Positions 1 through 64,000 of a DNA stretch of 64,000 nucleotides are shown here, piece after piece (within the stretch, counting starts at the first letter, position 1; the number at the start of each line of letters is the position of its first letter). A program made the position numbers and the translations under genes. The notes under the pieces are model-generated. The model was given only the letters and a program-made list of their open reading frames with translations. It made no database searches and was not told where the DNA came from. The DNA lies in NCBI GenBank assembly GCA_913057895.1, contig CAJXOH010000001.1:110584-174583 (forward strand), read 5' to 3'. The DNA comes from an uncultured Bacteroidota bacterium (GTDB lineage: Bacteria; Bacteroidota; Rhodothermia; Balneolales; Balneolaceae).

Positions 1-96
1 CAGCTTATGGACGATCCTAATTTCTTAGCTGGAGATATGTATACCCGTTATTTAGAAGACGAATTTACCTTTAAACCTGAAGAGGAATCCTCATGA
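1..96 (+). CDS. 3' end of a biotin carboxylase-type (ATP-grasp) carboxylase subunit, partial; 5' end lies outside the window
   Basis: The frame is open from base 1 and reads QLMDDPNFLAGDMYTRYLEDEFTFKPEEESS, with stop TGA at 94-96. The D-x-NF-x-x-G-...-YLE tail resembles the C-terminal end of AccC-type biotin carboxylases (recalled, not aligned). The stop overlaps the gcvH ATG (ATGA). Confidence 0.5.
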   Translation, partial: QLMDDPNFLAGDMYTRYLEDEFTFKPEEESS

Positions 97-473
97 ATAC
101 ACCTGACGACGTAAAATACACGAAGAATCATGAGTGGGTTCGCAAACATGATGATGGAACAGCCACGGTTGGCATTACGGACTTTGCCCAAAATGAACTT
201 GGAGATATTGTTTACGTAGAAGTGGAATCGGAAGGAGAAAGCTTTGAACTTGACGCTGTATTTGGCTCTATCGAAGCTGTAAAGACTGTAAGTGATTTGT
301 ATTGCCCAATGTCAGGGGAAGTTTTGGAAGTGAACGGCGAATTGGATGGAAATCCCGAGTTGGTCAATGAAGATCCTTACGGGGAAGGATGGATTATCAA
401 ATTAAAGCTCAGTGCCCCAGAGGAATGGGATGAACTCCTTACCGCAGAAGGGTATCAAGCGATAATCTCCTAA
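93..473 (+). CDS. gcvH: glycine cleavage system protein H
   Basis: 126 aa. It has a GcvH-type N-terminus (YTKNHEWV), the lipoyl-lysine motif IEAVKTVSD and the GEGWIIK end motif. Confidence 0.95.
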   Translation: MNTPDDVKYTKNHEWVRKHDDGTATVGITDFAQNELGDIVYVEVESEGESFELDAVFGSIEAVKTVSDLYCPMSGEVLEVNGELDGNPELVNEDPYGEGWIIKLKLSAPEEWDELLTAEGYQAIIS

Positions 474-479
474 GCCTTT

Positions 480-2045
480 ATGTCCATCCCCCATCAAGAT
501 TGGATTCTCATCCTTGATTTTGGTTCTCAGTACACTCAACTGATCGCTAGACGCATACGTGAGCATCACGTATACTGCGAGATCCATCCTTATAGTGTAA
601 CGCCTGATGAATTTGGTGAGCGTCCACCTAAGGGAGTCATTTTTTCTGGTGGTCCCAATAGTGTATACGACGAAGGTGCACCTCAGGTCAGTGACGCATG
701 GCTCGATTATAAAACCCCACATTTAGGCATTTGCTATGGTTTACAGGCCATTGCACATGCCCGAACTCCTGGTTCTGTGGAACGAGCTCAAAAACGTGAA
801 TTTGGACGTGCGACACTCGTTAAGGAGATAGATGACCCATTATTTGATGGGCTAGAAGATCCTACTGTATGGATGTCACATGGTGATCACATTATGGAAT
901 TACCAAAAGGTTTAGAGGTGATTGCACGAACCGATAACGCTCCTGTCGCTGCTGTTCGAGATGTTGAAAAGCAGGTTTATGGTCTACAATTTCACCCTGA
1001 GGTAGCTCACACTCCTAGCGGTAAGCAGATCTTAAAGAATTTTGTGATCGACATATGTGGATGTAATCCTACTTGGACACCAGCATCATTTATAGATCAT
1101 GAATTGGAAGCGATTAGACAAAAGGTAGGCAATGATCGTGTGTTATGTGCCCTCTCCGGTGGTGTAGACTCTACAGTGGTAGCAACAATCATTCACAAGG
1201 CTATTGGGGATCAGTTAACCTGTGTGTTTGTCAACAATGGTCTTCTTCGAGAAAGTGAGTATGAAGATGTGCTGACCCTTTATAAGGATCACCTTGAACT
1301 TCCTGTGGTTGGAGTAGATGCCTCTTCCCTCTTTCTTGATCGATTGAGTGGAGTAAGTGACCCAGAGGAAAAGCGAAAAATAATTGGTAAAACGTTCATC
1401 GATGTGTTTGATGAATTCGTCAACAAAGAATCCTCGGATTCAACCAACGACCCATTTCGATATCTGGCACAGGGTACACTGTACCCTGATGTGATTGAAA
1501 GTGTCTCGTTTAAAGGGCCATCAGTGACTATTAAAAGTCACCATAATGTTGGTGGTCTACCTGAAAAAATGAACTTAAAGCTTTTAGAGCCCGTACGTGA
1601 GTTGTTTAAGGACGAAGTGCGCGATGTTGGGCGCGAGCTCGATATCCCGGAGCGCTTTATTGCTAGACATCCGTTTCCAGGTCCAGGGTTAGCCATTCGA
1701 TTGCTAGGTGAAATTACCGAAGAGCGTCTTGAAATCCTTCGCAAAGCCGATTCGATTTTTATTGGCGCATTGCGTGAGAAAGGGTTTTATGATGATGTAT
1801 GGCAAGCGTTGTGTGTGTTATTGCCTGTTCAATCAGTGGGAGTAATGGGTGATGAACGTACCTATGAGAATACCGTGGCGGTTCGGGCCGTTACATCCGT
1901 AGATGGAATGACTGCTGATTGGGCTCACCTACCCTATGACTTCCTTAGCGAGGTTTCAAACCGAATTATTAATGAAGTAAAAGGGATTAATCGAGTGGTC
2001 TACGATATTAGCTCAAAACCCCCTGCAACAATAGAATGGGAATAA
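480..2045 (+). CDS. guaA: GMP synthase (glutamine-hydrolysing)
   Basis: 521 aa. It has a class-I amidotransferase domain ([11 protein letters not shown]), the ATP-pyrophosphatase P-loop SGGVDSTV and the typical C-terminus KPPATIEWE. Confidence 0.97.
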
Positions 2046-3703
2046 TGTGTGTCGCACTAGATTATAGACAGATTACACGTTGTTTGTGTGTCATTCTCTT
2101 GTGTACTTGGATGGTCGTTGACATAGCCAATGCTCAACAGTATGATAGCCAACGAGATTTATCGTTTGATCGTGGAATTGTCGCATACAATCAAGGCGAA
2201 TACACAGAAGCGTTGGGCTATTTTGCATCCTCCAATTCTCCTGTGGCACCATTTTTTGAGATTAAAACAAAGGTTGCATCTCAGCAATGTGAAGAAGCGA
2301 TGGTACTGCTTCGATCATATACTCCACCTACACGAGGACTTAGTGACTCAGATCGAGAATTGATTCGCCATGAAAGCCGTGTGTTGCGTGCGTTGTGTCA
2401 AGTACAAGCAAGACAATTTTCTTTGGCTACGATCACACTAACCCATGCATTGCGTGAACCTTTGTCCTCGACACTTCGGATAGACTTGGAAAATCGACTA
2501 CAAAGCTTACTCCCGTTTCTATTGGATCATGAATGGTCTATTCTTGAATCTGCAGATTTTACCCCAGAGGAGTATGAAAAGCTTCGACAGTACAGAGAGC
2601 GTCCAGCTTCATTGCCACTTGGATTTACCTACAGAATTGGCGTCTATCTCCCCTTTTCAGATCCAGATGAAGGTCTTCAATCCATAATACGATCGTTGGC
2701 TAGGGGTTTGACTCTTGCAGTAGAGCAAGCAAACTCATCTAAACCTCTTATACATCTTGAGTATATAGATAGTTACCAGATACCAGCCAATCAAGTAGGA
2801 CCTGCTCTTGATTCTTTACAGATTGACTTGATGATTGGTCCCCTATTTACCTCCGATGCTCAAAGTACGTTTTCATCCTTAGCTGCACGACAGATACCTT
2901 CAATCATTCCCTTTTCAGGCGCACTTCCATTGCAAGATGCTGGTTCACCCTATTTCCAATGGGAGCCTCCACTTACAGTCCATGCATCAAAGATGGCAAC
3001 CTATGCTTATGAAACATTAGGGATTGATACAGTATCGATATTAAGTGATCGCAACTCAGATGGGTATGTCGCATCGCAAATTTTTCGAAATGAATTTTCA
3101 TCGCTAGGAGGCGTGGTACTCGATACGTACTTCGAAGATTTCGCGGCTAATGGCTTTGAACTTGACGAGTTTACTGAAAAATTGGATCCACAGTGGTGGT
3201 TGGATCAATTAAATACACCCGATTCACTAAAGGAATCGTTTCTACCCTACATTGAAGAGTATCCAGATGCAATCTATGCACCTTTAGACGGCCCTTATGA
3301 ATCAACACTTATTCCTTTACTGTCGAATTCACTTGATGCATTAGACGCCAATATCCCCATTCTTGGCACCCCAGCATGGTTGGCGCCTCAAAACCAATCT
3401 GCTTCTACATCGTCACTTACCATTATCGCCAGTGAATCAAGCCAATTCGCTCCAGACTCTATACAATCTGCATTGTTAGATTCCTTATTTGAACAACGTT
3501 ATGGAGACGTAGCATCCAATAACTATTGGTTAGATGGCTATGATCTAGGGATGTTCCTTGGTCAATTCATTGAATCTGAACCTCACCCCTCTGAGTTTTT
3601 TGAATTACTTAGAACGCAACGCTTCAGAGGGATTCTCCGAGAGCTTCATTTTGATGGTACCGCGACCAATCAATCCATTCAAATCATACGACGCGATCCT
3701 TAG
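2036..3703 (+). CDS. secreted TPR-like + type-I periplasmic-binding-fold protein (LppC/LpoA-like architecture), function unknown
   Basis: 555-aa ORF with a signal-like N-terminus ([18 protein letters not shown]). A TPR-like segment ([14 protein letters not shown]) is followed by [11 protein letters not shown]...[10 protein letters not shown], which is typical of the first beta-alpha unit of Peripla_BP_6/LppC proteins. The start may be the ATG at 2045, which overlaps the guaA stop as TAATG. Confidence 0.5.
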
Positions 3704-3721
3704 TCGCTCGACCCACCGATT

Positions 3722-4771
3722 TCACTCGAGAGCTCGTTCCCGCTCGCGTTTCAAGCGCCTTTGCTCTGCTCGCCACTGTTGCCATAACTCAACGTCTGCC
3801 AGGTGTTCAGCATAGGTTTCGTTGAATTCGTGCGTTCGTTCAGGAGTCGCCACCATATAGAGGTAGTCATGTTTTTCTGCATTGTAAATGGACTCAATGC
3901 TTGATTGCGATGGATTGGTAATAGGTGAAGGTGGTAACCCGCGAAATAAATAGGTGTTATATGGATGTTGGACACGATAATCCTCGTATAACAAGGCTCT
4001 TCGTTCTCCCACAGCGAAATTGACCGTTGGGTCTGCCTGAAGTCTCATTCCTCGTTGGAGTCGATTCAAATAAAGACCACTGATCGTGGGTTTTTCATCA
4101 TCATACAGTGCCTCCCATTCTGTAATGGAGGCAAGAGTTAGCACGTCGAAAAAACTCATTTCATTTACAGATGGATGAACATCATCTGCTGAAATTCTTT
4201 CTTGATGACGTTGCTCTAATACATTCATCGGTTCAAGTAATCGCTGCCAAAGCTCATCTTCAGGGATCGTCCAAAATACAGTATGATTCACTGGAAGAAT
4301 GCGACTAAACAGAGTCATTCTTTCTGCTTCAGGGTATCCTTCTATCATAGACTCAAAGCTAGATGCAATGCTAGCTGAATCTGTGCGTAAGGTGTTGCCA
4401 AGTAGTTGAAATAGACGCTCTGGCGTCGTCCCAATTGGAATTGTGAGTGTGACTTGTTGCTGCAATCCTAACCCTAGATCTCTTAGCCAGGATGAAATCG
4501 GGGTATGGCGTCCAAGTTCATAATATCCTGGACGAGCTTGATTCCAACCATGCGTCCTACTGATCCACGTGAATTCCTCTATAGATATCGCTAAAACATT
4601 TCGATCTATAAGTTCACCGGCAATCTCGGTCATAGGTGTACGCTCTGTCACTACTAAGGTGATAGGCTCTTCCCCTTCGCTTGAAATAATCGCATCCTTG
4701 GTATGCAATCGTTCGTTGCGACTCCAAAATACTGCGAGTAATAAAACAGAGAAAACAACTCTGTGAATCAT
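3722..4771 (-). CDS. mltG: endolytic murein transglycosylase MltG (YceG family)
   Basis: 349 aa with an N-terminal TM helix. YceG signature: LQADPTVNFAVGE...HPYNTYLFRGLPPSPITNPS...YLYMVA. Confidence 0.9.
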   Translation of the reverse strand: MIHRVVFSVLLLAVFWSRNERLHTKDAIISSEGEEPITLVVTERTPMTEIAGELIDRNVLAISIEEFTWISRTHGWNQARPGYYELGRHTPISSWLRDLGLGLQQQVTLTIPIGTTPERLFQLLGNTLRTDSASIASSFESMIEGYPEAERMTLFSRILPVNHTVFWTIPEDELWQRLLEPMNVLEQRHQERISADDVHPSVNEMSFFDVLTLASITEWEALYDDEKPTISGLYLNRLQRGMRLQADPTVNFAVGERRALLYEDYRVQHPYNTYLFRGLPPSPITNPSQSSIESIYNAEKHDYLYMVATPERTHEFNETYAEHLADVELWQQWRAEQRRLKRERERALE

Positions 4772-5103
4772 ATCTGACGTTGAAGATCCATGGCAATCTT
4801 CATGTTAGCCTGAAGAGCGAGTCCACGAAAATTAAATAGGTCAACGATGGTACCAATAAAACATAAACCGAGTGTGAGAAGGTATAAAATCCCGCTCCCA
4901 GGCTTTTCTATGAAGATTCGGTGAATTCCAGCAATCCCAAAAAATCCCAATAAACAGAGGATTAAAATCATTACAGGGTCTTTACGTTGAGCTCTATAGA
5001 CAATAGCAAACGTTTCCGCTTTTTGCTCGGTCATCGGATTTATAATGGCATGGATCATCTTTGCCTCTTCTCCCCGTAACTCTGGTAATTGTCGTACAAA
5101 CAT
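4768..5103 (-). CDS. TM2 domain-containing membrane protein
   Basis: 111 aa with two hydrophobic helices and a TM2-like core (LLGFFGIAGIHRIFIEKPGSGILYLLTLG). Its stop overlaps the mltG ATG (ATGA on the minus strand). Confidence 0.7.
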   Translation of the reverse strand: MFVRQLPELRGEEAKMIHAIINPMTEQKAETFAIVYRAQRKDPVMILILCLLGFFGIAGIHRIFIEKPGSGILYLLTLGLCFIGTIVDLFNFRGLALQANMKIAMDLQRQI

Positions 5104-5257
5104 GGTTAAGTATAGTGCTAAATGAATAGAACTTGTACGCCTTTTTTATCTAAAATGTTACAAATCAATGAAATATCTGTATACTATGTCCAATAATGGT
5201 GTTTAGGACACGCGGTAACACCTGCGAGTAGAAGCATCGGGAATAAAACAATGAAGC

Positions 5258-5470
5258 ATGAGTGATAGAGAAGTAGGAACAGTTAAGTGGTTCCATAATG
5301 GTAAAGGATATGGATTCATTACACGTGAAAACGGTGATGATATTTTTGTCCACTTTAGTGAAATTCAGACAGACGGATTCAAAAAACTCCTTGAAGGTCA
5401 AAAAGTTGAGTTTGTTCTAGGCGAAGGAGACAAAGGTCTTCATGCCTGTGAAGTCGTCCCTGTAGACTAA
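5258..5470 (+). CDS. cold-shock protein (CspA family)
   Basis: 70 aa. RNP1/RNP2 motifs: [15 protein letters not shown] and DIFVHFSEI. Confidence 0.95.
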
Positions 5471-5533
5471 CACCCCCTTTATTTTGTCTTTAGGTTCCTA
5501 TATTGCAACTTTTAAGATTGCACGTGGGAACCT

Positions 5534-6874
5534 ATGGACATAGTAAGAGGACTCTTAGGTATCATCTCCATTCTGGGGATTGCCTGGCTTTTTAGCACAC
5601 ACAAGACGAAAATTTCGTGGCGCTTGGTTATTACTGCACTATCCATGCAGTTTATCCTGGCATTCTTGTTGCTTAAACATGAGTTTTTGAGCTCTATTTG
5701 GGCACCATTGGGCTGGCCAAAAGAGATATTTGGCTTCATATCTGGCTTTTTTGTGGTTGTCCTTGAGTTTACAACTGAAGGAGCCGTCTTTTTATTTGGG
5801 GATCTTGCGAAGTCTCCTGGTGTTGAAGGGAGTCTAGGTTCATTCTTTGCATTCCAGGTCCTACCTACCATTGTATTTTTCGCATCCTTAACTGCGATTC
5901 TTTATCACTACAATGTATTGCAGTGGGTTGTGAAAAGAATATCCAAACTTGTTCAGAAGGCTTTAAAAACGTCTGGCGCTGAATCTTTATCCGTCATCAC
6001 CAATATTTTTGTAGGTCAAACCGAGGCTCCATTGGTGATCAAGCCATTTTTGCCCTCAATGACACGTTCAGAGCTTCTTGCAATTATGACGGGTGGTATG
6101 GCCACCATAGCAGGTGGTGTAATGGCTGCTTATGTACAAATGCTTGGGAATTCCTATGCCATTACGATGGACGTATCCTTGCAAGCAGGCCGATTGTTAT
6201 TTGCAGAGCAATTGCTAAGTGCCAGCCTCATGGCGGCACCTGCAGCACTGTTGATTGCCAAAATTATGATTCCCGAAACCAATGAACCTGTAACCTATGG
6301 AGATGTATCCATCGATATACCCAAATCAGAAGCGAATGGTATAGACGCCGCCGCATCTGGTGCTGGAACAGGGCTCAAGTTAGCAGCCAATGTAGGAGCC
6401 ATGTTATTGGCATTTATAGCGCTATTAGCAATGTTTAATTATACTCTTGAGTGGTTTTCAACCATAACCTCTCTCAATCAATTTCTACCAGGTGGCGAGC
6501 CATTAACCATTCAAACCATCTTAGGGTGGCTCTTCTTCCCTATAGCATGGCTCATTGGAGTACCCCTTCAAGATTGTTTAGAGTTTGGTTCATTAATTGG
6601 CACAAAACTCGTCTTGAATGAATTTGTAGCGTATCTTGATTTGTCTACACTCATAGGCGCCAATACGTTGTCACCCAAAACAATAACGATGGCAACGTTT
6701 GCGTTGTGTGGGTTTGCGAACTTCTCTTCCATTGCAATCCAAATTGGTGGCATTGGAAGTTTAGCGCCAAATAAAAAATCTGAGATTGCTTCATTAGGGT
6801 TACGAGCCGTACTTGCTGGATCGCTTGCAACGTTATTGACAGCATCTATTGCAGGTTTATTTGTTGGCTCTTAA
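5534..6874 (+). CDS. nupC: concentrative nucleoside transporter (NupC/NupG CNT family)
   Basis: 446-aa polytopic membrane protein. CNT motifs: [44 protein letters not shown]. Confidence 0.88.
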
Positions 6875-6909
6875 TCAGAACCCTTTAAACACCATTTTAA
6901 TACATAACC

Positions 6910-8877
6910 ATGAGTTCATATCTGCGAGTATGTAAAAAGCTATCATACTCTATTGCAACGGGAATATTCTTTCTCCCGCTGTGTTTCTCAAACGTTGTAG
7001 AAGCACAATTTTTGTCAAATCGCCAGGCAGTTGCCTTTGTAGGTGATGAACCTATTACACAAGCAGAAGTACGATCCTTTTACGAGCAAAATTATCCACT
7101 TGAATCACCACATAAGGATTCCATCCGCTCTTTTTTAAAGGATTATGTCATATTCAGAGCGAAGCTGAAGGAAGCAGAAAAGATGGGCTTAGATCAAGAT
7201 CCAGCCTACCAAGAAGAAGTCTCTACATTTGCTGAATCGACCGCCCCCTCCTATTGGATTGAAAAAGGGATAAAAAATGAAATAATCGATCGCTTTCTCG
7301 AAAAACGCACGTCTGAACTCAAGGTACAGCACATACTCATACGCTTGCGACAAGATGCAACTGTTAGACAACTTAATGAAGTATCTGAAACCCTTTTACA
7401 AGCGCGACGTGACTGGCTTAACGGGGTACCATTTGATTCATTGAATGAAGCGATCTCTTCCAAAATTAACGGACGACCTGCCGGTGGCGAACTCCCTTGG
7501 TTTTCTGCAGGAGCAACGGTGATTGATTTTGAAGACGCAGCCTACGCAATGCCAGTAGGTGAAATTTCCGATCCAATCCGAACACAATTTGGCCTCCACA
7601 TTCTAAAGGTACTTGATAAACGACCAAGACATGCTGATCGTGAGGTTTCCCATGTCTTTTTCCCAAGTGCCAATGCTGATTCTACACGAATTGCAGAGGC
7701 TATGTCTGCACTTGAATCTGGTACACCTTGGGAAGAAGTAGTACAACGTTATTCTGCCGCTGCTAATCCAGCAAGTCCTGATGGTAGTATGGGGTTTGTT
7801 GGGTATGATATGCGTTATGCCGATAGTTTTGTCGATTTAGTGATGAACCTAGATCCTGATGCTCCATTTGAAGGCCCCCTTGAGTCACAATATGGCGTTC
7901 ATATCCTACGCTTAGATTCAATTCGTCACTATCAAACACAAGAAGAAGCACGCGAAGCCGCTGTCGAGACACTTGAACGATTGGCGTACTTTCAGATTGA
8001 CGAGGAAGATATAGATGAGCGTCTTTTGAACACTGATTTTGTTCGCAAGCATCAAGATGTTATTTCTTCCTTTACTCAGTGGCTATTAGATGGGTCTGAC
8101 TTTCAGTTACGTGAACTGGATCTCAAGGAGCCACTTGCTTCTGACGTGTTGGTTACAGTAGATCATCCAAGGTTTGAATCACTAGGAGTTCCGCCACTTG
8201 AGTTAACAACCTCGGACTACATAGACTGGTTGGTTGACCAAAAGGGAGCCACAAATCCAACAGATGTATCTCCTACTTGGTTAAATGAATACGTTAAAGA
8301 GTACCTTAGACCTCACCTCGTTGCGATGACTAGGATTCAATTCCCTGAATTTGACACATCGTTATTACAATACGAACGAGGCTTGCTGGTGTTCAATTAC
8401 AACGATCAAGCACTATGGAATCCCGTATATGCTGATACATCAAGTGTTTATGAGCATTTTGCTGCAAATCGGGATGCCTACCAATATGATAAGCGATATC
8501 ATTATACACTTTTGTCACATCCCGACGATTCTGTACTTTCGCAAGCGGTAGCAGAATTTGAGTTTAACCCTAACACTCGTTCTATTACCAGTGGCTTTGA
8601 AAGTCTCTATGCGATAGAGGACTCAACTCAGTTCGTAGAGTCTTTACCTTGGGCGGAATTGCCCAATCTTACCCCAGGTGAGGGTACATATGGCGTCAAA
8701 GTTCAAGACAAACCTGCATGGATCTATTTACATGATATATTACCACCACGCTTAATGACCTTTGAAGAGTCCTTCATGCGTGTGTTTAACGATATGCAAC
8801 CAGATCTTGAAGAGGCTTTGGAGAACAAATTAATGCAAGAGTATAATATTAAGATGAAACCTAGACGAATCCGGTAA
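6910..8877 (+). CDS. periplasmic peptidyl-prolyl isomerase / chaperone (parvulin domains, SurA/PpiD-like)
   Basis: 655 aa with a signal peptide. Two parvulin-like cores are present (LKVQHILIRL ... FGLHILKVLDKR, and YGVHILRLDS). Confidence 0.8.
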   Translation: MSSYLRVCKKLSYSIATGIFFLPLCFSNVVEAQFLSNRQAVAFVGDEPITQAEVRSFYEQNYPLESPHKDSIRSFLKDYVIFRAKLKEAEKMGLDQDPAYQEEVSTFAESTAPSYWIEKGIKNEIIDRFLEKRTSELKVQHILIRLRQDATVRQLNEVSETLLQARRDWLNGVPFDSLNEAISSKINGRPAGGELPWFSAGATVIDFEDAAYAMPVGEISDPIRTQFGLHILKVLDKRPRHADREVSHVFFPSANADSTRIAEAMSALESGTPWEEVVQRYSAAANPASPDGSMGFVGYDMRYADSFVDLVMNLDPDAPFEGPLESQYGVHILRLDSIRHYQTQEEAREAAVETLERLAYFQIDEEDIDERLLNTDFVRKHQDVISSFTQWLLDGSDFQLRELDLKEPLASDVLVTVDHPRFESLGVPPLELTTSDYIDWLVDQKGATNPTDVSPTWLNEYVKEYLRPHLVAMTRIQFPEFDTSLLQYERGLLVFNYNDQALWNPVYADTSSVYEHFAANRDAYQYDKRYHYTLLSHPDDSVLSQAVAEFEFNPNTRSITSGFESLYAIEDSTQFVESLPWAELPNLTPGEGTYGVKVQDKPAWIYLHDILPPRLMTFEESFMRVFNDMQPDLEEALENKLMQEYNIKMKPRRIR

Positions 8878-8880
8878 GAC

Positions 8881-9756
8881 GTGACAAATACATTCACACG
8901 ACTGGCTACTCTGTGTCTCCTAGGTTTGTTTATTATAGGTCAGGTTGGGTGCACTCCATCGAGTAATGGACCTTCTTCACCCGAAATCGTTGCATTGGTA
9001 GATAATCAGGTCTTAACGAAGCAAGACCTTAGAGAACAACTTATGCAAACACCGGGTGTTGTGGATACCCTAGCTTTTTACCGGAGTACTCAAAAAGCCT
9101 GGGTAGAACGAGAAATGATTCTTGCACATGCCAGATCGATTGGACTAGATAAGACGACTCGTTATCAAACACGACAACAAGATTTGTCTAAACAATTGCT
9201 CGAGGATGAATTTGCGATTTATTTGGATCAGTACCACAGTACTAATGTGGATATAACCCAAGAAGAGATTCAAGATTTTTATTTACAGAATCGTGATCGT
9301 TTTCAATTCGACGAGCCATGGTACCGAGTCCGCTTTGTTTCAACCAATTCATACCAAAATGCGTTGAATGCACGCACAGATTTATTGAATGGTCAACCAT
9401 GGGAAGAGATTGCTCAGGAATATAGTCTAGACCCTCAAGCAAGAATCCAGCAATCACAACAATTGAGACCGCAATCACAGTGGTTCTCTGACTTGCCACA
9501 ACTTCAATCGCTACTACGAGTGTTAGGGGTTACAGAGGTTTCAGATGTCTATCGAATTGGAGGGCGATGGCATTTTATACAAATAACTTCCCGACTTGAA
9601 GCTGGAGATGTCCCAGATTCAGAATGGAGCGCACAATGGATTGAAAGTTGGTTGCGTCAGCAGAAAAAAGATGCCCTAAATCAAGCCTATATGCGTAATT
9701 TGTTAGGCGAATTTGAGTCAGCTGGACGGGTTGAATTAAACCCACTCACAAAATGA
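8881..9756 (+). CDS. SurA N-terminal-domain-like lipoprotein (PPIase-associated chaperone paralog)
   Basis: 291 aa with a GTG start and lipoprotein signal LLGLFIIGQVGC. It sits between two PPIase genes. I could not see a clear parvulin catalytic core. Confidence 0.5.
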   Translation: MTNTFTRLATLCLLGLFIIGQVGCTPSSNGPSSPEIVALVDNQVLTKQDLREQLMQTPGVVDTLAFYRSTQKAWVEREMILAHARSIGLDKTTRYQTRQQDLSKQLLEDEFAIYLDQYHSTNVDITQEEIQDFYLQNRDRFQFDEPWYRVRFVSTNSYQNALNARTDLLNGQPWEEIAQEYSLDPQARIQQSQQLRPQSQWFSDLPQLQSLLRVLGVTEVSDVYRIGGRWHFIQITSRLEAGDVPDSEWSAQWIESWLRQQKKDALNQAYMRNLLGEFESAGRVELNPLTK

Positions 9757-9757
9757 T

Positions 9758-11143
9758 GTGTTTATGAATTACTATCGAATTACACCCTTATCCTGGATTC
9801 TAGGTTTTCTATGTCTCGCAATCTTTGGAGTCAATGATGCATATAGTCAACAATCAGGTAAAGAGGCTGATCGTATCGTTGCGATTGTTAATGACGAAAT
9901 CATTCTGAAGTCTGAAGTAGATCAAGAGTTGGCTCAATATATCCAACAAGTTAGACTTCAAGGTCAAGATATCTCGTTTTCAGAAAGACTGTGGAAGGAC
10001 GCGCTAGAATCAATGATTGACAATAAAGTAATGCTGATTCAAGCGCAGAAAGATTCTGTTGTAGTCACAAATGAGCAAGTGAATCGCCAAATGGATGTTC
10101 GTGTACAAGAATTGATTCAACAAGCTGGTTCTGAAGCGGCGTTGGAAAGAGCATTTGGTAAGTCGGTTGCTGAATTGCGTAGGGAATTCCGAGAGCCATT
10201 TAGAGAGCAGTTGGTCGTATCACAACTGCAATCACAAGTCATGGGAGAAGTGACCATCACTAGACCTGAGGTTGAAGCTTTCTTTGCAACGTTTCCAGAG
10301 GATTCATTGCCGACCATTCCTGAACAAGTTGCACTGTCACAAATTGTGTTGATCCCTGAGATATCTCAAGATGCACGCCAAAGTGCGCTTGATCGAGCCA
10401 AGATGGTTCGAGAAAGAATAATGGCAGGTGAGTCCTTTGAAGAGATGGCTCAAGAATTTAGTGATGGTCCTAGCGCACCGCGTGGTGGGTTAATTCCAAT
10501 GCTCCCACTCTCTGATTTGGTAAGTGAGTACGCTGCAGCTGCTTCTGCCCTACAACCTGGAGAGATCTCGGAGGTTGTTGAAACAAGCTTCGGCTTTCAT
10601 GTGATTCGTCTCAACAAAAAAGAGGGCAATCGTATTGAAACCAACAATATTTTAATCTCTGTAGATCAAGCAACAATTGACGAGCAAAGCACCATTGACT
10701 CATTGATGACCATTCGACAAAACGTAATGGATGGCACCTACGGATTCTCTGATGCAGCACGCGCGTATTCAGATGATGAAGAATCTTCAAATGCTGGTGG
10801 TCGCCTATACAACCCACAGTCAGGAGATCGATTTTATGTATTACAAACCTTAGACCCATCTACATACCGTACAGTACTACTGCTAGATAATGAGGGGGAT
10901 ATATCAGAGCCTAAACCCATCGTATTACCTGATGCGAATGAGACACAAGCTTATCGTATCGTTAGGCTTGATGAACGCATTGAAGAGCATACAGCAAATC
11001 TGGAACAGGACTATCAACGAATCGAGCAAATTGCTTTGCAACAAAAGCAGACTGAAGAGCTCACAATATGGTTGAGCGAAATACGAGATAATGTGTATAT
11101 CGAGTATATAGGAGTACCCGAAGCTCTATCTTCTACACAGTAA
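9758..11143 (+). CDS. SurA-like periplasmic chaperone / peptidyl-prolyl isomerase
   Basis: 461 aa with a signal peptide. It has a SurA_N-like start (DRIVAIVNDEIILKSEVDQE) and a parvulin core (FSDGPSAPRGGL...FGFHVIRLNKK). The start is GTG at 9758 or ATG at 9764. Confidence 0.8.
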   Translation: MFMNYYRITPLSWILGFLCLAIFGVNDAYSQQSGKEADRIVAIVNDEIILKSEVDQELAQYIQQVRLQGQDISFSERLWKDALESMIDNKVMLIQAQKDSVVVTNEQVNRQMDVRVQELIQQAGSEAALERAFGKSVAELRREFREPFREQLVVSQLQSQVMGEVTITRPEVEAFFATFPEDSLPTIPEQVALSQIVLIPEISQDARQSALDRAKMVRERIMAGESFEEMAQEFSDGPSAPRGGLIPMLPLSDLVSEYAAAASALQPGEISEVVETSFGFHVIRLNKKEGNRIETNNILISVDQATIDEQSTIDSLMTIRQNVMDGTYGFSDAARAYSDDEESSNAGGRLYNPQSGDRFYVLQTLDPSTYRTVLLLDNEGDISEPKPIVLPDANETQAYRIVRLDERIEEHTANLEQDYQRIEQIALQQKQTEELTIWLSEIRDNVYIEYIGVPEALSSTQ

Positions 11144-11147
11144 GATC

Positions 11148-11633
11148 ATGCTGAATGGCATGGAGTTCCACCATAAGTTTATGAAGCAAGCCCTTGATTG
11201 CGCGCTGCTAGCACTTCAGTCTGGAGATGTCCCCATTGGTGCGGTAGTTGTCCATGAGGGTCGCGTGGTTGGTAAGGGTTGGAATCAAGTTGAAAAACTC
11301 AAGGACGTAACAGCACATGCAGAGATACTAGCTATGTCGAGTGCGAGTGATGCCTTGCAAGATAAATACCTGTCCACCTGCTCGTTATACGTGACCGTCG
11401 AACCTTGCACAATGTGTGCAGGAGCCATTGAGCTTGCACGTGTTTCAAGAGTATTCTATGGTGCTCATGAACCCAAAACAGGTGCATGTGGGTCCATTCG
11501 ATCGATACTTGGGTCAACAAAGAATACAGGATCCTCTGTAGAAGAAGTATATGGTGGAATTATGGAAGAGGAATGTGCCTCACTGTTGACAAGATTCTTT
11601 CAAGGGCTCCGATCTGAATCCAAAAAGGACTAG
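11148..11633 (+). CDS. tadA: tRNA adenosine(34) deaminase
   Basis: 161 aa. CDA zinc motifs HAEILAM and VEPCTMCAGAI. Confidence 0.9.
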   Translation: MLNGMEFHHKFMKQALDCALLALQSGDVPIGAVVVHEGRVVGKGWNQVEKLKDVTAHAEILAMSSASDALQDKYLSTCSLYVTVEPCTMCAGAIELARVSRVFYGAHEPKTGACGSIRSILGSTKNTGSSVEEVYGGIMEEECASLLTRFFQGLRSESKKD

Positions 11634-11634
11634 T

Positions 11635-12444
11635 ATGGAGTTATTGCACCATTCTGTTCACAAAGTATCAGATCGCCACGAGTGGATTCTTTTTTTGCAT
11701 GGTGCAGGTGGATCTTCACGACTTTGGACTCAACATGTAAAAGCATTCAAAGATCGTTTTAATCTACTCCTTATAGATTTGAGAGGACACGGAAAATCCA
11801 AATTACCTACATCTGATTCACCTTATACCCTCGATTTATTAACACAAGACGTGACACAAGTCATGGATGCATGTGGTGTCAGAAGTGCTCATGTCGTAGG
11901 GATATCTCTTGGGGCGATATTACAACGATGGATGGTACACCGAGTTCCTGAAAGAGTACACTCCTTAGTTATGGTTGGAGCAATTACACGTTTTGACCAG
12001 TGGACATGGACATTGGTTCATTTCGGCCATGCTGTAAAATCATGGATACCTTTTTTGACCCTTTATCGTCTTTTTGCCTGGATTATTATGCCAAAAAGGA
12101 ATCATAAAGCAACACGTCGATTATTTGTCAGAGAGGCCAAAAAAATGAGCCAACAAGAGTTTCTACGATGGTTCGAACTTACCAAGAGAGTGCCAGCTGC
12201 CTTTAAACTCTTTCGAGATGTTGAGATTCCCAGACCTACCCTTTTCATCATGGGAGAAGAAGATCATCTATTTTTGAAACACATAAAAAGATTGGTTTCC
12301 ATCTATCCATCCTATGGATTAGAGGTGTTTGCAGAATGTGGCCATGTTTGTAGTGTGGAGAATCCTAGACGTTTTGATCAACGCACACTCGCATTCTATG
12401 AATCTCTACGCTCTGACTTACCAAAACGTAGTTTTCCAGGTTAG
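11635..12444 (+). CDS. alpha/beta hydrolase
   Basis: 269 aa. It has the HG oxyanion motif (FLHGAGGSS), nucleophile elbow GISLG and a C-terminal CGH. Confidence 0.8.
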   Translation: MELLHHSVHKVSDRHEWILFLHGAGGSSRLWTQHVKAFKDRFNLLLIDLRGHGKSKLPTSDSPYTLDLLTQDVTQVMDACGVRSAHVVGISLGAILQRWMVHRVPERVHSLVMVGAITRFDQWTWTLVHFGHAVKSWIPFLTLYRLFAWIIMPKRNHKATRRLFVREAKKMSQQEFLRWFELTKRVPAAFKLFRDVEIPRPTLFIMGEEDHLFLKHIKRLVSIYPSYGLEVFAECGHVCSVENPRRFDQRTLAFYESLRSDLPKRSFPG

Positions 12445-13536
12445 GTTGTAGAAAAAGCGACTCTTTTGAACCCAGTTAGCCTTTCGACCTCGTTTTCGCA
12501 AGCGCAAATTAATAAGAGGCCAACTAGCTTTACGTACAATTCTAGCTGGTACAATGTATTCGCTTATACCAATCGTTTGCTGATCAGCCCAAGTTACCTT
12601 CGAGTGGAATCTCTGATAAAAGGGTCCATTATCACTAAGTGTTTGTCTTGCAAGTGTGAGCTTCTCTCCTGATTCAGTCTGAATAATCAATGATTTAAGA
12701 TTTTTGAGCCCAAAAAACGATCGATTGAGGTAAGGAGTGATGTAGACGTCTTTTGTGAACTCAACCACTCCGGTTGAGCCATTCGAAACCCAAGCCCCCC
12801 CTGTCAAGGATCCATTGAGTTGCTTCATCACGTAATACAACAAAAATGAACCATTCTCAAAATGCGCTCTACCCCAATGCCAATCTTGAAATGACTGATC
12901 CATAGGTTCCAACCCTACGTTATGGTCATGATATCCATTGCCCTCAAAATCAATGTGTTGTGGTTCTTTTCCTCCAATGGTTAGCCTCGATTCAACGCTT
13001 GCCGCTTCCATGCACAAAATCCATGAATGTGCTCCTAAATTATCTTGAGTTGGATCGATGAATGAACGAACAGGTTCATCATGTGTGGTCGTGTAGATAA
13101 TGGTGCCATGTAAAGACTCACCACTTGATAATCGATCGTCGAGTTGAATCTCCGCTCGAAATTCATGTCTACTACGAATAAGTGAAACGGTATGGGACCC
13201 AAATGTCAGGGTGATATCGTGAGTCTGCATGGAGGAATCCAAAGCAAAATCATTTGGCTCATATTCCTGGAAGGAATAGTAGATTGGGCGTCCGTGCTTA
13301 TAAATGGACAAGGTTACTGCTGGGTAATCCTGAGGCATGGGTCCAGGTGTATCCTCAGAACCCTTAGCTTGCATCGCACCATGGTAATGTGGTGAAAATG
13401 GGTTTCCTTCATAAAAAATAAGTACGAAACTCCACGTTTTACATGTAGAAATCGCGTCAAAATACCACCACTCATAGCCACCAGAGGGTTTACTCTGCTT
13501 TTGTAGATCCAGCAATTGATTGGATAAAATCTGCAT
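12418..13536 (-). CDS. CrtC-like carotenoid 1,2-hydratase / AttH lipocalin-like family protein
   Basis: 372 aa. The N-terminal GGYEWWYFDA motif is as recalled for hydroxyneurosporene synthase (CrtC) family proteins. The remainder looks beta-rich. Confidence 0.5.
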   Translation of the reverse strand: MQILSNQLLDLQKQSKPSGGYEWWYFDAISTCKTWSFVLIFYEGNPFSPHYHGAMQAKGSEDTPGPMPQDYPAVTLSIYKHGRPIYYSFQEYEPNDFALDSSMQTHDITLTFGSHTVSLIRSRHEFRAEIQLDDRLSSGESLHGTIIYTTTHDEPVRSFIDPTQDNLGAHSWILCMEAASVESRLTIGGKEPQHIDFEGNGYHDHNVGLEPMDQSFQDWHWGRAHFENGSFLLYYVMKQLNGSLTGGAWVSNGSTGVVEFTKDVYITPYLNRSFFGLKNLKSLIIQTESGEKLTLARQTLSDNGPFYQRFHSKVTWADQQTIGISEYIVPARIVRKASWPLINLRLRKRGRKANWVQKSRFFYNLTWKTTFW

Positions 13537-13577
13537 CTTTTGCTAAACAAGATCTTTCATGAGTTCATTCAATCGAG

Positions 13578-14801
13578 GTGAGTTATGTGTATTTTACACA
13601 CATGCCAATAGATTCTATCTACCCTATTGTTGAGAATCTACTCTATGTAGCAGTTGTTGCCATTCTGGTTTCATGGGGTCACTATTTACGAAATATTTTC
13701 GACTTTAAACGATTCCCAGAGGTTGAGCCAACGCAAGAGAGTTCAGATACGTCTCAAATTACGTTCTGTATTCCAGCCAGAAATGAAGCTCACAATCTTC
13801 AAAAGCACCTCCCACAATTTTGTGCTACTGGAGCCGAAGTGATTGTTGTCGATGATGAGTCCACGGATGAGACACAAACGGTACTACAGGAGTTAAAACG
13901 TCAATTCTCTACTCTTACGATCATTCATAGTGCAGAACGCCCTGCAGGGTGGTTAGGTAAGTCTTGGGCATGCCAACAAGCTGCTTCGCATGCTACTACG
14001 CCTTGGATTTGCTTTGTCGATGCTGATGTATGGTGCTCCGAGACATTTTTGGACAGGTTTGTACGCTATTTTGGTTCTTCATCAGCCCCTAAGACAGGAC
14101 TCATCACAATATGGCCTCAGCAAGTTGTAAAGTCATTTTGGGAGGTTGTGGTCATCCCTCATGTTTATGTAGCACTACTCACATTTCTTCCCATTCGATA
14201 TCAAAGACGCAAACCCAGGTGGATGCCGCCAGGAATTTATTCAAGAGTTGCACCTGAGTTTGCGGCGGCGAATGGTCAATGGATGACCTTCCATAAGGAT
14301 ACATATCAATCCATCGGTGGGCATGAATCCGTTCGAACGCGTATTGTGGAGGATGTAGAACTAGCAAAACGTGTTCTACATTCCGGACATCCACTTACTA
14401 TGTATAATGGTGTTAAGGATGTGTATTGCAGGATGTATCAAACGCCACATCAAATGTGGAATGGTTTCATGAAGAATTTCTTTGCCGGTTTTGGTTATAA
14501 TGTCCCTCTATTTTTGTTCATGGGAATCTATCATGCCGTCGTCTACCTCCTACCTCCTCTCGTTCTACTGATTGGTGTTGTCTTTCCTCCACCACTTCCT
14601 ATTTTCTTATCAGCCGTGTTGGCTAGTTTTTTGGCTATTCTGTATAGAGCTACAGTGAATGGTCGACAACAGTGGCCTATACTAAGTAGCCCTCTCCATT
14701 TTCTAGGAGTCCTATGGTTTGAAGCTCTGGCTATTCAAATCTTGTGGAATACGGCTAGAGGTAAACCGACAGAGTGGAAGGGTCGAAAAATTGAGTTGTA
14801 A
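13578..14801 (+). CDS. membrane-anchored family-2 glycosyltransferase (CrtQ/HpnI-like architecture)
   Basis: 407 aa. GT-A motifs are present (FCIPARNEA, VIVVDDESTDET, CFVDADVW) plus about four C-terminal TM helices. The start is ambiguous (GTG 13578, GTG 13587 or ATG 13602). Confidence 0.8.
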   Translation: MSYVYFTHMPIDSIYPIVENLLYVAVVAILVSWGHYLRNIFDFKRFPEVEPTQESSDTSQITFCIPARNEAHNLQKHLPQFCATGAEVIVVDDESTDETQTVLQELKRQFSTLTIIHSAERPAGWLGKSWACQQAASHATTPWICFVDADVWCSETFLDRFVRYFGSSSAPKTGLITIWPQQVVKSFWEVVVIPHVYVALLTFLPIRYQRRKPRWMPPGIYSRVAPEFAAANGQWMTFHKDTYQSIGGHESVRTRIVEDVELAKRVLHSGHPLTMYNGVKDVYCRMYQTPHQMWNGFMKNFFAGFGYNVPLFLFMGIYHAVVYLLPPLVLLIGVVFPPPLPIFLSAVLASFLAILYRATVNGRQQWPILSSPLHFLGVLWFEALAIQILWNTARGKPTEWKGRKIEL

Positions 14802-14829
14802 CTGAATCAAAAGGCAAACATATTGAGGG

Positions 14830-15786
14830 ATGGATTCTCTCTTTTCCTTTTTAAGCTATTTAAGGATTGAACGTAATTCTTCGGTTCATACCAAGAACGC
14901 GTACGAACGAGATATTCGACAGTTTCTAGGGTTTCTCGCCCATTCACTGGACAAAGAAGAAAAAGAGCTTACAGACCAAGATTTGGAGGCCACACCCTCA
15001 ATTACCTTACGCATGTGGCTTCATTCACTGCTTGAACAGGGGCTTAAAAAAACAACCATTGCACGAAAAGCCTCTAGCCTCAAATCGTACTTTGCCTATC
15101 TCCAAAAACGAGAATACATAGATCGGAATCCTACAGAGGCACTTTTATTACCCAAAAAGGAAAAACGTCTACCAGTCGTTATTAGTGATGAAGAAATGAC
15201 CCAATGTCTTGACGCCTTGAATGACATATCAGATGACTCCTTTGAAGCAACACAAGAGCGTGCCATCCTTGAATGCCTTTACTCTACTGGTATTAGACTC
15301 AGCGAACTAGTGGGATTAAATGTTGCTGACTACAATGTGCAACAACGACAAATTAAAGTGCTTGGAAAAGGGAATAAAGAACGCGTTCTGCCCATAGGAG
15401 GTAAAGCTGAGGATGCCCTAGAAAAGATGATGCATAAAAGACAGGAATTGGGAGGATCTCTATCTAATGAGGATCCCCTTTTTGTCACTGTAAAAGGAAA
15501 CAGAATTTATCCACGGTATGTGCAACGTTTGGTTAAGGAATACCTAGATCGTGTGAGCGAAGCCACAAAGAAAAGTCCTCATGTCATTCGGCATAGTTTT
15601 GCCACTAGAATGCTTGATCGCGGGGCTGATATTCGAATCATTAAAGAATTTCTTGGTCATGCAAGTTTATCAGCAACACAGATTTACACGCACACGAGTG
15701 TAGAGCATCTTAAATCCATTCATGCAAAGGCACACCCTAGGGGTGGATCTTCTAAAGAAGCATCAATACAAGACTCTATATCGTAA
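14830..15786 (+). CDS. xerC: site-specific tyrosine recombinase XerC/XerD
   Basis: 318 aa. It has an N-terminal SAM-like domain and the catalytic R...HxxR...Y region (HVIRHSFATRML...GHASLSATQIYTH). Confidence 0.88.
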   Translation: MDSLFSFLSYLRIERNSSVHTKNAYERDIRQFLGFLAHSLDKEEKELTDQDLEATPSITLRMWLHSLLEQGLKKTTIARKASSLKSYFAYLQKREYIDRNPTEALLLPKKEKRLPVVISDEEMTQCLDALNDISDDSFEATQERAILECLYSTGIRLSELVGLNVADYNVQQRQIKVLGKGNKERVLPIGGKAEDALEKMMHKRQELGGSLSNEDPLFVTVKGNRIYPRYVQRLVKEYLDRVSEATKKSPHVIRHSFATRMLDRGADIRIIKEFLGHASLSATQIYTHTSVEHLKSIHAKAHPRGGSSKEASIQDSIS

Positions 15787-15848
15787 TCTGTATGAGACCA
15801 GCCTTATAAACGTCAAACGATGTCAACATTAACCTAACCCAATCTCCT

Positions 15849-16145
15849 ATGAGCACTCAGTTTACTGCAAGACATTTTCATCCATCCACACAATTAAAGG
15901 AATTCACACTGGATGCAGTCGATAAAATACATACGTTTCATAGTGAAATCTCTTCCATAGAAGTTGTCTTAGAACCTGGACAGGACGCAGATGCACCCCA
16001 AAAAGTGGATCTCAGAGTGAAGATACCAGGGGATTATCTAACAGCTACAGTTGAGGACGAAAGCTATGAGAAAGCAGTGTTGGAGGCAGTAGATTTGATG
16101 ACAAGACAATTGCGTAAATTTAAGACCAAACACGCGACACATTAA
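15849..16145 (+). CDS. hpf: ribosome hibernation promoting factor / RaiA (short form)
   Basis: 98 aa, of HPF/YfiA size. Pattern: TARHFHPSTQLKEF...KAVLEAVDLMTRQLRKFK. Confidence 0.8.
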   Translation: MSTQFTARHFHPSTQLKEFTLDAVDKIHTFHSEISSIEVVLEPGQDADAPQKVDLRVKIPGDYLTATVEDESYEKAVLEAVDLMTRQLRKFKTKHATH

Positions 16146-16153
16146 TCCCAACT

Positions 16154-17206
16154 ATGCCACTACGTGTCCCCCCTTCTCGTCCGAAACGAGAGTCCATGAC
16201 TGTTGCAGAATTGACCCAAGATTTAAAAGAATTGGTCAATATAGATATCCGACTTTGCACAGATGAATCAAGGTGCCAGGCAAAGCAAATAACCGAATGT
16301 ACGCTTCATCGTCCAGGTCTTGCCTTAGCAGGCTTTGTAGAAACGTTCACGCATCAACGGATTCAAATTCTTGGCAATACGGAGATTGAATATCTATTAC
16401 ATCTTCCAAAAGAAGAATCTCGTGACCGATTCAAGCATGTTTGCTCCTTCGAAAGCCCTGCAATTATTCTAACCAGTGGAAATGAACTTCCAGCTGATTT
16501 ACTGCATGAAGCAGATTTACAAGGAATCCCCGTACTGTCCACGAATCTGGAGACAACTCGTTTTATGTCCATTCTTCAAGATTATATGGACGATCAATTT
16601 GCAGATCAAACCATGATCCATGGTAGTATGGTCGATGTATATGGGATTGGGTTACTTATTGCTGGCAAATCAGGGATAGGTAAGAGTGAAGTAGCGATGG
16701 ATCTTGTGGAACGTGGGCATCGTTTGGTCTCTGATGATGTTGTCATGCTTACTAGGAAGAATTCTGTGATCATGACCTCTGCTACAGAGATGAACAAACA
16801 TTTCATGGAAATCAGAGGTCTTGGGGTCGTTGATGTGCTATCAATGTTTGGAATACGATCTATTCGATATCAAAAAAGACTTGAAGTTGTGGTTGAGTTA
16901 AATCTCTGGGATGATGAACAGAAAGTTGAGCGAACGGGTCTAACAAATGAAACGGTGGACTTAATGGGTATCTCCTTACCCTTAATTCGAGTTCCTATGA
17001 CACCCGGAAAAAATATTACAGTTATTGCTGAAGTGATTGCCATGAATCACCTGCTCAAACATTATGGATATGATGCTGCAAAGGCATTCCAGGCAAAAGT
17101 TCAAACCCAAATAGAGCGTAAAATGAACGGTGAATCGGTTGAATCTGCGCCAACTGCAGGTCGTCCAGGGAGTGCTATCTCCTATTTTGAGGGGGATGTA
17201 GAGTAG
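16154..17206 (+). CDS. hprK: HPr kinase/phosphorylase (long form with N-terminal domain)
   Basis: 350 aa. Signature: HGSMVDVYGIGLLIAGKSGIGKSEVAMDLVERGHRLVSDDVV, followed by EIRGLGVVDV. The start could be the ATG at 16196. Confidence 0.9.
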   Translation: MPLRVPPSRPKRESMTVAELTQDLKELVNIDIRLCTDESRCQAKQITECTLHRPGLALAGFVETFTHQRIQILGNTEIEYLLHLPKEESRDRFKHVCSFESPAIILTSGNELPADLLHEADLQGIPVLSTNLETTRFMSILQDYMDDQFADQTMIHGSMVDVYGIGLLIAGKSGIGKSEVAMDLVERGHRLVSDDVVMLTRKNSVIMTSATEMNKHFMEIRGLGVVDVLSMFGIRSIRYQKRLEVVVELNLWDDEQKVERTGLTNETVDLMGISLPLIRVPMTPGKNITVIAEVIAMNHLLKHYGYDAAKAFQAKVQTQIERKMNGESVESAPTAGRPGSAISYFEGDVE

Positions 17207-17239
17207 CCGATAAAAGATTCGTATCTTTAGCAAACAATT

Positions 17240-18220
17240 GTGGAAATGAATCAGCCCAGACATTACATCTACGACGAAGACGCTTGTCGGTTTGTCCTTG
17301 TAGAGAATAACAAGAGAGAACTATTCCTTCTATCGATGTCCTTATGGATACTCAATGGGATGGTTTTTGGTGCCATCTTTTTATCTCTTATCTCTACATT
17401 TTATGCCACTCCAGCTGAACTAGCTCTCAAAGCAGAAAATGAATTCCTTATCGAAGAAGTTGAGGATTCTAAGGAAACACTGACCAACTTAATGGGCCAG
17501 TTGGATGAACTAGCTGCTCAAGACAATGAGATGTATCGTTCTATTTTAGGCTTGAACGAAATACCAATGGCTGAAAGAAATGCATCTATGGGAGGAGCTA
17601 GACCCCCAGAAATGGAATTATCGGTCTCCCCTTCGACCGCGCAACTTCTTGTTGAAGCCAGACAATCTATCCGCCAAATTGAGCAACGGATTCGTATTCA
17701 GAATGACTCCTACGAAGAGATTAAACGATATTTCAATACTAATTCAGATAAACTCAAGCACATTCCTGCAATTAAACCCGTAGATAACGTCTTGACGAGT
17801 ACGTATGGCATGCGTACACATCCTGTATTAGGGTATAAGCGGATGCACCCAGGTATTGATTTCCGATCCGAAATTGGGTCACCTGTTTATGCAACGGGAA
17901 ATGGTACCGTTACCTCTAGACGATATGCAGGTACGTATGGTCGAATGATTGTGATTGATCATGGGTATGGATTTGAAACAAGGTATGCTCACTTGTCAAG
18001 CTATTCGGAGGGTCTGCAGGAAGGACAACGTGTCAATCGAGGGGACTTGATTGGATATACTGGAAACTCCGGAATGGTTAGCGGTCCGCACCTCCACTAT
18101 GAGGTATTGCGCAATGGAAAACATGTGGACCCACTCCTATATCTGTTTGCCAACACAACACCTGAAGAATTTAAGCTCTACCAAGAGCTTGCGGCAACAG
18201 ATCATGCCTCAATGGACTAA
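17240..18220 (+). CDS. M23 family metallopeptidase (EnvC/MepM-like, TM + coiled coil + LytM domain)
   Basis: 326 aa. LytM motifs HPGIDF and SGPHLHYEV, plus an N-terminal TM helix. Confidence 0.9.
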   Translation: MEMNQPRHYIYDEDACRFVLVENNKRELFLLSMSLWILNGMVFGAIFLSLISTFYATPAELALKAENEFLIEEVEDSKETLTNLMGQLDELAAQDNEMYRSILGLNEIPMAERNASMGGARPPEMELSVSPSTAQLLVEARQSIRQIEQRIRIQNDSYEEIKRYFNTNSDKLKHIPAIKPVDNVLTSTYGMRTHPVLGYKRMHPGIDFRSEIGSPVYATGNGTVTSRRYAGTYGRMIVIDHGYGFETRYAHLSSYSEGLQEGQRVNRGDLIGYTGNSGMVSGPHLHYEVLRNGKHVDPLLYLFANTTPEEFKLYQELAATDHASMD

Positions 18221-18234
18221 GTCCATTTTCTAGG

Positions 18235-18945
18235 TCAAGGCTCATGATCGAGCTTATACCCCTTCCCTCTTATGGTGTGGATATAAGGTTTAGAGGTGAC
18301 TTTGGCTATTTTTTTACGAAGCCCACTTATTGAGACACTTAGAAAATTTGTTTTAGTGTCGAAATGAATTTTCCACACTTCAGCAGTTAACCATTCCTTT
18401 GAACAGAGTTTCTGACTCTGCTTAAGAAAGGTCTTCATTAACTTACTCTCGATTTGTGTAAGACGAATTTGCTTCCCTCCTTTTCCATGCAATACTCCTT
18501 CTTTCGTGTCTAGCATGAGTTCATCAAATGAGTATTTCTTTGCAGATTGATTCTTTTTTTCGAGCTGAATGTATTCAAGAACTTTTTCACGAATAGAATG
18601 GCTTGAGTATGGCTTTACACACAAATCATCTGCCCCTGCCTTGAGGGATTTTACTCGACCTTGAGTGGTTGAATCTGGCGAGGCTAGTAGTAAAAAACCT
18701 TTGTACCCATTATCACGAAGATGGCGACACATGCGACGTGAGTGACTCACTTCCGACCCACCATCAATAAATACGATATCGGGGCATTCATTGGGTGAAA
18801 GTGCTGTAAAATCGATGTCCTCTAGTTCGAATGGAGAGTGGGTGCTAATTACGCATTCTTTGTGTTCGAGTGTCTTGGCCAACGAATCTAAAGAGACTGT
18901 TGGATAAGGGATAAGCCAACATTGAATCATGCTAGGAGGCGTCAT
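18235..18945 (-). CDS. OmpR/PhoB-type winged-helix response regulator with an atypical receiver domain
   Basis: 236 aa. The C-terminal trans_reg_C pattern is present (IRLTQIESKLMKTFL...VSISGLRKKI...IHTIRGKGYKL). The receiver keeps a candidate acceptor Asp (VFIDGG), S (LLLASP) and K (VKPY). It lacks the N-terminal acidic DD pair (CWLIPYPTV instead). Confidence 0.7.
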   Translation of the reverse strand: MTPPSMIQCWLIPYPTVSLDSLAKTLEHKECVISTHSPFELEDIDFTALSPNECPDIVFIDGGSEVSHSRRMCRHLRDNGYKGFLLLASPDSTTQGRVKSLKAGADDLCVKPYSSHSIREKVLEYIQLEKKNQSAKKYSFDELMLDTKEGVLHGKGGKQIRLTQIESKLMKTFLKQSQKLCSKEWLTAEVWKIHFDTKTNFLSVSISGLRKKIAKVTSKPYIHTIRGKGYKLDHEP

Positions 18946-19002
18946 TCAGAATCGAGAAATATTCACGAATTTCATGCGTTTTAATTCAACCCTTAACATA
19001 CA

Positions 19003-20091
19003 TCATTTCGATGAATCTGACGTCATAGTTGGCTCAACTTTAAACGTTCGCCCCATTGCGCGGAATTGGCGAACAAATCGTCTTTTTCCGACCTGTGGTG
19101 CAAATTGACCATATTCTAGAAATACAACTCGCTGTTGCTCAGGAATGTAATAGGTGAAGTGGACAAATGGACCGCCCATGAAATCGTTCACCATGGTCCA
19201 TGTACCAAGGGTTTCAAACCCTAAGTATTCAGAATCACTCAATAATGATGTCGTTACAGGTCTTCGAGTTTCGGTAGTGATGTACGAATTAGGACGGCTT
19301 CCTTTTAGGTAGGTAGCCATAATGGAATCTCTTTTGGCTTGAATCCACTCAGGTGTAATGACTCCAGGATCTTCTAAGTCTTCCCATGCTCCCCAAATCC
19401 ACCGATCATTATCCACTAAAGGTCTTCTAAATTGTACAAATCGGGTGGTATCAAACGTCCATACATAATCATGTTGCATTCGAACAGACCAGCCAGCATG
19501 GGCCATTAAAGAGTCTGCTAGCTCTACTTGTTCACCTTTTTCATAAATATCGAGGGTCCAACGTTCAAGCTCATAATCTAGTAGAGGTTCTAACAATCGG
19601 GTGTCTGTATCTAGAATTGCCTGTTTCATAGCGACAGTGTCAAGTCCAGTGAGTACAAGTACCCATTGATTTCTAGCCCAGACATCCTTGGCAGGAAATG
19701 CAAACGAGTTTCCACTTCGTACGTTTTGCTCGAATGTTTCATTCAGCATGGATCGTACCAATGATCCTGTGGGTGTTTGCTCATCTAATGGAGCTGCAAT
19801 GACAACATTTGTTCGATTCTCAATCACGGAGAGGTCAGATTCACGCTCAAAAGACGCAATTTGGACCTTGTATTGAGGTTCATAGCCGGGTACATGGGGA
19901 ATGGCTTGTTCAAATACTTCCCGAATGGCAGGAACCAGACTTTCATTATGCTGTGTAGTATCTACGACCAGTAATATAGAATCTAGGGACCCTTTAGCAG
20001 TGGGTTTGTATTCCATGTTGCAACCACTAGCAACGACTATTGTAAGTATAAGTCCTACAAAGATGGGTAGTAAAGATGATTGTTTTTTCAT
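19003..20091 (-). CDS. lipoprotein, DUF4837-like (function unknown)
   Basis: 362 aa with lipoprotein signal LTIVVASGC. The size and composition recall the Bacteroidota DUF4837 family (recalled, not aligned). Confidence 0.45.
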   Translation of the reverse strand: MKKQSSLLPIFVGLILTIVVASGCNMEYKPTAKGSLDSILLVVDTTQHNESLVPAIREVFEQAIPHVPGYEPQYKVQIASFERESDLSVIENRTNVVIAAPLDEQTPTGSLVRSMLNETFEQNVRSGNSFAFPAKDVWARNQWVLVLTGLDTVAMKQAILDTDTRLLEPLLDYELERWTLDIYEKGEQVELADSLMAHAGWSVRMQHDYVWTFDTTRFVQFRRPLVDNDRWIWGAWEDLEDPGVITPEWIQAKRDSIMATYLKGSRPNSYITTETRRPVTTSLLSDSEYLGFETLGTWTMVNDFMGGPFVHFTYYIPEQQRVVFLEYGQFAPQVGKRRFVRQFRAMGRTFKVEPTMTSDSSK

Positions 20092-20107
20092 AAAGAAAGG
20101 ATACTCA

Positions 20108-20893
20108 TTATGACTGAAGTTGCGAAAGAAAACTCTGCAAAGCTTCCTTTGAATTATGGCTTGATGAATCCATCAACACGCGTAGAAGGGCACTGCCCAC
20201 AATAAATCCATCAATGAGATCTTCATACGGCTCAATATCTGAGCGCTGTTGAATGCCAAACCCTGCCATAATGTGATTATTGGTCACTATATGGCGTACT
20301 CTTTCTAAAAATGTCCGTGTATTTGACGTGTATTGAGAGGCATTCCCCCCAGTAACACCTGTAACCATCACAATGTAGAGAAAGCCACTGCAAAGCCTAT
20401 CAAGCTCTTGAATGCGATCATCTGTGGATGTGGGTGTAATTAACCCAATAAGTGAGCATTGATGCGCATGAAAAATTTCTCTGACTCTATCCATTTCTTC
20501 AAGCGGTACATCGGGTAAGATGACACCATCGACTCCTACTCTTTCACATTCTTGTGCAAATGCCTCAATCCCATAATGAAGAACAGGATTGATATACCCC
20601 ATCAAAACAATGGGTGTCTCGTGACGATTTCGGAAAGATTGAATCGCTTCAAAGATCCACGGTAAATGGACTCCTTGCTGAAGTGCTAGTTCATTCGCTT
20701 TTTGGATTGTAGGTCCATCAGCTAGTGGATCACTAAACGGCATCCCAATTTCAATGATAGAAGCTCCAGAAGCGACCAGTGAATCTAATGTCTCTTGAAA
20801 CTGATCTAGAGATGGTAATCCAGCCGTTATATAAAGAGTTTTGGCAAGTTCCTCTTGAGGTTTATGAGCAAAATAGTGAGTGAGTCGATTCAT
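20108..20893 (-). CDS. trpA: tryptophan synthase alpha chain
   Basis: 261 aa. Motifs: IEIGMPFSDPLADGPTIQ, and GFGI near the C-terminus. Confidence 0.95.
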   Translation of the reverse strand: MNRLTHYFAHKPQEELAKTLYITAGLPSLDQFQETLDSLVASGASIIEIGMPFSDPLADGPTIQKANELALQQGVHLPWIFEAIQSFRNRHETPIVLMGYINPVLHYGIEAFAQECERVGVDGVILPDVPLEEMDRVREIFHAHQCSLIGLITPTSTDDRIQELDRLCSGFLYIVMVTGVTGGNASQYTSNTRTFLERVRHIVTNNHIMAGFGIQQRSDIEPYEDLIDGFIVGSALLRVLMDSSSHNSKEALQSFLSQLQS

Positions 20894-22089
20894 CAGAGTC
20901 CTCTAGAGGCTGTTCTGTATGACGTGATCATCTCCATATCTTTATCGCCCCTACCCGAGCAGTTAATGACAACCAAGCGCCCGTCTTGAATCGTTTGTTG
21001 TTTATCCAACCAGGCAAATGCATGTGCAGTCTCCAAGGCAGGTATTATCCCTTCCAATGCAGCGCATGTTTCGAGCGCTCTCATTGCCTCTTGATCGGTC
21101 GCTGCTAGGTATTGAACACGTCCTTGATCCTTCCAATAGGAATGTTCTGGACCTACGCCTGGATAATCGAGCCCAGCGCTAATGCTGTGTGCCAAATCAA
21201 CTTGACCATGATCGTCCTGTAAAAGATAACTCAGAGATCCATGGAGCACCCCAGGCTTTCCTTTTGAAAGTGTAGCAGCAGTTTTTTTACTCTCAATGCC
21301 ATGTCCAGCAGCTTCAACCCCAAACATTTCCACGTCTTTATCGTCAATAAATGGATGAAAAAAGCCAGCAGCATTACTGCCACCACCTACGCAAGCAACT
21401 AGAGCGTCAGGGGTTCTCCCCTCCATCTCAAAGAGTTGCGCTCGTGTTTCCAATCCAATAACACGATGAAAATTTCTCGTCATCAACGGGTACGGATGGG
21501 GACCAACAACAGATCCAATAATGTAGAAACACTCCTCCACATGGGTTACCCAGTGGCGAATAGCTTCACTAGTCGCATCTTTAAGTGTTCTTGTTCCACT
21601 AGTAACGGGTCGAACTTCTGCGCCCATCAACTGCATCCGCTCAACATTTAAGCGCTGCCGTTTTACATCCTCTTCACCCATGTAGACAATGCATTCCAAA
21701 CCGTACTTGGCGCATGCTGTCGCAGTAGCCACACCATGTTGCCCTGCCCCAGTTTCGGCGATAATTTTCGTCTTCCCCATTTTCTTAGCCAAGAGGGCTT
21801 GTCCAATGGCATTGTTAATTTTGTGCGCCCCCGTATGACAGAGGTCTTCACGTTTTAGATAAATCTTAAGCCCGTAGTGCTCTGACAATCTTGGTGCATA
21901 ACTCAATGGTGTTGCTCGACCCACAAAGTGCTGTAAAGCTTGATCTAATTCAGCGTGAAACTCCTGATCTTGTTCCAATTCATGATACGCCTGTGTAAGA
22001 GCTTCTAAAGCGGGAATTAACGTTTCTGGAACAAACTGTCCGCCGTACTCTCCAAAATATCCAGTCTTCTTCGTTGTTGCTTGTTGCAT
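20893..22089 (-). CDS. trpB: tryptophan synthase beta chain
   Basis: 398 aa. PLP-lysine motif [11 protein letters not shown], plus GGGSNAAG. Confidence 0.97.
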
Positions 22090-22092
22090 GCC

Positions 22093-22740
22093 TTAAGATG
22101 TTGTTTTTAAAAGAGAAGTCAAATGAGTGATTTTATCATAATCCTTGACTCCAGGCTCAATTTCCACACCAGAATTGACATCGAAACCATATGGTCTTAC
22201 AATTTTCAGAGCTTCCTGAATCCGTTGGGCATGTAATCCACCCCCTATCCAGTATGGTTTATGTATGATGCACTTTGTGAGTATAGACCAATCAAAGGCT
22301 TCTCCCGTACCTCCACGCTGCGTCGAACCCTCTTGCTCCACTTGAGTATCAAATAAAAATTCATCCACAAAAGGGCTATACATCTCAATTTGTTGCTGAA
22401 TACGTTGTACGGAATCAGAAGAACGAATGCTAATGGTCTTGATTACTGGTACGTCCAACGTATCACAGTAGTGAGGCGGTTCATCTCCATGAAGCTGAAT
22501 GTGAGAGCAACCGGACCGTTTTAGTATCGTTTGGACTTCTTCAAGGGGTTGGTCCATTGTGACTGCAACCATATCCATACCCTCAATCCACTGGGTAATG
22601 GCTCCAACGAGATTCACATCGACGGTTCTTTTACTTTCTTGCGTGAAAATAAACCCTAATCGATCTACAAAGGCACCTGCACAAAAACGTGCATCCTCGA
22701 GACTTCTTATACCACAAATTTTAAGCATTGGGTCAGTCAT
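22093..22740 (-). CDS. trpF: phosphoribosylanthranilate isomerase
   Basis: 215 aa. Motifs LKICGI and HIQLHGDE, and position within the trp operon. Confidence 0.9.
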   Translation of the reverse strand: MTDPMLKICGIRSLEDARFCAGAFVDRLGFIFTQESKRTVDVNLVGAITQWIEGMDMVAVTMDQPLEEVQTILKRSGCSHIQLHGDEPPHYCDTLDVPVIKTISIRSSDSVQRIQQQIEMYSPFVDEFLFDTQVEQEGSTQRGGTGEAFDWSILTKCIIHKPYWIGGGLHAQRIQEALKIVRPYGFDVNSGVEIEPGVKDYDKITHLTSLLKTTS

Positions 22741-22743
22741 AGA

Positions 22744-23562
22744 TTATTCTAACTCGTCTGATACCTCTTGGATCCATGTTTGTAATAGGGTTGCGGGATT
22801 GGGCGCTCGCATCAATGCTTCGCCGATAAGGGCTGCATCGATTTGATGTTTAGCACAAGAAAGAAGTGGCTCATAGCTGTGAATACCACTCTCTAAAACA
22901 CGAACCACACTAGAAGGGATTTGATCTAATTGCTGAAACCCAGAATCTGCATCCGTGTCGAAGGTTGCTAGATTCCGACTATTTATCCCAACCGCTGATA
23001 ACCTATCCTTGAATGGTTCGATTCTTGACCATGCTTCTGCTGAATCAAGTTCCATTAAAATGCCAAGATGACATTGTTTTGCCGCATCTATTAATTCTTT
23101 GATCTGTGTATCACTTAGTATTCGTTCAATAAGTAATATGGCATCAGCACCAAACGCTTTTGCCTCGAATACCTGATAGGGATCGATGATAAAGTCCTTT
23201 CGTAACAAAGCAAGTTGTACATGGCTTCGTGCTTCAGATAAATCTTGCAATGACCCATAAAAGAATGGAGAGTCTGTTAAGATGGAGCAGGCCGCTGCTC
23301 CTCCCTTTTCATATGCTTTGCATTGTACACTTGGCATAGCATCTGGTGCAAAATGCCCCTTAGAAGGTGAGCCACGTTTAAATTCAGCAATAATTGATGG
23401 CATTTGTGACGAAGGTCCATCCTTACGTTTTAATGCATCTTTAAAAGAGAATGTGGGGCGATGAGTGTATTCGAATCCATCGAAATCATTGAGTGATACT
23501 CTAGATCTATGTTTTCTTATCTCCGATTGTTTGCTTTCCACAATTTGATCAAGAATTGTCAT
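22744..23562 (-). CDS. trpC: indole-3-glycerol-phosphate synthase
   Basis: 272 aa. Motifs: IIAEFKRGSPSKG, LRKDFIIDPYQV, VGINSRNL. Confidence 0.95.
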   Translation of the reverse strand: MTILDQIVESKQSEIRKHRSRVSLNDFDGFEYTHRPTFSFKDALKRKDGPSSQMPSIIAEFKRGSPSKGHFAPDAMPSVQCKAYEKGGAAACSILTDSPFFYGSLQDLSEARSHVQLALLRKDFIIDPYQVFEAKAFGADAILLIERILSDTQIKELIDAAKQCHLGILMELDSAEAWSRIEPFKDRLSAVGINSRNLATFDTDADSGFQQLDQIPSSVVRVLESGIHSYEPLLSCAKHQIDAALIGEALMRAPNPATLLQTWIQEVSDELE

Positions 23563-24604
23563 GTCCTACCTCAATCATTGATTGCAGAATTCGCCATGCT
23601 GCACCGCTGTCAATTGAATCCTTAGCCATTTGCACAGCCTCAAGACGATCAATGTCTGGATGGACGATCTGTATGGCTGCTGCTGCGTTCATACAAACGG
23701 TGTCTATTTTGGCCTCATCCGCTCGATTTTGCAGTATTTGACGCAATAATTCTGCATTCTCATCAGGGGGTCCACCAACAATGGAGTCCTTGGATCCCTT
23801 TTTTACGCCAAATTGTTCAAATGATGTCTCTGTTTGAAGAACGTCTGTATTACCTGGGATGGCATGAAAACTAGTAGCATGACCAAAGGGCACCCACTCA
23901 TCATATCCATCATGATGATGAAACACAGTCGCATGAACTCCACGGACGTGAAGTGATTGAGCCATCGCTTTAGCTACCTCTACGTTATATGCACCAATAA
24001 GTTGATGGGATGGATTTGCAGGATTTAGGAGGGGTCCCATTACATTGAAAATGGTTCGTATTCCTAGTGATTGTCGGATTGGCGCTACATGCTTTAGAAT
24101 TGGATGGAAGGACGGTGCAAATAAAAAGACACTTCCAATTTCATTAAAAATTGATTGTAGTGTCTCTATAGACGCGCTTACGGGCACTCCTAGCTCTTGA
24201 AGCACATCAGAGGATCCGCTTGATGATGTAACTCCACGATTCCCATGCTTTACGACGTTGAAACCGGCCCCAGCAAGTACAAAAAAGGCCGTGGTAGAGA
24301 TATTAAATGTCTGTTGTCCATCTCCACCTGTACCACACACATCAAGAATTGGACCTGATGTAGGTACGTCAAATGCGATCATATGCTTTCGTACGACGTC
24401 TACGGCAAGGGTTAATATGGATTCATGCACAGGAAATCTTGAGAGATGACGTAAGTATGATTCAGAGATAGTTGCGTCCAATGTCCCATCAACCAATGCC
24501 TCAAAGCATTCCCTATGTTGACTCACGTCGTGTTCATAGAGACGATCTGTGGTACTTATTTGTGTCACCCATGATGCGATAGCGGAAAGATCCTTCTCAC
24601 TCAT
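23549..24604 (-). CDS. trpD: anthranilate phosphoribosyltransferase
   Basis: 351 aa. Motifs: DVCGTGGDGQQTFNIST, KHGNRGVTSSSGSSD. Confidence 0.95.
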   Translation of the reverse strand: MSEKDLSAIASWVTQISTTDRLYEHDVSQHRECFEALVDGTLDATISESYLRHLSRFPVHESILTLAVDVVRKHMIAFDVPTSGPILDVCGTGGDGQQTFNISTTAFFVLAGAGFNVVKHGNRGVTSSSGSSDVLQELGVPVSASIETLQSIFNEIGSVFLFAPSFHPILKHVAPIRQSLGIRTIFNVMGPLLNPANPSHQLIGAYNVEVAKAMAQSLHVRGVHATVFHHHDGYDEWVPFGHATSFHAIPGNTDVLQTETSFEQFGVKKGSKDSIVGGPPDENAELLRQILQNRADEAKIDTVCMNAAAAIQIVHPDIDRLEAVQMAKDSIDSGAAWRILQSMIEVGHDNS

Positions 24605-25167
24605 AATGACTCAATCCAATTCTTAATCATTGTTTCCCCATCAGGAGTCAAAATGCTCTCTGGATGAAATTGCACTCCTTGAATTGGATACTCCTTGTGC
24701 CTAACTCCCATAATCACTCCCTCTTTTGTCTTACAAGTTACTTGAAGAACAGATGGTAACGTGTTGTTATCCAATGCTAAAGAGTGATATCTAGTAGCTG
24801 TAAATGGTGTTGGTACATTCTTAAATAATGGATCACCATCATGCTGAACAGATGATATTTTTCCATGCATGAGTGTGGGTGCATGGATGACATCCCCTCC
24901 AAATACCTGACCAATGGCCTGATGGCCCAAGCAAACACCAAGTATGGGTATACTCGAGCCAAATTGACGTAATACGTCTTCTGTAACTCCTGCATTCTCA
25001 GGTCTTCCTGGCCCGGGAGAGAGTAAAACTCCTTTTGGGCCTAGTTCACGAATCTGTTGTAGTGTTATTTCATCGTTTCGGACGGTCTTGACCTCTATAC
25101 CTTGAATAGAAACTAGATTTACAAGGTTATATGTAAACGAATCATAATTATCGATCACTAAAATCAT
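24601..25167 (-). CDS. trpG: anthranilate synthase component II (glutamine amidotransferase)
   Basis: 188 aa. Motifs: ILVIDNYDSFTYNLV, GVCLGHQAI, VQFHPES. Confidence 0.95.
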   Translation of the reverse strand: MILVIDNYDSFTYNLVNLVSIQGIEVKTVRNDEITLQQIRELGPKGVLLSPGPGRPENAGVTEDVLRQFGSSIPILGVCLGHQAIGQVFGGDVIHAPTLMHGKISSVQHDGDPLFKNVPTPFTATRYHSLALDNNTLPSVLQVTCKTKEGVIMGVRHKEYPIQGVQFHPESILTPDGETMIKNWIESL

Positions 25168-25175
25168 ACAGAACG

Positions 25176-26162
25176 CTACAAGTCTATCTTCGTTTTGAGT
25201 AGTCCAAACTCCTCACGAACTGCGTCCATAAGGGGAGCTGCTTTTTTCCTGGCTTGATTTCCCCCACTAGCAAGAATATCCATCACATCATCAGGGCGTT
25301 GAGCAAGTGTTCTGCGTTTCTCTCGGGCTTCTCCAAAATGATCATCCATAAGATCTTGTAACGCTTGCTTTGCATGCCCATATCCATATCCTCCTGATTT
25401 GTACGCAGTGGCAATTTCATCTGCTTTTTCATCGGTTGCAAAGAGCTTAATTAACTCAAATACAGTACATGACTCTGGATCTTTTGGGTCCTCTAATCCT
25501 TTAGAATCGGTAACAATGGTTCCAATAGTTTTTTTGAGGGCCTTTCCCTCTGCAAATATGGGAATGGTGTTGCCGGAACTCTTGCTCATTTTCTTACCAT
25601 CTGTCCCTGGAACATTGGCTCCCTTTTCAACAAACAACGGCTCAGGTACAGTTAGGAGCTCTTTTTGTGCAGAATGATTCACTTTTTGAGCAAGATCCCG
25701 AGCGATTTCAATATTCTGCTTTTGATCCTCTCCAACTGGAACAACATTTGCTTGCATGATGAGGATATCAGCAGCTTGAAGAATGGGATAGGTAAATAAA
25801 CCGATATTTGAAGCAAGGCCTTGAGAAAGTTTGTCTTTATACGCCACCCCTTTTTCCATCAACGATACGGGTGAGAACGTGCCTAGGATCCAGGCGAGTT
25901 CCGTTGTTTCAGGAACATCAGACTGTAAATATAGTGTGCACGTCGCAGGATCAAGCCCTAATGCAAGGTAGTCAATCGCAACATCTAGTGAATATTGAGC
26001 CAAGGATTGGCCATCATGTAAGGAGGTCAGAGAATGATAATTGGCAATAAAGTAGTAGGACTGGTCAGGTGTATTTTGCCGGTGTATATGTTGACGAATC
26101 GCACCAAAATAATTCCCAAGATGTAATTGACCAGAAGGTTGAATTCCTGAAAGTGTGATCAT
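25176..26162 (-). CDS. trpS: tryptophan--tRNA ligase
   Basis: 328 aa. It has the class-I HIGH-type motif (GIQPSGQLHLGNYFG) and KMSKS. It lies 6 nt after the trpE stop and 8 nt before trpG. Confidence 0.96.
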   Translation of the reverse strand: MITLSGIQPSGQLHLGNYFGAIRQHIHRQNTPDQSYYFIANYHSLTSLHDGQSLAQYSLDVAIDYLALGLDPATCTLYLQSDVPETTELAWILGTFSPVSLMEKGVAYKDKLSQGLASNIGLFTYPILQAADILIMQANVVPVGEDQKQNIEIARDLAQKVNHSAQKELLTVPEPLFVEKGANVPGTDGKKMSKSSGNTIPIFAEGKALKKTIGTIVTDSKGLEDPKDPESCTVFELIKLFATDEKADEIATAYKSGGYGYGHAKQALQDLMDDHFGEAREKRRTLAQRPDDVMDILASGGNQARKKAAPLMDAVREEFGLLKTKIDL

Positions 26163-26168
26163 AGTGAA

Positions 26169-27710
26169 TTAAGTTAACGTTTTGGCTAACGCAACTGCAT
26201 GTCGCAACGCGTTTGATTTATGCAGCGTTTCTTGGTACTCCGAAGTCGCATCACTATCGGCAACAATCCCTGCACCTGCCTGGATTCTTAAGGTATCACC
26301 TTCAAGTATAAAGGTCCGAATCGCAATACAGGTATCCATGTTCCCCTTAAAGTCAAAATACCCCACCGCGCCTGCATAAGGGCCTCTGTGATGTGGCTCG
26401 AGCTCGTTGAGTATCTGCATCGCTCTAACTTTTGGTGCACCAGACACGGTTCCCGCTGGAAAACACGCTTTAAGGACACTTAATGCGTCATAATCGTCAT
26501 GGACGAACCCTTTAACCTCACTCACAATGTGCATTACATGAGAGAAGTACTCTACCTCCATTTGCTTGCTCACATGAATTGAACCATGCTCACAAACTCG
26601 GGAGAGATCATTGCGACCCAGATCAATAAGCATGGTATGTTCGGCTAATTCTTTTTGATCAGACAATAATTCCTTTGCATATGCGGCATCCTGTTGTTCA
26701 TTCTCGCCTCTTGGTCGTGTTCCAGCAATTGGATAAAGAACGGCTGTACGATCCTTCACCTGGACCAAAATTTCAGGAGAGGACCCAACAAGCGTACATT
26801 CATCTGGATGGTGGATGAAGAACATGTAGGGTGAAGGATTTACATGGCGTAAGGCTCTATATAAATTGAGCGAATCATATGGGAAATCCATTGTAAGTGC
26901 TCTAGATAAAACAACTTGAAATGCATCTCCTTCATGAATGTGAGTCTTGATTGTCTTTACAGCTTGTTCAAAATCTGTTTGTGTAAATGGAGACTCAAAC
27001 GATTCATCGTTACGTGTAATCGCACCTAAAGAGTCAAAGGTTTGTTCACCAGATGACAGGCTTCTAGCCATCTTTTGAAGTGCATGTTCTGCTTCATCAA
27101 AAAGGTCCCTCAATGATTCATTAGACGTTAAAGAGTCCTGAGAAGGAAAAACTAGTTTTGTCAATGTGCACGTCTGTTTGACATGGTCAAATTGAATGAA
27201 CTCGTCAAAAAGCATCCAAAGTGCAATTGGATTCTCATTCTCTATCGATTTCTTTTTGGGTTCCTTAGTGGCTTCATTCTCAATTGGTTCAAATTGATGG
27301 ATCCATTCATAGGACGTAAACCCTACAATTCCGCCATGGAACCCCCCACTTTGTAGTTGTAATTCAATGGACTCAGCCCATGTTTTGCTAGCCATCCATT
27401 GCCGAAGCGTTTCATCCCATGGACTTGGTAGTACCTCGTGCGTATTGGGTGAGCCTCGATGGAATACATGAGTCCCAGAAGAGTATCCCTTCCATGTTAT
27501 CATGGGGTTGGCCCCTAAAAATGAGTATCTACCCATTGCTTGGTCAGCACTTACACTTTCAAACAAGAAATGTGCTTTGTCAGGATGAGCAGCTCGCAAC
27601 GAACGCGCTGCCTGAACAGGGGTGATTTGATCAGAAAGAAGTGTAATTGTGCATGGTATTACACCCCCAGGTATTGCTGCATCCTTAAATTGTGAAAATG
27701 TACAATCCAT
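26169..27710 (-). CDS. trpE: anthranilate synthase component I
   Basis: 513 aa. Chorismate-binding motifs: GRNDLSRV, PAGTVSGAPKVRAM, RGPYAGAVGYF. Confidence 0.96.
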   Translation of the reverse strand: MDCTFSQFKDAAIPGGVIPCTITLLSDQITPVQAARSLRAAHPDKAHFLFESVSADQAMGRYSFLGANPMITWKGYSSGTHVFHRGSPNTHEVLPSPWDETLRQWMASKTWAESIELQLQSGGFHGGIVGFTSYEWIHQFEPIENEATKEPKKKSIENENPIALWMLFDEFIQFDHVKQTCTLTKLVFPSQDSLTSNESLRDLFDEAEHALQKMARSLSSGEQTFDSLGAITRNDESFESPFTQTDFEQAVKTIKTHIHEGDAFQVVLSRALTMDFPYDSLNLYRALRHVNPSPYMFFIHHPDECTLVGSSPEILVQVKDRTAVLYPIAGTRPRGENEQQDAAYAKELLSDQKELAEHTMLIDLGRNDLSRVCEHGSIHVSKQMEVEYFSHVMHIVSEVKGFVHDDYDALSVLKACFPAGTVSGAPKVRAMQILNELEPHHRGPYAGAVGYFDFKGNMDTCIAIRTFILEGDTLRIQAGAGIVADSDATSEYQETLHKSNALRHAVALAKTLT

Positions 27711-27718
27711 CTAGAAAC

Positions 27719-27751
27719 AAAAAATCCACTGCATTTCGTGTACAGTGGATT
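27719..27751 (-). terminator. intrinsic terminator of the trp attenuator
   Basis: On the minus strand, AATCCACTG (27751-27743), then an 11-nt loop, then CAGTGGATT (27731-27723) running into TTTTTTGTTT. It ends about 10 nt before the trpE ATG at 27710. Confidence 0.65.
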
Positions 27752-27769
27752 GGACGTACGAAATGCAGT
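27728..27769 (-). promoter_or_regulatory. trp attenuator antiterminator hairpin (12-bp perfect stem)
   Basis: On the minus strand, ACTGCATTTCGT (27769-27758) pairs with ACGAAATGCAGT (27739-27728), with an 18-nt loop. The 3' arm covers the loop and 3' arm of the terminator, so the two structures are mutually exclusive. Confidence 0.65.
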
Positions 27770-27778
27770 TCGAGTTCG

Positions 27779-27820
27779 TTACCTCCACCAAGCGTTGTTA
27801 TGTGTTGAATACGTCTGCAT
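27779..27820 (-). CDS. trpL: trp operon leader peptide (13 aa, MQTYSTHNNAWWR)
   Basis: Minus-strand ATG CAG ACG TAT TCA ACA CAT AAC AAC GCT TGG TGG AGG TAA. It carries tandem Trp codons two codons before the stop and lies directly upstream of the antiterminator/terminator pair and trpE. The ending resembles E. coli TrpL (..GWWRTS). Confidence 0.7.
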   Translation of the reverse strand: MQTYSTHNNAWWR

Positions 27821-27828
27821 TATGAGTT

Positions 27829-27859
27829 CAAAGGTAAATGAGTTTGTGCTAACCTACAA
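27829..27859 (-). promoter_or_regulatory. candidate Bacteroidota-type promoter for the trp leader (-33 TTG / -7 TACCTTTG)
   Basis: On the minus strand, TTG (27859-27857), a 20-nt spacer, then TACCTTTG (27836-27829), which matches the TAnnTTTG -7 consensus. It sits 8 nt upstream of the leader ATG, implying a very short or absent 5' UTR. Confidence 0.3.
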
Positions 27860-27916
27860 TTAATTGAAATGCAATTTATGGAACCCCATAGACGAGAAGC
27901 TTTTTATATTTAAGCT

Positions 27917-28687
27917 ATGCAACACGCTCAGATTCTTCCCTTGCTCCTTTTCCTATCGTTTATAATACTCTCATGTGAGCAGGCCGTAAGTGATCAACCA
28001 TCACAACAACTTACGTTCGAATCTGTAACATTTTTGCCTTCAAATGTGGAATACACCTCCGATGTTATACAGGATACAACACTGAATGTGTCATTTCAGG
28101 GGGAATTAAATCAAAAAACGACAGGTACACAAGGGGTCGCGTTTGTAACAAAAGGGTCAGCATCACCCCTATTTCTTGATGTTGAACTACAAGAGAATGG
28201 GACCTTTGATGCAGCTGGTCAATTAACCTTAAATACGGGTGAATCCACCACAATTCGTGCACGTATTGAATTTGTTGATCCTAATGGTCAACAAGTTAGC
28301 TATGAAACCTCCATTCCTATTGTGGGTGTTGCCGATGAAGCGCCTGTGATTGAGTCAATTACCCATGCAGATTCTGTGAGGATTCCCTCTTCAGGGTCCA
28401 CATCAATAGTCTTTGTTGCAGAGGTATCCCACCCTATAAGCTTGCAGAATATCGCTTCCGTGACGATGGAATTGATTGATGCTAGCACAAATGAGTCCAG
28501 AGGTGTATTTACGTTGGGAGATCAAGGCCAAGATGGGGATCAGCAAGCCAATGATGGTGAATATTTTGTAGGGTTAAGTATCAATGAAGACAATCAACCT
28601 GCGAGCTACCTATTGAGATGGAATGCAACGTCCGTGACAGGTTTATCGGCACCAGAAAAAACGACCACCCTAGAGATCTTCAGGTAA
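27917..28687 (+). CDS. lipoprotein, function unknown (first gene of the 27917-38066 operon)
   Basis: 256 aa with lipobox FIILSC. It appears beta-rich/Ig-like and has an acidic DQGQDGDQQANDGEYF segment. Its stop overlaps the next ATG (TAATG). Confidence 0.6.
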   Translation: MQHAQILPLLLFLSFIILSCEQAVSDQPSQQLTFESVTFLPSNVEYTSDVIQDTTLNVSFQGELNQKTTGTQGVAFVTKGSASPLFLDVELQENGTFDAAGQLTLNTGESTTIRARIEFVDPNGQQVSYETSIPIVGVADEAPVIESITHADSVRIPSSGSTSIVFVAEVSHPISLQNIASVTMELIDASTNESRGVFTLGDQGQDGDQQANDGEYFVGLSINEDNQPASYLLRWNATSVTGLSAPEKTTTLEIFR

Positions 28688-36989: not shown

Positions 36990-38066
36990 GTGAACCATAA
37001 AATTGCTATGAATACGTCTAGAAAATCTTTTATCAAAACACTTGGGACATTTGGATTACTACCCTGGGCTATAACTCAAAGTGCTGCTGCTCAGCAACTC
37101 ACCACTCCTTCACGATTAAACGGCTCGAATCCTAAGACATTAGCAGTGGGTTCACGAAATGCACTGCGAGGAGTCGAATTGGCGGTTTCTATGATGGCTG
37201 ATGGGCAAGATCCTCTTGATGCTGCTGTTGAAGGGGTAAAGATCCAAGAATTGGACCCAGATGACATGAGTGTAGGATATGGTGGGCTTCCAAATGAACA
37301 TGGAGTTGTTCAGCTTGATGCTTCATGTATGCACGGACCTACCAAAAGAGCGGGTGCTGTAGGGTGTCTGGAAGGAATTAAAACTCCATCTGAAGTCGCA
37401 AAGGCGGTTCTTGAGCTCACAGACCACATCATGCTCGTAGGTGATGATGCAAAGACATTTGCCCTACAATTAGGGTTCCAAGAAGAGAATCTACTTACCG
37501 AACGTGCAAGAGAGGCATGGCTCCGCTGGAAACGTAATCTAAACCCTTCTGATAATTGGTTGAATGAAGATGGATCTAATCCAACTTCAACAGGTACTGT
37601 CCATATATCAGCGTTGACACAACAAGGTGATGTTGGATCGATTACGACGACATCTGGTTTGTCTTATAAGATTCCAGGACGAGTGGGTGATTCGCCAATT
37701 ATAGGTGCGGGTCAATATTGTGATCAACGGGTTGGCTCTGCGGGATCAACTGGTCGCGGTGAAGCTAATATTATGGCTTGCGGTAGTTTCTATGTGGTCG
37801 AAAGAATGCGTTCTGGAGAAAGTCCCGAACAAGCGTGCTTGTCGGCGCTTCAGCGAGTCGTCGAAATGACAGAATCTCGACTTCTAGATGACGATGGAAG
37901 ACCTAGATTTAATCTCAACTATTATGCACTCAATGTTAACGGTGAATTTGGTGGCGCTACCATGCGTAAACCTTCTCAACGATCATTGGATAATGGAGGC
38001 GGTACGTTTGCCGTTGCTGAGCCTGGAAACGCACGATTAGAGCCAATGGCTTGGCTTTTTGATTAA
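36990..38066 (+). CDS. Ntn-hydrolase of the glycosylasparaginase / isoaspartyl peptidase (Asparaginase_2) family, with a Tat-like signal
   Basis: 358 aa. It has an N-terminal SRKSFIKTLGTFGLLPWA...AAAQ signal, a candidate autoprocessing nucleophile (TGTVHISAL), and GDSPIIGAGQYCD and STGRGE motifs. The start is GTG 36990 or ATG 37008. Confidence 0.8.
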   Translation: MNHKIAMNTSRKSFIKTLGTFGLLPWAITQSAAAQQLTTPSRLNGSNPKTLAVGSRNALRGVELAVSMMADGQDPLDAAVEGVKIQELDPDDMSVGYGGLPNEHGVVQLDASCMHGPTKRAGAVGCLEGIKTPSEVAKAVLELTDHIMLVGDDAKTFALQLGFQEENLLTERAREAWLRWKRNLNPSDNWLNEDGSNPTSTGTVHISALTQQGDVGSITTTSGLSYKIPGRVGDSPIIGAGQYCDQRVGSAGSTGRGEANIMACGSFYVVERMRSGESPEQACLSALQRVVEMTESRLLDDDGRPRFNLNYYALNVNGEFGGATMRKPSQRSLDNGGGTFAVAEPGNARLEPMAWLFD

Positions 38067-39682
38067 CGTTGATTGCGCTTGATCTGTACTCTAAATAGGC
38101 CCTGGTTTACAGGTTGATCCACACGGAATACAACACTTAATACCATCTTCGTAGAACCTTCACTGGGAAGTTCTACGACAAGCCCTGTAGCACCCATCCA
38201 TGGTTGGATAGGTTTAGGGATTTGTGTGTCACGAACATGAGAGGTTGGAATAAACGCAATATCTATAAGTGCCCCAATCACAAGATTTGACTCAATGGGA
38301 ATTCTGCCGTCAATGGATAACGAATGTGCAGATTTTACCTCGATTTGATGAGACTCTAATCCACGGAACATTCCCTCACCACCCCAGGATAACCACCCCT
38401 GTATATCATCGTCATCCATATTCCAACCATACGAATGATTGGATTGTACCCAACCATAGTACATCTCTCTATGGATGCCCCAAATCGTACGTAGCGTCGC
38501 TCTAGAACCTCGTTGAACAGTCTGTCCAATCGGTGTAATAGTATCAAGTGACCATGACCATCCACTTGGAACCGTACGATCAGGTGATTGTTGAAATGTC
38601 CATGGACCATATGTGGCTCGTACGCCCAATGTTACCTGCCAACGTTTCGTTAAAGAAGCTATTTGACGTTGCGTGTATTCACTTTTTGCGATCCCTATGT
38701 GTGATCCAAGCCGAATCATTCGGTCTGCTAACCACAAGGATTCTAATTGAAAAGAGGCCGTTTGAGAGAGTGTGTCACGAGTTTCTAAATCAACCTCAAA
38801 TGCATGCTGCTGAATCCATGGTTGAAATAATAACTGAGTATAGATAAGTGAGGTGCGGGTCACTCCTGATGGAGTTGATTCATATCGTCCTGAAAACGAG
38901 CGTTGATGACTACCTAAATAAGGCGCATCTATCTCCATAGACCCATAAAATGACACTCTTTTGGGCTCTTGTTGTAAAGCCAGGACTCCTTGGATGGTTG
39001 GCTTTCTGTATTCATTGACAATCAGGTTCGGTAATATGTACTGCTGATTGGATGTCTCGAGTGATGTAAGCCAGTTCTCTATCGAGATTGACTGTATACT
39101 CGGTTGTCTTTGCAAAACATCCAAAAAAGGCTCTTTAGAGTAACTCTGTTGAATGGATCTACAAGCGCTATCAGGAGAATCATTCAGTAGACATGGATGA
39201 TAAAGTGGGAGCGCTCCTGCTTGAAATGAAAGAAGGTTATCTGAGAACTCCAGGATTCCTTCTGGAAATCCCTCCTGCTCTAGCCTCCCCAATAATGACC
39301 GTAATGAGGTTGTAGAAAATTGGTGAAGATCTTGGCGAGCTATATAGGTTGTGAGAAAAGACTCCGCGATCGCTCTTCGTCTTTCTTCCGCTTTAATTGA
39401 GCTTGAGACTGGTGAAGAGTAGGTAAACGTAGGACGATGGTGTCCATCACCATTTTGAGCGTAACTAGAAGTAAGACATACTCCTAGAAAAACCAAAGTC
39501 AGAACTGCTTTGTTAATATTAGCTTCAAAGATGAATCTGCCGATAATAGATTCAATGATGAATCTATGTAAATAGCCTTGATACAAAGGGTGGTAAAGCT
39601 GTTGCTGCCCTAAACCCTTCTGCAGAGAAATAGCTAATCTCTGGATGCATTTCACAAAATGCTTTCGCTGTATCAAATGCAT
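38063..39682 (-). CDS. outer-membrane protein, Omp85/Bac_surface_Ag-like (putative); start codon unresolved
   Basis: This is the maximal ORF. The first 40 codons or so overlap the speE 3' end by 119 nt. A signal peptide (NKAVLTLVFLGVCLTSSYAQ) begins only near 39515, so the real start is probably downstream of 39564, and no in-frame ATG is available there. The C-terminal half is beta-rich and contains GGEGMFRGL, which resembles the Omp85 loop-6 (V/I)RG(F/Y) motif. Confidence 0.4.
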   Translation of the reverse strand: MHLIQRKHFVKCIQRLAISLQKGLGQQQLYHPLYQGYLHRFIIESIIGRFIFEANINKAVLTLVFLGVCLTSSYAQNGDGHHRPTFTYSSPVSSSIKAEERRRAIAESFLTTYIARQDLHQFSTTSLRSLLGRLEQEGFPEGILEFSDNLLSFQAGALPLYHPCLLNDSPDSACRSIQQSYSKEPFLDVLQRQPSIQSISIENWLTSLETSNQQYILPNLIVNEYRKPTIQGVLALQQEPKRVSFYGSMEIDAPYLGSHQRSFSGRYESTPSGVTRTSLIYTQLLFQPWIQQHAFEVDLETRDTLSQTASFQLESLWLADRMIRLGSHIGIAKSEYTQRQIASLTKRWQVTLGVRATYGPWTFQQSPDRTVPSGWSWSLDTITPIGQTVQRGSRATLRTIWGIHREMYYGWVQSNHSYGWNMDDDDIQGWLSWGGEGMFRGLESHQIEVKSAHSLSIDGRIPIESNLVIGALIDIAFIPTSHVRDTQIPKPIQPWMGATGLVVELPSEGSTKMVLSVVFRVDQPVNQGLFRVQIKRNQR

Positions 39683-40469
39683 GGGATGATTTTGGATCTA
39701 CCGTTTTGGATGCCATCATCATAGACCAGGTTCCTGTCGGGTAAAGTGGGATGGAACAAAGATATGGCGTGACACCTCCAATATGGCTTGATAACGCATT
39801 ATAGAGAGTTTTCATATTGGGATGAAACTTCTTTACCCAGGGTGATTCTGATTGAGAAACGACAATCCCTCCTGGTTGCAGAGCGTTAGCGCATGCTTGT
39901 ATGAAATGATCTTCAAACAATCCCTCTGCTGGACCAATTGGATCTGATCCATCAATTAAAATAATGTCATACCGAGCAGACTGGCGTGCAATGAAATCGA
40001 TTCCATCTTCGATATATAAGGTAGTTCGTGGATCATCAAATACGCCAAGACCTGGGAAATGTGATTTAGAGGCTTCAATCACAACTTCATCAATTTCAAC
40101 CCAGTCAATAGATTTCACAGCATCGTGCTTAACACACTCACGCAGCGTTCCACCGTCCCCTCCTCCAATAATACAAAGACGTTCTGGATTAGGATGAGCG
40201 CATAATGAAGGATGCGTTAACATCTCATGGTATACAAATTCATCGTATTCTGAGAGCATTACCAGACCGTCAAGCGTCAGAACCTTCCCCCAGCTATCTG
40301 TCTGAAGAATTTCAACACGTTGATAGTCAGACTGTTCAGAGAAGAGAACTTCTTGGACACCTAGGGTCAGACCCGTTTGACCCTCATACCATTCATCAAA
40401 TCGATTCAATTGCGCCTTGAAGAGGTTTATGATGGATAGATGAACCTTGAGGGACCTTGAATAGGCCAC
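39564..40469 (-). CDS. speE: spermidine synthase (polyamine aminopropyltransferase)
   Basis: 301 aa. Motifs: VLTLDGLVMLSEYDEFVYHEML, IIGGGDGGTLRE, DIILIDGSDPIGPA. The GTG start at 40469 overlaps speH by 74 nt. The alternative TTG at 40409 would cut the overlap to 14 nt. Confidence 0.9.
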   Translation of the reverse strand: MAYSRSLKVHLSIINLFKAQLNRFDEWYEGQTGLTLGVQEVLFSEQSDYQRVEILQTDSWGKVLTLDGLVMLSEYDEFVYHEMLTHPSLCAHPNPERLCIIGGGDGGTLRECVKHDAVKSIDWVEIDEVVIEASKSHFPGLGVFDDPRTTLYIEDGIDFIARQSARYDIILIDGSDPIGPAEGLFEDHFIQACANALQPGGIVVSQSESPWVKKFHPNMKTLYNALSSHIGGVTPYLCSIPLYPTGTWSMMMASKTVDPKSSHAFDTAKAFCEMHPEISYFSAEGFRAATALPPFVSRLFT

Positions 40470-40803
40470 GCTTCATTTCCATCGTAGAGGTTGATTCAGA
40501 GCCTAAATCGGCAGCAATTTTATCTTGGATAATCCAAGGGTCAATCGTTTCACCACATGTGAAAATATCAACAGCAGCATACCCATATTCAGGCCATGTG
40601 TGTATTGTAACATGGGATTCAGCAATGATGATCACACCACTAACTCCGTATGGGTTAAATGCGTGAAAATCATGGGAAATAATCGTCGCTCCAGATGCTT
40701 TCGTAGCTTCGACTAAGATGGACTCAATACGTGATGGGTCATTGAGTGATTCGATATTGCATTGATACAATTCGAGTAAAATATGGCGACCAAGAGCCTG
40801 CAT
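40396..40803 (-). CDS. speH: S-adenosylmethionine decarboxylase proenzyme (SpeH/class 1)
   Basis: 135 aa. It has the self-processing and pyruvoyl region IIIAESHVTIHTWPEYGYAAVDIFTCG. Confidence 0.9.
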   Translation of the reverse strand: MQALGRHILLELYQCNIESLNDPSRIESILVEATKASGATIISHDFHAFNPYGVSGVIIIAESHVTIHTWPEYGYAAVDIFTCGETIDPWIIQDKIAADLGSESTSTMEMKRGLFKVPQGSSIHHKPLQGAIESI

Positions 40804-40887
40804 AAGGCGTTTCCAAAAAGGGTGTGAATAAACTCAGCAAATTTACGTCTTTTTTACGGATACGCAGTATGTCTTTAAAAAAAGATT

Positions 40888-41940
40888 TTATTGGATTGGA
40901 TGAATCCGCTTGACTACATCTTGCAATACATCATGTGGTCTACCTGCATCAAATCCTTTTAATGCTCGATCAGCATCTAATAACGCTTCCATGATTGCAG
41001 GAATTTCACCCAAATGATAGGCATTTACCTGGCGATCCAAGACTTTATAGTAATATGGATTCACATTACACTGGGACTGGATTTCGTTACTTTGTAAGCC
41101 TTTCTGTCTCCCTCTAAGGATGATCCAAAATAGCATGAATGTATTGGACAACATCCCAATCATACGTAGAGATTCGCCAATTAGGGTTTCGTCCGTTTGC
41201 TTCATTCGATGAATGAGTTCAAATGACGTAGATACATTTCTAGCGATGATAGCGTCCTTGAGTTCAAATGAGGTTAATTCTCGGGTTTTGCTTAATAATG
41301 TTCGTAGAACATCACGATCTATGGTTTGACCTTCGTTAGCATGAGTTGCAATTTTTTGGAGCTCAGATTCAAGCAAAGAGCAATTGGTCCCTACCCAATC
41401 AATAAATTCATGTGTTGCAGCTGAATCGATGGATACGTTGAATTCATGCTTTGCTAGATTTTGTAGCCAAGATCCAGCTTGTGGGGGTGTTAGTGCCTCA
41501 AATGTATAAAATTGAGCATTGGGTGATTTTGCGCATTCTTTTGCTAATTGAGTTCGCTTATCTACCCCCTTCTGATCGATAAAAAGGAGAATGGTGCTCG
41601 CTAATGGTTCTTTAGCATAGGCAATTAATGAGGATTGACCATCAGAGCTTGTTATTCCTTTGACGCTCATTGCTTCCCTCACCAGAACCACACGCTTTTC
41701 AGACATCATGGGGAATTGTTTAGCAAGCCCCAAGATTTGATCTATGGTGACATCAGATCCGTATAGTTTATCCACGTTAAAATCCCTGGCAGCTTCATCG
41801 ACAGCAGACAAAGCCAAAGCTTCCACTTTCTTCATGAAATAAGACTCGACACCCGAACAAAACGTTACACCGTGAAGAGCCTGAAGGCCTTTTTGTTCTA
41901 TTTGGGACCAAACATCAAATGCACTCTGTTTTGCAGCCAT
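40888..41940 (-). CDS. holA: DNA polymerase III subunit delta
   Basis: 350 aa of HolA size. Pattern: KLYGSDVTIDQILGLAKQFPMMSEKRVVLVREA, with a helical C-terminal domain. Confidence 0.75.
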   Translation of the reverse strand: MAAKQSAFDVWSQIEQKGLQALHGVTFCSGVESYFMKKVEALALSAVDEAARDFNVDKLYGSDVTIDQILGLAKQFPMMSEKRVVLVREAMSVKGITSSDGQSSLIAYAKEPLASTILLFIDQKGVDKRTQLAKECAKSPNAQFYTFEALTPPQAGSWLQNLAKHEFNVSIDSAATHEFIDWVGTNCSLLESELQKIATHANEGQTIDRDVLRTLLSKTRELTSFELKDAIIARNVSTSFELIHRMKQTDETLIGESLRMIGMLSNTFMLFWIILRGRQKGLQSNEIQSQCNVNPYYYKVLDRQVNAYHLGEIPAIMEALLDADRALKGFDAGRPHDVLQDVVKRIHPIQ

Positions 41941-41952
41941 AACAACCGTGGG

Positions 41953-43449
41953 TTATGGTGTCAGCCTTCCCATGAGTCGAGGAAAAGGAATCGCCTCTCG
42001 CAAATGTGATAGTCCACAAATCCAGGATACAGTACGCTCAAGTCCAAGGCCAAAACCTGAATGTGGTACACTTCCAAACCGTCGCAGATCTAGATACCAT
42101 TGAAACGATTTTTCATCCAAATCATGAGAATGTATACGCTCAATGAGTACATCATATGATTCTTCACGTTGGCTGCCACCTACGATCTCTCCATAGCCTT
42201 CTGGTGCGAGTACGTCTAAAGCCAATGCAAGGGTATCATCTTGAGGATCACGTTTCATATAAAACGCTTTCACGGCAGCAGGATATCGGTGTACAATCGT
42301 TGGACGATCTTGATTCATCGTCAATAGCGTTTCATCACTACCGCCAAAATCATTTCCCCATTGAAAGTTTGCTGCAGAGTCTTTCCATACAGGTATGTTG
42401 CGAATATCTTCATCTACCTGAGCCAATCGCTCTAAGATTTCCTTTCTTCGCTGTTCTATCTGCACTTTTCTCCACTTTTTGGCTGAACCAACTTCCTGTT
42501 TTAATTGATCATCCTCTGATCGAAGCTGTGCTTTTTCATCGTGTCGCGCGTCCATCATCGAATCGAGTTGCTCAGACATGGCGGAACTCTTCAATGAGTC
42601 TACCGCCTCAGAATAAGACATTCGATGAAAAGGCTGTGTTGCGGTAGCTTGTAATGTGTCTAATGACCGTCCTAAAATCGAAAGCTCTTCCTTACGGGTC
42701 TCCAATACGTCTGATATAACTGACTGTATCAATCCCTCAGCCAACGACATCGTCAACTCAAGATCATAAAAAGCCATTTCTGGCTCAATCATCCAAAACT
42801 CTGTTAAATGTCGTCTTGTTTTACTCTTTTCTGCTCTAAATGTGGGACCAAACGTGTAAATCTTCCCATGGGCCATAGCCATAGCCTCTCCATAAAGCTG
42901 TCCACTTTGGGTTAAATACGCCTTCTCATCAAAGTACTCAGTCTCAAATAAGGTCGTTGTCCCTTCGGCTGGATTTCCTGTAAATATGGGTGCATCCATG
43001 TGTATAAATCCTTCCTTATGGAAGTAACTATGGATGGCATATATAATCGAATGACGAATCCTCATGATCGCCCATTGACGTTTTGAACGCAACCATAAAT
43101 GCCTATGATCCATTAAAAACTCAGTTCCGTGCTCCTTAGGGGTAATTGGGTACCCTTCCGCAACCTGGAGTACGTTTACTTCTTTCACTTGGAGTTCTAC
43201 GCCACCTTCACTTCGTTCATCCGCGACGCAGAGTCCAGTTAATTCTACAGACGATTCTTGTTTTAGGGATTGAGCCTCAGACCAATCTTGTGTTGAAACA
43301 TCAGATTCAGCAATCACAGATTGGCATATTCCACTGCCATCACGCAACTCAATAAATACAAGACCTTTGCTTTGACGTAAGCGATACACCCAACCTTTGA
43401 GAGTCACCGTTTGGTTGATACATGAGGACAGTTGGTCGATCGAGGTCAT
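41953..43449 (-). CDS. asnS: asparagine--tRNA ligase
   Basis: 498 aa. It has an OB-fold N-terminus (VTLKGWVYRLRQSKGLVFIELRDGSG) and class-II motifs (FRAEKSKTRRHLTEFWMIEPEMAF, GFGLGLERTV). A charged insertion lies around residues 286-352. Confidence 0.92.
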   Translation of the reverse strand: MTSIDQLSSCINQTVTLKGWVYRLRQSKGLVFIELRDGSGICQSVIAESDVSTQDWSEAQSLKQESSVELTGLCVADERSEGGVELQVKEVNVLQVAEGYPITPKEHGTEFLMDHRHLWLRSKRQWAIMRIRHSIIYAIHSYFHKEGFIHMDAPIFTGNPAEGTTTLFETEYFDEKAYLTQSGQLYGEAMAMAHGKIYTFGPTFRAEKSKTRRHLTEFWMIEPEMAFYDLELTMSLAEGLIQSVISDVLETRKEELSILGRSLDTLQATATQPFHRMSYSEAVDSLKSSAMSEQLDSMMDARHDEKAQLRSEDDQLKQEVGSAKKWRKVQIEQRRKEILERLAQVDEDIRNIPVWKDSAANFQWGNDFGGSDETLLTMNQDRPTIVHRYPAAVKAFYMKRDPQDDTLALALDVLAPEGYGEIVGGSQREESYDVLIERIHSHDLDEKSFQWYLDLRRFGSVPHSGFGLGLERTVSWICGLSHLREAIPFPRLMGRLTP

Positions 43450-43460
43450 ATGACAATTAA

Positions 43461-44684
43461 TCAGGATTCAGGCAATAGTAGACACTCTGAAAATACATCC
43501 TTTTCGAAAAATCGTTGGGAGAAATCTAGTACATCGTCTGGTGTGACTGCATCAATTTCATCGACCAATTCATCAAGTGTAATGAAACGATCATGATATA
43601 GATAGCTCTTTGCTAATCGCATCATGCGGTTACTCATACTCTCCTGTGCAAGGAGCATCTTCCCCTTTAAATTGGTTTTACTCTCTTGTAATTCAGCTTC
43701 CGAGACACGTTCTTGTTTTAACTGTTCAAACTCTTGGTGAATTAGATCTCTAACATGATCTACATAGCTTGCATCTGTCCCTATGTATACGCCAAATACC
43801 CCTGAATCAATGTAGGACTGGGCAAATGCGCTAATTGAGTAGCAATAACCGTGTTTTTCCCGAATATTTTGATGCAATCTGGCACTCATACCACCACTCA
43901 AGATGGTATTTACCATCAGAAGTTTAATGCGATCATCATGATTGAATGCAAGCCCCCTTCTACCGAGAATCATGTGGGTTTGCTCGATTACCTTGGTTAA
44001 TGATTTCTCACGGATTGGGTCTAATGTAGGTGGTTCTAGATCCCTAGTGGCAGTTGAATGGCTTTGTGCACTTGAAAAATAGTGCTCAATCAAACCTGCT
44101 GCATGCTCATGGTCAACATTCCCAGCTATTGAGACAAGGAGGTTATGAGGTTGATACTTTTCAGATGTATAGGTTTGTAAATCCTTCTTTGTGAAAGACG
44201 ACACTGTCGGTTCAAACCCAATGATGGGTCGACCCAGAGAGTGTTCAGGAAACATCATTGAAGAAAACTCCTCAAAAATCACATCATCAGGTGAATCTTT
44301 GTACATCTTCATTTCCTCTAAAACCACTTTTTTCTCCTTTTCTAACTCTTCCTCAGGAAACGTAGAATGGAGAATCATGTCTGAGAGTACATCTAACGAT
44401 GATTCTAATTCACTATCCACACAGCGAACAACGTAACAGGTGTATTCTGAGGAGGTAAAGGCGTTTAAATACCCCCCTTTTGACTCCACATGTTGGGCAA
44501 TTTCTTTAGCAGATCGAGTATCTGTTCCCTTGAACAACATGTGCTCCAGAAAATGTGTGATGCCTGCTTGTGCGTCGGATTCATCACGACTTCCGGTCTT
44601 TACCCACACACCGATTGCCACACTTTTCATGTGATCAATCGATTCAGTAGCAAGTGCTAGGTTATTCTCAAGCTTCGTATACAA
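43461..44684 (-). CDS. M16 family (pitrilysin/insulinase-like) zinc peptidase
   Basis: 407 aa. It has the inverted zinc motif HFLEHMLFKGT. Confidence 0.88.
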   Translation of the reverse strand: MYTKLENNLALATESIDHMKSVAIGVWVKTGSRDESDAQAGITHFLEHMLFKGTDTRSAKEIAQHVESKGGYLNAFTSSEYTCYVVRCVDSELESSLDVLSDMILHSTFPEEELEKEKKVVLEEMKMYKDSPDDVIFEEFSSMMFPEHSLGRPIIGFEPTVSSFTKKDLQTYTSEKYQPHNLLVSIAGNVDHEHAAGLIEHYFSSAQSHSTATRDLEPPTLDPIREKSLTKVIEQTHMILGRRGLAFNHDDRIKLLMVNTILSGGMSARLHQNIREKHGYCYSISAFAQSYIDSGVFGVYIGTDASYVDHVRDLIHQEFEQLKQERVSEAELQESKTNLKGKMLLAQESMSNRMMRLAKSYLYHDRFITLDELVDEIDAVTPDDVLDFSQRFFEKDVFSECLLLPES

Positions 44685-44687
44685 GGC

Positions 44688-46823
44688 TTACTCCTCGGAG
44701 TCGTTAGCCTGGTCTTGTGGTGGATCTAAGAGTGCTTTTCTAGACAGTTTTAATCGACCGCCATGCTCAATCTTGAGTAGCTTAACATCTACTTGATCTC
44801 CAACCTTGAGTACATCTTCCACATTTTTGATACGCTCATGGGCAATTTCAGAGATATGTAAGAGGCCTTCTTTTCCAGGAACTAATTCAACAAAGGCGCC
44901 ATATTCTTTGACACCTTTGACGATTCCTTGATATGTCGCACCTTCATCAAGATGGCCAACGATGCCTTGAATACGTTTTTTGGCATCTTCGGCACGCTCT
45001 AAATTGTCTGAGGCAATAGTGATCACCCCTTTTCCAGCAGCATTCTCCTCAATGAGTATGTCTGTGCCAGTCTCCTTTTGTAGTGTCTGAATTACTTTAC
45101 CACCAGGCCCAATGACGGCACCGATTGAATCCCCGTCAATCTCCATGACAACGAATTGTGGAGCATATTGAGAAATAGACTCTTTAGGTTGTGAAATTGT
45201 TTTTGCCATTTCACCCAGGATATGAAGTCTACCTGTATGGGCTTGCTTTAATGCTCGCTCAAGGACTTCAAATGATATACCTTGCACCTTCATGTCCATT
45301 TGAGTTGCTGTGATCCCCTTCTCTGTACCTGCAGTTTTAAAGTCCATGTCACCCATGAAATCTTCTTCACCACGAATATCGGATAGAACAACAGTGTCAG
45401 ATTCTCCCACGATCATTCCCATTGCAATTCCAGCAACTGGAGCTCTTAACGGAACACCAGCATCCATAAGTGCCATAGAGCCACCGCATACGGAGGCCAT
45501 GGAGGAAGAGCCATTAGACTCAAGAATATCTGAAATTACACGAATGACATAGCCAAACTCTTCAAATGATGGAAGTACCTTCTTTAGGGATCTTTCCGCA
45601 AGATTACCATGCCCAATCTCCCGTCTTCCCGGTCCACGCAGAAACCCTGCTTCTCCGGTACTGAATGGTGGGAAATTGTAATGTAGCATGAATTTTTTGG
45701 CTTCGTCAGAGAACAATGTATCTACACTTTGTTCATCTCTCTTTGTACCAAGTGTTACAGACACTAAAGATTGAGTTTCACCACGGGTAAAAATAGCAGA
45801 TCCATGCGTTCTAGGTATATATCCAACTTCCGTCCAGATATCACGGATATCCTCTGGTGAACGACCGTCAATGCGTCGCTTATCCACCAAGATTTGCTGT
45901 CTTAGGGTCTCCTTTTCAAAATCCCCAAAGATTCCACGAATTGTTTTTTCCTCGTCTGCATATTGCTCGTCTTCCAAGATCGTGGCCACAACTTCCTCAC
46001 GAAGCTCTCTTAATTGACCATTATACTCTTCTTTCCCAAGCCCTTGCTTTACGATAGCTTGGATTTTGGTTAGAGCTGCATCCTTCACTTTTTCAACCAG
46101 TGTGGCATCTTTCTCCACAGGGACAAATTCGCGCTTCTCTACACCAAGCTTCTCACGAAGTTCATTTTGAAACTGACACAATTTGACAATAGCTTCATGT
46201 CCAGCTTTGATGGCATCCAGCATTTCCGCTTCCGAAATCTCATCCATCTCCCCTTCGATCATCAGTATACTAGACTCAGTTCCACCAACGACGATATCGA
46301 TATCGGATGATCTAAGTTCAGTGACCGTAGGATTAATGACAAAAGAACCATCGATACGTCCAACACGCACCTCAGCCATAGGTCCATCGAATGGAATGTC
46401 GGAAAGATGAGTCGCTAAAGACGCTCCAACACCCGCCAAAACGTCTGCTTGATTCTCTCCGTCTGCAGAGATGACAGACCCAATAACATGCGTATCGTTT
46501 ACGTACCCTTTAGGAAACAAAGGTCGCATGACGCGGTCAATAAGACGGCTGGCAAGAATTTCGCTTTCAGAGGATCTACCCTCTCTTTTCATAAAGCCAC
46601 CAGGAAAACGCCCTGCAGCAGAATAACTCTCACGGTAGTCTACGGTTAAAGGAAAGAAATCTTGACCTGGTTTAGGTTCTTTATTGCTAACCACAGTACA
46701 TAGGGCCATTGTATCGCCCATGCGAATTACGACGGACCCACTCGCTTGTTTTGCAAGTCTTTGCGTTTCTATAGAAAGCTCCTTACCGGGAGCAAATTCG
46801 ACGGAATAAAATTCTGCTTTCAT
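44688..46823 (-). CDS. pnp: polyribonucleotide nucleotidyltransferase (PNPase)
   Basis: 711 aa with two RNase PH domains and KH and S1 domains (GIVKGVKEYGAFVEL). Confidence 0.97.
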   Translation of the reverse strand: MKAEFYSVEFAPGKELSIETQRLAKQASGSVVIRMGDTMALCTVVSNKEPKPGQDFFPLTVDYRESYSAAGRFPGGFMKREGRSSESEILASRLIDRVMRPLFPKGYVNDTHVIGSVISADGENQADVLAGVGASLATHLSDIPFDGPMAEVRVGRIDGSFVINPTVTELRSSDIDIVVGGTESSILMIEGEMDEISEAEMLDAIKAGHEAIVKLCQFQNELREKLGVEKREFVPVEKDATLVEKVKDAALTKIQAIVKQGLGKEEYNGQLRELREEVVATILEDEQYADEEKTIRGIFGDFEKETLRQQILVDKRRIDGRSPEDIRDIWTEVGYIPRTHGSAIFTRGETQSLVSVTLGTKRDEQSVDTLFSDEAKKFMLHYNFPPFSTGEAGFLRGPGRREIGHGNLAERSLKKVLPSFEEFGYVIRVISDILESNGSSSMASVCGGSMALMDAGVPLRAPVAGIAMGMIVGESDTVVLSDIRGEEDFMGDMDFKTAGTEKGITATQMDMKVQGISFEVLERALKQAHTGRLHILGEMAKTISQPKESISQYAPQFVVMEIDGDSIGAVIGPGGKVIQTLQKETGTDILIEENAAGKGVITIASDNLERAEDAKKRIQGIVGHLDEGATYQGIVKGVKEYGAFVELVPGKEGLLHISEIAHERIKNVEDVLKVGDQVDVKLLKIEHGGRLKLSRKALLDPPQDQANDSEE

Positions 46824-46836
46824 AATATTGGACTAA

Positions 46837-46855
46837 ATGCACCCCAGTGGTGCAT
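46837..46855 (-). promoter_or_regulatory. rpsO-pnp intergenic hairpin (partial terminator / pnp leader structure)
   Basis: On the minus strand, ATGCACC-actgg-GGTGCAT (7-bp stem, 5-nt loop) is followed by TTTAG. It lies 20 nt after the rpsO stop and 13 nt before the pnp ATG. Confidence 0.5.
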
Positions 46856-46875
46856 GGATTTGTTGAGTTGATTCC

Positions 46876-47145
46876 TTACTTACGGATATTGAGCTTCTTA
46901 ATGAGCTCTCTGTAGCCTTCGATGTCCTTTTTCATGAGATAATCAAGCAGACGACGACGTTTACCGACAAGCATTAATAGTCCACGACGAGTGGCGTGGT
47001 CCTTTGGATGGCTCTTTAGATGATCTGTTAACTCATTGATGCGAGTTGTATGAAGAGCAATTTGCCCCTCTGTAGAGCCCGTATTGGTGGCCGATCCACC
47101 AAAATCTTTAAAAATCTTTTCTTTCTTTTCCTTGGGTAATGACAT
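46876..47145 (-). CDS. rpsO: 30S ribosomal protein S15
   Basis: 89 aa. Motifs: [45 protein letters not shown]. Confidence 0.97.
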
Positions 47146-47216
47146 GTGAATATGTGTGAATAATAGTTTCTTTACAGCATAGTAAAATAACGCTTTTTAT
47201 TGCCGTAAACAAAGTA

Positions 47217-48149
47217 TTAGGTCCTGCTTAACATTTCTCTTGCAGTGACTTCATCTTTGCCTAACTGTTTGATTAATTCATTCACCCCATCAAAAGAGCG
47301 TTCATCTCTTATGCGTTGAATAAATTGTATGCGACATATTGTACCGTACAAATCACCCTTATAATCAAATAAGTGGACCTCTAAGTTCTGGCTAGAAACC
47401 CCGAAAGTAGGTCTAACACCAATATTAGCCATTCCCTTTAAGGTCTGATTGGCTCCTTGAATATCACATAATACTGCATACACACCTGTCTTAGGAATAC
47501 ACTTTTTCACAGATTTTAATGCAAAGTTGAGCGTTGGATATCCAAGAGTGCGACCACGCTGTTCTCCCATAATCACTGTCTCTTCAAGAGTGTAATGGTG
47601 CCCTAGCATTTTGGATACTAATTCCATTTGGCCTTGGTGAATCGCTTTACGTATTACAGTGGAACTAACTTCTTGCTCATTTTGAGTGAGTTCAGGAAAC
47701 ACCGATACCTCAAACTGATGTTTAAGTCCAAGCTCACTGGCTAGTTCATGCCCACCTTGACGATCTTTTCCGTAATGGTGATCATATCCGATCCATAATT
47801 CACGACAACCAATCCTCTTTACAATCGTTTCTTCAATGAATTCAGTGGATGAGGTTAATGAAAAAGCCCTAGTGAAAGGAATCACAATAAGCTCGTCTAA
47901 TCCAAGGTCACGCAGACTAGAATAGCGCTCTTGTAGAGTCGTTAAGTAACATATAGGACCCTTGGGTGACCCAATGACTTCACGTGGATGAGGATCAAAT
48001 GTGATAAGTGTAGCGGTGCATCCACGGTCCCTTGCTGCGTCAATCACATGCTTAAACAAGGCTTGATGACCAATATGGACGCCATCAAAGGTGCCAACCG
48101 TTACGACTCGATCTTTGTTAAAGACTACATCTGATAGATGGGTAATCAT
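47217..48149 (-). CDS. ribF: bifunctional riboflavin kinase / FMN adenylyltransferase
   Basis: 310 aa. Motifs: VTVGTFDGVHIGHQAL, and the kinase-domain GYPTLNF...GVYAV...ANIGVRPTF. Confidence 0.93.
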   Translation of the reverse strand: MITHLSDVVFNKDRVVTVGTFDGVHIGHQALFKHVIDAARDRGCTATLITFDPHPREVIGSPKGPICYLTTLQERYSSLRDLGLDELIVIPFTRAFSLTSSTEFIEETIVKRIGCRELWIGYDHHYGKDRQGGHELASELGLKHQFEVSVFPELTQNEQEVSSTVIRKAIHQGQMELVSKMLGHHYTLEETVIMGEQRGRTLGYPTLNFALKSVKKCIPKTGVYAVLCDIQGANQTLKGMANIGVRPTFGVSSQNLEVHLFDYKGDLYGTICRIQFIQRIRDERSFDGVNELIKQLGKDEVTAREMLSRT

Positions 48150-48889
48150 ACGCGTTCACGAGTTTCTAAAACTGTGCAAAGATCCTCTACAGTCCATGCA
48201 CTAGACACGTCAAAAGATCCTGACTTTGTACGTCGAAGTTCATCAATGACACCGATTGAATTCACAGCTTTTGCAATATCACTAATGAGTGTCCGTATGT
48301 AAGTACCTTTACCACAAACAATCTCAAGGCTACATTGTTTCCCAGTATAGTCTAGAATTTCACATGATTCTATATAAGCGTTTCGCGCTTCTCTTTCTAC
48401 CTCCTCACCCCTACGTGCATACTCATAGAGACGCTTTCCATCCTTTTTTAACGCTGAAAACATCGGGGGAATCTGTTGAATGGTACCAATAAACTGTGTG
48501 GTAATTATTCGTGAAAGCTCCTCTTCTGATACGGGATCCCAAGGCATACTTTCACTGATATCTGTAGCACGGTCAAGACTTGGTGTGGTTTCACCAAATG
48601 TAAACGTTGCATGATAGGTCTTGAGATGCTCTTGAAAGGTCTGAATTGCTTTTGTAGCACGTCCGACACAACATACAAGAACACCTGTTGCTAATGGGTC
48701 TAATGTACCTGCATGCCCTATTTTTTTAACTGGGATACGTGGCTTTAGTTTACGTATGACATCAAAACTGGTCCATTCATAGGGCTTATCGACTGGAATA
48801 ACCAAACCATTTTGCCACGTCTCTACACTACATGTTGAGATAAGATCTTTATCCTTGGATGTAACTGATGAGTAACCTTGTGAACTCAT
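48146..48889 (-). CDS. truB: tRNA pseudouridine(55) synthase
   Basis: The catalytic motif GHAGTLDPLATGVL is present. The start is reassigned to ATG 48889, 7 nt after the rbfA stop. The 283-aa track ORF would otherwise overlap rbfA by about 100 nt with a basic, non-conserved extension. Confidence 0.9.
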   Translation of the reverse strand: MSSQGYSSVTSKDKDLISTCSVETWQNGLVIPVDKPYEWTSFDVIRKLKPRIPVKKIGHAGTLDPLATGVLVCCVGRATKAIQTFQEHLKTYHATFTFGETTPSLDRATDISESMPWDPVSEEELSRIITTQFIGTIQQIPPMFSALKKDGKRLYEYARRGEEVEREARNAYIESCEILDYTGKQCSLEIVCGKGTYIRTLISDIAKAVNSIGVIDELRRTKSGSFDVSSAWTVEDLCTVLETRERV

Positions 48890-48896
48890 TCTACAC

Positions 48897-49280
48897 TTAC
48901 TCTGACGAGGATGACTCCTCATCATCGGCTTTTGGAGGTATTGGGCCAACCTTTTGGAATAAAGATTCAATTTCCTCTGCTTTCTGTGCTGTGTCATCCA
49001 AAAAGAATAACAAATCAGGCACTCGGCGTACTTGATTTCTTATTCGCTGCGCCAACGAATGCCTAATTGAGACTTGTGATTGATCTATCGTCTCTAGAAT
49101 AGCCTTTTCATCTCGATTGGGAGCAAAAATACTTAGATACACCTTTGCAATGGATAAATCATCGGTCATCAAGACATGAGTAATGCTCACAAAACTTCCA
49201 GATGGTTGATATTCTTGCTGCAGAATTTCTCCCAAGTCTTGCTGAATCTGTCCGGCAAGTCTTTGTGGCCTAATCCCCAT
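48897..49280 (-). CDS. rbfA: ribosome-binding factor A
   Basis: 127 aa. Its location between infB and truB fits, as does the RbfA-like core (ITHVLMTDDLSIAKVYLS, PDLLFFLDD). Confidence 0.88.
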   Translation of the reverse strand: MGIRPQRLAGQIQQDLGEILQQEYQPSGSFVSITHVLMTDDLSIAKVYLSIFAPNRDEKAILETIDQSQVSIRHSLAQRIRNQVRRVPDLLFFLDDTAQKAEEIESLFQKVGPIPPKADDEESSSSE

Positions 49281-49282
49281 AA

Positions 49283-52015
49283 TTATTTCGATGCTTGCTC
49301 GAGTGTGCGCTTCTCTTCGGTGATTTCGTAGGACTCTATTTGATCGCCTACCTTCAAGTCATTGAAATTAACAATACTGATCCCGCACTCATATCCATTT
49401 GCTACCTCTTTAACATCATCCTTGAATCGTTTTAATGAATCGATCTCACCTGTATAGACGACGATGCCATCTCGGATAATTCGTACTGGATTGTTGCGCT
49501 CTATTTTTCCATCCGTAACATAGCAACCAGCGATGGTTCCGATTTTAGAGATTTTAAATACTTCACGAATATCTACAGTACCCTTGATTTCTTCTTTAAT
49601 TTCTGGACTTAAGAGCCCTTCTAATGCATCTCGAACTTCATCAATAGCGTCATAGATTACACTAAATAAGCGAATATCAATGGATTCAGTCTCTGCAAGT
49701 TTTCGTGCACTAGTTGTAGGTCGAACTTGGAATCCAATAATAATGGCATCAGATGCAGATGCTAAAAGAACATCAGATTCAGTAATGGCTCCCGATCCAG
49801 TATGGATAATCTGAACAGTTACTTCTTCGGTACTCAATTTCTGAAGTGAACCAGACAAGGCCTCAATCGATCCATCCACATCAGCCTTGATAATGATATT
49901 TAAATCTTTTACTTCACCCAGAGCCATACGTCTTGCAAGATCATCAAGTGTTAGATGCTTGGTCTTACGAAGTGCTTGCTCACGTTTGATTTGTTGACGT
50001 CGATTCGCCAATTCCCGAGCGGACTTCTCATCTTTCATCCCTTGGAGTTTATCACCTGCTTGAGGGATTTCATCGAATCCAGTCAATTGAAGGGGCGTTG
50101 ATGGACCTGCTTGTGTAAGACGATCTCCAAATTCATTCTCCATTGCACGAACACGACCGGCAGTCGGCCCTGCGACAAAAGGATCCCCAACATTTAGAGT
50201 CCCTTTTTCAACAAGAACGTTAGCAACAATCCCTTTTCCTTTATCGACCCTCGCTTCTAAAACTATTCCAGTTGCTCGACGATCTGGATTTGCTTTTAAA
50301 TCCTTTAATTCGGCTTCAATAAGAACTTTGTCGAGTAAGTCATCAATTCCTTGGCCAGTTTTGGCAGACACAAGGGCAGATTGGTTCGTCCCACCCCACT
50401 CCTCAACGATGACCCCATGTTCAGAAAGCTGTTGCTTGATTTTATCAGGATTCGCTCCATCCTTATCTACCTTATTGATAGCCACCACAATAGATACTCC
50501 AGCTGCCTTAGCGTGGTTTATAGCCTCAATGGTTTGTGGCATCACAGAGTCATCTGCAGCAACAACAAGGATCACGATATCTGTGATTTGTGCTCCTCTT
50601 GAACGCATGGCCGTAAATGCTTCGTGGCCTGGTGTATCAAGAAAGGTGATTACTCGACCATCGTCAGTCTTTACTTCATATGCTCCAACGTGCTGTGTGA
50701 TTCCACCCGCCTCACCAGCAGCCACTTTTGCAGATCGTATATAATCCAAAAGAGAGGTTTTACCGTGGTCAACATGCCCCATTACAGTAATAATGGGCGC
50801 TCTAGGCTTTAAGTCTTCAGGAGCGTCTTCAATCTCTTCAATATCGTCTTCTAGCATCTCATCAGCGGTGATAAATTTAACCTCCTGATTAAACTCTTCC
50901 GCTAAAAGTTCGATAGTCGCTGCATCCAATCGTTGGTTGATAGAAACCATCATCCCAAGGTTCATACAAGCCATGATGATCTCGTTGGCATTGACACCCA
51001 AAAGCTCTGCAAGATCGCTTACGGTGACAAATTCACTAACCTCAAGAATCCCTGCCTCGAGTTCCTGTTCAATTTGTTTTAACTCAGCCTCTTCAGCACG
51101 TTCATCACGTCGTTGTTTTCGACGTTTTTGACGTTTTGAGCCCACAGAACCACCTTGCTTTAGCTCTTGCAAGGTTTTCTTCATTGAACGATCAACCTCC
51201 TCAGCTTCAACTTTGGTCTTCTTTGATTTCCCCTTTTTCTTTCCTTTTCCAGAACCAGATTCGGTTTCTAAGGTTGGATCGGTCGCAACACGATCTTTTT
51301 TACGCTTTCTTGTAGCAGCTGGTTTTCCGCCAGTAACCCCCGTTCGTTTCTCTTCAGAAAAGGTCACACGGCCTAATACTTTTGTCCCAGATAGATTATC
51401 AGACTTGGCGCGAATTGTAATCTCAGGATCTTCTTCATCGATTCCGTCTTCAATCTCTTCGTCTATCTCCTCTGTGTCGTCTTGCGACGTCTCAGAATCG
51501 GCTTCCAACGCTTGATCATCTTCTGAGTCAGCATCTGAGGTAAACTCATCTTCAACAGGACTCTCATCTTCATCCGTAACCGCGTCCTCTTGTTCGACCT
51601 GTTCTACTTCTTCAGGTTCATTGGCGGCGTCTGTAGGCTCTACATCTTCATCCTCAACCGTCGTTGCTTCAGGCTCTTCTTCTTCAACTTGAGGTTCAAT
51701 TGTAGGTTCTTCACTGGGCTCAAGAGATGGTTCAATCGATGGTTCTAAGGTTGGTTCCAGCGAGGGTTCCAAAGAAGGTTCGAGAGAGGGCTCGAGCGAG
51801 GGTTCCAGCGATAACTCAGGACCTGCATTTGATGGTTGGCCATCTCCCTGATCACCAAATCCATAAGCATTTTCCAATACAACCTGCATTTCAGCCGTAA
51901 TCGTACTATTGGGTTTGTTTGCAACCTCAAAACCATGATTCTCGAGTGTTTCTACGATAGATGCCGTAGATACATTGTATTCAGATGCGACTTTAAAGAG
52001 TTTCTTTTGGCTCAT
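49283..52015 (-). CDS. infB: translation initiation factor IF-2
   Basis: 910 aa. It has the IF2_N start ([11 protein letters not shown]), a G-domain ([24 protein letters not shown]) and a long acidic/repetitive linker. Confidence 0.97.
51691..51810 (-). repeat. 10 tandem 12-nt units encoding (S/T)-(L/I/E)-E-P tetrapeptides inside infB
   Basis: On the minus strand: TCGCTGGAACCC TCGCTCGAGCCC TCTCTCGAACCT TCTTTGGAACCC TCGCTGGAACCA ACCTTAGAACCA TCGATTGAACCA TCTCTTGAGCCC AGTGAAGAACCT ACAATTGAACCT. This encodes SLEP x5, [20 protein letters not shown]. Confidence 0.95.
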
Positions 52016-52042
52016 GGAGCGGTATTGATCAACTATTAAGTA

Positions 52043-53365
52043 TTAAACTTCGTCTGTTTCTGCTGTTTCTTCAGATTCTACAGATGTGGCTTGAGTGTCT
52101 GCTTCAACTGTATCCTCCTCAAACTCAAAAGCAATTACAGAAAGGATATTCTCTGCTAATTCCTTTGAAATTCGTGATTCTGTTCTAGCCACAATCTCAT
52201 CCGCATCTAGATCCATAACAGCACGTGCGGTATCAAGTCCAATCTGGCGAAGCTCTTCAATCATTTCTGACCCAAAATCTTCAACAAATTCCATGATATC
52301 AATATCATCAGTCTCTTCTTCGACCTCACGGTATACGTCGATTTCACATTCTGTTAAACGCGTTGCTAAACGAATGTTCACTCCGTTCTTTCCAATGGCC
52401 TTAGACACCTCATCTGCAGGAACCAAAACCTTGGCAAAAGAGCCGTCTTCATTGAGCTCTACATTCAATACGTTTGCTGGTTGAAGTGCACGCTTGATAA
52501 ATTCAATCTTGTCAGATGTGTAATTGATCACATCTATATTTTCGTTCTGAAGCTCTCTTACAACGGAATGAATTCTTACGCCTTTCATCCCAACACATGC
52601 TCCAACGGGATCTATTCGTTCATCATGCGACAAAACTGCCACTTTGGATCGATTTCCAGGTTCTCTAGCAATACGCATGATTTCAATTACCCCGTCAAAT
52701 ACCTCTGGAATCTCGTTTTCAAAAAGTCTCTCTAGAAACATTGGAGAGGTTCTCGAAATCACAACGGATGGAGTTCCATTAAAACGTTTCACTTCTGTAA
52801 CGACTGCTCTAATAGAGTCACCCTTGCGATATCGGTCCTTATCAATTTGTTCACTCTTGGGTAAATAGAGTTCTACGCCATTATGATTAACGAGGATGTC
52901 AAAGTTGTGACGTACCTGATAGACATCGCCAAGAATGATTTCTCCGATACGATCAGAGTACTCATCAAAGATGTTCTCTTTTTCAATCTCACGAATACGT
53001 TGAGATAGTTGTTGCTTAGCCATCGTAACTGCACGACGACCAAACGATTCAATGCTTACTTCTTGAGCATATTCATCATATAACTCAAGATCTGCATCTT
53101 GTTCTTTAGCGTCTTCTAATGAAATTTCAGCCACTGGGTCCGTTAATTCTTCCGCAGGAACGACCTCTCGCACATGTAGGATTTGAATCTCTCCACGGTC
53201 AGGGTTAAGAATCACTGAAAAAGCGTCATCAGACTCATATTTTTTTCGAATCATAGATCGAAATACATCTTCAAGGATTTCGAGAAGTGTCTCTCGATCC
53301 ATGCCCTTTTCTTTGGCTATTTCAGTAAAGGATTGAACAATGATTTGTGATAAATCGGGTTGCAT
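52043..53365 (-). CDS. nusA: transcription termination/antitermination factor NusA
   Basis: 440 aa with NusA_N, S1 and two KH domains (GACVGMKGVRI) and an acidic C-terminal tail. Confidence 0.96.
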   Translation of the reverse strand: MQPDLSQIIVQSFTEIAKEKGMDRETLLEILEDVFRSMIRKKYESDDAFSVILNPDRGEIQILHVREVVPAEELTDPVAEISLEDAKEQDADLELYDEYAQEVSIESFGRRAVTMAKQQLSQRIREIEKENIFDEYSDRIGEIILGDVYQVRHNFDILVNHNGVELYLPKSEQIDKDRYRKGDSIRAVVTEVKRFNGTPSVVISRTSPMFLERLFENEIPEVFDGVIEIMRIAREPGNRSKVAVLSHDERIDPVGACVGMKGVRIHSVVRELQNENIDVINYTSDKIEFIKRALQPANVLNVELNEDGSFAKVLVPADEVSKAIGKNGVNIRLATRLTECEIDVYREVEEETDDIDIMEFVEDFGSEMIEELRQIGLDTARAVMDLDADEIVARTESRISKELAENILSVIAFEFEEDTVEADTQATSVESEETAETDEV

Positions 53366-53373
53366 AGAATCAC

Positions 53374-53850
53374 CTAAAACGAGGGGGTTACGTAAACATG
53401 TTGAATGATAGTGTGAGGGATCAGTGGTAATTCTTCCACTTTTTTCCCATTAGCTATTGTCAGCTTAACTCCTTCTTCTGTGTATTCTTTGAGAATACCA
53501 TGTACTTCTATAGGCTCAGAACTTGCATCTTCGCTGTCAAGGAGTTCAATTTTTACAGAGCGGCCCTTATTCTTTGAAAACTGCCTAGGATCGGACAATG
53601 GTCTATCTAATCCAGGAGACGTAACATTAAGAATATACGCGTCGTCTAAAGATTCATGAGCTTCCATCAACAATGCTAGTTCCTTGCTGATTTTACTACA
53701 ATCATCCACGTCTACACCCTTGGTTTCGTGATCAATTACGATCCAGCACTCTTTACGTCCTTTGGGTACGATGGTAACCTCTAACAGAAAGTACCCGTAG
53801 GATTCTACGACCGGTTGTGCTAGTTCTTTTATATTATGTGTAATTGACAT
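53374..53850 (-). CDS. rimP: ribosome maturation factor RimP
   Basis: 158 aa. It lies immediately upstream of nusA and has the pattern LNVTSPGLDRPL. Confidence 0.9.
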   Translation of the reverse strand: MSITHNIKELAQPVVESYGYFLLEVTIVPKGRKECWIVIDHETKGVDVDDCSKISKELALLMEAHESLDDAYILNVTSPGLDRPLSDPRQFSKNKGRSVKIELLDSEDASSEPIEVHGILKEYTEEGVKLTIANGKKVEELPLIPHTIIQHVYVTPSF

Positions 53851-53867
53851 ATCTGCTTACTGACAAT

Positions 53868-53887
53868 AAAAAAAGCGAGACCCTCGC
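53868..53887 (-). terminator. terminator-like hairpin in the rimP-nusA-infB leader
   Basis: On the minus strand, GCGAG-GGT-CTCGC is followed by TTTTTTT (53874-53868). It lies 17 nt upstream of the rimP ATG. No minus-strand gene ends just upstream of it, since the neighbouring gene is on the + strand. Confidence 0.45.
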
Positions 53888-53939
53888 CGGGCTCACTTAA
53901 CACCTAAAATATAACGTAATTCCATCTAAGAACCAATCT

Positions 53940-54434
53940 ATGACTCGCTTAGCCCTTTTGCCTTGGATCATAATTCCCAGCCTTTTTCTCCTATTACATG
54001 GATGTCAAAATGAATCTCAATCAACTTCGTCCGTCTCGAGAGAGCTAATAATAGAGGATACGCTAGAGTTTATTCTGAAGGATGGTGAATCATTACCTCT
54101 TGAGGTAGCACTCGCCAACGATAATGACGAGAGAGCTGCGGGACTTATGTACATCCGATCCATGGATGAAAACCAGGGCATGCTGTTTGTTTTTGAAGAT
54201 GAACAACCAAGGAGTTTTTGGATGGCAAATACGCCTCTTGCCTTGGATATGCTCTTTGTCAATGAAGACTTAGAAATTGTGACGATTCACCGAAATACAC
54301 AGCCTTTTTCACAGCGAAACTTTACGTCAGAGATACCCGCCAAGTATGTTATTGAGGTTAATGGTGGGTATACCATTAGGCATGATATTCAAGAAGGAAT
54401 GAGTGTCCGAATAAATGAAGTGGCAGCAGAGTGA
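53940..54434 (+). CDS. DUF192 domain-containing protein
   Basis: 164 aa with a signal peptide. DUF192 pattern: ERAAGLMYIRSMDENQGMLFVF...FWMANTPLALDMLFV. Confidence 0.85.
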   Translation: MTRLALLPWIIIPSLFLLLHGCQNESQSTSSVSRELIIEDTLEFILKDGESLPLEVALANDNDERAAGLMYIRSMDENQGMLFVFEDEQPRSFWMANTPLALDMLFVNEDLEIVTIHRNTQPFSQRNFTSEIPAKYVIEVNGGYTIRHDIQEGMSVRINEVAAE

Positions 54435-54985
54435 AGTTGATCTAGAGTACCAGAGTTATCAATCACAGTATCGGCATAAATCTCCATTTGCTCCTGTGAC
54501 ATCTGTGCCTCCATTCGTTCATGTATTTGCTTTTTGGTCCAATTCCTGTGATCCATCAATCTTTGGACTCTTGTCGCTTGATCAGCCACGACCAACACGA
54601 CATGATCAAGATACTCTGGCCTCCCTTTTGTAAGCAACAAAGCAGCCTCTTTGACCAATATCTCTAGACCCTGCTCTTTGGCTTGTACAATTTGATTCAT
54701 TGTCTCTGCATGCACTGCTGGATGCACCCAGGATTCGACCAAATCACGTGCATCAGTATCCTGGAAAATGATTTCAGCCAACGCTTGGCGATTAAGTTTA
54801 CCATCGTCCAGATACAGTGTTTCGCCAAATTCATCCATTAGACGGTTTTTTAGCGTGAGGTTCGTCTCCATCAGATTAATTGCCATATCATCGGCATACA
54901 AGACACGACACCCAAGAGATTCTAAAGCTTTGCAAAATTGAGTTTTTCCACTCCCGACCCCTCCTGTGACACCTATCACAATCAT
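54389..54985 (-). CDS. coaE: dephospho-CoA kinase
   Basis: 198 aa. P-loop: IGVTGGVGSGKT. Confidence 0.92.
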   Translation of the reverse strand: MIVIGVTGGVGSGKTQFCKALESLGCRVLYADDMAINLMETNLTLKNRLMDEFGETLYLDDGKLNRQALAEIIFQDTDARDLVESWVHPAVHAETMNQIVQAKEQGLEILVKEAALLLTKGRPEYLDHVVLVVADQATRVQRLMDHRNWTKKQIHERMEAQMSQEQMEIYADTVIDNSGTLDQLHSAATSFIRTLIPS

Positions 54986-54988
54986 AGC

Positions 54989-56114
54989 TTATGAGTCTGA
55001 GATTGCACTACTAGTTGAAAGCAAAAGTGACTTGATGAACGCATTGAGATCACCATCCATCACACCCTGTACATCCGATGTCTCAGTATTTGTACGATGG
55101 TCTTTGACCATGTTGTATGGATGAAATACGTAAGAACGAATCTGAGATCCCCATTCAATTTTCCCCTTATTGGATTCTAGTTCTGCTTTTGCTCGCTCTT
55201 TGATCTGCTTTTCAAGCTCATAGACGCGAGATTTGAGTAATACCAATGCTTTTTCACGATTTTGGAGCTGAGATCGTTCTTGTTGACATTCAGCAACGAC
55301 ACGTTCCTTCGTCCCATCACTCAGTTCACCTGTCCAAATTAACCGAACACCTGTTTCAACCTTATTAACATTTTGCCCTCCAGCACCACTGGAATGAAAG
55401 CGTTGCAATTCGATATCCGCGTCATTCAGCTCTAATTCAATAGTATCGTCTATCAACGGGGAGACAAACACTGAACAAAATGATGTATGTCGTTTCGCAT
55501 TGCTATCAAAGGGTGAGATTCTGACCAAGCGGTGAACACCACTCTCTGCTTTTAGATATCCATATGCGTTTTGCCCCGTGATTTGTAATGTTGCACTCTT
55601 AATACCCGCAACATCACCATATTGATGCTCTAGTACTTCAACGCTATACCCTTGTTTGTCTGCCCAGCGTTGATACATACGGAAGAGCATTTGTGCCCAA
55701 TCCTGAGATTCAGTACCACCTGCACCCGGTGTGAAATTGACGATTGCATCACGATGGTCATCCTCGTCAGACAACATATTCTTGAGCTCAAGTTCTTCGA
55801 GTGAGCTCAAAAAGGAGACAATCTCTTTGGTTAAATCTTCTTCAACGTCTTCTCCTTCAGACAAAAACTCAAAGAAAAGCTCAATAGACTCTTTTTGCTC
55901 TGAAAGAGAGTCCCACGATTCAATGAGATCCTTTTCTCCGTCTAAGGATCGCATTACTTTTTTAGCCTCAACAGGATCCTGCCAAAACTCTGGGTCTTGC
56001 GTTCGCTCTTCTAATTCTACGATTCGAACTTTTCGCCGATCATAGTCAAAGATACCTCCGAAGGTCATCCAACCTTCCAAAATGAGTCGATAATTTATCT
56101 AGATTATAGTCCAT
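54989..56114 (-). CDS. prfB: peptide chain release factor 2, expressed through a programmed +1 ribosomal frameshift (join 56114..56049, 56047..54989)
   Basis: The frame-0 ORF from ATG 56114 encodes MDYNLDKLSTHFGRLDDLRRYL and ends at TGA (56048-56046). The +1 frame continues DYDRRKVRIVELEERTQDPEFWQ..., with SPF (RISPFDS) and GGQ (SGAGGQNVNKV) motifs. The track ORF start MEGWMTFGGIF is an out-of-frame artefact. Confidence 0.9.
56045..56059 (-). promoter_or_regulatory. prfB +1 frameshift site with internal SD-like element
   Basis: The minus strand reads GGAGG TAT CTT TGA C. This has the same layout as the classical E. coli RF2 site (SD-like, 3-nt spacer, CUU UGA C). Confidence 0.85.
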
Positions 56115-56142
56115 ACCTATTACTAATCAATGGTTTATAAAT

Positions 56143-57951
56143 TTATGCAGCACTATTATTGGCCATCTGAAGTTGTACTAACTTACGATAAATACCATCG
56201 TCATGTTCCAATAGAGATTGGTGTGTACCCTCTTCAACAACTCGACCTTTATGCATCACAAGGATATGATCTGCTTGTTGAATGGTTGAGAGACGGTGTG
56301 CAATCACAATGGATGTTCTATCACGCATCATCTCTTCACAAGCCTTAGTTACTAAAGCTTCACTTTCTGAATCAATGCTTGACGTAGCCTCATCTAATAT
56401 TAAGACAGATGGATTGACAACTTTTGCGCGGATAAAGCAGATAAGCTGTCTCTGACCTAAGGATAGAGATGCACCACGCTCGGCAAGCTTCGTTTGATAT
56501 TTTTGGGGCAATGTATCTATAAACTCATGAGCACCAATCTCTATAGCAGTCTCTTGTACATCCTTCATCGAAATTTTTGGATCACCCAACGTGATGTTCT
56601 CTTCAATCGTGCCACTGAACAAAGCATTGTCTTGCAATACAAGGGAAAATCGTTCTCGTAAGTCATTCAAGGAGAATTCCTGGATATTCACTCCATCTAC
56701 CAAGATTTCCCCTTTTTCAATCTCATAATACCGTAGAATGCAGTTAATCAACGTGGATTTTCCTGCGCCAGTAGCTCCAACCACTGCCAATGTTTCGCCG
56801 GCTTTTGCCTTGAAACTCACATCCTTCAAGATAAAATCACTTTCTTTATTGTAGCGAAACCACACACCGCGAAATTCAATCGTCCCTTTAGGAATCATAG
56901 AATCACTCGAGCTTAGCTGAATCACCTTCGCAGAAGACGTCGCAGGGGCACTAATTTCATTATCTGTATCCATAACCTCAAATAGCCTTTGAGAACTTGC
57001 TAGTGCACTTTGTAGGGCATTCCATTTCTCAGAAATTCCACGAATAGGTTGGAAAAATTGTCTCACGTATTGAATAAAGGCCAAGAGAACACCGAACGTC
57101 ACGCCTCCTAGCAACGCGCGTCCACCGCCGTACCAAACAACAAGTGCCATGGCAACCGATGCTAATACCTCAATAATGGGCCAGAATATTGAGAAATAGA
57201 AGATTGTTTTGTTATGTGCTTTGCGATGATCCTCATTGATTGTATCAAAATCACGCTCAACATCCTTCTCCCTGTTGAATAATTGGACGATTGTAATACC
57301 CTGGATGTGCTCTTGTATGAATGAATTGAGTCTAGCAACCTGATCTCTTACTCCTAGAAATGCAGCTTTCATCTTTCCGTTGAACCAAAATGTTGCATAA
57401 AACAAAACCGGTAGTACTAGGATTGCAATAATGGTTAATTCCCAACTCATCGTGATCATGAAGTATAGAATGAACACAATCCGAAACATATCTCCAATGA
57501 GATTTACCACACCATCAGATAACAGTGATGATAGTGCTTCAATATCACTTGTTGTTCTTGTTATGAGTCGTCCAATGGGGTTTTTATCAAAAAATTGAAC
57601 GTGCAATGACTGGATTTTCTGGAAAACCTCAACCCTGAGTTGGTGTAAAGACATTTGACCAAACCAACGGGTGATGTATGTATTAAAAATCAGAATAAAC
57701 AGTTCGGCACCTAACGTAGCCAGGATGAGTAAAATCATTCGGCTTAAGCCATCCATATCCCCAATAGCGATGTGATCATCTACAGCCAGTTGGGTAAGTT
57801 TTGGACGAAGAGAACCTAGATAGGAAGCTGCTAGAGTCAATACCAATGCCAACAAAACCCAATTCTGATAGGGCTTGATGAACACATAAAGCCTTTTTAA
57901 CAGCTGCTTATTGTCATATTTAGGGTCGTTTTGATCCATCAAATCATACAA
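56143..57951 (-). CDS. ABC exporter half-transporter (TMD-NBD), consensus ATPase site, non-canonical signature
   Basis: 602 aa with six TM helices. Walker A is GATGAGKST, Walker B is LILDEATSSID (catalytic Glu present), the signature is LSLGQRQ (not LSGGQ) and the H-loop is IAHRLS. Confidence 0.9.
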   Translation of the reverse strand: MYDLMDQNDPKYDNKQLLKRLYVFIKPYQNWVLLALVLTLAASYLGSLRPKLTQLAVDDHIAIGDMDGLSRMILLILATLGAELFILIFNTYITRWFGQMSLHQLRVEVFQKIQSLHVQFFDKNPIGRLITRTTSDIEALSSLLSDGVVNLIGDMFRIVFILYFMITMSWELTIIAILVLPVLFYATFWFNGKMKAAFLGVRDQVARLNSFIQEHIQGITIVQLFNREKDVERDFDTINEDHRKAHNKTIFYFSIFWPIIEVLASVAMALVVWYGGGRALLGGVTFGVLLAFIQYVRQFFQPIRGISEKWNALQSALASSQRLFEVMDTDNEISAPATSSAKVIQLSSSDSMIPKGTIEFRGVWFRYNKESDFILKDVSFKAKAGETLAVVGATGAGKSTLINCILRYYEIEKGEILVDGVNIQEFSLNDLRERFSLVLQDNALFSGTIEENITLGDPKISMKDVQETAIEIGAHEFIDTLPQKYQTKLAERGASLSLGQRQLICFIRAKVVNPSVLILDEATSSIDSESEALVTKACEEMMRDRTSIVIAHRLSTIQQADHILVMHKGRVVEEGTHQSLLEHDDGIYRKLVQLQMANNSAA

Positions 57952-57959
57952 TAGTTGAC

Positions 57960-59189
57960 TTAGAATCGGTCGTAATCATCATATCTAGGCCTTGGGGTTA
58001 TCGGCTTGTGTTCACGGGATCCTGATTCTCGATCTCGATCATACGAGCCACTACGTGTAGAGCGCCCATCATCTCTTTTCGTTCTATCATACTCCCCTCT
58101 CGACTTGTAGCCTCCTCCATCTCGTCGATGTCCACGGTCTGAACTCATCCGTTTTTTGCGAGGTCGGAAGTTACCTTTTCCCCTATTTCCACCTTTATAG
58201 GTTGATTTCTTGTCATCCTTCTCACTTAACTCTTTGAGCATCACTTTGGCTTGAACAATTCCCTTTTCATGGGCAGGGTCGGTATAAATAGGTCGTAGTT
58301 CTGTTGCTAACCACGTTGGGAAGAACTTCTCACGAGCTTCTTTTAAAAGGATGAATGGGTTCGTGTACCTAGCGGAAAAATGTCCAATTACCAGTAGTTT
58401 TGCCTGTGCCTCCGTAGCCACTCTAGCAGCATCCGATGCTGTAGAATGACCATTCATACTGGCCTTGTCTTCTAAATTCTCACCAAATGTAGCTTCATGG
58501 TATAGAATATTAGCGTTTGTGGCTAGTTTAACAGCCTCAGGACAGTATTCCGTGTCTGTGATGTAAGCGAATGAATCACCAGGTCTTGGATGACCTACTA
58601 TATCACTAGGTTGGACAGTCGTTCCGTCAGAAAGTGTTAGAGAGTCTCCAGCTTTGAGTGCTTTAAATTGTTCATCTTCTGTGATGCCAAGTTCGGAAGC
58701 TTTGTCTGCATCTACCTTTCCTGGCTTATCTTTCTCTTCGAATCGATACCCAATACAGAAAATGGAATGCTTTAGTGGTCTGGCTTCAACTCTGTACTCT
58801 TCTTCATCGACAACAACGGCATGATCAAATCCCTCCTCTAGCTCAATAAAATCAAGCTCATAGCCTACATCAAGCTTTGAAAATTGTATATGCCAATCGA
58901 TGTACTCTTTTAACCCTTTTGGTCCAACAAATCGCAAAGATTTTTCTCTACGCTGTAGTTGAAAAGTAGCAAGCAATCCCACCAGTCCAGAGATATGATC
59001 AATATCGAGGTGAGAGATAAAAATCGTATCTATTTTGGATCGTTTTAATCCTGCTTGTAAAAGCCTCATTTGGGCATTTTCACCAGCATCAAATAAAAAT
59101 ATACTGCCCTCTCTCCATAATGCTACTGAGGGTAGGTGTCTTGTAATAGTAGGTGTCGCCGAGGCAATTCCTAAGGGTACAACAATCAT
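57960..59189 (-). CDS. rnz: ribonuclease Z (MBL fold) with variant metal motif and a C-terminal Arg/Gly/Asp/Ser-rich tail of about 90 aa
   Basis: 409 aa. RNase Z pattern: LGIASATPTITRHLPSVAL, FLFDAGENAQ, FISHLDIDHISGL (H-x-D-x-D-H rather than H-x-H-x-D-H), YITDTEY, LYHEATF, GHSTASDAA, IGHFSARY. Tail: KGGNRGKGNFRPRKKR...RDGGGYKSRGEYDRTKRDDGRSTRSGSYDRDRESGSRE...RYDDYDRF. Confidence 0.85.
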   Translation of the reverse strand: MIVVPLGIASATPTITRHLPSVALWREGSIFLFDAGENAQMRLLQAGLKRSKIDTIFISHLDIDHISGLVGLLATFQLQRREKSLRFVGPKGLKEYIDWHIQFSKLDVGYELDFIELEEGFDHAVVVDEEEYRVEARPLKHSIFCIGYRFEEKDKPGKVDADKASELGITEDEQFKALKAGDSLTLSDGTTVQPSDIVGHPRPGDSFAYITDTEYCPEAVKLATNANILYHEATFGENLEDKASMNGHSTASDAARVATEAQAKLLVIGHFSARYTNPFILLKEAREKFFPTWLATELRPIYTDPAHEKGIVQAKVMLKELSEKDDKKSTYKGGNRGKGNFRPRKKRMSSDRGHRRDGGGYKSRGEYDRTKRDDGRSTRSGSYDRDRESGSREHKPITPRPRYDDYDRF

Positions 59190-59251
59190 GGTTTCTCCTG
59201 ATTTAAGTGAACATTTTCGCGTTCAACGAAGGGATGTTCTTATGGTCTTGT

Positions 59252-61057
59252 TTATGATAATTCGACTAGATCTTCCTCTAATTTCTGTGCTTCTGACATT
59301 TTATAATAAACCCCTTTTTGATCAAGCAGTTCCTGATGGGTTCCCTCTTCCACCAAACGGCCTTTATCAAGTACATAGATCCGATCAGAGTTTTGTACCG
59401 AGGAAATTCTATGTGAAATCGTAAGGACAGTTTTGTCTTGTAGTTCCGACTGTAAAGTATGAAGAATTTGGTGTTCTGTCTTTGTATCCACGGCACTTAA
59501 TGAATCATCAAGAATAATCATGGGTGGATTCTTAATTAAGGCTCTTGCAATCGCAGTACGTTGCTTTTGTCCTCCAGATAGTGTGATACCCCTCTCGCCA
59601 ACCATTGTATCAAACTGTTTTTCAAAGGATTGAATATTCTCAAGAACCTCCGCTTGATCAGCTGCCTGTTCAATCGAGGTAAGTGTAGGTGATGACACAC
59701 CAAATCCTATATTTTCTCCAATCGTTGTGGAGAATAAAAATGACTCCTGAGGAACATACCCAATCCAGCGACGTAGTTGATGGACATTTAATTCTTTAAT
59801 AGGAGTTCCATTAATTTGGATGGAGCCAGTAGATGGATCAAAAATACCAGGTATGAGTTGTGCCAGTGTAGATTTGCCGCTTCCTGTTCTACCCACAATT
59901 GCACACTTGGATCCAGCTGGAATCTCTAGCGTAATCCCTTCGAGAACTACTTGTTCTGTGTTTGGATACTTAAACGATACATCCTTAAACGAAACAGACA
60001 GAGACGGTGGAATGGAAGGTTCTAAGTCCGCTATATCCATAACAGGATCTGTTTCTTCAGGTTCAGCCATAAATTGTTTAAGCCTTTCCCATGAAGCCAT
60101 GGATTTCTGATAAAGGTTCAATGTGTACCCCAATGAAGCAACAGGCCATGTCAGATAGGCCACATATATGACAAACTCAGCAATATTCCCGACAGTTACC
60201 ATGCCGTCCATAGCCATTTGTCCACCTTTCCAGACCACAAACATTACAGCAAGTCCAATCAAGAAATTGATTGACGGATGAAAAATGGACTCTACAAGAT
60301 CGAGCGATAATTTGCGCTTGCGATAATCCTCGCTTGAGGCCGTGAACTTACTTGCTTCATACTCTTCTCTCTGAAATGCCTTGATGAGACGAATGCTACT
60401 AAACGCTTCTTGTGCTCGTCCTGCCAACACAGAATACTGCTCCTGAATCGCTGTCTGGTATTTGTGAATATATCGGCTAATCCAATAGACACAAACCGCC
60501 ATGATCGGTAAGGGTATTAAAGACCATTGGGTGAGCGTGGGATTCACTGAGATCATCATGGTGATCACAAAGGTAGCACGAGTCAATGTATTGACAGTGT
60601 ACATAAAGACCGGACCGTAATAGTCTCTTACACGTGATATATCTTCCGTTGCTCGAACATAGGTGTCACCAGAGGGTGTTTTCGTAAAATAGTCTTGAGA
60701 GAGTCGAACCAACTTTTGGACAAAGTGTGTTCGCATGTCAAATTCAACTTTCCTTGAGCTGATGATGATTGTTTGACGTGTTGCAAACAAAAAGAAGCCG
60801 TAAAGCATCACACTTCCTAGTAGAAAACCAGCGTTGGTAGCTAGTATTCGTCCTGCTTCTGAATTGAACAGAACGTCCATCATATTCGTTGGCAGATCAC
60901 CCTGCATCTGTTGCAGAGCCCCTATTTCATCCATCATTTGACGAATGTATCTAGGGATCCAGATCAGAAATAGATTGGCTAACGTGAGAAATAGTGTCCC
61001 AATTAGATAGGATGCCCAATATGGCTTGTAATAACTATTTAAGGATCTTGATTGCAA
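59252..61057 (-). CDS. ABC exporter half-transporter (TMD-NBD), degenerate Walker B, canonical signature
   Basis: 601 aa with a TTG start. Walker A is GRTGSGKST, Walker B is IILDDSLSAVD (Asp replaces the catalytic Glu), the signature is LSGGQKQR and the H-loop is ISHRIS. Confidence 0.9.
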   Translation of the reverse strand: MQSRSLNSYYKPYWASYLIGTLFLTLANLFLIWIPRYIRQMMDEIGALQQMQGDLPTNMMDVLFNSEAGRILATNAGFLLGSVMLYGFFLFATRQTIIISSRKVEFDMRTHFVQKLVRLSQDYFTKTPSGDTYVRATEDISRVRDYYGPVFMYTVNTLTRATFVITMMISVNPTLTQWSLIPLPIMAVCVYWISRYIHKYQTAIQEQYSVLAGRAQEAFSSIRLIKAFQREEYEASKFTASSEDYRKRKLSLDLVESIFHPSINFLIGLAVMFVVWKGGQMAMDGMVTVGNIAEFVIYVAYLTWPVASLGYTLNLYQKSMASWERLKQFMAEPEETDPVMDIADLEPSIPPSLSVSFKDVSFKYPNTEQVVLEGITLEIPAGSKCAIVGRTGSGKSTLAQLIPGIFDPSTGSIQINGTPIKELNVHQLRRWIGYVPQESFLFSTTIGENIGFGVSSPTLTSIEQAADQAEVLENIQSFEKQFDTMVGERGITLSGGQKQRTAIARALIKNPPMIILDDSLSAVDTKTEHQILHTLQSELQDKTVLTISHRISSVQNSDRIYVLDKGRLVEEGTHQELLDQKGVYYKMSEAQKLEEDLVELS

Positions 61058-61092
61058 CTAATTGGGTTTGAGTGACCTGCTAGATTTTCTTG

Positions 61093-62172
61093 TTAGTTAA
61101 ATAACTCATCTTTTGCGCAAGCAATTCCAGATAAATATGCATCTTCGATAGATGAACCTTGAAAGTAATCCCCTATGACAGCGAGTGGAGCTTCCTTTCG
61201 CCCATTGGTTATATGTGATTGCGGAAGTGGATTTTCACACTCAGCATAACGCCATCCATGAGATTGAGACCAACTAGGGTGCTGAATCCAATCTCCAAGT
61301 ACTTTAGCAGCATCAGCCAATAATTCACTCTCAAGTTGAGGCCAATCTTTGTCACGGTTTTGAGAATTGACAGCTTTTTGAGCGGCGCGATGCGTTGAAT
61401 GGAGAACATATCTACGAAGTGTAGACTCATTCTCATCAGACATGCCTTCATGTTTGCTACTTTCGTGAGAAATCATCTGTACTCTTGGTCCATCCACAAA
61501 TAATGTAGTCCATGGCACATGCTTATTCGGGTCAACGAGTGCCATTACGGTGAAGGTTGGAAGATATCGTACGACATCAATCTCTCGTATAATTTTATAA
61601 GTATCTACCTCATCATGACATGTGTTTAAGATGCCATATGCCTGTGGAGCAGGTGTCGCAACGATCACTGCATCCGCTTCTACCATATTGCTATCCCGGA
61701 AATTGAGTAACCATGGCTTCTTTTTACCATGACCAGCGCCGTAGTATGTGAGACCAGAAACGTGAGCATGTACATGCACATGCACAACTCGAGACATCTC
61801 CTTTGCCAATAGATTCATTCCATTGGAGGAAGTAAACCATGATTTTGTAGGTTTTTCAGAGGATGAAATGGTCTCTAAGAAAGGGACCATTTGACCTTCA
61901 GATCCAAGTCTGAAAGCCTGATCGCCCCAAGACTTAATCAATCCTTTGGAAAGCCATCGATCCACTTGGAGAGAGAACTCTTCTGAATCTGCAGAAAAGA
62001 ATCCTATGCCATGGTCAAATTTATACTCTCCCGAGGAGTCTGAGTAGCGAGTGGCCATTCTGCCACCCACTCCACGACTTTTTTCATATACATGGACTTC
62101 ATGCCCATTTTTGGCTAATGCCTGTCCAGCAGAAAGGCCAGCTATTCCAGCACCTATTATCGCAATTTTCAT
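61093..62172 (-). CDS. NAD(P)/FAD-dependent oxidoreductase (amine-oxidase/renalase-like)
   Basis: 359 aa with the dinucleotide-binding N-terminus KIAIIGAGIAGLSAG...VYEKSRGVGGR. It contains a VHVHVHAHV run. Confidence 0.75.
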   Translation of the reverse strand: MKIAIIGAGIAGLSAGQALAKNGHEVHVYEKSRGVGGRMATRYSDSSGEYKFDHGIGFFSADSEEFSLQVDRWLSKGLIKSWGDQAFRLGSEGQMVPFLETISSSEKPTKSWFTSSNGMNLLAKEMSRVVHVHVHAHVSGLTYYGAGHGKKKPWLLNFRDSNMVEADAVIVATPAPQAYGILNTCHDEVDTYKIIREIDVVRYLPTFTVMALVDPNKHVPWTTLFVDGPRVQMISHESSKHEGMSDENESTLRRYVLHSTHRAAQKAVNSQNRDKDWPQLESELLADAAKVLGDWIQHPSWSQSHGWRYAECENPLPQSHITNGRKEAPLAVIGDYFQGSSIEDAYLSGIACAKDELFN

Positions 62173-62210
62173 CGCCCAAATGTAACATTGCTATGGACGA
62201 TAGTAAAGAT

Positions 62211-63545
62211 TTAGTTTGTTGCGTCTCGGTTCAAAAACTCTTCATTGAGTTGAGTATGCCTGCTCACCATTGGAATTCGATAACCTCTGATAAATACATC
62301 CTTAATGGTAGATGTCGTCTCGAATGGATCTCCATCCACAAGAAACAGATTCGCATGTTTACCAACCTCAATAGAACCTAGTTTGTCAGCAACACCCCAC
62401 ATCTCTGCTGGGTTAATCGTCACAGCTTTTAACGCCTCCTCAACGCCCATACCATACGTTGCTGCATATCCAGCATGGAATGGTAGATTTCGAACATTTT
62501 CGGTATTAAACGTAGATAGTGATACATGTACCCCTGCATTAGCCATGAGCCCTGCATTTTGATAGGGACGAGCATAATGGTCTGAGGGTCTAGATGTCGT
62601 AACAAGAGCTGTTGCAATGACTGGAATTTCAGCTTCAGCTAATTGCTCAGCAACCCTCCACCCTTCAGACACCCCCGAGAATACAAATGAAAGATCATCT
62701 TGATCTTTTGCCCACTCAAGAGCAGCTAGGATGTCTTTTTCGCGATTAACTCTAACAACAAGTCGTGCTTCCTGCGTGAATAGGTGTCGCATAGCATCCA
62801 TTTTTGCATTCACATCTGGCTGGGCATCCAGATCACCTGATTCAATCGCTTCCCACATTGCGTGATAGGCTCGAGCATCATTGAAGAGTTCATTGATTTG
62901 ATCAAGGGCTTCCTTATAATCTTTCTCAATGTCACTTTCTGATCGGCTATCCCACCAGCCACGTTTACCTGAAGAGGGCCAATTGATGTAGATTCCTGCG
63001 CGTTGGTCAATAGACATAGCTTCGGGTGTATATCCATACAGATCAATCAAAGAGCCTGTTCCAGAAACTAAGCCACTCACTGGAGAGGCAACGACGTTTG
63101 TCACGCCGTCCACCCTTGTGACTGGAATGCTGACCGATCCAGGATTTACAGCCGTTTGTGCAATCATTTCAGGATTGACAGACCCAACTTCAGCCGCATC
63201 AACCGTCACTGCTACTGCTCCAATTTCATTAAGACCTAACTGTGTTTCAGAATCAATAAAGCCAGGATAGAGTCGATATCCTGATCCATCTATACGCTTT
63301 ACCTCCCCTGTTAAATCAGGTTTTACATTGGAGCCAACATAATCAATGGTTCCATCCTTTATAACGACGACTCCACCCTTTATAACGTCTGCGGTTACTG
63401 GGTAGATATCTACATTTTCAATGATAAATGTGCCATACTCTGGCTTTTCAACAATTTGTGCTTGAAGGTTGGTGAATCCAAACAGGAGGGTCAACACAAC
63501 CATCCATCCGCAAAATTGAAACCTACTTTGTTTCTTACGATTCAT
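62211..63545 (-). CDS. secreted amidohydrolase-family protein lacking the HxH metal motif
   Basis: 444 aa with a signal peptide (LLFGFTNLQAQ). The fold markers are PGFIDSETQLGL, where active members have PG(F/L)ID.H.H, and the C-terminal GSIEVGKHANLFLVDGDP. Confidence 0.7.
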   Translation of the reverse strand: MNRKKQSRFQFCGWMVVLTLLFGFTNLQAQIVEKPEYGTFIIENVDIYPVTADVIKGGVVVIKDGTIDYVGSNVKPDLTGEVKRIDGSGYRLYPGFIDSETQLGLNEIGAVAVTVDAAEVGSVNPEMIAQTAVNPGSVSIPVTRVDGVTNVVASPVSGLVSGTGSLIDLYGYTPEAMSIDQRAGIYINWPSSGKRGWWDSRSESDIEKDYKEALDQINELFNDARAYHAMWEAIESGDLDAQPDVNAKMDAMRHLFTQEARLVVRVNREKDILAALEWAKDQDDLSFVFSGVSEGWRVAEQLAEAEIPVIATALVTTSRPSDHYARPYQNAGLMANAGVHVSLSTFNTENVRNLPFHAGYAATYGMGVEEALKAVTINPAEMWGVADKLGSIEVGKHANLFLVDGDPFETTSTIKDVFIRGYRIPMVSRHTQLNEEFLNRDATN

Positions 63546-63566
63546 GCTTTTTCCTCGAATGTGAGA

Positions 63567-64000
63567 TTAGTGATTGTGAGTTTGCTCCATTTGACTACCA
63601 GACTCAAATAGAATAAAGGCATCTTCCATGCAGGCATCATCTTGACGACCTCGCACCTCCTCTGATACCTGGGCCTGAAGATCTTCAAATGATTGATCAT
63701 AGCTTATTGCACGATCCAAACGAGCATCAGCTGCATCAGATGCACGATCAAAAAGGACTTGCCCATCAACGAGTGTCATTTCATTAATTGCATAGATACT
63801 TAATGGATCTGCTGACCAAATACTCACATCACCATGCTTTCCAACCTCCAATGATCCAACATACTCATCGATTCCTAGCTGTTTTGCTGGATTAATCGTG
63901 ATCATCGCTAGAGCATCATCTGCTGATATTCCACCATATCTAACCACTTTTGCTGCCTCATGATTGAGATGACGAATCAGTTCATTACTATCAGAATTAA
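63567..64000 (-). CDS. amidohydrolase-family protein, partial (N-terminus outside window)
   Basis: The frame is open to the window edge. The C-terminal pattern is INPAKQLGIDEYVGSLEVGKHGDVSIWSADPLS. Confidence 0.7.
   Translation of the reverse strand, partial: NSDSNELIRHLNHEAAKVVRYGGISADDALAMITINPAKQLGIDEYVGSLEVGKHGDVSIWSADPLSIYAINEMTLVDGQVLFDRASDAADARLDRAISYDQSFEDLQAQVSEEVRGRQDDACMEDAFILFESGSQMEQTHNH

Follow-up and report, generated by a model that had tools for sequence, protein, structure and literature searches.

The intergenic gap in front of trpE at this locus raises the question of how transcription enters an eight-gene tryptophan operon, and whether the gap encodes a switch that is set by translation of a short leader peptide. 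The window, by which is meant the whole stretch of 64,000 nucleotides of DNA that was analysed, belongs to an uncultured and streamlined metagenome-assembled genome (MAG) of 1.68 Mb, 95% complete, from a Balneolaceae-type lineage. The three same-genus genomes that bear names are MAGs labelled 'Bacteroidetes bacterium' or 'Balneolaceae bacterium', and the next-closest TrpE proteins after those of same-genus MAGs carry the names Balneolaceae, Fodinibius, Rhodohalobacter and Aliifodinibius in a protein search. The gap measures 206 nt from the trpE ATG (27710) to a divergent upstream gene (start at 27917, plus strand), and no ORF of at least 60 aa overlaps positions 27711-27916 on either strand. 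The genes trpE-trpS-trpGDCFBA, tightly packed on the same strand, lie directly downstream of the candidate control region and were assigned by NCBIfam matches and ORF coordinates as follows.

20108-27710, minus strand: operon under the proposed control, 8 genes
27710-26169, minus strand: trpE
26162-25176, minus strand: trpS
25167-24601, minus strand: trpG
24604-23549, minus strand: trpD
23562-22744, minus strand: trpC
22740-22093, minus strand: trpF
22089-20893, minus strand: trpB
20893-20108, minus strand: trpA

The trpS gene in this operon is the sole TrpRS-like gene detected in the 95%-complete genome, and almost every locus sampled from the order retains the arrangement trpE-trpS-trpG. We consider it highly probable that the gap specifies a ribosome-mediated leader-peptide transcription attenuator which sets read-through into trpE-trpS-trpGDCFBA by the supply of charged tRNA-Trp. 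This reading had been put forward from the sequence alone, and it is supported by the position in front of the trp operon, the distribution of the leader ORF, conservation within the genus and folding of the leader RNA under a ribosome mask.

The two most upstream elements of the proposed attenuator, both identified by sequence and conservation, are a promoter-like region and a leader ORF.

27859-27829, minus strand: promoter-like region, comprising TTG at 27859-27857, a 20-nt spacer and the TAnnTTTG-type box TACCTTTG at 27836-27829
27820-27779, minus strand: leader ORF of 13 codons, MQTYSTHNNAWWR followed by TAA

The box TACCTTTG ends 8 nt upstream of the leader ATG (27820), the tandem TGG TGG codons occupy 27790-27785 and the TAA lies at 27781-27779 (minus strand). 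A sigma-70 consensus scan gave no match at the promoter-like region, and a Shine-Dalgarno sequence is absent before the leader ORF. The arrangement TTG-N19-21-TAnnTT is kept in the genus and in the order, with a distance of 3-8 nt, mostly 7, between box and leader ATG, and this order-wide proximity of the TAnnTT box to the start codon suggests that the 5' UTR of the leader transcript is very short or absent across the order. The earlier guess of a near-leaderless mRNA appears consistent with this spacing pattern.

Two hairpins follow the leader ORF and extend to just before trpE, the first identified by folding and the second by folding together with a terminator scan.

27769-27728, minus strand: antiterminator, ACTGCATTTCGT (also written ACUGCAUUUCGU) at 27769-27758 paired with ACGAAATGCAGT (also written ACGAAAUGCAGU) at 27739-27728
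27751-27715, minus strand: intrinsic terminator, AAUCCACUGUA (also written AATCCACTGTA) at 27751-27741, loop CACGAAA, UGCAGUGGAUU (also written TGCAGTGGATT) at 27733-27723 and U-tract UUUUGUUU (also written TTTTGTTT) at 27722-27715

The antiterminator is a perfect stem of 12 bp with an 18-nt loop (-15.6 kcal/mol), and its 5' arm begins 9 nt past the leader stop codon. The terminator, as computed, comprises 11 bp closed by a 7-nt loop (-13.9 kcal/mol), and its end is separated from the trpE ATG by 4 nt. The sequence-only reading had described the box, the 13-codon ORF with its tandem Trp codons, the 9-nt spacing and the 12-bp antiterminator with its 18-nt loop, all of which are correct in the sequence, while the terminator that it gave as AATCCACTG/CAGTGGATT with an 11-nt loop is present but really longer, with 11 bp and a 7-nt loop rather than 9 bp. 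The 5' arm of the terminator sits within the 18-nt loop of the antiterminator, and the 3' arm of the antiterminator takes the terminator loop together with 6 of the 11 nt of the terminator 3' arm (shared nucleotides 27733-27728), so that the two hairpins are mutually exclusive, as had been claimed. When the 78-nt core was dinucleotide-shuffled 2000 times, a perfect 12-bp stem arose in 1 shuffle, and the minimum free energy (MFE) of the core itself was -23.7, whereas the shuffles averaged -15.9 (z = -2.7); a chance origin of the stem and of the stability of the core is unlikely. The stability of the whole 146-nt stretch is ordinary (z = -0.58), and the antiterminator and terminator lie only about 1-2 kcal/mol apart at equilibrium. 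In the interval 27400-28200 a single terminator-like site was found, namely this terminator, a number about equal to the 0.7 per 800 nt obtained from shuffled sequence. A role for the terminator in ending transcription of the upstream gene was ruled out, as that gene is divergent and lies on the plus strand.

The MFE folds also pointed to a further hairpin which the sequence-only reading had not listed, and which is predicted to be the counterpart of the 1:2 hairpin of E. coli trpL.

27790-27746, minus strand: anti-antiterminator ('1:2'), UGGUGGAGGUAACGAA at 27790-27775 paired with UUCGUACGUCCAAUCCA at 27762-27746

The core of this hairpin, 27786-27775 paired with 27762-27752, has a computed stability of -9.7 kcal/mol. 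Within it lies the end of the leader ORF from the first Trp codon to the stop, namely the two Trp codons, the Arg codon and the TAA, while its 3' strand includes UUCGU, which forms the innermost 5 nt of the antiterminator 5' arm. None of its paired positions varies in the genus, which speaks neither for nor against this predicted pairing, and the two changes within its span (27774 and 27769) fall in the loop.

The response of these hairpins to translation was modelled by placing a ribosome on the leader RNA as a mask, defined by its reach past the A site (A+n), with prefix folds representing the emerging RNA. With no ribosome present, the anti-antiterminator appeared in the prefix folds once the RNA had emerged to 27745, and the MFE structure of the free full-length RNA combined anti-antiterminator and terminator (-25.1 for the window; -23.6 to -25.1 over the five genus variants). 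With the mask on the second Trp codon of the window leader, the antiterminator was the MFE structure at every length (-17.5) and the terminator was absent, and with the mask on either W11 or W12 the antiterminator was the MFE structure in all five genus variants, in line with the claim that a ribosome on TGG TGG leaves the antiterminator arm free. The exception was the widest mask (A+14), which when placed on W12 flipped L002/L003 and L064 to the terminator. The MFE and constrained folds that had been proposed as a check on the attenuator gave anti-antiterminator plus terminator for the free RNA, and antiterminator with a stalled ribosome. One fold counts against the model, as in it the AUGCAG at the leader start paired with the antiterminator 5' arm even with a stalled ribosome.

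Under the attenuator model the sequence of events would be as follows. Transcription would start a few nucleotides before the leader AUG, and a ribosome would translate the 13-codon leader. When Trp-tRNA is scarce, this ribosome would stall with the UGG at 27790 or at 27787 in its A site, covering 27790-27775, whereupon the anti-antiterminator would be blocked and UUCGU (27762-27758) would remain free. The free UUCGU could then pair with ACGAAA (27739-27734), a segment of the terminator loop that is transcribed ahead of the terminator 3' arm, and this initial contact would zip to the 12-bp antiterminator and remove UGCAGU from the terminator, allowing RNA polymerase to read on. When Trp-tRNA is plentiful the ribosome would exit at the UAA, and in this case, or where the leader is untranslated, 27790-27775 would pair with 27762-27746, thereby sequestering the inner part of the antiterminator arm. 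The local 11-bp terminator would close and transcription would stop at the U-tract. On kinetic grounds, the antiterminator is expected to nucleate first if UUCGU is free, and the terminator with its 7-nt loop if UUCGU is held. The analysis shows the sequence elements of this scheme, their conservation and how they behave thermodynamically; the transcription start, leader translation, the moment at which the ribosome leaves and termination in the cell are inferred. As the only TrpRS gene lies within the attenuated operon, Trp synthesis and tRNA charging would share one sensor, which would thus also feed back on the charging of tRNA-Trp.

A simpler version of the switch, which we regard as unlikely though worth weighing, is the three-element one originally proposed, in which a ribosome at the UAA itself occludes the antiterminator arm and the anti-antiterminator is not needed. 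The leading edge of a ribosome lies at A-site +12 by toeprint and footprint geometry. With the UAA in the A site the antiterminator arm of the window begins precisely at A+12, so that at most 0-2 of its 12 pairs would be blocked, and the fold with the mask at the stop codon kept the antiterminator up to A+12 and switched to the terminator only from A+13. Occlusion at the stop codon, as claimed for this sequence, is not clear-cut. The three other genus variants with weaker antiterminators do flip to the terminator already at A+9, and elsewhere in the order several families have a leader stop that touches the antiterminator arm directly or runs into it (UGA AGCGG, UAA GCGG), both of which speak for occlusion; against it, the invariance of GGAGGUAACGAA and of ACGUCC would be left unexplained. 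Both versions share the weakness that a ribosome paused at the UAA also blocks the anti-antiterminator while the antiterminator arm is almost fully free, so that the outcome would depend on release timing and pausing kinetics. A decision made by ribosome release and the anti-antiterminator is more likely to be the robust one, with a marginal contribution from occlusion at the stop codon.

The attenuator with its anti-antiterminator is strongly conserved within the genus. The genus sample consisted of seven loci which provided five distinct attenuator sequences, and a search for more divergent copies of the genus type through genome contigs, metagenome contigs and 5.8 billion proteins returned only these five, L066 and L067 being without an upstream region. 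The leader ORF has 13 codons in all seven genus loci, with an invariant ATGCAGA start, an invariant GCT TGG TGG AGG TAA end and varying codons in the middle. The stretch of 81 nt that begins with the first Trp codon and runs to the trpE ATG shows 94-100% identity in every genus pair, as compared to 65-69% for trpE DNA and 53-63% for the initial 30 nt of the leader at the deeper splits of the genus. Six sites vary in this region, five of which are in predicted loops or are wobble-compatible, the sixth being the single mismatch of L064: two of them, 27774 and 27769, belong to the anti-antiterminator loop, 27769 doubling as the outermost antiterminator pair; three, 27739, 27738 and 27737, are in the terminator loop and so at the inner end of the antiterminator; and 27725 converts a terminator pair from U-A to U-G. 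The state of the two downstream helices over the genus alignment is given below.

Antiterminator, 12 pairs: 93% of cells paired; 8 pairs invariant, 2 with one-sided wobble, 2 with unpaired cells
Terminator, 11 pairs: 100% of cells paired; 10 pairs invariant, 1 with one-sided wobble, 0 with unpaired cells

The failures in the antiterminator consist of loss of the outermost pair in three of the five variants and a C-A mismatch in L064. The five sequences are too similar to each other and are therefore unsuitable for covariation analysis: two-sided (compensatory) changes were found in none of the three helices in the genus alignment, covariation support is nil and the shuffle controls are uninformative. 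The case for the structures is accordingly made by conservation and thermodynamics and not by covariation. The alignment of upstream regions suggested from the sequence alone thus revealed the expected conservation of the WW ORF and of the stems in the genus, but not the expected compensatory changes. One genus member, G003/L004, has its promoter-like box separated from the leader ORF by approximately 100 additional nt, a point against the model. The core of the window type is confined to 4 of the 283 genomes of the order (68 genera), all of one genus.

The extent of this conservation bears on a further possibility, namely that the attenuator is real but that the RNA of about 110 nt set free at the terminator, the 13-residue peptide or both also act in trans. 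Such a role has a precedent in rnTrpL/peTrpL of Sinorhizobium meliloti (PMC6614838, PMC7298713), and the near-identity of the 81 nt, set against the divergence of trpE, includes the helix-free positions 27773-27770 and 27740. However, the three overlapping helices, the Trp, Arg and stop codons, the U-tract and the trpE start region would already constrain nearly every base, and the N-terminal two thirds of the leader peptide vary freely in the genus, and an additional function in trans is improbable by our estimate. If it were true, the leader could act as a hub that ties Trp supply to tRNA-Trp charging and to other processes in a 1.7-Mb genome in which neither TrpR nor TRAP was detected. A crude scan of the whole genome for other leader peptides, based on short ORFs with amino-acid runs and terminators, produced, apart from this leader, candidates of which the seven inspected were located inside coding sequences or beside unrelated genes, which is no proof of absence elsewhere.

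Control of trpE by attenuation in cis, as proposed for the window, was also sought across the order Balneolales. For the order sample, trpE loci were collected from 40 relatives and the best 30 were kept, the window's own included. Ahead of trpE, 29 of these 30 loci have a short ORF that encodes WW or WWW (the exception being L012), and a G+C-rich hairpin with a U-run follows the leader ORF in all of the 29 except L010 and L028. Outside the window's genus the Trp run is almost always TGG TGG TGG, with 9-11 codons preceding it in most loci, and W-rich leader ORFs are maintained over seven families. Compensatory changes were present in 8 of 16 pairs of the terminator and the post-WWW hairpin among 15 Balneolaceae leaders. 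Since Trp-rich ORFs, terminators and gene order are kept over the sampled loci, Trp leader-peptide control of the trp operon is apparently an order-wide trait.

Current Rfam models miss the Trp leaders of Balneolales: 15 related loci from the genus and the order were scanned, none scored above threshold and no RF01692 match was obtained at E<=1. The gathering threshold of RF00513 is 41 bits and was not reached, one relative (L019) scoring 26.6 bits. In the window itself, an Rfam scan of 27000-28600 at E<=10 gave no relevant match (no RF00513, RF01692 or T-box). An ad hoc covariance model, R1, was built from the 15 Balneolaceae leaders and scored 25-50 bits (E 3e-7 to 0.01) on other families of the order and 13-15 bits at the homologous place on other genus members, while on the window it scored 13.3 bits at the homologous place 27799-27718 (minus strand), a match with an E of 1.8 that is not significant. 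A new Rfam family could be made from the Balneolales Trp leaders, and to our knowledge no family has been published for the WWW leader of this order.

The WWW leader captured by R1 shares with the window its position before trpE-trpS-trpG, the distance from TAnnTT to AUG and the 9-11 codons before the Trp run, and the terminator arms of the two, CCCACUG...CAGUGGG-U7 and UCCACUG...CAGUGGA-U6, respectively, are similar. The two forms differ in that the window leader has WWR and then an immediate stop, whereas the WWW leader runs on after its Trp codons for a further 2-15 codons (3-4 in families with short leaders); WWR and WWW are separated by one base (UGG to AGG). They differ also in that the antiterminator arm of the relatives (GCAGUGGG or GAAGCGG) falls within the leader ORF or at its end and has the terminator 5' arm as its partner, whereas in the window this ancestral arm is gone and a new arm downstream of the stop has the terminator loop and 3' arm as its partner. 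The window's genus may thus represent an example of a switch that was rewired with its logic kept, the WWW having become WWR with an early stop and a new arm that uses the terminator loop as a toehold.

A hairpin switch read by an RNA-binding protein, by uncharged tRNA or by a small molecule, with the WW ORF as a relic, is very improbable, for although the extreme conservation could mark a binding site, every genus locus has the same Trp codons, stop and ORF length, W-rich ORFs persist over seven families, there is no match to T-box or another Rfam model, the element of approximately 80 nt is too small for a T-box, and GAG and UAG occur once each in the leader as compared to the approximately 11 (G/U)AG repeats that TRAP binds. 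Profile searches of the genome for TRAP (PF02081), in which a B. subtilis control was matched, and for TrpR (PF01371) found neither, and control by TRAP, TrpR or T-box was rejected owing to the absence of homologues in the genome, of an Rfam match and of a repeat array.

The proposed attenuator can be compared with several known systems, foremost among them E. coli trpL (RF00513), in which segment 3 is the 5' arm of the terminator. With trpL the window shares a short leader ORF (13 codons here as compared to 14) that carries a pair of neighbouring Trp codons close to its end, an anti-antiterminator that holds the Trp and stop codons (predicted here), an exclusive antiterminator and terminator, and a position before trpE. 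In the window, unlike in trpL, the antiterminator pairs with the terminator loop and the first 6 nt of the 3' arm while the 5' arm is looped out, and the distance from the stop codon to the antiterminator arm is 9 nt as compared to approximately 3 nt in E. coli. The window differs further in a 5' UTR that is probably very short or absent, in the lack of a Shine-Dalgarno sequence, in that no TrpR was found and in the presence of trpS in the operon.

Within the phylum, a Trp peptide leader upstream of trpB or trpE was already proposed for Bacteroidetes by Weinberg et al. in 2010 as the Bacteroid-trp leader (RF01692; PMC2864571, supplementary file 1), and the novelty that the sequence-only reading attached to a leader-peptide attenuator in Bacteroidota was overstated. 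Common to RF01692 and the window are a predicted Trp peptide leader, at least two UGG codons, a hairpin or terminator and the phylum; RF01692 was, however, published as 'a loosely conserved hairpin' without a model of alternative structures (PMC2864571), and it has no match to the window. Classical attenuators are also known before aminoacyl-tRNA synthetase genes, namely pheST in gamma-proteobacteria and trpS and leuS in Streptomyces (Seliverstov et al. 2005, PMC1262725), and they have been predicted before trp operons and trpS in Actinobacteria (PMC1262725). These have in common with the window that a leader peptide controls the synthetase which charges the sensed tRNA, but in the window trpS is embedded between trpE and trpG rather than forming a unit of its own. 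In mycobacteria, attenuators with leaderless short ORFs encoding polycysteine have been described (Canestrari et al. 2020, bioRxiv 10.1101/834739), and these resemble the window in a leader peptide that is probably translated from a leaderless or near-leaderless mRNA, which for the window is suggested by the spacing of the box, but belong to another phylum, sense another amino acid and have a different structure.

The leaders of Balneolales together with the rewired genus are useful for annotation and for understanding the evolution of RNA switches, and open no new question. The mechanism itself is known, the phylum Bacteroidetes included, and the element in the window represents a genus-specific form of it, in which the antiterminator is built on the terminator loop and 3' arm.

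At the sampled trpE loci L005-L030, the 45 nt that precede the leader ATG were compared, and across seven families of the Balneolales a TAnnTT box was found to end 3-8 nt, mostly 7 nt, before that ATG, with a TTG located about 19-21 nt further 5′. This spacing suggests leader-peptide mRNAs that are leaderless or nearly so as an order-wide design. Within the window's own genus one member (genome G003, loci L004 and L033) carries about 100 extra nt separating the conserved promoter-like box from the leader ORF with its tandem Trp codons, so the putative near-leaderless arrangement is not universal in the genus. The insert contains another short ORF (MRKECSGNFIRKI, followed by a stop codon) and a partial AATTGT repeat, the box itself being positioned as follows:

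L004 and L033 (G003), about 110 nt upstream of the leader ATG: promoter-like box, TTGTAGG...TAACTTTG

Among the sampled relatives, a W-rich leader ORF upstream of trpE was absent only in L012, which derives from a small (1.9 Mb) genome (G007) of a different genus from that of the window, and where a terminator-like hairpin upstream of trpE is still present.

The hexamer AUGCAG is present twice: one copy opens the leader ORF (27820) and the other lies within the antiterminator 3′ arm (27734), so that the leader start region can also pair with the antiterminator 5′ arm (CUGCAU), a pairing seen in predicted folds; ATGCAGA at the leader start does not vary within the genus. A second mini-ORF shares bases with the terminator 3′ arm and U-tract, and its end abuts the trpE ATG exactly (TAG ATG):

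27711-27734, minus strand: mini-ORF ATG CAG TGG ATT TTT TGT TTC TAG (MQWIFCF, then stop)

The leader also contains a perfect Shine-Dalgarno-like string, GGAGG (27782-27786, minus strand), which is formed by the codons UGG AGG right before the leader stop codon and lies within the anti-antiterminator 5′ strand; no start codon is found at a suitable distance 3′ of it.

Within the trp operon lies the sole TrpRS-like gene detected in the window's genome:

25176-26162, minus strand: trpS, between trpE and trpG

Nearly all of the Balneolales loci sampled (L005-L029 and the window) retain the gene order trpE-trpS-trpG, so that tRNA-Trp charging probably falls under the same Trp-codon leader throughout the order. 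In the comparison with L005-L030, TrpE of the window's genus (26169-27710, minus strand) displays only 42-45% identity to TrpE from other genera of its own family, whereas the adjacent TrpS displays 57-69%, and it would appear that TrpE in this streamlined lineage has either evolved unusually fast or been replaced. The TrpE query also retrieved contigs of SAR202/Dehalococcoidia (L036, L037, L039-L042, L044, L045 and L049-L055), in which a trpS homologue of about 33% identity is found immediately 5′ of trpE, and this probably represents an independent linkage of trpS to the trp operon in another phylum.
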